From Podospora anserina (Eukaryota): a stretch of 64,000 bases of DNA. The stretch is from NCBI GenBank assembly GCA_017654855.1, contig CM030335.1:2914001-2978000 (forward strand), in the 5' to 3' direction. Shown piece after piece: positions 1 to 64,000 of this stretch. Position numbers and translations under genes: made by a program. Below the pieces are notes generated by a model. The model had not been told where the DNA came from and did no database searches. It saw nothing but the letters and a program-made list of their open reading frames with translations. The stretch's first letter is position 1. Every line of letters begins with the position of its first letter.

Positions 1-1961
1 CTCTGGAAGTGGTCATGCGGATATATAACCCGAATCCGAATTGGTGGTTGACCATCCGAACCCGTGCTGTTATCTCTTGTCCCCTTTCGATAAACAGATT
101 TGGTAGATAGGTAGTTATCTGGGTGCCACTCGCTGGTTTTCCCATTTCTAGCGACCAGCCCCGTGTATGCACTCTGTACGCCAGCAGGTTGGTTGTGGTG
201 GTGTCGTGTGGGTGCTAATCTTCAACGTCTTTCTGCCCAAGCCAACCAGATGCTCTTGTCACGGTTTTGTCACCATGGCAGTGGCAAGGGGGGAAATAAC
301 TTTTGAAAAAGCGCAACCTATCGGCATTGAGCATCTCGTCGAGAATGACATTTTTTTTCACAGAGTGAAATTAGAATCATCCTCGAATGTCCCCCCAACT
401 TCTGATCTTCAGTTGGTGGTCGTGCGACTACCAACAACAACCCTGGCCTATATCCCTACCTACCCCAGCTCCAACCCTTGCTTCGACTGCAAAGAAAGCC
501 AAGCCTCACCGATGACACCGTCCCTGAAGTCTCGCTTGCGCGACGGGCCAGCGGCGGGGAGGAGTAGGTGCAAACCAACCCCGCTCACGATACCATCACA
601 CTCACTTGCTCACGTGGTCTGCATTCGATGGTCAGAAAAATAGTGAGGGTATCACAGCTATTCCATTCCCTTCCATCTTCAGGCGTTCAATCAGCATATA
701 CGCTACCGGTACAGCACCTCTCTTCCTTCTACCGATCATACACAGCAGCACCACAACAACCGCCAACTTTCCCACAATCCACCCACCCACCTCTTCTCAC
801 TTCGACAGTCCCATCTTCGCACTAAGTCAGCATCCTCCTCCTCTTGATCCATTCCCCACCTTCTCCCTCCTTCCACATCGGTATAAGATATATGGTATAT
901 GTTATAGCAAAAATAAGTAACCGCGCAGGTAAATCTCCTTCTCCTCAGTCAGTCGCTCACCAAACCTTCCAACCTTGTACATCCATCCATCCCACTCACC
1001 ACACCCCCCCACCCCCACCTTTTATCCTCCAAAACCACTTTTCACATCAAACTCCAACTCATCTCACAATCATCAAAACAAAACGAGAATAAAACCACAG
1101 GAAACAATAAAAAAAAAGCTACTAAAAAGATTTCCCAGCCCCTTGCTATGCTAAAAGCCGTTGCCACCCCCGTCCTTTTCACTCCGATAAGAGAAGAAAA
1201 GAGAAGAAAAGAAAGCCACGAAAAAAAAATACGAAGACTATGTAAAGAATAATAAACATGTCCCGCTTAAGAAATATACATGGTGTTATGAATGAGAATG
1301 AAGCCCTTGACCCCCCAGAAAAAAGAAAAAAACTCCCATAAACGCCTCCTTGTCTCGCCTTGTGCAATGAATATGTGTTGTCGCTTCCCATAATCCCTTG
1401 TTTCCCCGCCGCCATTTGCCTCATCCCTCGGAATGAAGCAGCCCTCCCGTTTCATATACTCGCTGGTATGCTTTTGAAAAAACACACGTGCCCCGTTGTC
1501 GTCATCTTTCCCGAAAACAAAGAGAAACCCAAAAAGGAGCCGAACCCCGATTACCCTTCTCTTATACTCCCCTTCCCCGCTAGCCTACCGTCGCTGTTGA
1601 AAAGCGAGAAAGAGAAGAAAAAAGACACTTTTCCTGTCCCCCCCCTCCCAAGAATCTTTCCCTTCGTGATCGATGAAACCCGTGAAAAACCGTTGAATCG
1701 GCAATGTGTGCTGTTTAGGTGGATATACATTGGTGTGTTTGCGTGTGTGTGCATGAATGTTTATGGTGGCGGTGGTTTGTATCATTGTGGTATCAAATAA
1801 AAAACAGTGCCGCGTCGTCGTGCTGTCCCATGTGGGACTGTCGCTTGGTTCTAGAGACAAGAAAGAAATCCCCGCTTATTTATAGAGGCGGTCGAGCATC
1901 ATGTCCTTTCCCTGCTACTTATTCTCAGTTAGCTCCGGTGTTGCTGAAAGCACATGCTGGT

Positions 1962-3199
1962 TCAGATTCCAAGTTGGCCGCTGGGTTCGACTACATTTTC
2001 CTGAAGGTTGACAACGAGCTGGTGCAGACAACGCTTTGTTGCGGCGTCATCCCGAAGGACGGCGGCAAAAGTGTTGTCTCGCAGAGGCTCTGGGAGGCAC
2101 TGACGCAACGCCTCACGGGCTCTCGCATTATCGCTCAACCTGTTGCGCACCTAGTCAGCGTGACGCTGGTAGACAGCGACCAAGGAGTACTCACCTAAGG
2201 AAGCATCGCACAACATGCTTCAGGAGCCTAGCCGTTTGCTGTTCGACAAGCTGGCCCACCATGTTGCTCAACACTGTCCCGACCGCATAGAATCGCTCGT
2301 ATGTGGCGCAAATATAGTTGAGGCCGTTGTCGTCGAGCAGAATCTTCTGGACAATGAAAATCGCCACCGTCTTGCTGAGCTCGGACCCCGTCTCCATGAT
2401 GCGAAGACACAGAGGAATGATCTCGGTGGTCAACAGGAAGTTGATCACCTCAGTCGAGTCATTCTTAACCAGCGCACCAATCACTCCCAACGACGTGAGC
2501 CGCAAGTATTCGAACGGCCTAGACTTGGAGGTTGTGTTGAGGAATGGATACAGGAAAAGAGGAATATGAGCTGGAAGGTATGTCAGCAAGCATATCAAAA
2601 AGCAATAAACTATAGCCGGCGCGCCTTACCGCTTAGGAACAATGTGCGTGTCTCGTTGTGCGACGCAACACACTGGAGGAGAGCCAGCGCGTTGCACACT
2701 CTGTTGGAAGCCGCCGCAGTGAGTTGCGATGGGTTCAACAAGCTGTACACGCTGATGATCTCTTGAAGGAGCGAGGTCATGACGCCTAATGTCACTTGTT
2801 AGCCTAAAGTATGCCACAGAAAGGAGGCGGAGATATCCTACCAAACGAGTGCCACAAGATAAGTGCCAACTCGGGTACCTGTTCCCGCTTCTTGCTGAGC
2901 TCCAACAAGGCCGCCTCGCGCGTGTTCTCATCAAGCAGATCGGCGATGTACTGCAGTGTCCGTCTATTGTCCTCCGAGACGGACGCATCCAACGAGCTCT
3001 CCTGCGCGTGGCTCTGCGCCAGGGCATTGACGCCATTGTGAGCGCCAGCCAGGCGGTTGTGATATTGCTGCTGGGCCACATTCACAGCACCCTGAGCAGC
3101 GGCCTGGACGTGGTGCTGGTGCGATGTCTGCTGGTGCATCCAGGCCGAGTCCGCCTGGGGATACTGGTGGTGGCCATATACGTGCGGGTTGGGCATCAT
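1962..3199 (-). CDS. RCD1: CCR4-NOT subunit Rcd1/Caf40 (CNOT9); 4 exons, introns about 2786-2841, 2571-2629, 2140-2194
   Basis: Spliced ORFs give [68 protein letters not shown] and [17 protein letters not shown]. The GT-AG introns have CTAAC/CTGAC-type branch sites. Confidence 0.97.
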
Positions 3200-4149
3200 C
3201 TTGTCGGCGGTGGAAGCGCGTGATTGTGCCGGCGTAGCGAGAGAGGCAGATGAAGACGGGGGTAGGTAGCAGGTAGCGGTTGCGCGATGTGAAATTGTGG
3301 AGATAGCAGACAAGATAGGTATGTTGGTTTCTTTCTGTTATCTAGTATGGCCAGTTTGCTGAGAAGAAGAAGGTGGGACAGTATCGAGAGTGGGCGCGGA
3401 CGTCATGAGCTGGGTGCTTGTCGGTCGGTGGTTTGTGTGGTTGAGTGGAAGCTTGGTTGGAGGGGTGGTTAAAGATGGGAGTTTCTTGTCGGGCAGGGTT
3501 GCTGCTGGGTGGAGGATGCATCGAAGCGTCCAGAGTTCAGAGCCGCACTTTGACGGCGGTTTTCGGCTGTCGAGCACGGGCCACTGTGGGGGATTCTCTC
3601 TTGCTCCTTGGCTTGGGCCTATTGGGCTGGGCTGCTCCTTTATCTTGGCAGCCAAGATGGGACTGGCCGTTTGTAAAGCTCGTCCGTCTGCTCTTTGTGT
3701 AACGTCCGGAGAATTCCTTCCTTGTGTCCGTCTGCAGCAGCTGGTCATCTTCCTCACTTGCATTGCATCATGTGGCTAGGGTTTCTGTCGTCCTATTTAC
3801 TTGCTCCCTATTCACTTGCTCTCTAATCACTTTCATCCTATCTAGTGTCATTGTAAAGAGCATCCAGTTTAAAATATCACTACAGAATAGATAGCTAATA
3901 GGAAGAAGAGAAACACCGAGAGCTGAACCAGGCCTCAATATAGTAACCTTTTAAAACGCCAAAATCAAACCCCGCCAAACCCGGTGCTCTGGACCGCAGA
4001 GACTATCAGACCTCTAGTCTACCCAAGGGATATCTATCTATAGCAACCAGCCCTAGTATAACTCCCAATACCAAAACAAAACAATCAACCATAACACCAT
4101 CCCAATGCAATGCCTCCTCCCAGCCCAATCCCCTTTTCCTTTCCCAAAA

Positions 4150-7100
4150 CTACAAAAATACAAAGAAAACAACCGCAACCCCCCCAAGAAGCAACGCCGA
4201 AACAGCCCCAGGATGAGCCTCCTTCATCGCTCCACTCCCAACAACAACAATCGCCGGCCCAGAGCTACTAGAAGAAGCTAAATCGGTGCTCTCGGCCCCC
4301 AAAGCGGCGGCGGCAGCCGTTTCAACGCTGGGCGAGTCGTTCATCCCTGCCTGAGCCGCAGCAGCAGCAGGTATCGTTCCGTTCCCAGCCGACGTCGTGG
4401 CATCGATCGGGTATATTACCGTCAGTTTGAATACTGATGTTGGTGCGCTGCCAGCCGTGTCAGCATTCGTCGGGGAAGGAGTGTTATCAGTCATGGAGGA
4501 GGTTATCGGACCTGTTCCGCCGTTGCTACCTTTACCGTCTTTTCCCTCACCCCCACCAGATGCCGTTGACGTGGGCGCAGGACGCCTGTTGTTGTCGTCG
4601 TCGCCGTTGGATCCGGCGTCTGTTGTGGTCTGCGAACCGCCTTCGCTGCAGGTGCTACATGGGCTGTTGGGGTCTTTGCCCTCGCCGTTGTTGTTCTCTC
4701 CGTTTTGGCCATCGCGATTGCCTCCGTTGCCCATATTGTCCTTGTTGTCCTTGTTGTCCTTGTTGTCCTTGTTGTCCTTGTTGTCCTTGTTGTCCTTGTT
4801 GTCCTTGTTGTCCTTGTTGTCCTTGTTGTCCTTGTTGTCTTTGGAGTCAGTGCCGCCAGTGGATGTGCTGTTTCCGCGGCCACCGCCCATGTTGTTGCAG
4901 TCGCCTCCCGGGCGCTGGCAAGGGCTATCAGAGCCGGACCCAGAGCTGCCTCTATCGTCGCCGTTGCCGTTATCCTTGTCCTTGTTATCCTTATTGCCCT
5001 TGTCCATACCGTCCATGCCATCCTTATTGTCCTTGTTATCACGGTCGTTCTGGTCATCATCACCAGAGCCCCCTCGAGAGCCACCAGATCCATAGTCACG
5101 GTTGTTGCCATCTCGGTCCTTATCATCCTTATTCTCACGACCATCATCGGTGCTGCCACGATCTGAACCAGAACCAGAGTCGCCCCTGTCCTTTCCGTCC
5201 TTGTTGTCACCACCGTGGATGCTCTCGCAGATATCGCATGGCTCCTTGTTGTCAGATCCCGAGTCACCACCATTGCGCCCGCCGTCTCTGTTATCGTCAG
5301 AGCCGGCGTTGCCGGAGCCGGAGCCGTTGGAACCGCCCTTGTTGTCCTTGTTATCCTTGTTGTCCTTGTTATCCTTGTTGTCATTATCCCCACCGCCATT
5401 CACGCTGTCGCAAATATCGCAGGGCTCATCATCACCGTTTCCATTCCCATTGCCGTTACCGTTATCGTTTCCGTTGTCGTTTCCGTTACCATTGCCGTTG
5501 TTGTCTTTATTATCACCACCGTTGATCTGGTCACAAACATCACAGCCAGAGTCCGATCCTGACCCTGACCCCGACCCGTTGCCAGATCCTGATCCAGAAT
5601 CACTACCAGATCCAGACCCAGATCCCGACTCCGACCCAGAATCAGCTCCAGCACCAGCAGTAGCACTCGCCCCCGCCTCCGCCCCAGCAGTAACAGTAAC
5701 CGTAACCGTAACCGGCTCAGGAGTAGCCTCACATCCTGCTCCTGCTCCCGTAGTATCAGCGACCATAATCGTCGACACAAACGTAATCGTAGACGTAACC
5801 GCCACGTTCGCCTCGTCAGTAACAGTGATGGTAACCTCCTGCGTGAGCGTCGTAAGAGCCCTTGATGCCCCCGCCGTAGCGTTAGCACCTGCCCCAGCAC
5901 CAGCACCAGCACCAGCATCTCCAGTGCCAACAACCCCCGGGTTGGGGAGGACACCAGGGGCAACGGTAGTGGTGATGACGGTAGGTTGCCCGGCGGCGTC
6001 GGTTGTGCTGATGGTGGCGATTGTTGCTGCTGCTCCTGCACCGGCGCCAGCATCGGCGGTAGCGGTGGCGTTTGCTGCTGCTCCGGCACCGGCATTCGCA
6101 TCGGCCCCGGCCCCGGCCCCGGCTTCCGCTCCGGCACCAGCACCTGCAGTAGCGGTAGCGGCAGCATCTGCTCCAGCAGTGGCAGTAGCACCAGCACCAG
6201 CATTCGCATCAGCGCCCGCACCCGCACCCGCAGAAGCCCCAGCACTAGCATTTGCACTGGCTGCCGCTCCGGCATTAGCACCAGCACTGGCGTTAGCATC
6301 AGCTCCTGCGTTGGCACCGGCTCCGGCGCTGGCAGTTGCTGCTGCGTCTGTCCCAGCTCCGGCATTGGCATCAGCCCCGGCTCCTGCTCCGGCAGTAGCA
6401 TTGGCGGCAACATCGGCTCCGTCACCCCCAGCGAGAGTAGAAGTGACAGTTGCGACGGCTCCAGCAGCATCAGTTGCTGTGATGACTGTGACAGCTCCTG
6501 CTCCGGCTCCAGCAGCACCGCCAGCCAAGGTGGAAGTGAGGGTTGCTACCGAGCCGGCGGCATCAGTGGTGGTGATGACTGTCACCGCGGCATCTGCCCC
6601 AGCTCCTGCGCTGGCACCGGCACTGGCACCAGCGTTGGCATCAGCACCTGCACCTGCACCAGCGGTAGCATTGGCAGAAGCATCAACTCCAGCAGTGGCA
6701 CCCGCTCCGGCAGCAGCGATGGTAGATGTGAGAGTAGCCGCCTGACCGTCGGCACCGGTGGTGATAATTGTGGTGACTTGTTCTCCTCCGGCAGCAGCGC
6801 CAGCCCCGGCATTCGCATCGGCACCAGCACCAGCAGTAGCATTACCAGCTGCTCCAGCATCGGCCCCAGCCCCAGCAGTTGCGTTACCAGCAGCACCGGC
6901 CCCGGCTCCAGCAGTGGCAGAAGCATCAGCCCCAGCTGTAGCTGTAGCCGTAGCCCCAGCAGTGGCAGAAGCATCAGCACCAGCACTGGCACCAGCACCA
7001 GCCTCACCCCCTGCTCCCGCTCCAGCATTCCCATTAATCGTCTCATTAACCATCACCAACCCACTCCCCACAACCCCACTCGTAACACCACACCCCTCCA

Positions 7101-8066
7101 AAAAGCCCTGCAAGTCAAACCCCCCCCTCCCCTCCCCCGTCTCACTCCCCGCAATCTCCGCCAACCCAATCTGAACCCCCTCCTCAATAACCAACGGCTG
7201 AGGCTGGGTATACAGCATAGTAATCATCATCACCTGCCCCGTCCCATTTCCCCCATTGACCATCATAAACGGCACCAGCGGGTTCGTCTCCGACGTCAAC
7301 ACCGGGTTCTCAAAATCCCGCAGTCTCAGCCCCGACTGGAGGTACGTCAAGGACAACTGTGCTGCTGCAACGAGCGAAGTGGGATCGAAGACTGCAAAGG
7401 AGGAGATATTAAGAGACATGGAGAGACCAACGGCGAGGTAAGTTCTGTTGAGGGCTCCCTGAGGAAAAAGGAGGATTGGTTCTTGAGTGAGATCTACAGA
7501 GGGGGTTAGTTATCAGAGGAAGAAACAAAAGGAGTGGAGGAAGGGGGTATACCGTCAAAGGTGCATTGCCCTCCGGGCGGGAGGATAGTATTCCCGATTT
7601 TCATGAGAACATTCTTTGGTTGGGGTGGCTGCTGGGCATCGCCAGCGCCATTTTCACCACCTTGTCCGTTGCCGGCTTGTCCTTGACCGTTGCCGTTGCC
7701 ATTTCCATTGCTGGATCCGCCACGGAATCTCCCTCTCCATCTACTCCTCCAGCTTTGACCTCTTCCACTGCCGCTGTACCCTCCTCCATATCCACCCCCA
7801 TAACCACCGCCACCACCATTAAACCCAGGACCGGCAGCGGTAGGGTCAAAGTTCTCCCCGTTTGGACCAGGGCTGTCAACAGCTGTGTTGAATTCGCCAT
7901 CTGGACCAGGGCCGTCGACATTGTTGTTATTGTTGCCATTGTTGCCACTTCCAAACCCAAACCCAAAGCTCCCACCAAAGAACCCACCTCCCGGGGCACG
8001 AGAGAAAAGCCCTGCTTGGGCTGTAGAGCCCAAGAGGGAGACGGCAAAAACGGGCAGCAGTTTCAT
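4150..8066 (-). CDS. Large secreted, probably GPI-anchored, low-complexity cell-surface protein (about 1280 aa); one intron 7494-7552
   Basis: The signal peptide MKLLPVFAVSLLGSTAQA is joined in frame to the 1089-aa ORF by a GTATAC...CTAAC...TAG intron. It has Ala/Gly/Thr repeats, DNK repeats and a hydrophobic C-terminus (AVSALLLGGVAVVFFVFL). Confidence 0.85.
4736..4839. repeat. Coding 9-bp minisatellite (TTGTCCTTG)n, about 11 copies, encoding (DNK)n
   Basis: Near-perfect tandem array read directly from the sequence. Confidence 0.95.
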
Positions 8067-9539
8067 TTTGGGCCGCTATCCCTCTGTTACCAAAGCAGAG
8101 ATAAGACGATGTCGTGTAATGTCAAGTAGATAAAGAGACAAAAGAGAAAAGTATATCAAAAAAAAAAGATGAAGGTGTGTTACCAAGCATAGGGAGAAGA
8201 GAAACGTAACCAAATTTCTTCTTGTGATACTTGGTCAATTGAGAATTCAAAAATGCGAAGAGAGAAGAAAACTCTGAATGATGGGATGAAAGGAGAAAGA
8301 AAGTCCTGGGGATAGGCCGCCTTGAATATCACCTCACTTAACCTGGATACCAAGCCAAGGTCGACCTGTCGTGACGGACCACTACGCGGACGAAATGGAA
8401 CAAGCACAAGGTCATGATACAATCAACCTGGTCAACGGTTGAGAGCCCATTCCTAGCATAGAACTTACATAACGTTCCTTGCATAATGTGAAGATAAGGT
8501 GGCGGTCGGCTTGAAGTTGACCCTCGTCTGAGCAACTCTATCTTGCTTTCAGTAGAGACGGGACAGGTTAGATGAGAAGGGCAAAGGACCACAAGTTTGG
8601 TACTGGGGACCAGATGGGGACCCCGGCCCGGCCGTCCTGTGATGGGGACTAACAGCACTTGCTGGCATTTGTGCTGTGTAGATGATGGATAACAGGGAGA
8701 ACGAGTTTCCGTTGGAGACTTCTCCAAAGTATGGCTGTGGGATGTGCTGCTAGCCGGTTTCAGTAGCTCAGTGTATGGCAGGCCAACCACTAATGTGCGC
8801 TGTGTCCGGGCTTCCAAGGCCGGTCGGGCCTGATCTGTTTGGACTTGGATTACCGGCCGGCCCGGGCTCCGGACTGGGCTAGGTCTAGGACCAGATGAAC
8901 ATTCACGATGAGAGATCTGCACTAGTTGGCTTCACTTGAGATGTGAGTCGTGTTGGTTGGATATAATGACTAAGAGAGGTCTGGACAAACAGACCCCAAA
9001 CGAGACAAGCATGGCAGTGTCCAAGTGCAAGTCTAAAGTGCCGGTTGGGGACGGGAGCTGGGGGCTGTGGCAAGCTAAGATCTGAGATCTCCCCTTCCCG
9101 CCTGTCATCATAAATTTGCGGAAGATGTTCTTGGAAGCGGTTTGGCCTGGCTGGCCTCGCGGGAGAGCGGCACAGATCATCTGCGGCGGTTGGAGAGCTG
9201 CGCCGTGCGGCACCGAGGTGTCGGCTCACCTTGGCATGTCACCTTTAGCCTCTCTGGGAGAAGAAAAGACTGGGAAGGAGTACGGCTTCCCCATGTTCCA
9301 AAGTCCATGGCCGGAGGAGGTCGTTTCGGATATGTTTGGAAACGCCAAGCTCTGGATTTCTCTGGTTGCTGGTCAAGGCCTCGGGTTTGTTTTCTGGGCT
9401 TCTCGGTTTGTTCCAGCTCAAGATAGAAACATGGCGTTCCAATAACGGCCAAGTGTTTTGGGAGGGTAGTTTCCTTGTGGTGCAAAAGTCTTGGAATAGA
9501 CAAATAACAATGATGATGCTCGTCGATTGGGAGCTATTC

Positions 9540-10390
9540 CTATTAAAACTAGGACTTACAACTTGATCAGGTTATAATTATAGGTATATTATTGGTTATA
9601 ATATTAGTTAGCCGAAAAAGCCGAAAATTAGTGGACTGGTAGTATTAGGAGTGTTGATATACTTTATAAAAGCTAAGACCTCTTTTCTTTATAATTTACC
9701 TTGCGTAATCCCGTTAGTTTTCAATAAACCTAGCAGTTTAAAGTTATATAATATTACCTTATTTTTAGGCTTTAAATTTAGTATATCCCTTTAGCCAAAG
9801 CGGCGCTGCTTTTCCCGAGCTCTACATCCTGTTCTCCCATGAGCTTCGCTTTAGTGCCGTGACACAATAATATTTAATTTATAAATTTTCTTTTTCAATT
9901 TATCGTTTATTTATTTATTATTTTTTCAAATTTAAACTTTTTAGATTAAATTTTGTAATATTTACTTTAGAACTTTATAGTCGAAGATATTTACTATAAA
10001 TTATTAATTTAAATTATTTCAATTAGTAACTTTAATGAAATATACTATATTTTATATTGTGGGTAATTATAATAATAATAAAATTAGAGCTTTATTTATG
10101 AAAAATTATTATTGGATTTATAACTATTAAAACTACAAGTAATAAATTAATTAAATATATAATTATAAGTATAAGTATAATATTGATTATAATACTAATT
10201 AACTAAAGAAATCGATAACTAATGGAAAGGTAATACTAAAAGTATTTAAATACCCTATAAACCCCAAAACCTCCTTTCCCTATATAGCTCACCTCACGTA
10301 ATCCCGTTAGTCCCCCACAGACCTGGCGGCCTAGCGCCATGCAATACTACCTTATTTCTCAGGCCTTAAATTCAACAGTCCCCTCTCTCG
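9540..10390. mobile_element. AT-rich, RIP-like degenerated repeat island with two ~250-bp diverged direct copies (about 9540-9795 and 10124-10390); LTR-like relic
   Basis: Abrupt AT-rich, TpA-rich composition. The copies share CGTAATCCCGTTAGT and align mostly with C/T and G/A differences. CGTGACA at 9858-9864 resembles a TG..CA LTR terminus. Confidence 0.7.
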
Positions 10391-11654
10391 CCAACTAATT
10401 CTATGGGCACGTGCTGAAGTTGAGGCCATTGTTTTTGGAAGACGCTGAGATGGGCGAGAATCATACACACCATACGACGTTCCGCAGCATGCTGATTTCT
10501 GACTGATTTCTGATATCGGGTCTTGTTGGTGGTGGGTGGTGATGATGCAGGTCGATGCAGGGCGGAAGCTGTACACCTGTTGGTTGAGATGAACGATGGG
10601 CGATAATGGCAGGCTGCAGAGCACGAACCAACCGCTCAAGAGATGCCCTTCTGGGAGAGATGCATGAGGGTTAGGGTTCACAGCATATGCTCAGGTGGAA
10701 TCAGAGCTCCGTGGTCGGGTGTTTGCCGTGTTTGACAGGCCTCTAGATGACAATAAATATCTCAGAGGCTCTCTGCTGTGTTTCCCCATCAAAAGTTCCG
10801 TGTCACTTGTGTGGGAAGCGCAATTGGCGACAAAAGAGGAGGCGGCGATGATGGCAGAACGGTTCGCCCAGGAGCAGAGAGGTTGGAGCCGGTCCGGACC
10901 TCCTTGGCATTAATTGGCACCACCGTTAGCGCGGATCTTGGCTCCCGCTTGCGCAGAACCCGGGGAGGGGTGTCGGATGGAACGTCAACCGGAGCAGCCA
11001 CTCAGAGATCGAGACTCTTGATATCTGACCCGACAGCGACTTGCTTGTGATGCCTGACGATGTCCCGGCGCTGCCCCCGGTTGCTCTGCTGACCCCTTGT
11101 TGGAGGGATGGGAGGAGGAGAGGAGGGTTACCAGAGAAAAGCATCAGCTGAACAAAGGCGAAAGCGGCCAGGGCGGCGGGAACTGAGCGAACTGAGCGAG
11201 ACACAGCGCCCGCTCCCCCGTTGCCCGTCAATTGCCCGCCAAGTACTGAGGGATCACTCAGGCAGCTGTGGGTGCCTCATCAATCCTGTTTCATCAACCA
11301 CACAAGAAAGGCTAACGAGAAGCTTGTTTCTCGACTCAGCCCGGTGCGCCGTCACGTGGAAATGGCGATACCGAGCAGAGCTACCTGCCCAAGATAGCAA
11401 CCCATGGACATGCAGCAAACAGCCCGGTCCGGGGGCATATTCTGTCAGAAGTGATATATAGTCATCTCCATCTCCCCCGACTCCTCCAGGTCAGGTCCCC
11501 GTGCCCCAGGTCATTTTGTTTCGACCACATCTGGAGACGAGACCGGCCCTCTTTCCCTCGACCTTTTTCTTCTCTTTTCGGCGACTTTGTTCTTGTTGTG
11601 CTCGCTCGTTGTCTGACACGTCCATCAACACAAAACGGACGTACCACACACACG

Positions 11655-14600
11655 ATGGCAGGCGGTGAGCTTACGGGCAACAGCACCGGAGCCCCTCCGC
11701 AAGCTGGTGTCCTCGAGGGCGTCAACCCGATTGTGTATACGCCTTCCAACCCCATCACTCTTTTCATCGTACAGGTATGTCGTTGACACCTCCGCCGTCC
11801 GACCTCACCAACTCCCAGGTCCAGAGCCGCGGGCCGTGTTTCGTTTCACGGCCCACGCGGTGACCGGGCCGTCGTGTTTCTCGGCTTGACTAACAATAGA
11901 CGCGTGCAACAACACACAGGCCATCATTGTCATCATCTTCTGTCAATTACTAGCTTGTAAGTTACCTAGTCATCTCACGAAGCTAGGTTATGCTGACTAA
12001 CCAACCGTTCAGATCCGCTACGATGGCTTCACCAACCTCGTGTTATCGCCGAGGTTCTCGGCGGCATTCTGTTGGGCCCCACGGTGATGATGAGGATACC
12101 CGGGTTTGAGGCCGGTATGTTTCCTAGAGTGAAGATGATGTGTTTGGTGTTACTGACCATATTCAACAGCAATCTTCCCGCCTGCGTCTATGCCAGTCTT
12201 CAACAATGTCGCCAACCTCGGTCTCATCATTTTCTTGTTTCTCGTTGCGTTGGAAGTAGACATCCGTCTCTTCACGCAAAATTGGAAGGCCGCCCTAAGT
12301 GTAGGCATGGCCGGCATGATCTTGCCCTTTGGCCTTGGCTTTGCCATTGCCTGGGGTCTGTACAAGGAGTTTCACGTCGACGAAGCTATTGGCTTTGGCG
12401 TCTTCGGATTGTTCATCGGTACAGCCCTTGCGATCACTGCCTTCCCCGTCCTCTGCCGCATTCTCTCCGAGCTGAACCTCCTCCGCTCGGGTGTCGGTGT
12501 CACCGTTCTGGCTGCCGGCATTGGAAATGACGTGACAGGCTGGGTGCTTCTCGCGCTCTGCGTCGCCTTGACCAACAACAGCAGTGGCTTGGCCGCGCTC
12601 TGGGCCTTGCTCTGCTGCATTGGCTGGACTCTGTTCCTCATCTTCGCCATCCGGCCACCCTTCATTTGGATCCTCAAGCGGACCGGAAGCTTGCATAATG
12701 GCCCTACCCAGGGAATGGTTGCGCTGACCTTGCTCATGGTTCTGGCCTCCTCTTGGTTTACTGGTGGGTTGGTATCATATCCCAAGGATCCCATACATAC
12801 GCTAACTGGACCAGGAATCATTGGTGTTCATCCCATTTTTGGAGCCTTCCTGGTGGGACTGATCTGTCCCCACGATGGCGGTTTCGCTATCAAGCTTACT
12901 GAGAAGATTGAGGATCTTATCTCGGTCCTCTTTCTGCCTTTGTACTTTGCCCTGTCTGGGCTGAAGACCAACCTAGGTCTTCTCAACGATGGTATCACAT
13001 GGGGTTACTGCATCGGGGTCATTGCCTGCGCCTTTGCTGGTAAGATCATTGGTGGCACCCTCGCAGCTCGCGCCAACAAGCTGCTCTGGCGTGAGAGTTT
13101 CACTATTGGCGCCCTGATGTCTTGCAAGGGTCTGGTCGAATTGATCGTGCTTGTGAGTGTCGCGTGACGATCTGGAACTTTTGGTAACGGGCATACTGAC
13201 AATATTGCAGAACATTGGTTACCAGGCAGGTATCCTGTCCGAAACCACCTTCAGCATGTTCGTTGTTATGGCTTTGGTCACAACCGTAGCCACGACCCCC
13301 ATGACAAAGCTGCTGTATCCCAAGTGGTACCAAACCAAGGTTGAGCGATGGAGAAAGGGTGAGATCGACTGGGACGGCAACGAGTTGAACCCCTCTGAGA
13401 GCCTGCAGGGCGGTCTCAAAAAGGGCGTCGACTCTCAGATCCGCCGTCTCATGGTTCATCTCCGTCTCGACAGTCTCCCCAGCCTCTTCACCTTCATCAC
13501 CATCCTCAGCCCCGAAAGCGTCACCAAGAAGCAGGTCGAGCCCGAAACCCCTGATGCCGAGTCCACCGAGGTCATCATCAAGAAACGCCCCCTGGAAGTC
13601 CACGGTATGCGCATTCTCGAGCTCACCGACCGTACCTCATCCGTCATGCACCTCACCGAAGGCGAAGACTTTTACTCTCTCCGCGACCCCGTGGTCAACG
13701 CCTTCCGCACCTTCTCCCAGCTCCACGACGTCGCCGTCTCGGGCCGCGTCGCCGTCGTCCCCGCCGACTCCTACGCCGAAACCCTCATGACCCAAGCCCA
13801 CGAAGTCTCCTCCGACTTCGCCCTGATCCCATGGGGCGAAAGCGGCTCCATGTCCGAAGACCAGTCCTTCCCCGTCACAGCCGACACCAACGAGCGCTTC
13901 AAATCCTTCACCCATCTCGACTTCATCAGCCAGACCCTCGAGAAAGCCTCCGCCATCTGCAACGCAGGCATCTTCATCGACAACGGCTTCGGCGGCATCA
14001 CCAAGCCCGTCGACCGCCCCGAGCTCCAACGCACCAAATCCGCCATCTCCATCCGCAACCAAGCCGACGTCGCCGTCCTCCCCGTCGCCAACAAGTCCCA
14101 CCACGTCTTCTTCCCCTTCTTCGGCGGCGCCGACGACCGCGTCGCGCTGCGCATCGTTCTTCAACTAGCCAAGAACCCCCACGTCTCGGCCACCATCGTC
14201 CGGATCAACAGCAGCGAAAAAGAAAAACTGTCCTCCACTGCCAAATCCGCTGCTGCGTCGACCACCACGACGGAAGACAACAGCGAGACCAACAAGACTG
14301 CTGTCTCTTCTTCTCCCGTCTCTGGAACTGACGTTGAGGATGGTGCGCTTTACGCCACGCTCAAGAGCTCTCTCCCGGAAGACCTCGCTACTAGAGTGAA
14401 TTTCTCTGAGGCGGATGTCCCCGCTGGGAAGGAGGAACTCAAGGAGATTATCCTGCTTGCTCAACAAGCGGTGGGCAACACGAGGGACAATGCCGGTGAT
14501 GTTGTCGTTTTGGGCCGACGCAATGCCAAGAAGGGGTTTGCTGAGGTCGGTGGGAGCAGCAGTAGCGCTGCTGGTGGCGGGGTGCCGGACCTGAAGACTA

Positions 14601-14689
14601 CCGTTGGGGAGGTAGCGGAGAGGTTGATCACCACGGGGATCAGGGCTAGTTTGTTGGTTATTCAGGCTGGGGGGCGAGGGCAGGCTTGA
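11655..14689 (+). CDS. KHA1: K+/H+ antiporter (CPA2 family), about 6 exons
   Basis: [69 protein letters not shown] and the C-terminal [11 protein letters not shown] motif. Confidence 0.93.
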
Positions 14690-15452
14690 TGAGTCTTGAT
14701 GATGGTGATGATGGTGATGATGATGATGATGGATATTGAGGTTAACGATTGTGTGATGGATGTTTGGGAATGATTAGATGTGTAAGGATGGATGGGATGA
14801 ATGGTTATAGGTCACGGGGTCATGCTCTCGGACACTACAACTGATGGTTAATATGGGAATAGGAGCGTGATACCCCCTCTTTCGTTTTTGGGATTATGTT
14901 AGGTATATAGGTCATGGTTTATGGGTAGCGATCTAGTTTGCATACATAACGAGTGGCTGTTTTGTATCCTCTGATTTGTTATAGCTGTTCCCGGAGCAGG
15001 TAATCGGGATGCTCCTCTCCTAAGCTTCCATGCAATCCTGCTTGCAGTGACTGATGAAGACCTAGTCAAATCGCCGACCATGCCACTTTTAAGATTCCGC
15101 CAACGACTTCACACACACGCCTGCTGAAACACACGAAAAGGAAAACACTTTCTCTTCTTTTTTATCTACCGCAAAGCACCTAACCTCTCCAAATGCCCGC
15201 AATGCGCCCCAGACCTTAAAATACCACAGAATTTGCATTTACATGATTTCAAAGACAACAGAAAGCAGCCTCCTCGTGGTGATGTGTGCTCTATGCCAAG
15301 AAGCCAGAGGGACTATCCAACCTTGCAGTGAAGCAAAAGCAAGAGAGAAAGGTGAGACAAAAGCCATATCGGAAACACAAGCGTAGCAATATACCACACC
15401 CTGGGGGAGTCGTCTCTCCAACTTTGTACAACACTCTTGTCCCCCCGCAAAC

Positions 15453-16241
15453 TTATTGCGTCCCATTCACCCCCCCCTTCACCAACTTCCCCTCCGTCTT
15501 CTCAAGATACTCAACCATATCCGCAATCGTCGCCACCCTCAACCCCCACCTCCTCGCAAAATCCACGCACGCCTGCCCCCTCATCATCCCCGGCTCCTCC
15601 CTCACCGCCCGTCCCTCAACCTCGATCCCATCCTCCACCAACTCGCTAATCACTCCCGCAGGCTTCTTCCCCGCCAACCTACACAAGTCGATAGCAGCCT
15701 CGGTATGCCCCCGTCGATCCCTCACACCCCCCTCCCTCGCCCTAAGCGGAAAAACATGTCCCGGCCTCCTGAACGTCTCGGGGGTGGAGGCAGGATCAGC
15801 AAGCTGCCTGCACACCAGCGCGCGGTCGTGGGCCGAGATGCCCGTCGTGACGGACGGGTCGGCCGAGTCGACCGAGATGGTGTAGGCGGTCGTGCGGAGG
15901 TCCTGGTTGTGGGTGACCATCTGGGGGAGGTCGAGGGACGAGCAGCGGTCGGGGAGGATGGGGGCGCAGATGAGCCCGCTGGAGTGCCGGATCATGAAGG
16001 CCATTTGTTGGGTCGTGATTGACTCGGCGGCGATGATGAGGTCGGCTTCGTTTTCGCGGGAGGGGTCGTCGAGGATGACGACGAATTCGCCGTTGCCTGG
16101 GGGGCGGGGGGCGGGGAGTTAGCATAGGGGGTTTGGGTAGGGGAGGGAAAGGGGGAGCATACGGAAGGCCTCGATTGTGTCGGGGATGGAGTCGAACTGT
16201 GAGGAGTCGATGTTGTCGACTGCGGTGGTGGTGGAGGGCAT
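15453..16241 (-). CDS. RIB3: 3,4-dihydroxy-2-butanone 4-phosphate synthase; one intron near 16097-16161
   Basis: FDSIPDTIEAF, DDPSRENEADLI, TGISAHDRA, RPGHVFPL and RRGHTEAAIDLCRLAG. Confidence 0.97.
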
Positions 16242-17202
16242 TGTTGGGGCTTTGTTATGTGCGCTTCCAACTGGAAGTCGCTACGGCACAAGAGTTGAAA
16301 GGGTATAAACGTTCAGATTATTTTGTTTGGTTTGCGGCGACAACGGTCAAGCAGGATGCGCGCACGCAATGATGGTGGTGCTGGGACCGAGTTAGCTGTC
16401 TGGCTGGCGCTCGGTAGGTCGTTCGGTTGCAGTGGGGGTTCAGTCGGCTCAATTGCGACTTGTGAGGGGTCCCCGAAAAATTATAAAGTTGGAGAGCGAC
16501 TTCGGGGCGAATGCACCAAGGGTCCTATTGTATAGCGGCGGCGACTTTCATTACTCGGCTTCCTTAGGAGGAGTCTGGATTGGGACGAGACCGTGGTATA
16601 TATGTATATACAGCTCGGTGATCACCTGCCAATTTATGACGGTGAACCCAGTCGCTCGGTACAAGTCACACGAGGACGTCTCTATTCGGCAGCGGGCAGC
16701 AGGGTTTCCCGATTGTGGGGTTACTTTCACCACTCTGGCGATGCCGAAGAGTTGGTCTGTTTGACGTGATCACTATTTGCTATGGCTTTTACAAATCTAC
16801 AAATTTAAGGGGAGGGATAGTGAGAGAGAGTGAATATGTCACCAATTACCAACTATCCAGGTCCCCTTACATAACATTGTCCCCTACAAGATGACGGTCG
16901 CTGACAAACAACCGCCATGCCATTGACCGCATTCCCACATGGAATTTCTCATCTGCCCCTCGCTGCGGGCGGCGGCTCGGCTTTCACAGGAACAGATTCC
17001 CCGCGGCTGATGGATGGACGGCTGCGGGGCACAAACGCCGAGCCAACGCTAGAATTGTTCTGGAACCCTGCAAGTCCTTGGCAGTAAGACCCATGTCGCT
17101 GGGAATCTGCATCTGACGTTGCGCGCGCGCGCAAGCCAATTCCAGCTCTTCTCTCAAAAACCTCAGCATCCCGCAAGGTGCCCGCCAGCCAACATCATCA
17201 CC

Positions 17203-18095
17203 ATGCGGTCCTCCCTCCTCCGCCCAGCCACTCCCCGGGCTCTTCTCCGAAGACCGTCACAACCACCCCGCCGTCTCCTCCCCCTCCTCGCCCACCCATC
17301 ACAACAACCAAACCCCCCACCATGTCGCCCCCACAGCACAACCACCACCTCCAGCGTCAACGAAACCGAAATCTCCCACTTCTCCTCCCTAGCCTCCTCC
17401 TGGTGGGACCCCCACGGCCCCTCCCGCCCCTCCACCTCATGAACCCCCACCGCCACGACTTTATCCGCTCCTGCCTCTCCTCCTCCCCAACCTCCCCCCC
17501 TTACTCCTCCCTAACCTACCTCGACATCGGTTGCGGAGGAGGCATCTTCGCCGAATCCGCCGCCCGCCTCCCCGCCACCCTCTCCATAACCGGAATCGAC
17601 GCCTCCCCCGTCATAATCTCCGTCGCCAAATCCCACGCCAGACGAGACCCCTCCCTCGCCCAAAAGCTAAGCTACCTCAACTCCCCAATCGAGTCCCTCG
17701 TCCTCCCCCCAGTCGACATCGTCACTTGTTTTGAAGTAATCGAGCACGTCGATTACCCCTCTCAGTTTTTGGGGGAACTGATAAAGTTTGTCAGGCCGGG
17801 CGGGTGGGTCGTCATGAGCACCATTGCGAGGACGTGGACGAGCTGGGTGACTACCAATCTTGTGGCGGAGGATATCTTGAAGATGGTGCCAAAGGGGACG
17901 CACGACTGGGGCAAATACCTTCATGAGTATGAGCTGCGGGAGTGGTTTAGCAAGGAAAACTCACGGGAAGGGAAAAAGGTTTGGGGAGACGCGAGGGTGA
18001 TGGGGGTGGTGTTTGTGCCGGGGTGTGGGTGGAAGGAGGTCAAGGGGAGTGAGAAGATTGGGAATTATTTCTTTGGTGTACAGAGGTTGGTTTAG
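17203..18095 (+). CDS. COQ3: Mitochondrial ubiquinone biosynthesis O-methyltransferase with an apparent 1-nt frameshift near 17428
   Basis: An Arg-rich presequence and EISHFSSLASSWWDPHGPSR lie in one frame. LHLMNP, LDIGCGGGIFAES, FEVIEHV and VPKGTHDW lie in another, with no intron between them. Confidence 0.9.
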
Positions 18096-18399
18096 GCCAG
18101 GGGGGGTTATCTCAGAATTGAGAGAGGGAAGTTGTGTATGATTATGACCTGGGCGGGACGGGGGTGGGTAAAAAGCAAGAAATGCCGCATCACTATTGTA
18201 GGGGGAAATAAAATGTTGAAAGCAGAGGCGCAAAATCAGATGATAGCACATGGTTGCGGGTTTCTGTTCTCCGCAGAGATGTCATTCTTAGACAGAAGAA
18301 AAAAGCAAATGATCATGTACCCTATCCAACACTGAACCCATTTTAAGTGACCCTCTAGTGCTATGAACAAACAACCAGAACAGCAACATCACCACCACC

Positions 18400-21211
18400 C
18401 TAAACAATAGGCTTCGACATGGGAGCAATAAGACCCTGCTTGACGATAACCCTCGGCTTGGTAGTGCTCTGGAACGTCTCCTTGGTCTGCCATTCCGGCC
18501 CAACAGGCAGACGCAACGAGCGCTCGTATTGCTGCTGAGACTCGAATGGGAATGGTAGCGAGGTAGCGAGGTAGGCATCGTTCTATCATGTCTGTTAGCA
18601 TCGTCGTCCCTTGGAATATTGAAAACCGAGCCAGCAAACATACCTTCTTCACCCTCCTCTCGCTAATAATTGCATCCTTCAGCTTGTAATCCTTTCTGCT
18701 CGTCTTCTTGACACCCTCCACCTTGGTCACGAACCGCCCCTTGTGCCGCCTCTGTTCGCGAGCACTGACACCCTCGCCCACCCAGCTGCCCCAGCCAGGA
18801 AGGGTGTTGTCGATTTCCTTGTCGTCGTCTTCGTCCATGATCTCGGCCTTTTCCCTGCGGAAGTCACCTACGACGTCCTCACCGGCGAAGGCGCGCTTGA
18901 TGAGCTCTTGATCGCGGATGGCCATGGGAAGGTGGATGGCGTCAGAGTCGTCAGTGTCATTGCCATCATCCGCCTCGGCAGTCTTGGACTTTGGCTTGGA
19001 TGACTTGGTAGCAAGCGCAACGGAGTTGGACAGATCGAGCTCCGCTGCCGGGGCCTTACCGGCCGCTTTCTTGCTCTTGCGACCCTCTTGCGGCACGCGA
19101 GACCAGGCTCCAGGCGCGCTGGGTGCTGATCCTACTGGTTCAGCTTCGACAGCCTTCTTCTGTTTCCGAGATGGTGCTTCGGTCATTTCCACGTCGTCCT
19201 TGAAGACGACTGGTTCAGAGGACTTCGCCGCCTTCTTCTTTGACTTGGGTGAGTTGGCCGGGAGCTTAGCATCCGCCCTGCCCATGCCATACTGGCGACG
19301 GCCAATATCCATCTCCTCGCCAGACTCCTCCGCCTCAGAGTCGAGTTCACGACGTATTTGTGCCACAAGATCATCGTTCTCTTTCCTCCGGATCTCCTCG
19401 CCTCTCTGCATAAATTTCATGCTCATCAGCCCAGACTTTGGTTCATCGTCATCGCTGTATTGAGCCGCCCGGTCGAGCTCAGACAACAGCTTCTGCTTCT
19501 TATCCTTCTCGTCGCCAGATCCCATTGAAACATCAGAGTCATCATCGGAGCCTTTGCGGCCCTCGACACGCCGCCTAAGCTCCTCTTTTCTCCGCGCCAT
19601 ATCCGTAAGACCAGCGCGGAAGTCCTCGTCCCAGACAGCACGACCAGCCTTCTTGCCCAGCTTGGCCCACTTGCTCTCTCTGTGCCTGGTACCCATGCGC
19701 TCCTCCGCACGTCTCCGGTCTTGCATTTCCCGCTCGGCCTCTGAGTCAATCTCACCAGCCTCGACAAGAGCATCGTAAGCGGCCTGCTCGTCCTTGAGAC
19801 CCTCCTTGCGGTGAATGCGGCGATAAGCCTTACTCTTGATTTTCTTGATGCGCTTCTGGCGGGCCATCTCGCGATCGTGCAATTCTCTCTCCCGACGCTT
19901 CTGCCGTGTGATCTCCTTTTGCTCGGCCTTTGACAGCCTCTCTGACTCATCAATGAGACCACCCTCGTTCTTCTTTTCCTTGGAAGCGCTAGGGCCGAGA
20001 CCGCTTTCCTCCATGATGCTCAAAATAGCGCTCTCAAGCTCCGTCCCAGATGTCTTCTGATTTACCGGCATGAGCTCTTCGCTAGCAAGGCCCTTATCAT
20101 GGGCATTCTGCGCAAGTGGAAAAATAAGGTGATCCGCTCGACGGTTCGACTTGACGGTATCAATCCAGCGATCAAGCGTCTTGTTTGTCTCGGAATAAGC
20201 CGCGCTTCGCAGATTGCGATCCTGCAATGTCTTCGCAAGAGGAACATCAAGCCTCGTCTTCTTCTCGCCCCTGTCCTCCTTGTTCATCAACTTGATCGAC
20301 TTCTTGATATGCTCGTCGTTGATCCCCGTCAACCCAAGATCGGCCAAACTGAGCTTTGCGTTCCCCGACCCCGGATTATCCTCCTCTTCTTCACTGTCCT
20401 CCCCGCCAAAAGCAGAAATCTTTCTCCTCAGCTCACTCAACCTCTCCTCATCCACCTCATCATCCTCACTACTCTCATCATCCCCATCCGTCGACTCGTC
20501 ATCCTCGTCCTCGTCCTCGTCCTCGTCCTCCTCCTCGTCCTCCTCCTCCCCACTATCACTCCCCTTCCCCCCCTCCCCACCCTCCTCCTCACTAGAAGAA
20601 TACTGATCCAACGCCGTCGCCAAATCAATCGCATCCGATCCCAAGCTCTCCAAATCACTATCCTCCTCCTCACTCTCCTCCCCCCTTTTCTTTTTCTTAT
20701 CCTTCCCTCCCTTCCCAAAACTATACCCCTCAAACCTCTCCTCATCACTCTCCCCAAACGCCTCGTCCGAATCCAACTCCGAGTCCTCATCCTGACTCCC
20801 CACACCCACATGCCACTCCTCACTGTCCTCACTCCCCGCGGCATCATCTGAAAACCCTTCAAACTCGTCCTTTTTGGCCTTTTTCCTTTGCGGCGGCGCT
20901 CCCTCCTCCTCCTCCTCCTCATCCTCGTCGTCAAAATCTTGGTCCTCGTCCTCCTCGTGAGCCCGCTTTTTGGAGGGCTTCTCCACCTTTTCCTCTAGAT
21001 CTCGGTAGCGCACGCCTTTTTGGCGGCGTTCTGGACCGAGGGATTCCTCGGCTAGGGCGAAGGCGTCGAGGGCTTTGGATTGGGATTTGGAGCGGGATTT
21101 GGGGAACGATGATGGTTTGTTGCTGCTGCTTGGTTGAGGTCTGCTGCCCTTGTTTTTACCGCTGCCACCTCCGGCGAGGACGGGGCGGCCGTGGGATTGG
21201 CGGCCTGGCAT
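18400..21211 (-). CDS. UTP14: U3 snoRNA-associated protein 14 (SSU processome); intron 18583-18643
   Basis: KRIKKIKSKAYRRI, AFAGEDVVGDF, TLPGWGSWVG and, after splicing, LPFPFESQQQYERSLRLPVGPEW. Confidence 0.95.
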
Positions 21212-21642
21212 GTTTTGTGGTCGTCGTGGTGCCGCTGTACTCTGGGGAAGCGATACTGAGGGAGGAATGGGTGTCGCGTGATCAAGAATTGCCCGTCGCG
21301 TGGGCGAGTCGTAAATTTGCTGTGACGGGTGTTGTAAAACGGCTGCGCAAACCACATCAACCAGCCCTGCTCTCTTTCTCTCCAGACACCCAAAGATTAT
21401 TTTCTGCCCACCTCCCAAAAACTCGAACTTTTGGGCGGTGAGAGCTTCTACCCCACAATTTCTGCGAGGTAAGAGCGTCCCACCAAAAGTCTTGGCATTT
21501 CCTTGCCGGCCGGGGGAAGCCCACCTCAGTGCCAAAATTATTTCCCACTGAGCTGCCCCACGCCGACGCCGACGCCGACGACGACGACGACGACGACGAC
21601 ATCACCACCTATCCAAGCAGTAAACCTCACCCAGCCGCCAAA

Positions 21643-22033
21643 ATGCAACCCACCCGCGCCCTCCTGGGCATGCGCTACCGCAAGCTCCGCCTCACAACCA
21701 AGGACGTCAACAAGGGCTTCTACAAGGGCACCGGCTCCGGCTCCATGGGCCGTCACACCTCCCGCGGCGGCTACATCATCGAGTGGAACAAGGTGCGGAC
21801 CTATGTCTGTCCCGATTTGACTGGGTTCAAGGTAACTCACTCGCTCTCCTACTACTTCTTTCCTCCTCCTCCGCCAAAATTAGATGAATAAATGCTGATG
21901 AAGATCTAATTAGCTCACCCCCTTTGTCACCAACGCCGTCAAGAGAACATACGGACAGTACGACACCAAGCTCGGGCCGAGGGACCCCCAGGAGTATCTC
22001 GCGAGGTGGAAGTCGGAGAACGGTCTTGATTAA
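21643..22033 (+). CDS. MRPL27: Mitochondrial large-subunit ribosomal protein mL41; intron 21832-21913
   Basis: LTTKDVNKGFYKGTGSGSMGRHT, KVRTYVCP and FKLTPFV across the intron. Confidence 0.95.
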
Positions 22034-22355
22034 ATGGTGTGGGAGAAGAAGAAGAAGAAGAAAAAGAAGAAGAAGAAGAGCTGGGATGGGAAGTGTTGTA
22101 CATATATGGCGTGGAATTTTTCGGACTGGCGTTCAGGGCGTTGTTTTATAACTGACTTCCAAGGAGCATCTATCCATCATGCTGCTGTATATCTATCTAC
22201 TGTACAAAACAAAATCACACCAAACTTATCAAAACTATATCAAGAATTTCGAAACTATCAATTACCATTAAAACTAAACCCTCTAACCAAACAATCTTTG
22301 CTAACACTAATCGAAAGGGTATCCAGCAAAACACAAACAAAAGAAAAATCCAGTC

Positions 22356-25300
22356 TCAGTACGATGCCCTAGGCACCTCATCAGCAGTCACAAACCGATC
22401 CAGCTCCGGCCTGCTCTGCCCAGGAGTAGCAGTATACATGCTCCCAGTCAGCACACTCGGCGTCGGCAACGGCGTAGCCTTATCCTCCCCCTCATCCTCT
22501 TCTGTCCACACCGTGCCGACCTCACTCTTGGACGCCTTCGGATCACTCACTCCCGGCTCATCCAACGTCGTCCACTCAGTCGCAACAGTAATATTCGACG
22601 CTCTTTCGGCTGCTCTCTTCGGAGTAGACATGGTGTCATCATCCGACACCCCCTGGACACTGATAGCCGGCGCCTCGAGCGGCGCAGTTCTCGAGGGTGC
22701 CAAACTGACGGAATCAGCTGTCGACAACCGGACGGAACTCTGTTCCATAGGCGAGGCAGGCGCAAGTGTGATCATGGAGGCCGTCTCCGCTTCTTTGCGC
22801 ATAGAGAATGGCATGGCCACCCCGCCGAGAAAGAGCCGTTTGCCAGTCACGCCTGTGCTGTTGTCCTCCGGAGACAAAAGACCAGAATTCCCTTCGTCAG
22901 TGTCTTGAGCATCGGCCTCAGTCCCCTTTGCATCATCATCATCACCCCCCCTTTCCTCCTCCGGCACCATCGGCCCAGCAGGCTTCAAACCCGCCTCCTT
23001 CTTCATCTCCTCTCCCCCCTTCTCCTCCCCCCCCTTCACCTCGGGCAACTTCTCATCCTCCTTCTCATCCCTCACCAGCTTCTTCCAACTCTTAATCTTG
23101 CTCCTCGCCGGACTCCCCCCAACCTTTCTGTTCTCCTTTTCCTGCTCAACCCCCTGCAACCTGATATCCTCCCACTCCCTCGCCCCCTCCCCCTCAGCCT
23201 TATTCCCCGCCTTGTACTCCCTCCCCACCGACTTCCCAAGCCCGCCCTCCGCCAACGCCATATTTCCCCTTGTCCTCTCGTCATGCTTGCTCCCCCAGCT
23301 CCCCCAAAGACTAAGTCCATAACTCCTCCCCTTCCCCTTCTTCTTCCTCTCCACCGCACCCCCATCATCAATCTTCCTCCTCCCCGCCAGCGCCGTCGGG
23401 GGCGGCACCTCCCCCTCCCCAAACACCTCATACCCCACCTTCATGTCCTTGATCCGCTGCTTATGCACACGCGCCTTTGTCTTTGCAAATTTCACATCCC
23501 ACCTCTTTTTGTGCTCGTACCACTTCCTGACAGTGCCTACTTTGACTACCCCAACCAGATCCCGGGACATGGTGCACCCTGGCAGAGCGGAGGGTGGGTC
23601 AAGGGGGAAGATGTCCCCGTGGCGGGTGACGCGGTGGCGGATCATGTTGTTTTTGAACGGGGGCAAGGGGGAGGAGGCGGTGCCGATGGAGAGGGGGCTT
23701 GTCGGGGTAGGGGTATTCTTCTCCTGGTCCGTCGTTTTTTGCTCAGTGGTTTCGGTCTTCTTGAGGGGAAACATTAGTGGATCTGATAGGAATAGGAAGA
23801 TGGGAAAGCACTTACCACCTCGGGCTTTGTCTTATCCTCCTCACCATCACTCGAAGAACTATCATTCGAAATGACAGAGATGACATCATCATCCAAAATC
23901 GCAATCTCGGTCCCTTGTGCCCTCGCCAGCGCCCAGGCCGAGAACTGGGCCACGCTGCGGTACATGTATTTTGCCGGCCTGGTGAAGCTCAGTGTAGGGC
24001 CGACGTGGCACATGTCGTCCCAGACTTGGAGGTACACGTCGGTGGGCTTGTATCTTTCCACCTGGGCTCTGGCGTGGTCGTCCATCAGGGCTTCTGGTGG
24101 GAGGTACTGCGAGGGGTTGGCGCACTTGTGGGCGAGGTAGATTTGCTCGTCGCGGAGGACTTCACCGCCGCCGACCATGATGAGGAGAGGCGGTAGGCCG
24201 CCGAGAGTGGGTTGCATGATCGGGCTGACCAGAGGGTGGGCTAGGAGGTCGTTGGTGGTGTAGATCTGGTGTCATGGTTAGTGTGTTGTTTAGATATTCA
24301 AGAGGTTGAGAAACATACCTGAATCTGCTCCCTGACCGTGATCTGCTCCCCGTCGATATCAAACATCAGCTTATGCGTAGTCTCCTTGACATCCTTCTGA
24401 CTAGGAACATGAGCCTCATCCGACCCGCCCTCCTTCCCGTCCATCTCCTTCTCCTCGGCGATCTCCTGCTTCTGCTGCATGGCAACCTTCTTGAGCTCGT
24501 TCAGCTCATCCTCATCCGGCGGAGGCCACGCAGGCGATGGCTTGTGGTGGAAACCGGAAGGTGGAATATAATCCATCGGACAATCACCCGCAACACTCGG
24601 AAAGGAGTGCGTCAAATCAGCCCAGGGACTGATCAGAACCGCGCCTGCTGGCAGAGGCAGCCCCCCATCTCTGAGGATAACCATCACCGACAAAATCATA
24701 CCCGCGCCAGCCGAGTCGCCCGCGAGAATAATAGTGCTGGACTCCTGCTGCGTCAAAAGATAGAGATACGTCGCCAAACAGTCCTGCAGACCGCAAGGAA
24801 AAGGATACTGCGGCGCAAGTCTGTACCGCGGCGCGAGAGCCCTCGCCTTTAATTTTCGCGCATGTCGTTGAATCTGATACCGATGCTCGTCCACACTGCC
24901 AAAATAATACGCTCCCCCATGAACATAAAGCATGACGCGGTTTCCTGGGTCATTTGCCTTCAACCGCTCCTGGTAATCAGCCTTCATCTCGATCCACTCC
25001 GCCCTGAGCGCATGCTTCTCCTTGCGCCACTGCCACCATTGCTTTCCGCCTACTTGACGAAGACCTTCCGGGCCGAGTTGTTCAGCCAGCAGATCGGCCG
25101 ACCTCGAGAGATCGCGCTCTGGAATATCGACCACGTCGACTTTGACCCATTGAGGGTGAGGGACCCATTGGCTGGTGAAGGCTTGGAGATCCTCGACTGT
25201 GTGACGCGAGGCATACTGAAGAAACGAGCGAATAAGATGAAGGCCCTCGTCATACGACAGGTGAGCCGTGGGCTTTTTGGCCCGTGGTTTCCGACTGAGG

Positions 25301-25422
25301 TACTTTTGTGAAGTCAGCTAGCTGTTGGTCCTTTTTATCTCCTGAACGGGATCACTTACATGCGATAAAAGAGTGGATATGACCGTTGGCGTAACCGCCA
25401 AACCCACTGTCGCAGTGTTCAT
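22356..25422 (-). CDS. GDXG/hormone-sensitive-lipase family alpha/beta hydrolase with a long charged C-terminal tail; multiple introns
   Basis: YVHGGAYYFGS, YRLAPQYPFPCGLQD, AGDSAG, GGGEVLRDE and WDDMCHV. The N-terminal exon MNTATVGLAVTP splices to YLSRKP...HLSYDEG. Confidence 0.9.
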
Positions 25423-26363
25423 GTTGCTGCTGCTTGTGTTTGCTAACTCTGCTTTACTCCTTCTTCATCCCTCGACGACTTGTGAAAAGAAAATATGTAA
25501 CAGCTGAATGGAAAAAAATAAAAATAAAAAAAATGAAAAATTATGCAAAAGGTGAACACGGTCGGCGCGACTAGATCTTCACAGCAGTCGATCTAATACC
25601 CGGTCTTTATCTTCTGTTGCATGATGTCATATGCCACCCAACCTGCAGCACCACCCAACGGGAAAATCGTGGCAGTCACCCAGATCAACCACGAGCTTTT
25701 CAGGCGTGTAGCAACACTCTCTCAGGGACCAATCGTGGGTAATTGGTGATTCGTAAAGCTGGCTAGATCCGCCCTGAAAAGTGAAACCGACACAATCGCA
25801 AGTTATTGTTGGCTGCCTTTTGTGTTTCACAAACTGGACGCCTCTGACTAGTTGGCAACGTGCCGCTTCTTGGATTTGAACCGAGGTGTCGATATGATTG
25901 GAATTCTAATAATGATGGCACGAAGAGAGAAACTTATCATTCAAATTGTAAAACCAAACACTCCAATTTCTACTGGTTTTCGCCTTGTCGCATCTTTGAT
26001 ACACCCCTGGAACAATGAGATTTGTTAGTAGGGGGCGGCCCTGAGAAGGGGTCCAATTACAGCGGCCCCACCGCTGTTTGACAGCTGCGATGCGTACCCC
26101 AGCTTTTGGGGGCGCACTGACCACCCCCACCTCGGACGACAGCTTCAGCATCCGGGCCCCGCGATGCAGAGAGGAAGGGAGCACCGCGTCACTTGAGCTC
26201 TGCCTGGTAGCAACTACCACCCGACGACGACACAACTTCTCTGCCTCGACACTAGCTAATTCAACCCTAGCTAATTCAACCCCTTTAACACCCTCACCTC
26301 CATCCCCCCAACCCAATCCAACCTCCAATCCCCCATAACCACACCCAAAAATCAGTCACAATA

Positions 26364-27056
26364 ATGGCCTCCCAATACGAAGGCAAGCTCCCCCACCGTC
26401 ACCACCAACCATTCCATCTATCCCCCTACATATGCTAACCTCCCCCAACAGTCGAACACAACATCAAAACCCCCCCTCGCCCCACCCGCCGCCGCCAAAT
26501 AGACATGTCCACCTTCACCTCCCACCTCACCTCCACCATCACCCCCGACCACATCACAAACCCCCACTCCATCCCAAACCCAGTCGACCTCTCCGCCGCC
26601 TTCCGCCTAGTCCAAGACCAGTTCCTCACCCTCGCCTCCTCGGCCCCCTCCCAAGAAAACCAGTCCTTCCTCCTCTCCCTCGCCCAGTCTCTCGAGGAGG
26701 ACACGCTCCACCCCCCGACCTCCCTCGAGGGCACCTCCCAGGAGTTCGTCGACTCCCTCGATCGCGTCCCGCGCAAGTCCCTCTCCCCCGACGACAAATG
26801 TCCCATCTGCATGGAGAACTTCCTCGACGATCCCTACTGCTTGGTGGCTGAGCTCCCTTGCGGGGGAAGACACAGGTTGGATCTGGAATGTGTCAGCCCA
26901 TGGTTGAGAACCAAGGGGACGTGCCCTTGCTGTAGGGCTGACTTGGGAGAGCGAAAAAAGAGGAAGGAGGCGGAAGAGAGGGAGAAGGAGAAGGGCAAGA
27001 AACAAGAGGTGGAAGAGGAGGAGGAGGAGGACGATATGGATGGGTTGTATGCTTAA
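26364..27056 (+). CDS. RING-H2-variant E3 ligase-like protein (yeast YBR062C-like); GC-AG intron 26383-26451
   Basis: CPIC...DDPYCLVAELPCGGRHRLDLECVSPWL...TCPCC. The first exon MASQYE joins in frame to VEHNIKT. Confidence 0.85.
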
Positions 27057-27336
27057 TGTGGGTGGTACATGCACAAAGAGCGCTGGGAAAGAATATGGGA
27101 CGTTAGCGATGCGATATCTGTCTCTCTGGTCTGTATAAAATGCTTGCAACCCCCAATAACCCGATACAAAGATGCGAAATGACATATGGCGAGACAAGGC
27201 AACATGCCCTTATTCAACAACCTGAGCTTTTATACTCCCTTCACTCTCCTGTTTACTGAGGCGAAAGTATGCACACCTGATGCTCAGCCAATAAACAACC
27301 CATCCATCCTCCTTCTTCTTCTGTTTGTTGCGGTTC

Positions 27337-27759
27337 TCATTTTGGAAAAGAACTCGTCATCCTCCCCGCCTTCTTCCCCTCCTTACTAGAGTGGCTCTCC
27401 CTCGTCTTGCCATCCCGCGGTGCTTGTTTCTCCTCTGCCCTCTCGTTTGTTTCCTTTGATATTTCCCGGTTGGCTCCCGAGGCTTCCAAGGGGTTGTCGT
27501 ACGGCCCCTTCCAGCAGGATTGGAATTCCAAGTCGGGGTCTGTGACGGTTGGGTCGAAGGCTGTGGCGCACTCGGCGGCTTCGTCGTCCGAACCAGATTT
27601 GGTGGAATCGTTGGGTCGGGGTTTGAGGGAGGTGCGGTCTTGGTCGTCCTTGTAGGCTTGACGGGGGAGAGAGGGGTTGTATTGACGGGTTAGGGAAAGG
27701 GAGGAGGAAATGGGAAGGGGAGGCAGGGGGCGGCGGAGGGTGGTGCGGAGGAGGGACAT
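27337..27759 (-). CDS. Small conserved fungal hypothetical protein, probably mitochondrial
   Basis: An Arg/Ser/Leu-rich presequence MSLLRTTLRRP is followed by AFDPTVTDP...NPLEASGANREIS. Confidence 0.7.
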   Translation of the reverse strand: MSLLRTTLRRPLPPLPISSSLSLTRQYNPSLPRQAYKDDQDRTSLKPRPNDSTKSGSDDEAAECATAFDPTVTDPDLEFQSCWKGPYDNPLEASGANREISKETNERAEEKQAPRDGKTRESHSSKEGKKAGRMTSSFPK

Positions 27760-30700
27760 GATGCCTGGTGTGCTGGAATATGTGTTATTCTTGGAGCCGG
27801 GGGTCAACAGGTGTTTCCCGCCTGGGGAGAGGATTCAATTTGATCAAGTATCGTGCAGTAGGGATGGTCAATTGATGGTGTTGCACAGAGATAATCGAAC
27901 CACCACGTCTAAGTGGTGGTGCCCCCCAAACCAACCATAAACAAATGATCCCCCTCTGACGTCATGACGACGACCACACATTTGAACATTCCCGCCTAAA
28001 ATTACAGTTACACTTTATCCCCCCCCCCTTTCATCAACTCGCCTCATCAATCTGGAAAGGGCTAGAGAATCGTGGTTTCCCCGCAGTGGGGCAGCCTTGT
28101 TTAATTGTCGTTTCTTTTTATTCCGTAGGCGGTTCAGGTTCAGGGGCTTTCTCTCGGGTTCGTATGTAAGCAATACCACACCAACAACAGGGCTCAGGGC
28201 TGGAGGTTAAAGTTGGATGGAGATCTGTTTTTTTTTCTTGGGTTTTTTTTTCAAGGAGTGAGTGTGGGAGTGCGGCATGCGACGTTGGATCGTAAAAAGA
28301 AAATGAAGGTGGTTATTTTTAGCGGATTGTGGAATTGCCATGTTTGAGTTTGTTTTCTGGGGAAGAAGAAATTGTGACATCGATTGTTGGGGTGGATGGT
28401 ATTGGAGGGTGACGTTTTGTTTCGACCACAAGTGATGCGAGACTGTTTATTACTGTTGGGTTTTCCAAGGAAAATGATGGAAAGAGAGGCTTCTTTCTGT
28501 TTTAGAGCTGAAAATCAATCGGGTCAACCGTGGAATGAAAGTTCTGGCTGGAAGATCTGGTGTGTCTTAGCCTGGCAGCATCATCAAAGTTCATCCATCG
28601 AACATCAGCTCAGATGTCCAGCATCAACATTCATCACCTGCCTTCCTCACCTATTGCTAAACAAGCCACATTCCCAAGTCGCTTGGATCTGCTGGTCGTC
28701 AGTCCTTGTGAATAACCAACCATTTGCAATGGTCCCCGCATCTCGATCCACCAGTCAGTGCCGGCTTACCCATACGCAGCTTGCGTATGCCAAATGCCAA
28801 CCCTCCGACATCGACCACACCTCAGATCGCCCTCCCAATTGTACGGTCCTCCGGCTCCGAACCCTGCCTATTCGCGCGTCCCTGAAATCTCTCCAATTCA
28901 GCTTGGCTCGCGAAACGTGCTCCGGTGTCTATCAGTCAATAAATTTCCACCGCTGTATACCTCTTGCCCCAAGTACATGATTGGTGGCGAGAAAGAATGA
29001 TCCAATGTGTTCTGCCCTGAATACGCCGCCCTTGGGCGGTCAAACAACACCCAACACGGGAATACCGCAATGTCGCACCGTCCCAATCCCATGGGAAGGA
29101 TTCATTCGCTTCTTCTCTGCTGGAACTTCTAGAAGATCTGCCACCCCTCGGTTCCTTTCATCGCTCGATTGGTTGCGATAGATAACGCGGCCGACATCCT
29201 ATTCGTCGCTCCGTGCCGTGCGTTGGCCCGGGTGTTGGGTGTGTGGTAGGAGTGGAAAATGTATAATGTATGTAGTCAACACCGAAAAGGGGGGACGAAT
29301 AAGACGCCGCAAGGCCGCAGCCGCAGCAGACCATCCATCCATCAATCAGCAGAAAAGAAAAAGAAAAACCGGGCTGGCGGATGGCAGGCAAAGGAAACAA
29401 GACTCTGGTTCGGCATGCAATAGAAGGCTTCCAGAAGCTCTTTTCCCTTGTCCGGATTCGATCATCTGGTTTCAGGTTGTGCCGCAGGAAGCCAGTAGCG
29501 TCATGCACAACACATCTTCGGGACCTGAGAGGGCGGACATGGCCGAAGTTCGGTTGGCTTGGTGGATTCGAGCTCTCAGGCGGCGTGGCGAAATTGTAGG
29601 GCCTCGGGCGGGTAGACGAAAGGTCCAGTGATATGGATGAAGCCTCGGGGGAGAATGACACGAAGACAAACGTTTGGTGGTGAGGTGCCGTTAGTAGACC
29701 TGAGTGCGCCGCGGGGTCGCTGGCGGGAATGTTGATCAGTGTGTCCTGGCGATGGCCACATCAGGAACGACAAGTCATTTTCACCCGAGACAACCACCCG
29801 CGATTGCGAACCTGAGCTTTTTGTAGCGGGGTCGTGTGGTCGTGATGCTTGGACCAGCCCCAAACCTAAGTCTTGGTTGATACCACACTGCCTTTCCGCA
29901 TTGGTCCTCAGCGCGCCTCACGCACATTTAGTACACCGCTTGTAGCTAATAGCAGCGACACCAAGCCCGTTTCACCGCAAACCACACGTGGAAAGCCCAG
30001 GATAACTTGCGTGCTTTAGTGCGCGGTGTCGCGGGAATCGACAGAAGGAGGTGTACGGATACGCAGTGTGTGTGTCTCTCGCCCGTGATGTTTCGGCGTG
30101 CGGCTTGAGGTGGTGTTTGGTGCCGCTGCTGTTGATATTCAGTGTTATTCGTATCCCGTGATACAAGTCAAGAACAGGCCGCCGCACAACTGCACCTCTG
30201 CCTGATATCCACGCCGCCTTGCCGCTGTCGTGTATAAATGCGGTCAGATGTATATGGCCTCTTCCCGTGGTCCTCCCCCGCATGTGAAGACACACACAAC
30301 CTGTGATGCCGTGAGGGAGGAATCTCACCGTTCGGCTAGCAATGCCAGATGCTAGGCCAGGAGATGGCTTGGAATTGCTGCGCACGCACAGATCGGCTAA
30401 CCTCTTTTCCCTCTGGTCTCTGCAAAAACAGCCCTCACCCCCCCGCCCCGCCCCCATTGTGTGGTGGAGTGACCTCGCACCGTACCCTTCGCCAGAGTGA
30501 GGACAAGGGCCGTAAAGTTCCGAACATGTGGCATGTGGCATGTGGCATGTGGGAAAGAGAGGGAGCGATCCAACGATGCGGCACTCGTCATAAAAAGAGA
30601 TGGTCAGGGTCCGGGCTCACCGCACAGCGGGACCCAGCGACCCAGCGACCCAGCGCGTTGCAATATCGGCGATGGAGGCAACATGCCTGGAGGGGAGACA

Positions 30701-32145
30701 CTGAGACGGGCTGGGACGGGCTGGGACGAGCTGGGACGAGCTGGATGGATCAAATGAATGGAATTTTCCTGAGGAGTCTTATCGCGGGTGCCTCCACCGG
30801 CTGAGAAGACGCCATTATATGACTCTGGCGCTAGCGGGCTGGCTGGCTGTTCAGCGCTGGGCTGCGTGAGGGCCACGATGCGTCCCATCTTTGTGCGAAT
30901 ATTCCACCGCAGGCACCGCAGGCCAGGGGGGGCCATAATGTACGTAAAGTCGACGGGTCGCCATGTGGCCTTTGATTGCCTGCTGGAGCCCGCTACACCT
31001 CATGGAGGTAAGACAGAGACACTGACACCGAATATCTCTCGTCCGAAAAACTTGTGCCCACTGCGAGGAAAAAGCCACCAGCTTGTTTCCGGGCGGGATC
31101 TGCGCGCCGATGAGTGAATCGGAAGCGCACTCAATTCCAGAATCCAAAAACAAAAAAAAAAAAGGTCTCACTCACCCCTCGTGGCGCTAGTTGGAGACAA
31201 ACGGCCCCTAGACATCAAGTATCATATATCATACATGATAACGACAGACCTCAAAGCATTGTTCGCTAGGGAGCCTCCCGTCGTATATGGTGGTAGTTAA
31301 TCAGAGGAATGGTCACCAGTTCCTCTCTTTATCGTGACGGCAGCTCCACCCCCCCAAGGGTAGTGATCCCAGTGATCCCTGTGCATCCCAAGCCGCTTGT
31401 CCATCCGACCAGGGGTGCCGCTACCACGCCTCCAGCGACCAGCGCTGGCTTTCCTCCACCACTGGGCGGGCCAGCACCATTCTCGTCGAAGCCTTTCCCC
31501 TTCTAATAAACAGGGACCGACGACAAGCAACAAGCACTCCTCCCTCCCCCCCCCCTCCCCCTTAAATGCGAAACAGCTGCTGATGCCCTTTCCCAGTGCT
31601 GTGTAACTGCATCTAGCTTGGTCCCTTGTTTGTGTGCGCCTGTGCCATTTCGATCTCGAATTCCATCTTTTCATCTTCTCCCTCCAAGAGAAGAGAGCAA
31701 GCAAGCAATTGGCTTTCTTTGTTGTCGATACCCCTCAGCCTCTGGCCGACTGCCCGACCTGCATGCGTACCGCATCCTGCCGTTCTTCCCCAACACTCGC
31801 CTCTCCCCTCCTCCACCTCTACAACAACACCACCGCCGACGAACGACGCAAAATCGAGTGCGCCTGATAGATCCGACGAAATTAGCGACGCCGATTTTGA
31901 CGACGCTCTCTACTGTATTATCACCTCGACGACGAGCGGCCGGTTCTCCCGCCAGCTTTCCCGCTTCCGCTCTCCCACGCCAAGACTGGAGCCGAATGAC
32001 GATCAAGTTTGGTGTTCTAGTGTCCCAGAATCACCAAAGCCGTTTTGAGCGCCGTCAAAGTGCATATCCTCAGGTTTTTGCATGGTCGTTTGAGTAGGAG
32101 CATCATCAAAAAGAACACGGAAAAGGGAGCAAAGAAGCGGTAGCC

Positions 32146-34111
32146 ATGGGCAACAGCCAGGGCAAGCCCGTTGACCTCGATGGCGAAGGTGGGTTGCAAC
32201 AAGGAATCGGCGCATATCAGGAGCGGTCATACTAACAAAGAACAGTGAACTTGAACCACTTTCGCCTATTGCGAGTTGTCGGACGAGGAGCGTTTGGAAA
32301 AGTACGGATCGTCGAGAGAAAGGACACTGGGCTGTCGTTTGCGCTCAAGTACATTCGGAAAGATGAAGGTTGGTGCACCGTTGGGATCCCTCAAGGTCCT
32401 GACACCACAGATCAAGGACACGACGACTGACATGCGTGTATACAGTTGTGCGATCTGAAAGTGTACGCAACATCATTCGGGAAAGGCGAATGCTGGAGCA
32501 CGTGAACCACCCGTTCATCTGCAACTTGCGCTACAGCTTTCAGGACATCGAGTATATGTACCTGGTGGTGGATCTGATGAGCGGCGGTGATTTGCGGTTC
32601 CACATTTCAAGAAAAACATTCACAGAAGATGCCGTCAGGTTTTGGATTGCCGAGCTGGGCTGTGCTCTGAGGTATGTGCACAGGCAAGGCATTGTCCATC
32701 GCGATGTGAAGCCCGACAACGTCCTTTTGGACGGAGAAGGTCACGTCCATTTGACGGATTTTGTAGGTTTCATGAGCCATATGACAGGGCTAGCTACGAG
32801 CGTTTGCTAACCTACTCACAGAACGTCGCCTCCGATATCATGCCGGGCAAAAACCTGACAAGCAAGTCCGGCACCTTGGCATATCTTGCCCCCGAGGTCT
32901 ACGCAGGAAACGGCTATGACGTACGCGCTGATTGGTGGTCATTGGGTGTCTTATTCTACGAATGCATTTACAACAAGGTACGAGAAAGCCCACAGCCGTT
33001 CCATGTCTTTGTTCTCTTCAACGCTGCCCCACATCGCGGAGTTCACCGGGAAGCCACATGAGTAAGACTAACACCCGTTGCAGAGGCCGTTCGAGGGAAA
33101 TTCCGAATCATCATTGAGCGCCGTTATTCAAGCTGCAAAGCCCAGGTTTCCCGTAACAAATCCTCCGGTGTCGCTTACATGCATGTACGCCATCCAGGCC
33201 GCCCTGGAACCCAATCCGAGCAAACGTATGGGCCACACATGGGAGAGCTTCATTCACAATGACTTTTTCTCCATGATCGATTTCATGGCCCTGGAAAGGA
33301 AGGAGATTGAGCCAGTGTTTATCCCATCATCCGAAAAGACCAACTTTGACGCTACTTACGATTTGGAAGAGCTGCTTTTGGAGGAGGCGCCGCTTGAGGC
33401 TCGTGCGCGGAGACAGAAACCTAGGGAAAGGTTAAAGGACGACGCGACAGACAAGGAGATTCGTGAGGACGAGCTCTACAGGATGATAGAGACGGATTTC
33501 CGCAACTTTGACTACACTGTGGCCGCTTATAAGAAGTATGTTTCTCCACCATTTTCCCGCGGGTGCTCATGCTAACAACCGTTCCCAGAATCGCATCACA
33601 AACCACCCAACCAAACGGGCAACCAGCAGCACCAGCAGCCGCTACCGGCAAAGAAAACCTCCAGCCCGGCACCGCCCAAACAACCGACACGGCCACAGCC
33701 GCGCCCGCCACGACAAACGGCAACTCCCCAACCGACAGCAACAAACTCACCCGCCCCCCGTCAAACCACTCGCGACGCAGCGCCCCAGGCCGCCCTCCCC
33801 CGCTGCCGCCATACCCCCAGTCTTACAACCCCCGCGCTGGAAACCGTTCGGGACCAGGAATGATTGTCGAGTCCCCAACAGGCGGCGTACAGGTTACTCT
33901 CGACGGGGGCGGCAGCTGGAGCGACCTTGCCAGACAGGACGCGACACTCCCAGCGGACGCCTCTGGGGCGAATAACGAACTGGATGGAAAGGAAAGCGGC
34001 GGTGGGGGTGTCTTTGGGTTTTTGAGCAGGAAGAAGGGGAGGGGAAATAGTCCGAAGCCTAAAGAAAGGGGTGTATTGGGCAAGGAGGGTGCGAGAGTGG
34101 TGATTGGGTGA
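32146..34111 (+). CDS. AGC-group Ser/Thr protein kinase, YANK/STK32-like; about 6 exons; N-myristoylation-like MGNSQG start
   Basis: GRGAFGKV, HRDVKPDN, TDF|NVA (DFN in place of DFG, typical of STK32), SGTLAYLAPE and NFDATYDLEELLLE. Confidence 0.9.
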
Positions 34112-35433
34112 TTGTTTTCTATCGTTATCATATTTTCTTTGTTGAACATCTTTTTTTTTTTCTGTCGTCGTCGTGGTACATTTTTGCACACACATCTACA
34201 CTATCGTTCTTAATTTGTTTTCTTATACACTGTTGACTGGGGAAGGGGATGGGGGTGGGGAGGGAAGAGGTAGTGGTTGTTGCATATTCTATCTTTATGG
34301 GATAGAAAAGGAGTCTGTTATTTTTTTTTTTTGTTTTTGCTTTTGTTCTCATATGGTGGGTGGTGGGTGGGGCAAATAGGGTGGTATATTTTTTTGCATG
34401 GGGGGGGCATCTCCTTTTATATTTGCTAGGCGGGGTGGTTGAGTGGGAATGAGAATGGATGGGGGAAGAGAAATACAGGATTTGTGTGTGGATGCTGAAT
34501 GTGCGTGTGTTGTATTCTTTGATTGCGTGTGCGGTTGTTTATTTAGGGTTTTCGTTGCGGGTTGTTGTTGTTGTTGTTGATTGTATGTCTGGCCTGGTGA
34601 TCAAGCGTTCGTTCTGTCTTCTCTGTCCTGGGGCAACATGACAGGATGACAGAATGTGTGCAAGGGTGTTGATGGGGTGGTTGGTGGTGGTGGTACTGGC
34701 TGGAGAAGTTATATACCCATAGCTTTGTTGTCGTATATACGTACATATTTGAACAATAACAAAAAGTAAAATGATCATGATATGATGTCCTGTTGGAACT
34801 GTTGTGCTACGACTGGACTGCGCGCGCATGCTGGCCGACAGCTTCATACTCAAGTGCAGCAAGCTCGGGGGGGGGGAAACAAATGCCACTCAGATGGCCA
34901 GGACGAATTTCCCAGAGCATTGCCTTCAACACACAGTGTCACATAGTTGAAAGGCTTTCGATACCACTAGGCAGCATGTAGATACGCACCCAGTCACTTC
35001 ACAATCACTTTACAATTCAAAGGGACACGAGATACACACACACACCATAATCACTCCTTGTTATTCGGGGTATCACAATCAAAATCCATAATTCCATGCT
35101 CGCCGCCCAAACAAAAACCCCCTCAATTCCCGATCGTGCTGGTGGCCCTCGTTAAAAACCTGCCGAGCCCCCCCCCTTACTGGGTACCCTCAGTCAGGAA
35201 AAGAGTGAACCACCCGATCAATACATTGACCCATAGTCCAACAACTCCCGAACGCCCAAAATAAATCCCATCCAATATCCCCAAAAATAAATCCAACAAA
35301 CCCGCTCAATGCATACCCAACAACTTCGTCCAACGCCTCAAAAGTGTCGGAAGAGGATGCAGTTCGATGGAATCATCAATGGTACTAGGTTTCTTATTTG
35401 AGGACACCATTTTCCCCTAATCCTGAATCACAA

Positions 35434-36674
35434 TCACCTCATCAGCGCCTTTCTTCCCCGCTTGGCAACTGGCTTGGAAGGTTTGACACCCTCCTCCTCC
35501 TCCTCCTCCTCCTCCTCCTCCTCCTCCTCCTCCTCCTCCTCCTCCTCCTCGGTTTTTTTGACAGCGGCGCGCCGGCCACGTCTAGCCTTGGGTTTTGGCA
35601 TGTCCGTAGACCCCCACTCGGCTTTGCGCTTCCTCCCCTTCGGCGCTGGCTTCTTCTCCTCCTGCCTCCCCCCATCCTCCTCCTCCACCACCTCCTCCTT
35701 GTTCTTTTCCTCCTCAACGACCACAGGGACACCGTCAAGAGTAATCTTCTGCAAGCGAGTAGCATAGCAGCTTGTTCGGTTCCCAACTGTGACGTGAGCC
35801 AACGGTTCTCCCCCAGGGAGTGTAGGGTTCTCCGAGCCCTTGCTCCATCGATACTTGAAAAGCCAATCAGAGGGGAACTGGTGATAGTCACCGAGCACGC
35901 CAACAGCTGTCTGACAAACGTATCGGATCACCTCGTACAGAGTCTTAGTCTGCGCGTCGGTGAGATGGTTGCATTTCTGCTCTGGGTGAATCCGGGACTG
36001 AAACAGCACCTCGTCACCGACCCAGTTTCCGATCCCGCTGATGAACTTCTGGTTGAGAAGCATAGCTTTGACCGCGGCGCGACTGGCGCGACACTTGGAC
36101 TGGAAGTACGCAAGCGTAAACCTGTCCGTGTCTTGCACAGGGTCGGGGCCGTTTTCTTTGAGAGGAGCATGACTGCGAATGTGAGCGCCGGGGCAGTCCA
36201 CGAGACGAACTCTAGCCAGGCGCCGATAGTCGGTGAAAGCCACTTCCACCGCGGGGTTGCAGGTGGTCGTGAGGTGGAATTTTGTGTATTTGGGAGGCCA
36301 GGTTTCGACGCGTGTGTCCGTGTCCCGGTAAAGGGACGAGTAGGATGTTTGGACGCCCCTAATCTGAAGCCAACCCGTCATGCCAAAATGCATCACCACA
36401 TGCGGAGCCTTATCAAGGACGAGCCAGAATAGCTTGCCTTGCGACCCGGAGGAGATGACCTTCCTCCCGGTCAAGGCAGCCGAAACTGCGTCGCCGGTCG
36501 TGCCCGCCTTGCCAAAGACAATTTGGTCGTCGACAGCGGACGCGGTTCTGATGGTCTTGCCGACGAGATGTAGGCGCAGAAAGTGCACGATGCGCGCGAC
36601 TGGGTTTGGGGTTAGTTATCATGATGATACAGAACAGAGAGTCATGAAAACTTACCTTCAGCTATCTCAGGCAT
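35434..36674 (-). CDS. Formamidopyrimidine-DNA glycosylase (Fpg/Nei family); intron 36600-36655
   Basis: N-terminal MPEIAE|V catalytic motif, HFGMTG and the H2TH motif GIGNWVGDEVLF, followed by an acidic poly-Glu and basic tail. Confidence 0.93.
35490..35550. repeat. Coding (TCC)n microsatellite encoding poly-Glu
   Basis: About 20 perfect trinucleotide units. Confidence 0.95.
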
Positions 36675-37395
36675 GTTTGCGAGATGTGATGATCTCTGTC
36701 TAGAAGTCAAAGTGCAAGATGCGACTCGCGTGGTTCGGTGATTTGGAGACCAGCGAGTGCGAGTCCAACTACTTGAAAGCAGCTGAGGCATCAAAGATGT
36801 CAGATAAGACCAGATAGAGATACCAACAGTTGTTGGAAGCAGACTTACAAAGATGGAAGACTTCTTTTGATGTGGAGGTGACAGAGAGTTGATGCGATCA
36901 CGAAGGTGAGAGTTGCATGTTATGGGAAAGGAAATTTTGGGAGAGACGCTCCAGGAAATATTGGGGGGTATATATACATGGGAGGGACAGCGTTGCGGCG
37001 GAACCAAATGTACACATATCTTTCACAGGTACGCTGCTGAAGATGCTCCAACAGGTGGTTGCGCCCCTGAAGCGTTGGCTCTTCGTCGGCGCGTCGTGCT
37101 CTTATGGACGAGGAGTCAAAGGCAAAACACGAATGCTCTGCGACTTCACGTGATGTGGTCAAAGCGCCCATGCTCCCGGCAGCTGGCCAAGCTTTCAAGC
37201 TTTCGACAGCCCCACTCTGCCGCAGCGGGTTTTTCCACTGCCCCACACAAACTGGGCAGCTTCAAAAACTCTGCGACTGCAACTTTTTTCTCTTTCTTCC
37301 TCTCCAACATCAGACCACAACCATCACAACCACCAATCTTCTTCTGGTAAGTCGCATTTGCTTCCGCAGACGCGCTTGACAACAGCAACATTTCT

Positions 37396-37471
37396 ATGAT
37401 GACACAACCAATACCGCAAACTAGAGTCTTTGACCTTCGGGTATGAAACTAGCATTGTCACGTCAGTCTGA
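37396..37471 (+). ncRNA. snR78: Box C/D snoRNA, snR78 homologue (25S Um2421, yeast numbering), with a probable second guide
   Basis: C box ATGATGA and D box CTGA. The guide CAAACTAGAGTC is complementary to LSU GACUCUAGUUUG. Confidence 0.88.
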
Positions 37472-37746
37472 ACTTTGTTGCTGTTGTCGCCGCGCTGCAA
37501 ACCACCGACCTTTGCAATCCGGACAGGACTGACCAGCAAGCAGTACTCTGGCCTCCTACGAGCCACAGTCGCGGATGGGAATCATAACACCTGATTGATG
37601 GGCATCATTTGCCTGGTGGAGGTCGATGGGGACACAGCACCACGATCGACCAACCGACCTTGAACAACTCTCACCACCGGTTGAGGCGTCAACGCTATCA
37701 GGTCAGTGCCCTTCGTCAACCTCACCTCTTCCCATCCTCGGATTTC

Positions 37747-37827
37747 ATGATGTTCTTACTTTGCTTCGGCAAGTTGGAATTACCGACTGAAATATCTTTT
37801 AATGAAGACACAAATGGCTGTTTCTGA
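37747..37827 (+). ncRNA. snR77: Box C/D snoRNA, snR77 homologue (18S Um578)
   Basis: ATGATGT C-box variant and terminal CTGA. The guide GTTGGAATTACCG plus CTGA D' box is complementary to SSU CGGUAAUUCCAGC with one G-U pair. Confidence 0.88.
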
Positions 37828-37963
37828 TTGAATCCAACACTTCTTACCTTTTCACTTCTCCATTGGTTGTGCGGCTTTCAGACGCTAACATCCATCAAGC
37901 AGATCATCCATACCTGTCACTGAGTAAGTCGACAGCTTCTTTCACCAGCACTCGCTGTGCTTT

Positions 37964-38046
37964 ATGATGAAACGGCACTGGGCTCCGAAATTCCATGAGC
38001 AAGACACGCCACTTTCGCGACAGGCCTAGAAAACCTCGTCCACTGA
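37964..38046 (+). ncRNA. snR76: Box C/D snoRNA, snR76 homologue (25S Cm2197)
   Basis: ATGATGA and terminal CTGA. The guide GCACTGGGC plus CCGA D' box is complementary to LSU GCCCAGUGC. Confidence 0.85.
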
Positions 38047-38199
38047 TCAGCACATCCATCTCTGTCTTTTGCACACGCCGCATGGCAGAGAGTACGGGCT
38101 AACTCTCCTGGAAGTTGATCGGATTGTTTGATGCACCTGGATCGTTGGGGTTGTCTTTAGGGTAAGTTTTATCGACTTTTTTTTCCCCATCACACTTTT

Positions 38200-38279
38200 A
38201 TGATGACTCTAGATGACGAGTCCTATACGGGATTCCCGATGCGGACAACCTATTTTTTATACCATTCATGCCTATCTGA
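38200..38279 (+). ncRNA. snR75: Box C/D snoRNA, snR75 homologue (25S Gm2288)
   Basis: ATGATGA and terminal CTGA. The guide TAGATGACGAG is complementary to LSU CUCGUCAUCUA, and an extra CCATTCATGC is complementary to the nearby GCAUGAAUGG. Confidence 0.9.
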
Positions 38280-38449
38280 AAATTACACACTTCCATCACC
38301 TTTTGAAGTTGCAGGAGTGAGCTTTCGCTGACCAACTTCAAGATTTTAAGACATTTCCTCTGACGATTGCTCGACACCCATTCGACCTCTTCTCATTTTC
38401 TGGTACGTTGTCGATGTCACCACTCCTCACCCCAGCACCACTGCACATT

Positions 38450-38523
38450 ATGATGACATGACAAAAAAATTGACAAGCATATGTCGGAGCCCTTCAAGCG
38501 TTGATGATAAGGTCTATGTCTGA
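38450..38523 (+). ncRNA. snR74: Box C/D snoRNA, snR74 homologue (18S Am28)
   Basis: ATGATGA, C' box TTGATGA and terminal CTGA. The guide GACAAGCATATG is complementary to SSU CAUAUGCUUGUC. Confidence 0.9.
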
Positions 38524-38688
38524 ATGTTCCCATGCCACATCACCTTTTGACCACTTGCAGTGATCATTGGCTAACTGTCGCAGATTGTTTTGATCATGAT
38601 GATGAGCACGATGGTCTGTTGTCCTTTTGACCCGATCCTCAACGTAAGCATCCACTTTCCTTCTTGATTACCACCACCCCCGACTTTT

Positions 38689-38769
38689 ATGATGATTTAA
38701 AATATTATCACGACGGTCTACATAGCAATCGCTTTGATGAAATGGCCAGTGACATGGCAAGATTTCTGA
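38689..38769 (+). ncRNA. snR73: Box C/D snoRNA, snR73 homologue (25S Cm2959)
   Basis: ATGATGA, C' box TTGATGA and terminal CTGA. The guide TCACGACGGTC is complementary to LSU GACCGUCGUGA. Confidence 0.9.
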
Positions 38770-39053
38770 TAAAGTCATCCATCATCACCTTCTTGATGTT
38801 TGTCTTGTGAATGTTCATGGGCTAACTCGTCCAAGTGTTCAGCGTTGTTGCTTTACTGGGGCTCATTTTTCACTATAATCATGACTCTCTCGTCGTGATA
38901 TGGGGAAGAATACTGGTTTTTGTATTGAGCCTAATATTCTGCTCTACAGTACCATATGGAAATTGTCGAGTTTAAAGTATTCTTGTTTCCCTCTGTCCTG
39001 TGCTCGGCCGTCTCCCGCTGTCGCCAGCTGTATCGCGTCCCCGGCAACGCGAT

Positions 39054-41079
39054 TTACAACAGCAGCAACCCAGCCAACACGCTCACCATCAATAGCCCAC
39101 GCGCGGGGTTGTCACAAGCAGAGGAGCCTCCACTGCTAGACGTTGGCTTCGCCGCGGAAAGTGACGTGGTAAATATTCCCGTCATGATCGTTGAGGTCGG
39201 CGCGGCCTCCTCCCCAGCAGCCTCACCATCACTCCTCTGCCCCGGCAACTGCCAATCACCGGCAGAATTATACCAAACCCCGTTGATCACGACCCCTTCT
39301 CCCCTCAACACGGCCCTCACAGACTCGTCATCGCACGTATCTGCCACCTTTCGGATATAGCACCTCGCATTGGGGACATTTGTCGCGAGCAGCTCCGGCC
39401 CTGTCTTGTCCGCTTCGGGGGTGCCCTTTGTGGCAAAGGAGGCAAGATTGACTTTTTCGCCTGTGCTGATTGAGGATCCGAGGATGATCCGGGAAAAGAT
39501 TTCGAAAGTGGTTTCGGGCTGGGAGTGAGAGGGGAAGTGACCTGCGTCGTAGACGCGGGTGAAGGAGAGGTTGGAGAGCTGGCGGGTTGAGCCGCCGGTG
39601 TAGGTTTTGTTGGTGAGGAGGGGGGCGTAGCCGGTTGTATGAAAAGCATTATACCGCGAGAAGGATCCGGCGATAGAGAGAGAGGTTGATTGCCCGCTGT
39701 ACCAGTTGCAGAGGTAGTCTCTGTCGCCGGACAGCAGGGCGATCCGAACCCCTTGGGATAGTAGCTCTTTGATGGCTACCAGCGGGTCGTCCCGAAGGGC
39801 GGGGAGGGGGGGAGGGAGATCGGTGAAGTTTATTGGTGAGCCAATAGCGGATAGAAACTTGGGTGAGTTGAGAAAGGTAAGATAAGTCTGGTTTGGCAAG
39901 GGGTCGAAGGAGGGGGAGGAGATGTCGTATAACGACCTTGAGGTGTGTTGCTGGTATGGGATTGTGAGGCCGTAGATGCACTCCCAGGCTTGGAGGCAGA
40001 CGAGGAGGGTTTCGGAATTTGTCGAGGAGGAGGGGTGGCGGCAGGGGAGGAGGAGATCGGAGCAGCCGCGGCGGCGGTGGTAGGCTGACATGATGGGGGT
40101 GGTTTGATCTTGGGTTAGTAGCGGGAGGTGGAAGGTGTTGTTGAGGGCCATGGTTACGTAGGATTGGGCTTGGGACAAAGGGTCGAGGCCGCAGGGGGAG
40201 AGGAGGCCGAGGGAGGTGATTTTGATGGGGAGGGTGGTGGATAGGGTGGTGGATGAGGTGCTGGGATTTTGGGAGTGGAAGTAGGATGCGAGGAGGGCGG
40301 CGAGGGGGGCGGTGGTGCCTTTTGCGAAGAGGGATATCCCTGTGGAAGAGTTGGAGGGGGTGTTGTATTGGGGAAAAGTTGATAGGAAGGTCTGGAGGAG
40401 ATGCCAGACTAGTCGGGCTGTCACTGTGGTGTTGGCTGATGAGTTCAGCGGGTAAGGGGAAGAGAATGTGCCGTTCATGAAGGCCCAAGGGCTGCTCCAT
40501 TTGGGGACGGGTTCAGGAGGAAAGATGGTTGTTGCGTTGTAGGAATCGTAGCTGCCGTTGGTGATGGGGGTGGTGTAGGAGAAGCCTACTGAGGGCTGCG
40601 GGCTTGGTTAATATCACGAACTCTGGCGCGGAGAGAATAAACTTTACAAGATCGATATACAGCATGTTTGATGCCCTGTCCCATCCCCATTCCCTTGCCT
40701 TGACCTCGAGGTGATCTTTATCCTTTTCTACCACCTCACAAGGACCATTCTCTTGCCAAAAGCCTGACATGGAGCTCCCTCCAGACCCGCCATTCAGCCA
40801 TATTGTGAGTGTCGAAGTCGGCTCCCGTGCTTCGATAAACCAAAAGAACAAGCTGGTCGACCGACCCTCAACTGGGATGTTGACCCAGCCAGAGAACTGC
40901 TTCTGTGCGTCGAATGCCGTCTTACAGGCACCCTTCGGAACTTTGTAGGAAATGGTGATATTTGGGTCGTGTGCGGCGTTTAGTGTTGTCAAGTTGGCAT
41001 CTTGTAAGGGGACAAACTGAGCAAGCGCAGTAACTAATAAGCACGCGCAAAACAACCTGACGCTGCGTGATAAGAGCAT
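39054..41079 (-). CDS. Secreted/GPI-anchored serine carboxypeptidase (S10)-like protein, probably catalytically inactive; intron 40596-40648
   Basis: Signal peptide, LFFWFIEAR, WLNGGSGGSSM, ENGPC, SNMLYID, GDRDYLCNW, FTRVYDAGH and a hydrophobic C-terminus. The GESYxG motif is absent. Confidence 0.85.
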
Positions 41080-41416
41080 GGTAAGCTAGGTGCTACGATG
41101 CACTTAGACAACAGCCAAACAGACAAAAAAACGAAGCAAGGCTCTGCTGGCACTTTTGACCAAAACATCGTGCGCAATGCTTTAAGTGTGTGACCAAACC
41201 AGCAAGCACGACCTCCCACAGAATGGGATGGTCGCCTCTCACACCACTCCAGCCTTGTCGCCGGTTACCCAAAAAAAACACCAAACATGACCCCATTGTG
41301 AAACGCTTCCCCAACCATCACCATCAGACGGAGAGAATACTGATCACAAACCCCCTCACCACCCGGGTGACCAACCTCCACGTGGCCGTGAACCCATCCA
41401 CGGAGAAAAAACTCCC

Positions 41417-43200
41417 CTAACCCAACCTAACATTCCTCCAAACCCTCAGACACTCCTGCAAGTCCAACGCCAGCGTCCCCTCGGCCAACCCAGTACAATC
41501 CTTAATCATGGCCACCAGCAATGTAGCATACGCCCACACCACCTGCTCCTCCCTTAACCTCTCCAAATCACTCTTTCTCATCCCCCCATTCTCGGCCCAG
41601 TTCTTCCACAGTTCCAGCATCGTGCACAGCTTCGCCGTAAACTGGCTGTCCAGCACCATTCGGTACAGCAACGTCCCAACCACTTCTTTCATTTCCATGT
41701 TGGGCGCTACTTTTTCTTTCGGGTTGCTGCTGGATTGGTTCTTGAGCCAGGTCAGGTTGTGCTCAGCGACGAGCTTGGTGTCCCATTTGGGGGATTGGAG
41801 CGCCTCGAGGAGTCGGGCCTCTTGACGAGCGGTTCGGAGACGTTGCTGATCTTTCACTGGGGGGCTGTGTTAGCTTTGTCAGGTAGGTGAGGTGAAAAGG
41901 GCGACATACTGTCTTGCATCCGCATTTCGTTCTCCCTTCTTACTCTCTCCATTGCTGCTTGCGCTCTCTGGGCAGGTGGTAATTTTGCCTCGGCTGCCAT
42001 GGCAGCCCGTTGGTCCCTCATCCTCGCGGTAAACTTGTCCAAGTCAGCAGCGCCATCGTTGTATGTCGTCGCCCATTCTGGTGTGGCAGATTGCTCGACC
42101 ACATTGAGCAAGACCAAAACACCACATGGTACAGTTTCCTTCCTCGAGAAAGTAAGAATATCATCCGGGATTTTGTACGACCAGAGGATCGTCTGCGAGG
42201 TAGTCCCATAAGCTGTCGCCGCAGAGGCAAACCATGCCCCCGATGAAGAAGATGACCGCACCCTAATATGATCAACAGGCAACGAGTCCAAGTTAATCGT
42301 GCTAGTCAACTGCGCCTCCTGCCTCAGCGCAGTAACAATCCCCTCCGTAGAAATCTGGCACGTAATCGGTATACTCGACTCCCCCGACTTTTTCTGTTGC
42401 GTCCTCGGCCTCGACGTCTCCGTCTCCGTCTTGTGAAGACTCTCACAAGAAGCATGCTCCCCTCCAGTAACAACCTCCTCCATGCTCTCCCCCCCTTCTT
42501 CCTCCCCCTCCACAACCCGCGGCGGCGGCGGAGGCGGCAACCGCACCCAATAAGGAGGCAAATCCCCCCAACTCCTCCTCGTCCACCCCCCCTCCCAATT
42601 CACCACCAAACTCAAATGCCCATCACTCCCATCCAAAGGCCCAACACTCAACGCCTTCTTCCCGCCCGGCCCCGTCATCAAAGTACACCCCACCGGCGTC
42701 CACAACCCACTCCCCCTCAACATCCTCCACCCATACCCATCCGGCACAGCCCCCAGATCCAACAAGTAACAAACCAGCTGGTCAAACTCCACCTCCACCT
42801 GCGGCTGCCTCAGCTGGTCGGCATATTCCACCCGTTGAGTGTTCAACCCAATGACGTTAGTCCTCCAGTTGAACGTCGTCCACGAACCCCCCGGGATGGA
42901 GGAGCGGTGCGAGGACACGCTCCAGTACTCCTGGCGGTCGGTGAAGCGGTCCATCGGGCGGACGGCGTAGCGGGGGAGCTCTACTTCGATGATCCTATTC
43001 ACGACGTCGGAGCGGGTGAGGGCCGGGAGGCGGGAGTGCCGGAGCATGCGCTTGATGCGGGAGAGGGCGGCGAGGGTGACGGCTGTGTTGTAGAGGATGG
43101 GGAGGACGCCCAGGACGGCGAGGGGGACGCCGATGTAGGTTATTATGTCTGTTGCTGAGTGACTGCCGCCGCCGTTGTCGGATTCATGGAAGCCGGACAT
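41417..43200 (-). CDS. Conserved fungal hypothetical protein with an N-terminal TM segment; intron 41857-41909
   Basis: A long ORF (DIITYIGVPLAVLGVLPILYN...) splices in frame to a terminal ORF ending VWRNVRLG. Confidence 0.8.
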
Positions 43201-43927
43201 TGCGCAGAGTGAAAGAACGCGTGAAATTGAGGTCAAAGTAATAAGTGAGTGTGAAGATGGGATTGAAGATGATCTGCTTGGAGATTATTATACTAGAGAG
43301 TGTGAAACATCAACATATGATAGATGAAAAGGAGTGACAACAGGTGAGGTTATGTATAAATGTTGATGACAAGAAGTAAAAAAGCCTTCAAACGGTTGAT
43401 CTTCATATTCATCGGCAAGCGAGGAACGAGACCTCAGCCGCACGCGGTACCAGTATTCCATGGTGGCAGGGGGTCCTGCATGGCGGCGTCCAAGCAATTA
43501 GCTACCTAGGTAGCCGGAGAATCTGAGGTACCAGTGCGAGATGATCTTGGTTTCCAAAACCCTCTGACCTTGAGAAAGGCGAGTCGAGAAATATAGGAAA
43601 TGTTGCCGGATCTTGGGCAAGATGATGAAAACGCATTCGCTGCGTTTGCAAGAGGTTGAAGGGTTGAAGGGTGGGAGTGAGAGATGTAAGCCAAAGAGAG
43701 GGTTAGGGTTGCGTGCCCGGTACAGTTGACTACTATGGAGGCAAACATCGTCATTCTCAAAACACAAGAATATACTCGTTCTATGTTCAAGGTGTTCTCC
43801 ATTGAAAGCCAGATGTGCTTCATCAACATAACCAAAGCAATCCCAGATTATGTTACTCCCAGCACCACATCCGCCATCGTTGCATTTTACCATCTCATCA
43901 ATATCCAAAAGAAACCACCCATTTCCC

Positions 43928-46900
43928 TCACCAATCCGGTGCACTCCCACACCCCCCTCCCCCAGCCATAACCTCCACCGGCCTCCTCATCCTATTCTCC
44001 GCATGCGGCTTCACCCCAGGCTTCTTCGCCCTATGTCCCTTCCAGTTCCCACCCGCCGGCGTTTCCAACCCCAGCTTCCTATCCAACTCCTTCAACTGTC
44101 CCTCTCCCGCCTCTCCACTCTTAACCATCCACTTCTTCGTCCCCAACTTCTCATCAAGCTCCTCAACCGGCGGCAGCTTAACATAAACCATCCCATCGTC
44201 TCTCTCCTCCACCTCGAAGGTAGCAATCGACAGCTCCGAATCATTCTTGCAAGCACCATTGGACAAGTCATAGTTCCTCTTATGGTGCGGACAAGAGACA
44301 TACGGCGCCTCACCCGTGCTGGGAGAAGACGAGATGGTCCCAACCAAACCATCAGACAGGATAAACGCCCGCTTGTGAGGGCACATCTGCTGAGTGCAGT
44401 AGTACTTCCCCTTGACTCTAAAGAGCGCGAGCTGGGTGTCGCCTCGCTTGACAGCGGCCGAGATGCCGTTGGGGATGTCATCCGCGCCCTTGAAGTACGA
44501 TGACTCGAGCATCGGCTGCCAGGTCAACGATGACCACGTCTTGGACAGCCCGGCGAAATCTTCCTTGGCCGAGGCGTCGCTCGGCCAGAAAGTCGGGCGG
44601 AGCTGGCCGCGATCCGTGTCGAGCTCCATTGTCTCGACTGTCTCTGTCGTGTTGGCGAACTGCTTGAACTGCGCGGCAATCTCGGGGTTGTTGATCGCTT
44701 CGGCCCACTCGTCAAAGAAGCTGTCGACCAGTTCTTGCATCTGGGCTTCGAGGGAGGCGTTGAGACCGAGGCTGTCGTCGAGGATCACAGACCTGAGGTA
44801 GGCCAGACCGCCTGGGAGGGCTTCGAGCCAGCGAGCTGTGCGCTGGAGCTTGTCGGCCGTGCGGATGTAGAACATCAGGTAGCGGTCCAGAATGGGGATG
44901 ACTTCAGTGGGCGGCACGTCTTTGGCGAGGAGCTCAGAATGTCTGGGCTTGGCACCGCCATTACCGCCCACGAAGATGTTGAAGCCTTTCTCGGTGGCGA
45001 TGAGGCCGAAGCTGGGAGAGAATGTCAGAAATGGGATATTTAACGGAGAAGTGAAAAGACATACTCTTTGTTTTGAGCTTCGGCGCACTCGCGCACACAA
45101 CCACTCACCCCACCCTTGATCTTGTGAGGAGCGCGAAGAGACTTGTATCGCTCCTCCAGGCGGACAGCCATGCCGACACTGTCACCGATGCCATAGCGAC
45201 ACCAAGTGGTACCTACGCAACTCTTGACTGTCCTGAGGGACTTGGCATAGGCGTGCCCAGACTCCATGCCAGCATCCACCAACCTCTTCCAGATGTCAAT
45301 AAGATCCTGTTTCTTGGCACCAAACATGTCGATTCTTTGACCACCAGTGATTTTGGTGTACAGCTTATAGTCTCTCGCCACCTCTCCAATAACCACAAGC
45401 TTTTCAGGGGTAATCTCTCCAGCCGATACTCGAGGTACAACCGAGTATGTGCCGTTCCGCTGGATGTTGCCCAGATATCTGTCGTTGGTTTCCTGCAGAC
45501 CATGATGAGGCTTATCCATGACGTGCTTGTTCCATAAGCTTGCAAAGATGCTGGCCAGCGTGGGCTTGCAGGCTTCGCACCCTATGCTCTCTGGGTCGAC
45601 GCCGGCTTCCTTCATCACTTCCTGGAATGTGGTCAACCGCTTGACCATGATGATGTTGTAGAGATCAGCACGGCTGTAGTTGAAGTGAGGGCAGATGGTG
45701 TTCTTGACCTCATTGCCCATGTCCTTCATAGTCTTGTTGAAGATGGAGGTCACGAGAGGCATGCAACCTCCGCAGCCTGTGCCAGCTTTTGTGCAAGACT
45801 TGACCTCCCCGATGGACTTGCAGGTACCGTCCTTGACAGTGTTGACAACATCTGCTTTGGTGACATTGTGGCAACTGCAAATCTGGGTGTCATCGTCGAG
45901 ATCATCACCATCGTCAGCACCCTCCTTCTTGGCACCAAGGATAAGCTGTGACGGTGGGACGTCGAGCTCTTTCTGGTTCTTGACTAAGGGGACAAGCTTG
46001 ACGTAGTCGGATGTGTCACCGATCATCATGCCACCAAGGAGGTATTTGCCGTCCACCGAGAAAATGTACTTCTTGTAGATGTTGAGAAACGGGTCCTTGT
46101 AGGTCAAGGCCTTGACTGGGGCCGGAGGGGCGCCATTGGTGAGCACCTTGACTGCTGATAACGGCGAGGCGGGTTTCTTCTTTGCCTTTGCGGGAAGGTA
46201 CTTTGGCCCGTCACGGTCGGCAAAGAAGTCTCCAAAGCTGGCAACCTCGACGCCTAGCAGCTTCAGCTTTGTGCTCAGGTCAGGGCGTTTGTATAATCGT
46301 GGCTGATGATGTTGTGATTGTGTGAGGTTGAATGTGAGAACGTCAGCCATTTCCACTCCCGGGGCAATCAGACCAAACGTCTGACCTTGCCAGCTTGCGC
46401 ACTCTCCAATGGCGTATATGTCTGGATGGCTGGTCTGAAGGCTGTCATCAACGACGATGCCGCCGCCACGGTCAGCACACAGAATGCCTGATTGTCTGGC
46501 CAGCTCGTCTCTTGGTCGGACACCGATAGCGAAGCAAATGGTCGAGCACTCCATGTACTCGCCATCTTCAAAGTGAACACCCTTGACGCTGTTGTCCTCC
46601 GTCACCTCAATCCTGCCCACTCTCTTGCTGAGCAAAACATCAGCACCGAGGCTTCGCACTTGTTCCACAACCATGCCGCCTGCGTCAGCGTCCAGTTGCC
46701 GGCTGAGAACCCATCGATTGCGCTCAATGACTTTGACCTTCTCGAAGCATCCCAAGTCCATCATAGCCTTGGCAGCTTCGAGTCCCAACAAGCCACCTCC
46801 TACTACGGCACCAACTGTGCCCTTTTGGTTCGCTGAGAAAGCAATGAGCTTCTCCAGGTCCTCGACAGTCCTGTAAACAAAGACGCCCTTGGCGTCATGA

Positions 46901-47388
46901 CCGGGCGTGTGTTTTGGCAGCACGGCATCGGAGCCAGTAGCCAGAACCAAGATGTCGTAACTGACTTCGTCACCATTTGCGCAGGTTATGGTCTTTCTGT
47001 TTGGGTGGATTTCGGTGACTTTGGTGTTCAGGTGGTAGCTGAGAGCTCCGTCAGGTACAGCTGTGTACTGCAGCATTGGCGTCAGTGTTGCTCATGGACG
47101 TCAAGAGCAGAGACATACCCATTCTAGTGGATTCAGGTACAAGTTCTCAATCTTGCGATGCTCAAAGAAGCTGGTCAAGCCAACTCTGTTGTATGCCAAA
47201 TGCGGCTCTTCGCCAACTACTACAACGTTGTACTCGCGCGATCTGGCATCGAGTTTGAGGAGTTTCTCTCTGTTGGGAGGTTAGAGATATCCGCATTCCA
47301 GGGACTTGAACTGACTCATTGCTCACATGAAGCTGATGCCCACCATCCCCAGACCAACAACAACAATCTTCTTGCGCCCGACTGCCAT
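43928..47388 (-). CDS. niiA: NAD(P)H-dependent assimilatory nitrite reductase; 4 exons
   Basis: VVGLGMVG and [10 protein letters not shown] dinucleotide motifs, CSCHNV and CGGC BFD-like Cys motifs, the siroheme/Fe-S motif KSCVGTTWC...[10 protein letters not shown], and the Rieske motifs CPH...CPHH. Confidence 0.97.
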
Positions 47389-47559
47389 TGTGGGCAGGCT
47401 GTGAGGAGGATTGTCCAGAATGGGGGTTATCGAAAGAGAAACAAGCCAGTTGAACAATGACAAGATAAGACGGGAGTCGTAGAGAAGCCAACCCCGAGTC
47501 AATCAAGGCTGGCGAGGCTGGATCAATGTCGTCAAAAAGCTAACCAGGAGAACATCAGA

Positions 47560-48040
47560 GGAAAGATAAGTGATAAAAAGGAGAGGAACAAGAAAGACGG
47601 GATGGTAGACATGGTCTATCATGGTGGCACTGCCATCGTCAGAGCATCTGGCCGGACACACAGCGAACGATATCTAATCTCTCATCAAGGTAGGCATTCA
47701 GAGGCAATCAAGGAAATGCACATCTCCGGAGCCGTGCAGGTTGGTGTGTGAAGACGGCCGCGGACAGGCCCCAGGGGCGATTCATGACCATTTGGTGTAC
47801 CAATGAGCATAGTGCAATATGTAATGACGCATGAAAGGCACCGGAGAAGCAGCAGCCACTTCGTTCAGCGACCGTGGGACTCCTCTGCTTTTGCGGATTC
47901 CTAGGTAGACGTTGCAGCGCGGGAGATGGTGATCTTTGATAGCGGATATCAGTGCAATGATAACACTTATCGGGCCAATCAGGTGCCGCAGATTCCAACT
48001 TGTATCCAATGTGGAAGGAAGACACCCGCGGAGATAGAGG
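47560..48040. promoter_or_regulatory. Nitrite reductase promoter with clustered GATA (AreA/NIT2) and NirA/NIT4-like sites
   Basis: AGATAA at 47564, TGATAA at 47571, an inverted TGATAA/CTTATC pair at 47958-47971, CTCCGCGG on the minus strand at 48026-48033 and CCGCGGA at 47758-47764. Confidence 0.65.
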
Positions 48041-49261
48041 CAGGCACGGGGATGGTTCGGGGTGGACCAAGAGATTAGAGTTTTCTGCCTGTGTTTGTTT
48101 GACTTGACTCGCCGGAACTAATAATTGATCTGGGCTGTCTTTTGCAACGGCTTTTCCTTGACATCTCCGAACACACAAAACCCCCACTGACCCCTCGCCA
48201 TCCTCACCGAATCCTCTTTAACGGTCTCGATCTACACTCTCCCCAGTGGCAATCCGGCCCCTGAAAAGAACGTAACTATCTATGGCTAGCTAAGGTTCAT
48301 TACTTGCCTTCAGAAAGGATGAGTCCTCAGAGTTGACGTTGCATGTCATACACGGCCCCACTCGGCCCCATTGCTGCGAGAGCGCCGTGCTTGGCATCTT
48401 CCACGCCGGCTTGGTGTTGACATCGGCGCCGGCTTGGCAACCCTGTACTGAGGGCCGTTGAGATGCGACCATGTTACTTCAACTTGACACAAGGCCAAAC
48501 TTCAATGGGAAAGACTAATTTTTTCTGTGCCACGCCTCTATTGAGGCTCAATCGACGCCACACATTGCAAGTAATGAGTTGGGGGTTAATGCTCAAGCAA
48601 ACAATCTAGCCAGCACGGAAACCTTACGCAAGCTTTCTACCCATCATGACAAAACTCACAAGCAAACTACCTCCCAGAACAATATCACCCCAAAGATTCG
48701 GATACAGTTGAGCGTCGGGGGAGCTCTTGGTGCGGCTGGGCATGGTGACCCGATCGTAATGGGCCTACGGCGAAACCCATTCAGAGCTTCGTCCATCCTC
48801 TAAGCAAAGGACTGTAGCATTTGGTCAACTGGTATTGTTTAGTTTGGGGGCCAGAGCTTTGGAAAGATGTGATCTTAGTCAGTATTGTAGACTATCTGAT
48901 CTTTGGTGAGCTTACAGGAAAAAGTTGAGAGGCTGCCATGATGCTATTCCTCACTTCCAACTTCATATGCAAGACTAACCTGGTTACAAGGACAGTAGCA
49001 GACGCGATTACTGAGAAGAGTTAGCAGGCTCTACCGGATGCCAAGATACAATCGTTCATTTAACCACCCAGGTCGCAGGTATCATGGTACCCCAAACTTT
49101 CCGGGGCAGAGCACAACCCACAACGTTACTTGGGCCTTAGGCTTGGTCATCTCTGGTCAACGACACCTTCGGAGTCTTTAGCCTCATCATCAGCTTCACT
49201 TACTTACGCACTGATGTATGAACTCCAGTGGACCTCCGGCCTTACCTGTGTTAGTATTTAG

Positions 49262-50407
49262 ATGATGACTTCTTCAAGCACCTACAAGTCCCTCTGAGCC
49301 ATCTTTACGGTACGGCAGTTGGCAAAGATCGAACCGCTATGGGTCTGTTTCATGATAAACGAGAAGACGGCGACATCATCGTGCCAGCATCTTGCTTTGC
49401 TGTGTGTGGTATGGTTGATAAACCTCATTCTCGTCAAAGCACACGGAGATTTTGACTGATGAATTGACAGGCGACGCTCGTACCGAGGCCCAACGCACTG
49501 GGACCAAGCCAGAACTTTGCACGGCAGGTTCGGCATTCCGGGACTTATATGAAGCCTGCAGGCTTTGCGTTGTGTATTTCCAAGGAAAATCACAGCCAGA
49601 CACGATCATCCTACCCAAATTCCAGCACTACATCGACTGTTGCACAGCACTTGTCGGTCTTCCTCCACTCCCCCCTTCCCCTTCGATAAACACCAGTTCT
49701 ACCACAACCAGACCATCGCCAGCAACGACTTACCTAGAACATTCACCTACAATTTTGGCTGTCATAACATCCACAAGCACGCTTCCACAGACGACATCCC
49801 AAGGTTCTGAACCCTCCGACATAAGCCAACCCATTTCTATCCCAACTCCCATCACCACAACATCCTGCCTGTCTCCCACCTTAAGCCCGGCACCAACGAC
49901 TCCAATAACAACAAGTGAGTCTGCTCATCGCAGTCATCTTACAATTTTGCTAATGAAAAACAAAACAAAAACAGATATACCAACCCCCGAAAAAAACACT
50001 CCCATCAGCAACAACAACAACAACAACAACACGATCACAATAAGCACAGTGATCAGCATAATAGTCGGCGTCCTACTCTTGTTCTTACAGGGGCTGGCAT
50101 ACTGGAGCCGCCGAGTCAAAATGACAGCACTACTCAATCCCCTCGTCAGCAGCAGCAACCAGAGCTACTAGGAGGAAGGCCAGTCCTCTTCCTGAATCCC
50201 CAGGGCTCGCTTCAAGAGATGGGCGAACACCATGGTTATGACGAACTGGACGTGCCGAGGGTGTGGTATGAGCTCGATGCACGCTCACTGAGGAGCTTGA
50301 ATAGGAGCTTCAAGTGGGCGATGAGCGGTGCGAGGTCACCACGGGGTAATGGTGGTCAAAATGGGGGCGATATAGCACCGGAGGTTGGCGTTAGAGAAGG
50401 GGTGTAA
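49262..50407 (+). CDS. Possible single-pass membrane glycoprotein (Cys-rich ectodomain, S/T stalk, TM segment), possibly frameshifted; 5' end unresolved
   Basis: SCFAVC|GDARTEAQ...ELC...AF...C..C...F..YIDCC, a Ser/Thr stalk and the TM segment ISTVISIIVGVLLLFLQGLAYW. Introns lie near 49409-49470 and 49915-49974. Confidence 0.5.
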
Positions 50408-50740
50408 GAAGGGAGATGCCGTATTTTTTGCTGGACATGTCATATGCGTTGATCTTTATCGAATTCATGGCCCATGCACGAAGTATCATAATTAATGCAG
50501 ACAAATATGCAACAACAACAAAACTCAGGGTATTATTAGGCTTCTCTCAACTCATGAAACAAAAACAGCAAGCAACAATGACAATCTCCCGCCCAGGAAC
50601 AAACATCACTCCCTCGAGAACATGGTATACCCCTCCTCATCCTCATACCCCTCCACGCTCCAAACTCCCTCCTCCCCAACTCCATCAACCCAACTCCCAG
50701 CCACCCTCCTCCCAACAGAACCACCACCCTGAAGATCCCC

Positions 50741-52510
50741 CTAAGCCTTCACGGCAGCCTTCTCATCCGCCGCCGCAGGTGCAGCAGCAGGAGCAGCAGC
50801 AGCAGGCGCAACCCCCGCCTCCTGAGCCTTAGCATCCGCCGCCGCCGAGGTGCTCGCCTCGGGAACAGCCACAACCGGTTTCGGCTTCTCCTCCGCACCA
50901 GTAACCCCCTGCGTCGCGGGCGCAGCCGCCGCCTCGACCGGATTGACCTTCACCTCTTCCGCCGGACTCGGCACCGTCGGGCTCCCCGGCGTAGCCCCCG
51001 CCACCTTCTTGATAACCTCAAACCACTTCATCGCCTCGGCCGGACTGTGCGCCTTGAAGCTCAACTCGCTGCTCCCCGACAACTTGCCCCCCAACCCACC
51101 ACTCTTGTCCTTCCCCTTGACGTTAAACTTCTCCCCGGCCGGCAAACCAATAATCGCATCCGGCAAGTAAATACTCAACTCCGGCGTCGGGTCCTTCCTG
51201 TAGTTATCATCATCCTTGAACTCGTGCAAGAACTTGGCCGGGGTAACCACATAGTAACCCGTGGAATACCCCCAGCTGAGCTTATTCCTACTCTTCCTCT
51301 CCAAGCTCCCCTCAATCAGCGCCTTGGTCGAAGCATGATTCTGATTCGGGAACTGAATCGCCTCCACTGTCCTAGGCCCCTCCGCCGGATCAACCAGCTT
51401 ATCCCCCGACCTCTTGACAAACCCCTTCCACTCAAAATCGGGCGGGATCCTCTGCGCAGAACCAAGCATGTCCGCATACAGCGCCTGCACCTTCAGCGCC
51501 TGGCCCCCAACAAAGCTGTTAAACGCCTCCATGGCCTGCTGCACCGTCCCGATGACGTGCGCCTCAAACTCCTGAAAGTTCGCCTGCACAGCAATCAGAT
51601 CGTTACGCTGATTGTTCTCCTCCTGGACCTGCTTGTTCAGCCTGTGCAGCACGCCCCGCTGGATGACATACGGGTCGTCGTTAGGGTGGTGCTTGGCCCC
51701 GCTAGACTCAAAAGCAGCCGTGTGCTGGCCCAGGAGCTCAATGTGCTTCTGGGTCGTGTTGCGCGCCTTTTCGACTTCCTTGGCGCCCTTTTCCGCGCCG
51801 TGGGCGAGCTCCTTGGCCTTGTGCTTGATTTCCTTGTGGAGGCGCTCGAGCACGGGCAGGACGGAGCCCTTGATGGATTTCTCCGTCTCGGCGTTGGTGT
51901 TGATCAGGGCTTGGGTGTTGACGCGCATGTTTTCAAAGAAGCCGGCGACGCCGCCGAGGGATTGATCAAAGTGCTCGCCTTCGCGGAGGGGTTTGGAGAT
52001 GGTCTGATGATGGGGAGGGCAGGTTAGTTGCGGTCTAGGAAAGCTGTAGAAATAACGGGGGATTCGTCGCACCTTCAAAACCCTCTCATACTCCTTGGAC
52101 GAGTTTTTGTGCACCTTCTCGACCGCCTCGACGTACTCCTCGAGGTAACCGACAGCATGCTTCCATGCCTGCAACCTCTGCGCAAGGAGGCCGGCCGTCT
52201 AAATCGCAAACATGTCAGTATATTCCCCCTGATACCATCTGCCCTAAAACGAGCCACTCACGGTGTTGGGATCGTGCTCAGGAACAGCCTCGTCACTAAG
52301 GTTGCTCGCAAGCGTGCTCTGCCTCGAGGGCTCAACAGGCGAAGTAACAGTAGACATTGTCGCTGGTTCTTCCCGAATAACACTACTCTCTGCTGGTGCT
52401 GTGGTAGTCTGTAACTTCTCCGGTTGCTGCTGAGCGGAGGCGGAAGAGGCAGTGGCGGACGTCTCTGGTTTGCGGAGAGAATGTCCTCTCGAAAGTCGCT
52501 TGAAATGCAT
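50741..52510 (-). CDS. Slm1-like BAR-PH domain protein; two introns; start codon uncertain (52510 or about 52358)
   Basis: A helical region beginning RLQAWKHAVGYLE and a PH domain EGSLERKS...GYYVVTPAKFLHEFK...PELSIYLP...FKAHS...W. Confidence 0.85.
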
Positions 52511-54354
52511 CGAGAGATAAAGTAAAATAAAAATAAAAAGGAAGCGGTGTTGGGGTGGGTAGGTTGTTGGGCCTGGAGCCGGGGGGACGGGAGGGGGAGG
52601 GATCGAGTTTAACAAGTGTGGAGAAACACAAGATTGGATGGTTGGCTGTTGGTGGTAAGGGTCCCTTTCCTTTTTCCTAGGATCCTAAAATGAAAAAAAC
52701 AAAAGACAAGAGGTTCGTCCCGAACTACAAGCCCGTGCAGCAGCAGCTAGAAGTAAAGATATAGAGGCTTTTACACTAACCAAACAAGTATGAGGTCATT
52801 GAAACCAAACCACAGGTCATAAGATCAACACCACCTACCGCGCCAGCCAGCAGCAGTAGGTATTTGTATTATTATTCCCTTCACCCAATCCACACACACA
52901 ACAACCAGCACACCAGCGCCTCTTGCGTAGCAGCAGCAGCAGCAAACAACCCCTCCTCTCCTCCCCTCCCTGCCAAGAGATCGAGCAAAAGTGGATCCTC
53001 TCTATCGACCAACGCCGATCTCAATTGGTCCCGCCAAGACGCAACCATCAAATCCCATCATGCCATGACGTAACTCCACTTTCCAGCCAAAAAGCTGCCC
53101 CACATCAACAGCAAAACCCTTGTCCAGCTGGCAGATGCGTGAAGGCATCGTGGACCATGTCTCGTTTAAACAAAAAAATCAGCTCGCCATGGGAGACAAT
53201 ATCATGCGCATGGTTTGGTTTTTTTTCCTTCTCTTTGGTCGCCGTTGAATAGCTCGGCCGACCGTTGCAGATGGAAGTTATAGCTCAGCTGGGTTTTTTT
53301 TTCCAATCTTTTAATAAAAAAAGGGTCCAATTGCATGACGTAGCCTCATCAGTGAACAAACAATCGGGCCTCCATGCTACTGCAAGCAAACCACCACCAT
53401 CACCCAAAGTGGGAATAGCTATCTCTGTTCTCAAGAGTGGTAGATCGATCGCCAATGCTCCCGTCTTGAAAACGTCCGCAGCTGAGCTGAGCTTATGAAA
53501 TGCCAATCTGCACCGGCTTTCGGCTTATCCGACTCCATTGCATATCTTCTTGTGTGAGGCCTCTTTAGGCAACTTCCCCCATGTTTCAAGCCCACAACAC
53601 ATTTCTTGTCTCACGATACACCACACATCTGTGTTCCAGATGCTATCCCAAATGTCTAGAACCCAGTCGATCGTTTCCTCCCTAGACATGTACTGTCCTA
53701 CACGACATCTCACTACGTACAAACCGCCAGATACTCCTCCCATCTCATCTCTTCGGCCTCAATCTCACAACCAGCACCAGTCACAAGCAAATACTCCATT
53801 TACTGGCTATTCTTTGGTCTAGATTCATCTGCTGACTTTTGACTATAGGGGGTATCGAAGGTATAAAGTAGCAACTGGTTCAGATGATGTCCTCTTCATC
53901 AATCCCCAAACCGAAAACACAGAGCGCCTCAAATAATCCGCTGCCCGATCCTCAATCTCTTTGATCGAGCCCTCGAACCCAGCCCACCACCAAAAGGAAA
54001 AAAGAGAAGAGAATGACCGTCAACTCCAAAACAAACATGAGACCTCCTCTTGATGTCAGTTCCCATCGCAAATGTGCCGCCTTTGGCAATCCCAAACGCC
54101 AACGACAGGTTGCCTCCATTACCCCCCTCCATGTGTGTCAATATCCCCCCATGCATTGGTCATTAAAACGCCTATTAAAAAAAAAAGCTGCTCTTTGCAG
54201 CTGCCGAATGCCCTTTGCTGTCCACCAGCCCTGGACTCCAGGCAAAAGCAACAGAACAGACATTTATAATACAAAGGAAACCTCAATTTCCATCTCCATT
54301 CAGAACGCCCCTTATGCTTCATCAGGGTGTGCGTGCCGACGAGCTATTGGACCT

Positions 54355-56433
54355 CTAGGCCAAGCCGCGTTGGGCACGGAGAAGGTGAAGCCGTCGATGC
54401 TCATCGCCCTCCCCGTGCAGCGAGTGGTGTGGGTACAATCCCACCGACAATTGCCGCCAGCGGATGGGTGATGTTCTGCGTGTCCCAGGCCGACTCTGCG
54501 GGTTCATGTCGTCATCCTGAGTCGACGACTCTTGAGGGACCTCGGCGATGCTTCCCAGGAACGAGTTGTCGGACCGGGTGAGTTCAGTAGCTCTCAACGG
54601 CGGCGATCGTTCCGGCGAACCTGGTTGAGGTGTGCTCGGTACGCTCGTCGCCGTTTCGTAGTCTGGGAGAACATTGTACGCCAGCGGCCGGACTGGTGTC
54701 TTGACGGCTGTCTGGTAACTAGGAACCTTGCTGAGCTCCTCAAGCTCTGCATAGTCGAGGTGCTGCAATGCAGATTCGTCGTCGTCACTGTTGTGCCGAG
54801 TAAGCGGTAATGACGGCGGCGCCGACTGCTCATCGGTACGGGCATCCTCGGTATCAAGTTCTGATGCGTAGCTGGGCATGTGGCGTGCCGATTCCGCAGC
54901 CCGCATCGTTGGCCATGACTGATTACGATTGTGCTGATTAAGCTGAGTCTGCAACCTAGCAGTGAGCTGGTTGGCACTGAATGGCACACCATTAACGGGA
55001 CTGCTGGCACCATGATAGAGTGCATTCAGATTCTCCACGGAGCTGGCGCGCGACCTTCCATAGATTGGGCTATTAACAGCCGACAGGCCACCAGCTGGTG
55101 TCTGTAGCCCGGTTGGATCCATATCCTCGTACAGCTGGTCAAGAACATGCTCGCCGTAGCCTGGTGGTGCTATCGCGGCTACTTGCAGGGACGGTGTTCC
55201 GACCGGTACTTGTCGTACCAGATTCCCGTCCTCGTCCAGTGGCATATTTGGCGATATGAAAATGGTTACCGGCAGCGTCGCCCTAAGCTCCGAAATGTGA
55301 CCGTCGGGATTCTTCAAAGCCACAACCAACTTCAGCTTGTGTCGAACTTTGATGCCCTTGGTGTTGACATCCTGCAAGCATTTCGAAAGTTTCTTCGGCA
55401 GGTTAAGCGAAGTGTTGAGAACCCAGCCCTCCTGCCCGCTATCGTTGATCATGTCCTGCCAATGCTCCTCGCGCGTGATGGGAAGTCGCCATGTCTCGAT
55501 TTCTCTTTCTTTCCGGTATTCCTTAACCGAAGAGGCACCCGACGACCTAGTCGAGTGAAGCACAATGTCATGGACCTCGACCAGCTTCACGGTCATGTCG
55601 CCTAACTCCAGTCCCTTCAGTAATGGGGTAAATCTCGTCTCTAGAGGGATGCATGTGCCGAAGACCACCGCCTTCTGAGGGATCAGAATCGAGTAATCTA
55701 TCTTGTTGGGCCAGATATTTTCCACACTCATCGCATGTAGAAACTCGAGGGCGGAGGATTCGAGGGTTCGGATGATGCGTAGCCGTTTGTAAGCGCTCAA
55801 ATCGGATGCAAACTTGCCCCGCACTACTGATGCCTTCAGTCTGTAAGTGATGCTGGCCTCACGCAAGCCCTCCACACTCTCCGTGGTATTACCAGGGAGC
55901 ATGACTTGAAAGGGCCATTCGTAATTGCCAGGGCCTAGCGTGGTGCCCCTCGAATGATGTGTGTCGCCAGTCGGAATATGGTTGGAAGCGCCGACTCCAG
56001 CAAATGGTCGCCATCGGTGCTCGTAGAAGTTCACAGTCTTATCGATTCTGTGATGGTTAATTCCTGTCGCGGTTACTCTGGGATCGGTCCAACTACTCAA
56101 CAGCGTCAGTGACTTGTACTTTGGTGCTTTCTCTGGCCGAATCCCATACCCATAGTGGATTGTGCCGGTCAATTTCAAGTTGATCGTCTCGACCTTTAAT
56201 GGCGCAGACAAGCAAAGCACGACTGTTCCTTTGAGCAGTTGGCCAGAGGCCTCATGATCGTTACCGCGAAAGACAATAAAGTCGTTCTCGAGCCTGTGTT
56301 CCAGATTACCCGGTCAGTGGTTGTCATGCAAATAACCGAGGGTGTTCCAAAAATAAAACAAAAAAATAGCTTACCTGATGTCGAACAGCGTACAGGCATT
56401 CTTCTTGGATGTGGAAAGGGTGAATAGAGGCAT
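54355..56433 (-). CDS. creD: Alpha-arrestin / Rsp5 adaptor, CreD/Rod1-like; two introns
   Basis: LFDIR|LENDFIVFRG, GNYEWPF, ESVEGL, VENIWPNKIDY and SELRATLPV, with the PY motifs PPGY, VPSY and LPDY. Confidence 0.88.
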
Positions 56434-59400
56434 CTCTCAGATATGTACCCAAACTGTCGAGGAGAGAGAGAGCAGTAGAAAATTAAGTGGAGGAGGAGAG
56501 GCCCGGTCGGGTAGAGATATGGTCTAGAGCAGTCATCTACCCCGACTGCTTCTGGCGTGTCGTATGTAGGGGAGTGGTGTTCGGGGGCGGTGTTACGGCA
56601 CGATGCGGCGAAGGCTCGCTTCGAAGTTGGTAAGATTTGGAAAGGTGCCTGCTAAGTCTAGGTACTAGATAGGCGAACGGTGAATGGCAGCGAATGGCGT
56701 GATTACGGGTCGTGTTTGTAGGTACGAGGTAGGAGGGACGGAGTGAAATTGAGAAGAAAAGCAACCAGGAAGAATACAGAGGCGTATTATTTTCGCAATT
56801 GTTCAAGAGTATGAGCTGGAAAGCATCGGGCCACTGGGACGGGATTGGAGAGCACCGTGGCCGGGGGCCGGCGATCAGGGAGTCAGGTACAAGCCTGCAT
56901 GTCCCACAACAAAGAGACGCTTTGCGAGGTACTTGGAGGTACCTGAATAGTGCTGAGCCACAAAGGGTGCGCACCCACCAACCACCACCGCAACCATCCC
57001 ACACAGACAACAGCAAGCGAGACCCGGCTCATGCACGCTCCGTTGATCCAGACAAATCACGATAGGGAACCGCCGAAGCAGAATCCCAATAATAGGTAAG
57101 CCCCAAGAAATGTAGTGTCCGTCTCCGTAGGTATGCATTATGCCAGCACTTCACTTCCATCTCGTGTTACCTACTGCTGTTTGCAGCATGGAACGGGCAA
57201 GCTGACGAGGACGTTTATGGCACCGCCTCATGGCATTGGATTCAGAACGAAGCCGGAGCTACCGGCAGCCCGGGGCAGGCAGTCACCTCAACGGCCTGCC
57301 ATCCCACTGATAAAAGCAAAACTTACTCCTCATCCACGTTTTCCAGTGGGGGCCTGTGAGTCGTGCGATGGCGGATCACGAAAGGCCGCATTGTTCAACA
57401 TGGCACGTCAGAGGGTGAGGTTTGTAAAGTGGTGGGGTCTGGCGTGGGGTGTGCCAAGTGGCCTGCCAAAACGCCATCTCAAGCTTGACCGCTCTTAAAA
57501 TCACAAGTACGTAAAGTTTCCATTTCCAAAACGCCCTCTGCTTTCATCTCTCTTTGTCCACGCTGTCGCAATGTGACACCAATTGCTCAGCTGGCTTTGT
57601 GCCGTCAACGCTGCCAATGTTTCATTGACCAAAAATGGATGGTCGTAGAGAAACCAAATCCCTGCGTGAATCAAGCCACAGTGAGATTCGACAAGGTTGA
57701 TTGGCCCCCACCAAAATGCGTCTAGAAAACTGCCTAACTGGGCAGGATCACATCTTCAACTTTCACTTTGACGTGGACAAACCTGGCCGCCTTGGGCAGG
57801 CGCTCTCCCAGACATTGGCGGGTAATTCGCCGAGGTGACTTCCTGACAGCCTTGTGAATATGGAATTTGGGGCTGGCGGCCACGATGATACCTCTTGCCT
57901 GCTCGACCGGGCGTGGAGTACTGTGATTGAGCCTCGAGACAGCATCGGCTGGGTTCCCTTCTCAATGCAGGAGGTCGGCACCCGAAGGACCCCAACGCGA
58001 AGGGCCACGGCATGAACCTGCTGACTGGCTGCTCTGCAGGATGTCAAATGTGACACCTCTGTGACTTGCTTGGCCGTGAAGGGACAAGCTCATGATGAGG
58101 CCACACAGATGCAGGGATAGCGTGGACTCTTCCGTTTGGATGCCGGGAATCAAGAACGCCAAGCGTCCAGACTCCCGAATCCGGACCCCACCGATAACGG
58201 CGATAAGAACAACAGAGGCTTCGGAGCTTGAGGCGTTGAGTCAATCTGATTGGTTGGTAAAATCCGGTTTTCCCCAAACCTCAGTCAAGCCATCATCACT
58301 GATAACGACATTTTGCCCACCATGTTCGCGCTCTGACGACGTAGTGTAGTTATGAAGTCACAGATTTCCATGTTTGCCGCCAGATCCCACCCTACACTGT
58401 CAACACGAAGGATGGTTCATCGACTTCGACAACACCATTGGGCCCTCACCTTCGGATAAAGAATTTCACCATCAAAGAATGGCCGAGGAAATCTGCAAAA
58501 TTACTCAACTTGTTACGTCCGCCTGCTGCCTCGGCCCACAAACCTAAGCCCTCACCGCAAGTCCTACCATGGGTTGTCGCCCAGTTTCTTGTTGATATCA
58601 AAAATCCCTAGGGCCAAAGTGGGTTTCCGCCAACGATGAAGCTATCGCGCCACGATCGATTGGGCCCAAGGGTATCCCAGACTGAGGCTTTTCTCGGCGC
58701 TCCCGCCATCAGCCTTATCGCGAACACACAGCCCATCCGTCTACTTGGTGTCTGTCTAGTAGCATAGCGCGCGTCCTAATGCGAGTGTGGTCTGGACCTG
58801 TCAATAATGCCATCATAAGAAGCTCCCGAAGCCCCCAGGCTCTGTCCACCATCAACAAAATCAACCAGGCAAGGCGAAACGGTCGGACTTTAGATATCAA
58901 CATCAACCCACAAACCCCAACGGTGAGCAGAGGCCGCGGACGTCTTGCGGAAAGAACCGGTTGCTGCGTATCAAGGTTTGAGCGACCGTTTATTTTATTT
59001 TTCTCATGTGTTTCTCCTTCTAGAAGCTTGTCTCCATAAAGGGAAAACATCAGACGATACCCCTCACCAAAGTCCATGTCATGGCTCTGTACAGAACGAT
59101 ACATCGACTGATCCTTGCGTCGATCTCGATGACACACGTTCAAGCCACACCCTCCAACTCACTGAACCTTTTCTGGAGGCAAGCCGGGCATGGGCATGTA
59201 ACTGGGATCATACCGACAATGCCAACCTCATCCCGTGTCAGTCCCGCACGGCGAAGGTGCATTTTTCACATGCTTCGTCAACCACATGCATGAAAGATCC
59301 GTTTCTACTGGCTTGAAAATCCCCTGGCAAAGAGGAAAAAATTAGACGGATGGATACCACTCAACAAGCATTGCAAGAACTCCACAAACGGTTGAGGGAA

Positions 59401-60432
59401 TAACTCTTGTCCCCCGGCAACGGGATTTGCACCCACTCTTCATTTTTGTCATGAAAACTTTTCGCCACATCACGGCACTCGATGATACTCTTGTGCATAC
59501 TGCATGCAGACGAGCCGCGCCTTCGCAGTAGTTATAGCAGACTCACAAGCTTCAACAGGAATAACTTACAGAGGAATAACTTACAGGAAAAGTATACCCC
59601 TCTTCCTCGGCCACTCGGGTTCCACTTGAAAACGCGAGGTTCCCTCGTAGTTATCGTATTCGATATTATTCGGTCTCTTGCCGAATCTTGCATCCATCAA
59701 GCTGCAGGAACGCGATCCACACACAAAAGATAGTGTCGGGAGTGAGCCCGATAGGGCAGAGCCAATGTGTGTCAAGGCTTGGAAAGGGCCGAGATCATAT
59801 ATGTATAATTTATGATCGTCCCCCACCCTCAACTTCAAACCTTCCGAGACTGTGATACTGTTTGATGTCATAAACCAATCCGACTGTAAACCACGATAGT
59901 TGAGCCATCACATGACGTGGGTGATATGTATAATCACCAATTAATCACAAACACAGCATTTAATAAGTTTACCATATCCATGACTCCATGACTGTCTCTG
60001 GCTTGATTGGTGGTTTACATGCAGACCCACACAGTCCATAGTCGTCCTCCTGGGTGCCATCGTGTTACCACATCGTGTGTCAATAAACCACCCTAGAACC
60101 ATCATATTCATAATATGACAACCGACCATCAAGAATACGGTAGCTCACGAACCTCACGTTCTGACTCACTTCCAAACGATATCATGGTCCAATTTCCATG
60201 ATCATATTGATAACATAACAACCAAACGCAACCACATTACACAACCACACACAAAAATACGAAAGCCTAATGGCCTTCAAATTGTGACTCACTCTCAAAC
60301 AAGTCTATCGTAAAAGATATACAAGCTCTCACAAAACGCTAAATAAAAAAACCATAACTGTCACCTGCACGTAAACGAGACTCGTCACCTCTTATCCCAC
60401 AGTCTCAAATGCACATTCACCCAACCACACGC

Positions 60433-62722
60433 TCACTCAACCTTGTTCTCCTGCTCCCCCAAAGGCGTCAACTCGGCCGGCCTACTCCAGGTCCTGATGT
60501 GCCCGGACTTGCAGCTGGTGATAATCGCATCCCTCGTAAACTCCAACCAGCAAAGCGGATCGTCATCAATAATTTTGCTCTGTCCCACACACAGTCAGTT
60601 AATCTTCACACCCCTGTGAAATCTCACCCCTTCTCCCACAGCAAACTCACCAAAACAGGCGGCAAAACCGCCGTACTAGCCCTCGGCTCAACCGCCCTAG
60701 GCCTCACCTCCCCCTTCCTCAACCCCCCGCCCTTCCCCCTATCCCCCTCCCCATCCCCATTCACCCCCCCCTCCCTAACCGTCTCCCCCCCCGACAACCC
60801 CGAATTGCTCCTCCCCCTACTACTACCCTCCCCCAGCGGCCTCCCCCCAACAACCCCATGCGTCGTGCTCCCCACCCTAGGCCGAATCAACATCCCCAAG
60901 CTAAAATCCCACAAGCAAACCCTCCCATCCTCCCCCACACTCCCAAACCTGTAATTCCTCCCCGCCCCCGTCGTCGTCTCGTCAAGATCGCACCTCCACA
61001 AATCAAACTTCACCCCCGTCACCCAGCTGTGATGCCCCTGACACCTTGCCACCAAATGCCCTTGCGTCGTCCCGTTCACACCAGGAGACCAGATGCTCAC
61101 CAAATCGTCCTGCCCCCCCGTGAGCACATACCTCCCGTCCGGGCTCCACGTCACGCACGTCAGACCACCATAGTACGAGTAAAACAGGTCCAGCAGTGTT
61201 TCGGACAGATAATCAATTATCCGGAGGGAGCCATCTTCTGATACTACCGCCAGGTGGCGGTTGTCTGGACTGAAGGCAAAGGCGTTGATGCGCTGGTTGG
61301 AAAGTTTCCAGACGCTCACCGGGTTCACTTTTTGGTTTTTGGAATGCACAGACTTTTGGATGTGGATTTTGTGAATAACGCTGCTGGTGGTGGTCTTGTT
61401 GTTTGATGACGAGGTTGAGGAGGTGGGCCGGGGCAAGGGAGGAGCATCGCTGCTTGATCGGACGGCCGTTGAAGGTGAGGAGAGAGGGGTGCCCTCATCT
61501 TCGGGGGAGAAGATGGCGTCTTCTTTTTCCTTGTCGTAAACGATGAGGGTGCCGTCCATGTGAGCTGCCAGAAACAAGTTCTCCGAATTGGGAATCCAGG
61601 CTATGCAGGAGACGGGGGTCGAGTTGATTATCCCCTATCACAGCAACATATCAGTACAAGGGGACAGGAAAAAGGGGGGAGTAAGTACGTTTTTGTTCAA
61701 CCTCGTATACCGCTGAGAGATGGGCTCCCACCAAATAATCTCCCCCGTCGAAAACCCCATCACCACATCAACATGCGCCGCGCTCTTGGTCACCCTGTTC
61801 ACATCATGAGACAAGCAATGCGCCTTTGTAAACAAAATCTTGGTCAGATACTCCGCCTTGGTCGGGGACGACAAGTCCAGCCACTGAAAAGCCCTATTCA
61901 CATTGGCAAAGGCAAACATCCCGTCCCTGGCTCTCTCCTGGAGCTTCTTGCTCAGGGTCTCGTGGTTGATCACCCTCGAGATGAACGACGAGTTGCTTTT
62001 CGTCATGTTGTTCTTTGGTTTCCTGCGCTTGTTGGAGTCTTTGGTTGGGGTAGGGGTGAGGAGGGTGTTGCCCTCGCCAAAGGCGGGAGCGTTGGAGCCA
62101 AAGTGACCGCCTCCGCCATCGCTAGAGTTGAGACGGCCTCCGTCGCTGGTGCTCTCGCGGACTTCGGTGGAGGACTGGCTTCGCTCGTCGGGGTGCTCTT
62201 GGATGCTGCCTGAGACGCCGTCGGAGCGGGAGTTGGACCGGTAAAAGGAAGGCGGTAGCGGGCCGACGTCGATGTTGATGAGGGAGAGCTGGGTCCCGGC
62301 TGTGGCAGGCTGAGGTGCCGTCGAGAGGGGATTCGGGTTCTGAATGGGAGCCTCGGATGGATGCGGTGGCGGTGTCGCGAGATGCAGGTCCTCTTTCAAG
62401 ACGTAGAGACCCTCGCCGACGAGAAACTGATATTCGGGCCCCGTCGGGGTGGTGAGAATATTGTTCGTCTCAATCATTGGTAAGACGCCGCCAGTTGCCG
62501 AGATGCCATTGTATCCCCCTCCTGGCTGAGAGGGATATCTTGGTGGGGGCGGGAGGACACTGAGGGAAAACATCAGCCATTGTGCAGCTACGACGGCTGG
62601 GCAGGGCAAGTGATAAGAACGACGTGATTCGTGACGCTGGCCTGTGGTGCTTGCCAATTGCCATGAACCGCGATGTCTTCGTTATTGGCTCTCTCTCCGA
62701 GCTCTTGCTTATCTTACAACAT
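60433..62722 (-). CDS. creC: WD40-repeat catabolite repression protein CreC; 5-nt first coding exon, 3 introns
   Basis: Spliced start [10 protein letters not shown], then [57 protein letters not shown] and the terminal GHIRTWSRP. Confidence 0.92.
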
Positions 62723-63839
62723 GGCGGGCTAGTTTCCCGTTTTAGTGGTGACGCGCTTAACAATGCGGGGGAGCTTCTTGCCAAGGTCGCTAGGACACAA
62801 ACGTGCTTCGGGGGGACTGTGGGGGCTGCCTGCTTGTACCAAGGAATTATGTTGGGAGGCTGGTATGTAGAGACAAGTCCAAAGTGAAGCTGTCGACAAG
62901 TTGCTGTTCTATGTGAACTTCACCGTCTTGAGAGGTTTGAAACGCACGGCGTCGGCTTCCCGGGACGAGGCACGAGAGGCTCCCAGTTAGCCTACTTAGC
63001 TCGCTGCACTGTAACTCTTACTAACAAGCAGGGTCTGTGTTAACGACCCGGCAAACAGGCACAAGTGTCATCCACCAGGATGTTCGGGACGGGAGCGAAG
63101 CTGCTGTGGGGAACTGGAGGACCGTCCCGATCATCCGGGTGGTGGACATCAGCGAGTTTCTGCGATTCCACGATGTCAGAGAAGCAGACCGGCGGTGCTG
63201 CATCTCTTGGAACCGGATACAGTGCTCCCTTACTTCAGCTTGGCAGACATGGAGCTGAGAGCAGACGAATACAGGTAGCAATTAGTGAAGAAGGGGTTGT
63301 CTAAATTACAACGACATGACGGGCTGGGATATATATCTCAATAGTTGAAAGGCGATTAGCGCCCTGTGAAATGTATGGAATAACAACCAGTCTACTCATC
63401 CACAAAGAGTTCTCTAGAATACCTCCTCAACTGTCCAAGCTGTTCAAAGAGATCCGGTGGAAGCTGAAGTGAGAACTTGGAAAGACTTCACCAATTCGAT
63501 CTAAGGTGGGGCAGCCGCTCAGGAATGTAACCCTACTAACTTTTTAGCCAATTGGTTGGCTGGGTCTTGTCAGCGGACGTCAATGGCGGGGCTCGTGGGA
63601 AGCTAGCGTAAATGACCGCCGGGAAGGGGGAGGGAGCTTTGTGGCAGCTCAACTTTAAAGCCACCAGACGTCAATGGTCCAATATCATGCATGGCCTGAC
63701 ACTTTTACCACTACAGTTGCTTCCCGGTAGCTTTATTATCTGCCATCTGATCTTTTACTAAGAATCCCCATCTCTCTGGCTCTAGATCATGGCCCTTCGC
63801 TAGACGAGCTACATCAAAGCTTCAGTAACAGCCTTAAAC

Positions 63840-64000
63840 ATGGCGACCGGTACCGCACCTTTCCTGGACATGCAATTTTCCACGAAGCTGACCATATGTC
63901 TACAGCAGTTCGAATTTGTATCTGCGGCGACGAGGGGACGGGCAAGTCAAGTCTTATCGCTACCTTCGTCAAGGATACCTTCGTCTCCAACAAAATACAA
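63840..64000 (+). CDS. GEM1: Mitochondrial Rho GTPase Miro, 5' end only (truncated by the window); intron 63850-63908
   Basis: [34 protein letters not shown], containing the P-loop. Confidence 0.92.

Follow-up and report, generated by a model that had tools for sequence, protein, structure and literature searches.

We find that positions 37277-38900 on the + strand of the Podospora anserina window (the whole 64,000-nt stretch of DNA analysed) very probably constitute the orthologue of fungal snoRNA gene cluster I, a spliced, non-coding host gene with six box C/D snoRNAs encoded in its introns. We hold with equally high confidence that the six box C/D snoRNAs are the only evident products of the host gene, arranged in the order snR78/72, snR77, snR76, snR75, snR74 and snR73. 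The initial annotation read this ORF-less interval as a non-coding host gene, and Rfam matches, guide complementarity, gene order and spliced contigs agree on that reading. The six units span 37396-38769 and are spaced by about 240 nt (Table 1).

Table 1. Features of the snoRNA host gene. Unit coordinates run from box C start to box D end. The 5' end of exon 1 is the position at which one contig (X2 record 14) begins, not a mapped transcription start. Guide lengths are perfect antisense runs against the L067 rDNA; targets are predicted by the D'+5 rule, in L067 numbering for units 1-4 and 6.
Feature	Coordinates	Strand	Details
exon 1	37277..37346	+	pyrimidine-rich; 5' end placed where the farthest-reaching spliced contig (X2 record 14) begins
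intron 1, 197 nt	37347..37543	+	GTAAGT ... CTGAC ... CAG; GT..AG joint in 4/4 runs
unit 1, snR78/72-type double guide	37396..37471	+	C box 37396-37402; D' TTGA 37430-37433; D box 37468-37471; guide 12 nt, 37417-37428, to LSU U2399
exon 2, 158 nt	37544..37701	+	spliced contigs in 4/4 runs
intron 2, 198 nt	37702..37899	+	GTCAGT ... CTAAC ... AAG, second AG 3 nt on; GT..AG joint in 4/4 runs
unit 2, snR77-type (Afu_300)	37747..37827	+	D' CTGA 37787-37790; RF01509; guide 11 nt, 37775-37785, to SSU U577
exon 3, 24-nt mini-exon	37900..37923	+	joints on both sides in 4/4 runs
intron 3, 191 nt	37924..38114	+	GTAAGT ... CTAAC ... AAG; GT..AG joint in 4/4 runs
unit 3, snR76-type (Afu_513)	37964..38046	+	D' CCGA 37985-37988; RF01514; guide 9 nt, 37975-37983, to LSU C2175
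exon 4, 47 nt	38115..38161	+	bounded by joints at each end
intron 4, 181 nt	38162..38342	+	GTAAGT ... CTGAC ... AAG; joint in 3/4 runs, none in X2
unit 4, snR75	38200..38279	+	D' CCTA 38222-38225; accessory pairing element 38262-38271; RF01185; guide 11 nt, 38210-38220, to LSU G2266
exon 5, 60 nt	38343..38402	+	5' boundary from joint; 3' boundary inferred from GTACGT
putative intron 5, 181 nt	38403..38583	+	GTACGT ... CTAAC ... CAG; signals only
unit 5, snR74/SNORD27-type	38450..38523	+	D' CGGA 38485-38488; guide 12 nt, 38472-38483, to SSU A28
putative exon 6, 60 nt	38584..38643	+	inferred, splice signals only
putative intron 6, 192 nt (199 with next AG)	38644..38835	+	GTAAGC ... CTAAC ... AAG; signals only
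unit 6, snR73	38689..38769	+	divergent D' CATA 38721-38724; RF01207; guide 13 nt, 38708-38720, to LSU C2928
putative last exon	38836..38900	+	3' end unmapped; adjoins the convergent carboxypeptidase gene at its 3' end

Box C/D snoRNAs are stable RNAs some 70-100 nt long that associate with fibrillarin/Nop1, Nop56, Nop58 and Snu13 and have box C (RUGAUGA) near the 5' end, box D (CUGA) near the 3' end and a short terminal stem; the guide, at least about 10 nt long and antisense to rRNA or snRNA, stops 1-2 nt before box D or D'. All six ATGATG(A/T)...CTGA units described earlier are present on the + strand, with the two boxes 74-83 nt apart in every case. In all six, the flanks show complementary stretches of 3-6 bp immediately beyond boxes C and D; these range from GCAACA/TGTTGC in unit 1 and GACTTT/AAAGTC in unit 6 to only TTT/AAA in unit 4. 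The arrangement is far denser than expected by chance: the pattern ATGATGW-N55-80-CTGA occurs 11 times on both strands of the window, shuffles predict 2.2 occurrences and none of 100 shuffles reaches 11, while six of the 11 fall within 1.4 kb of one strand, i.e. in the cluster.

The Rfam search returned four gathering-level matches in the whole 64-kb window, all of them to units of the cluster and all full length, from model position 1 to the end. Unit 4 matches snR75 (RF01185) at 75.5 bits against a gathering score of 40 (E 1.5e-13), unit 3 matches Afu_513 (RF01514) at 67.0 bits against 48 with a secondary snR76 match of 30.8 bits, and unit 2 matches Afu_300 (RF01509) at 56.8 bits against 40 with a secondary snoR77Y match of 27.4 bits. 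The best models for units 2 and 3 are thus Aspergillus fumigatus RNAs, which Rfam holds as single RNAs without a host gene. Unit 6 reaches the snR73 gathering score of 37 (RF01207) by only 0.6 bit, at 37.6 bits.

The other two units score below gathering. Unit 5 matches SNORD27 (RF00086) at 34.7 bits against 52, so that formal Rfam membership fails, and the snR74 model gave no match to it even among below-threshold matches of the scan. Its guide GACAAGCATATG nevertheless equals the SNORD27 model consensus and is directed at 18S A28, and we predict from the sequence that unit 5 works like snR74/U27 despite failing Rfam membership. For unit 1 the snR78 model (RF01176) gives 21.3 bits (E 3.2) where 48 are required, and snoTBR7 gives 25.6 bits, also below threshold; its guide core CAAACTAGAGT agrees with the snR78 model consensus and its 12-nt guide CAAACTAGAGTC is antisense to LSU. 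A score below the snR78 gathering value is expected if unit 1 is the fused snR78/72 form, which the available text of PMC3596301 describes for Euascomycetes and that of PMC2780460 for Neurospora crassa CD5. The snR78-77-76-75-74-73 cluster named by the initial annotation accordingly stands in its order, its Rfam families and its guides, and is amended at unit 1, a fused snR78/72 double guide.

To locate the guides, we searched rDNA on metagenome contigs that the fungal ITS1-F primer had picked out; this rDNA belongs to other fungi and not to P. anserina itself. The primer scan gave 106 stretches, with 80 loci among those listed, of which four were checked by Rfam; three rDNAs (L067, L017 and L075), each with complete 18S, 5.8S and 25S, were used. 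Three further references, L004, L038 and L058, behaved unlike standard rDNA and were dropped from the counts, L004 yielding a weak 5.8S match only. Antisense elements of 9-13 nt had been proposed, and perfect runs of 12, 11, 9, 11, 12 and 13 nt were measured for units 1-6 against L067, each stopping 1 nt before the Rfam-aligned D' position. Run lengths are equal in the three rDNAs except for unit 4, which is matched in L067 and L075 only as L017 differs at the guide site, and for unit 5, which has 11 nt in L075.

Under the D'+5 rule the predicted targets are the fungal equivalents of 18S A28 and U578 and of 25S C2197, G2288, U2421 and C2959, in agreement with the sites first suggested. The three central LSU targets are spaced by 91 and 133 nt, as are yeast 2197, 2288 and 2421, and the same spacings separate N. 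crassa 26S Cm2159, Gm2250 and Um2383 in the accessible part of PMC2780460. Two of these yeast positions, L2288 and L2197, are the snR75 and snR76 sites, respectively (PMC3116282).

Run length discriminates unevenly among the units. Dinucleotide shuffles reach the observed run against L067 in 19, 129, 733, 79, 20 and 5 cases per 1000 for units 1-6, and the longest runs of nine non-snoRNA 85-nt control pieces of the locus are only 8-10 nt. Judged by guide length alone, unit 3 (9 nt) does not exceed what shuffles give, and unit 2 is borderline; both units rely on Rfam homology and position for their assignment.

Pairing beyond the D' guides is seen in three units. In unit 1, a second element of 8 nt (37459-37466) upstream of box D points at LSU A888; besides its D' target, the unit probably addresses the A876 equivalent through this box D guide. 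The snR72-type pairing comprises only 8 nt on the three rDNAs used, which are not those of P. anserina, compared with 10 nt reported for N. crassa. The accessory 10-nt element of unit 4 pairs with LSU 2285-2294, 12 nt 3' of the guide target, and is of the kind that raises methylation efficiency in yeast, where extra pairing elements of snR75 and snR76 increase methylation 4-5-fold and 2-3-fold, respectively (PMC3116282). Unit 3 probably carries an accessory element too, a TAGAAA at 38027-38032 able to pair with rRNA directly adjoining the guide target. An 8-bp pairing of unit 2 (6 Watson-Crick plus 2 G-U) directly adjoining its guide target was rejected, such runs being expected by chance. On the three rDNAs, the box D guides of units 2 and 6 have no rRNA target above the reporting threshold, and the rRNA matches of those of units 3 and 5 are wrongly placed relative to the box and give no convincing target.

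These observations refute the reading of the locus as a chance arrangement of C/D-like motifs without function, to which we assign practically no weight. While short C/D boxes are frequent and five other occurrences of the pattern lie in the window, these five show rRNA complementarity of 8-9 nt, the noise level, whereas the units of the cluster combine Rfam E-values down to 1.5e-13 and an excess of the pattern unmatched in shuffles with guides that point at known methylation sites with exact spacing.

Splicing was examined in contigs of four probable RNA runs (X1, X2, X5 and X10) from four studies, chosen among 14 runs that cover the locus in part; none of the runs listed is on record as RNA, and the RNA status of the 14 is a guessed label ('RNA?'); as the data consist of contigs only, strand, RNA ends and abundance are not readable from them. 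Introns 1-3 are removed at GT..AG joints in all four runs and intron 4 in three. Single contigs link exons 1-2-3-4 (X2 record 14, which runs from 37277 and connects 37345/6 with 37543/4) and exons 2-3-4-5 (X5 record 18 and X10 record 8). The initial annotation had proposed six introns of about 180-200 nt, each with one snoRNA, and the lengths in Table 1 agree; introns 1-4 are established as RNA joints, and introns 5 and 6, which have no joint in the contigs of the four runs, are assigned from splice signals. The shortest exon, given earlier as 21 nt, measures 24 nt in the contigs; a tandem AAG|CAG acceptor at exon 3 could yield the 21-nt form, which is not seen in the four runs. One X10 contig piece spans exactly 37960-38048, around unit 3, although contigs do not define RNA ends.

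Six independent snoRNA genes with their own promoters and no common host transcript are hardly conceivable in the face of these contigs. Such genes do occur in fungi, and 9 of 55 N. crassa box C/D genes are independent according to the available portion of PMC2780460, but X2 record 14, X5 record 18 and X10 record 8 join exons across snoRNA introns and contradict this arrangement for units 1-4.

The distal part of the transcript admits a second reading, in which the first four snoRNAs are released through splicing while units 5 and 6 occupy a 3' tail that is not spliced and are set free endo- and exonucleolytically, as from the intron-less yeast polycistron. Besides the missing joints in all four runs, two contigs in which intron 4 has been removed continue into intron 5 (X1 record 4 by 91 nt and X10 record 8 by 34 nt). 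Together with X5 record 20, they cross the 5' splice site of intron 5 unspliced, and X1 record 5 and X10 record 11, likewise unspliced, extend across the 3' end of intron 6. De-intronization of this very cluster in Saccharomyces is described in the part of PMC3596301 that is available. The locus would then be caught part-way through de-intronization, with a tail rarely or never spliced that runs into the convergent carboxypeptidase gene at its 3' end, and would represent an extant intermediate linking the intronic form of cluster I to the polycistronic one. We consider both the mixed mode of release and the part-way de-intronization unlikely. Read-through alone is weak evidence, because unspliced contigs exist over introns 2-3 too (X1 record 3), and the absence of intron 5 and 6 joints proves neither retention nor splicing; minor forms are lost from low-depth contigs.

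The splice signals argue against an unspliced tail. Introns 5 and 6 keep a consensus 5' splice site and a perfect CTAAC, with the first AG 9-10 nt downstream, and their geometry is that of the four confirmed introns: in all six, 38-49 nt separate the 5' splice site from box C and 51-61 nt separate box D from the branch-point A, with the first AG a further 9-12 nt on. From the frequencies in the window (5' splice-site-like hexamers, 1.16 per kb; branch-like pentamers, 1.34 per kb), the chance of both signals falling in the right 11-12-nt slots is estimated at about 2e-4 per unit. Euascomycete clusters are, in addition, all intronic in the available text of PMC3596301. With equally canonical signals and the same geometry, introns 5 and 6 are probably spliced like introns 1-4, and we retain the host gene with six introns as the preferred model.

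The exons of this model show little coding potential. Spliced throughout, the host measures 484 nt and its longest ATG ORFs encode 38, 36 and 21 aa; none of the eight unspliced gap ORFs (53-91 aa) matched Pfam. These ORFs leave formal room for a protein-coding or micropeptide gene hosting the snoRNAs, like ribosomal-protein hosts, whose spliced exons encode a functional peptide, but a maximum of 38 aa and the empty Pfam search make this very improbable. The host exons of this cluster are, moreover, poorly conserved and contain short ORFs only, as far as the texts available for PMC3596301 and PMC2780460 go. Of the grounds that the initial annotation had named against its own proposal, a lack of Rfam matches does not apply, and against conserved protein-coding exons stand the 38-aa limit on ATG ORFs in the spliced model and the absence of Pfam matches to the gap ORFs.

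In the mechanism that established snoRNA biology suggests, RNA polymerase II would produce a primary transcript without coding potential from about 37277 to about 38900, and core snoRNP proteins would assemble on each C/D motif during splicing of its intron. After debranching of the excised lariat, exonucleases would trim it as far as the snoRNP, giving RNAs of about 75-85 nt. Each RNA would use the element preceding box D' to pair with pre-rRNA, and the nucleotide that pairs with the fifth position before the box would be 2'-O-methylated by the methyltransferase.

The Saccharomyces cerevisiae snR72-snR78 cluster shares snoRNA families, gene order and rRNA targets with the Podospora locus. While yeast carries seven separate snoRNAs on an intron-less precursor, which is cut by the endonuclease Rnt1, the six Podospora units lie in introns of a spliced host. 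In this respect the locus resembles mammalian UHG (SNHG1) and GAS5, which are likewise non-coding hosts with several introns and a single box C/D snoRNA in each, dispensable and poorly conserved exons and a first exon that begins in a pyrimidine-rich stretch; the hosts and their snoRNA sets are, however, non-homologous.

The closest counterpart is cluster I of N. crassa (Liu et al. 2009, PMC2780460), which in the part of that paper available has the same snoRNA set with one snoRNA per intron: CD5 (the snR78+snR72 double guide), CD24 (snR77), CD12 (snR76), CD7 (snR75), CD21 (snR74) and CD31 (snR73), all intronic and on chromosome VI. According to the same text, its host is non-coding with short ORFs only, like the Podospora locus, and its snoRNAs are predicted to act on the same sites; CD24 is also predicted to target U5 snRNA. 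The hosts of N. crassa clusters I-V are there described as UHG-like, with short ORFs only (159-267 bp), and as confirmed by RT-PCR. At the Podospora locus, only four of six introns have support from RNA contigs. In that portion of the paper, CD21 and CD31 measure 69 and 101 nt, compared with C-to-D spans of 74 and 81 nt in Podospora, and exon skipping is reported, which is not seen in the four runs at the Podospora locus.

The 2013 description of fungal cluster I (PMC3596301), in its available text, defines the cluster as snR78-77-76-75-74-73-72, all-intronic in Euascomycetes, with the snR78/72 intron fused in all of them. The Podospora locus follows it in the order snR78-77-76-75-74-73 and in the fusion of snR72 with snR78 in place of a separate intron. 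Exons are ORF-poor in both and poorly conserved in that paper, and nothing substantive differs within the portion compared.

Two protein-coding genes flank the host. A DNA glycosylase gene is divergent to it, and the two transcripts have a common promoter region of about 180 bp. A promoter motif common to snoRNA and ribosomal-protein genes was considered and set aside; PMC4138321 reports none in N. crassa or A. fumigatus. On the other side, the 3' end of the convergent carboxypeptidase gene adjoins the last putative exon; contigs of this gene start at 38899-38942 in three runs, and one X2 contig extends back to 38502.

The initial annotation regarded the locus as the most significant unexplained structure in the window. 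We find its architecture to be ordinary and already known, on the available texts of the 2009 N. crassa and 2013 Euascomycete reports (PMC2780460, PMC3596301); the locus adds one further instance to a published pattern and raises no new question. Its main relevance is for annotation: a 1.6-kb stretch left empty by ORF-based gene callers encodes a spliced non-coding transcript and six guide RNAs, which are predicted to serve seven conserved rRNA methylations.

Six box C/D snoRNA units lie on the plus strand within 37280–38900, each opening with ATGATGA (ATGATGT in unit 2) and closing with CTGA, 74–83 nt apart. All six units described in the initial annotation are present, occupying 37396–38769, and complementary flanks of 3–6 bp, read from the adjoining sequence, sit immediately outside the boxes of every one. 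The pattern ATGATGW-N55-80-CTGA occurs 11 times on both strands of the 64-kb window, with six occurrences in the cluster on a single strand; dinucleotide shuffles yield a mean of 2.2 and reach 11 in 0 of 100 trials. The remaining five matches, at 12087, 13506, 19479, 22576 and 46306, are probably due to chance; none attains an Rfam gathering score in the whole-window scan, and their rRNA complementarity is at most 8–9 nt, the noise level.

Scanning the whole window with Rfam at gathering thresholds returned exactly four matches, all full length and all within the cluster, and a second, permissive scan restricted to 37100–39100 added weaker ones. The best model scores of units 1 and 5 lie under the gathering threshold, placing both outside formal Rfam membership; in both, the guide core agrees exactly with the consensus of the model. 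Taken together, the two scans give the strand order 78, 77, 76, 75, 74 (U27), 73, bearing out the order originally proposed.

Coordinates of snoRNA units (C-box start to D-box end), host introns and neighbouring genes, with Rfam matches at gathering level (G) or in the permissive scan (P)
Feature	Position	Strand	Details
Unit 1 (snR78/72)	37396–37471	+	D' TTGA; snR78 21.3 bits, threshold 48 (P); snoTBR7 25.6 bits (P)
Unit 2 (snR77)	37747–37827	+	D' CTGA; Afu_300 56.8 bits (G), overlain by snoR77Y 27.4 bits (P)
Unit 3 (snR76)	37964–38046	+	D' CCGA; Afu_513 67.0 bits (G), overlain by snR76 30.8 bits (P)
Unit 4 (snR75)	38200–38279	+	D' CCTA; snR75 75.5 bits, E 1.5e-13 (G)
Unit 5 (snR74/U27)	38450–38523	+	D' CGGA; SNORD27 34.7 bits, threshold 52 (P)
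Unit 6 (snR73)	38689–38769	+	D' CATA; snR73 37.6 bits, threshold 37 (G)
Intron 1	37347–37543	+	197 nt; GT..AG joint in 4/4 runs
Intron 2	37702–37899	+	198 nt; GT..AG joint in 4/4 runs
Intron 3	37924–38114	+	191 nt; GT..AG joint in 4/4 runs
Intron 4	38162–38342	+	181 nt; GT..AG joint in 3/4 runs
Putative intron 5	38403–38583	+	GTACGT donor, perfect CTAAC branch site
Putative intron 6	38644–38835	+	GTAAGC donor, perfect CTAAC branch site
Fpg/Nei-type DNA glycosylase	35434–37096	-	Pfam H2TH and Fapy_DNA_glyco; upstream, divergent
Serine carboxypeptidase	38502–40478	-	Pfam Peptidase_S10; downstream, convergent

Guide targets were sought in the rDNA of metagenome fungi, on contigs found via the ITS1-F primer site. 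Of 80 listed loci, four were put through Rfam to bound 18S, 5.8S and 25S, and the three with all genes complete (L067, L017 and L075) were used. Units 1–6 carry perfect antisense runs of 12, 11, 9, 11, 12 and 13 nt, as expected from the 9–13-nt elements first reported. Run lengths are equal across these rDNAs apart from two cases: the guide of unit 4 matches a site in L067 and L075 but not in L017, and that of unit 5 is 11 nt in L075. Three other contigs bearing the primer site do not behave like standard rDNA; L004 has only a weak 5.8S match, and conserved guide targets are absent or changed in L038 and L058.

All six runs stop 1 nt before the Rfam-aligned box D' position, and the fifth-nucleotide rule predicts targets at A28 and U577 of 18S and at C2175, G2266, U2399 and C2928 of 25S (L067 numbering). 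The three central 25S sites are spaced by 91 and 133 nt, spacings that are identical at yeast sites 2197, 2288 and 2421. N. crassa Cm2159, Gm2250 and Um2383 share them (PMC2780460, Table 1), and L2288 and L2197 are listed as the snR75 and snR76 sites (PMC3116282). Before box D of unit 1, a second element pairs over 8 nt with 25S, pointing to A888 (L067 numbering), which fits the function of snR72, joined to snR78 in N. crassa CD5. As a sole criterion, run length supports the six units unevenly: dinucleotide shuffles reached the observed run in 19, 129, 733, 79, 20 and 5 of 1000 for units 1–6 (L067), so that units 2 and 3 rest on homology and position, not run length. As a control, nine stretches of the locus outside the snoRNAs gave runs of 8–10 nt.

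Accessory pairing is seen in unit 4, where 38262–38271 forms an extra 10-nt perfect match to 25S 2285–2294, 12 nt downstream of the guide target, and in unit 3, where TAGAAA can pair immediately next to the target, a match weak taken alone. Thirteen yeast snoRNAs, including snR75, snR76 and snR73, have conserved extra base-pairing by the target, and its mutation lowers methylation 4–5-fold for snR75 and 2–3-fold for snR76 (PMC3116282). In unit 2, TGGCTGTT (37815–37822), on the side of box D, can pair with 18S 566–573, adjoining the D' guide target, through 8 bp (six Watson-Crick, two G-U). The Afu_300 consensus retains this element; PMC2780460 instead predicts a 15-nt match to U5 snRNA for the N. 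crassa homologue.

We aligned contigs from four runs of four studies, whose RNA label is a guess, to 36700–39300. Exons 1-2-3-4 and exons 2-3-4-5 are each joined within single contigs, placing units 1–4 within introns of one transcript. The six introns initially claimed are thereby confirmed for introns 1–4 (181–198 nt); introns 5 and 6 show splice signals, and a joint in none of the four runs' contigs. Two contigs spliced at intron 4 continue into intron 5, and the intron 5–6 region is spanned unspliced by three contigs of low depth; this read-through is not decisive because introns 2 and 3 also have unspliced contigs. In putative introns 5 and 6 the first AG follows the CTAAC branch site by 9–10 nt, and across all six introns the donor precedes the box C start by 38–49 nt and box D precedes the branch-point A by 51–61 nt. 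Both signals would fall in the right slots by chance at about 2e-4 per unit, an estimate from window-wide motif frequencies. Judged from these signals, retention of introns 5 and 6 is argued against; splicing of the last two introns, mature RNA ends and rRNA methylations are predictions from sequence.

Exon 3 measures 24 nt (37900–37923), correcting the 21 nt first given. Intron 2 ends in a tandem acceptor, AAG|CAG (37896–37902), at which the contigs take the first AG; the second would yield 21 nt. In run X10, part of a 119-nt contig coincides with 37960–38048, the exact extent of the unit 3 Rfam match, and may reflect abundant mature snoRNA; RNA ends are not readable from contigs. Three single-contig differences are probably strain differences: 2 nt absent from the ATGATGATGA run of exon 6 at 38592 (X2), an A>G change within the unit 6 spacer at 38702, outside boxes and guide (X5), and C>T at 38998 (X10).

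The six-intron spliced model (484 nt) has a longest ATG ORF of 38 aa, and none of eight ORFs of 53–91 aa in the unspliced gap matched Pfam, in keeping with the non-coding host proposed at the outset. The glycosylase intron at 36783–36848 (66 nt) is likewise missing from contigs of all four runs. Contigs of this gene extend to 37049–37096, making it divergent from the host gene with only ~180 bp between. Carboxypeptidase contigs facing the host gene end at 38899–38942 in three runs, two of which show sequencing-adapter letters beyond the end, and one X2 contig extends to 38502, crossing unit 6; host gene and carboxypeptidase gene thus adjoin or overlap at their 3' ends.

In N. crassa, introns host 45 of 55 box C/D snoRNA genes, conservation with yeast extends to five clusters, and the cluster hosts are UHG-like, RT-PCR-confirmed, with ORFs of 159–267 bp only; chromosome VI carries homologues of snR78/72, 77, 76, 75, 74 and 73, all intronic (PMC2780460). 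Cluster I is defined as snR78-77-76-75-74-73-72, and in Euascomycetes the clusters are all intronic, with a fused snR78/72 intron throughout (PMC3596301). Our locus agrees point for point with Euascomycete cluster I as described there, and its RNA lengths differ from the N. crassa list in PMC2780460, indicating a species other than N. crassa. Small details excepted, the initial annotation was correct in both observation and interpretation. The locus is orthologous to an arrangement that is already published and widely conserved, and its value lies in annotation.
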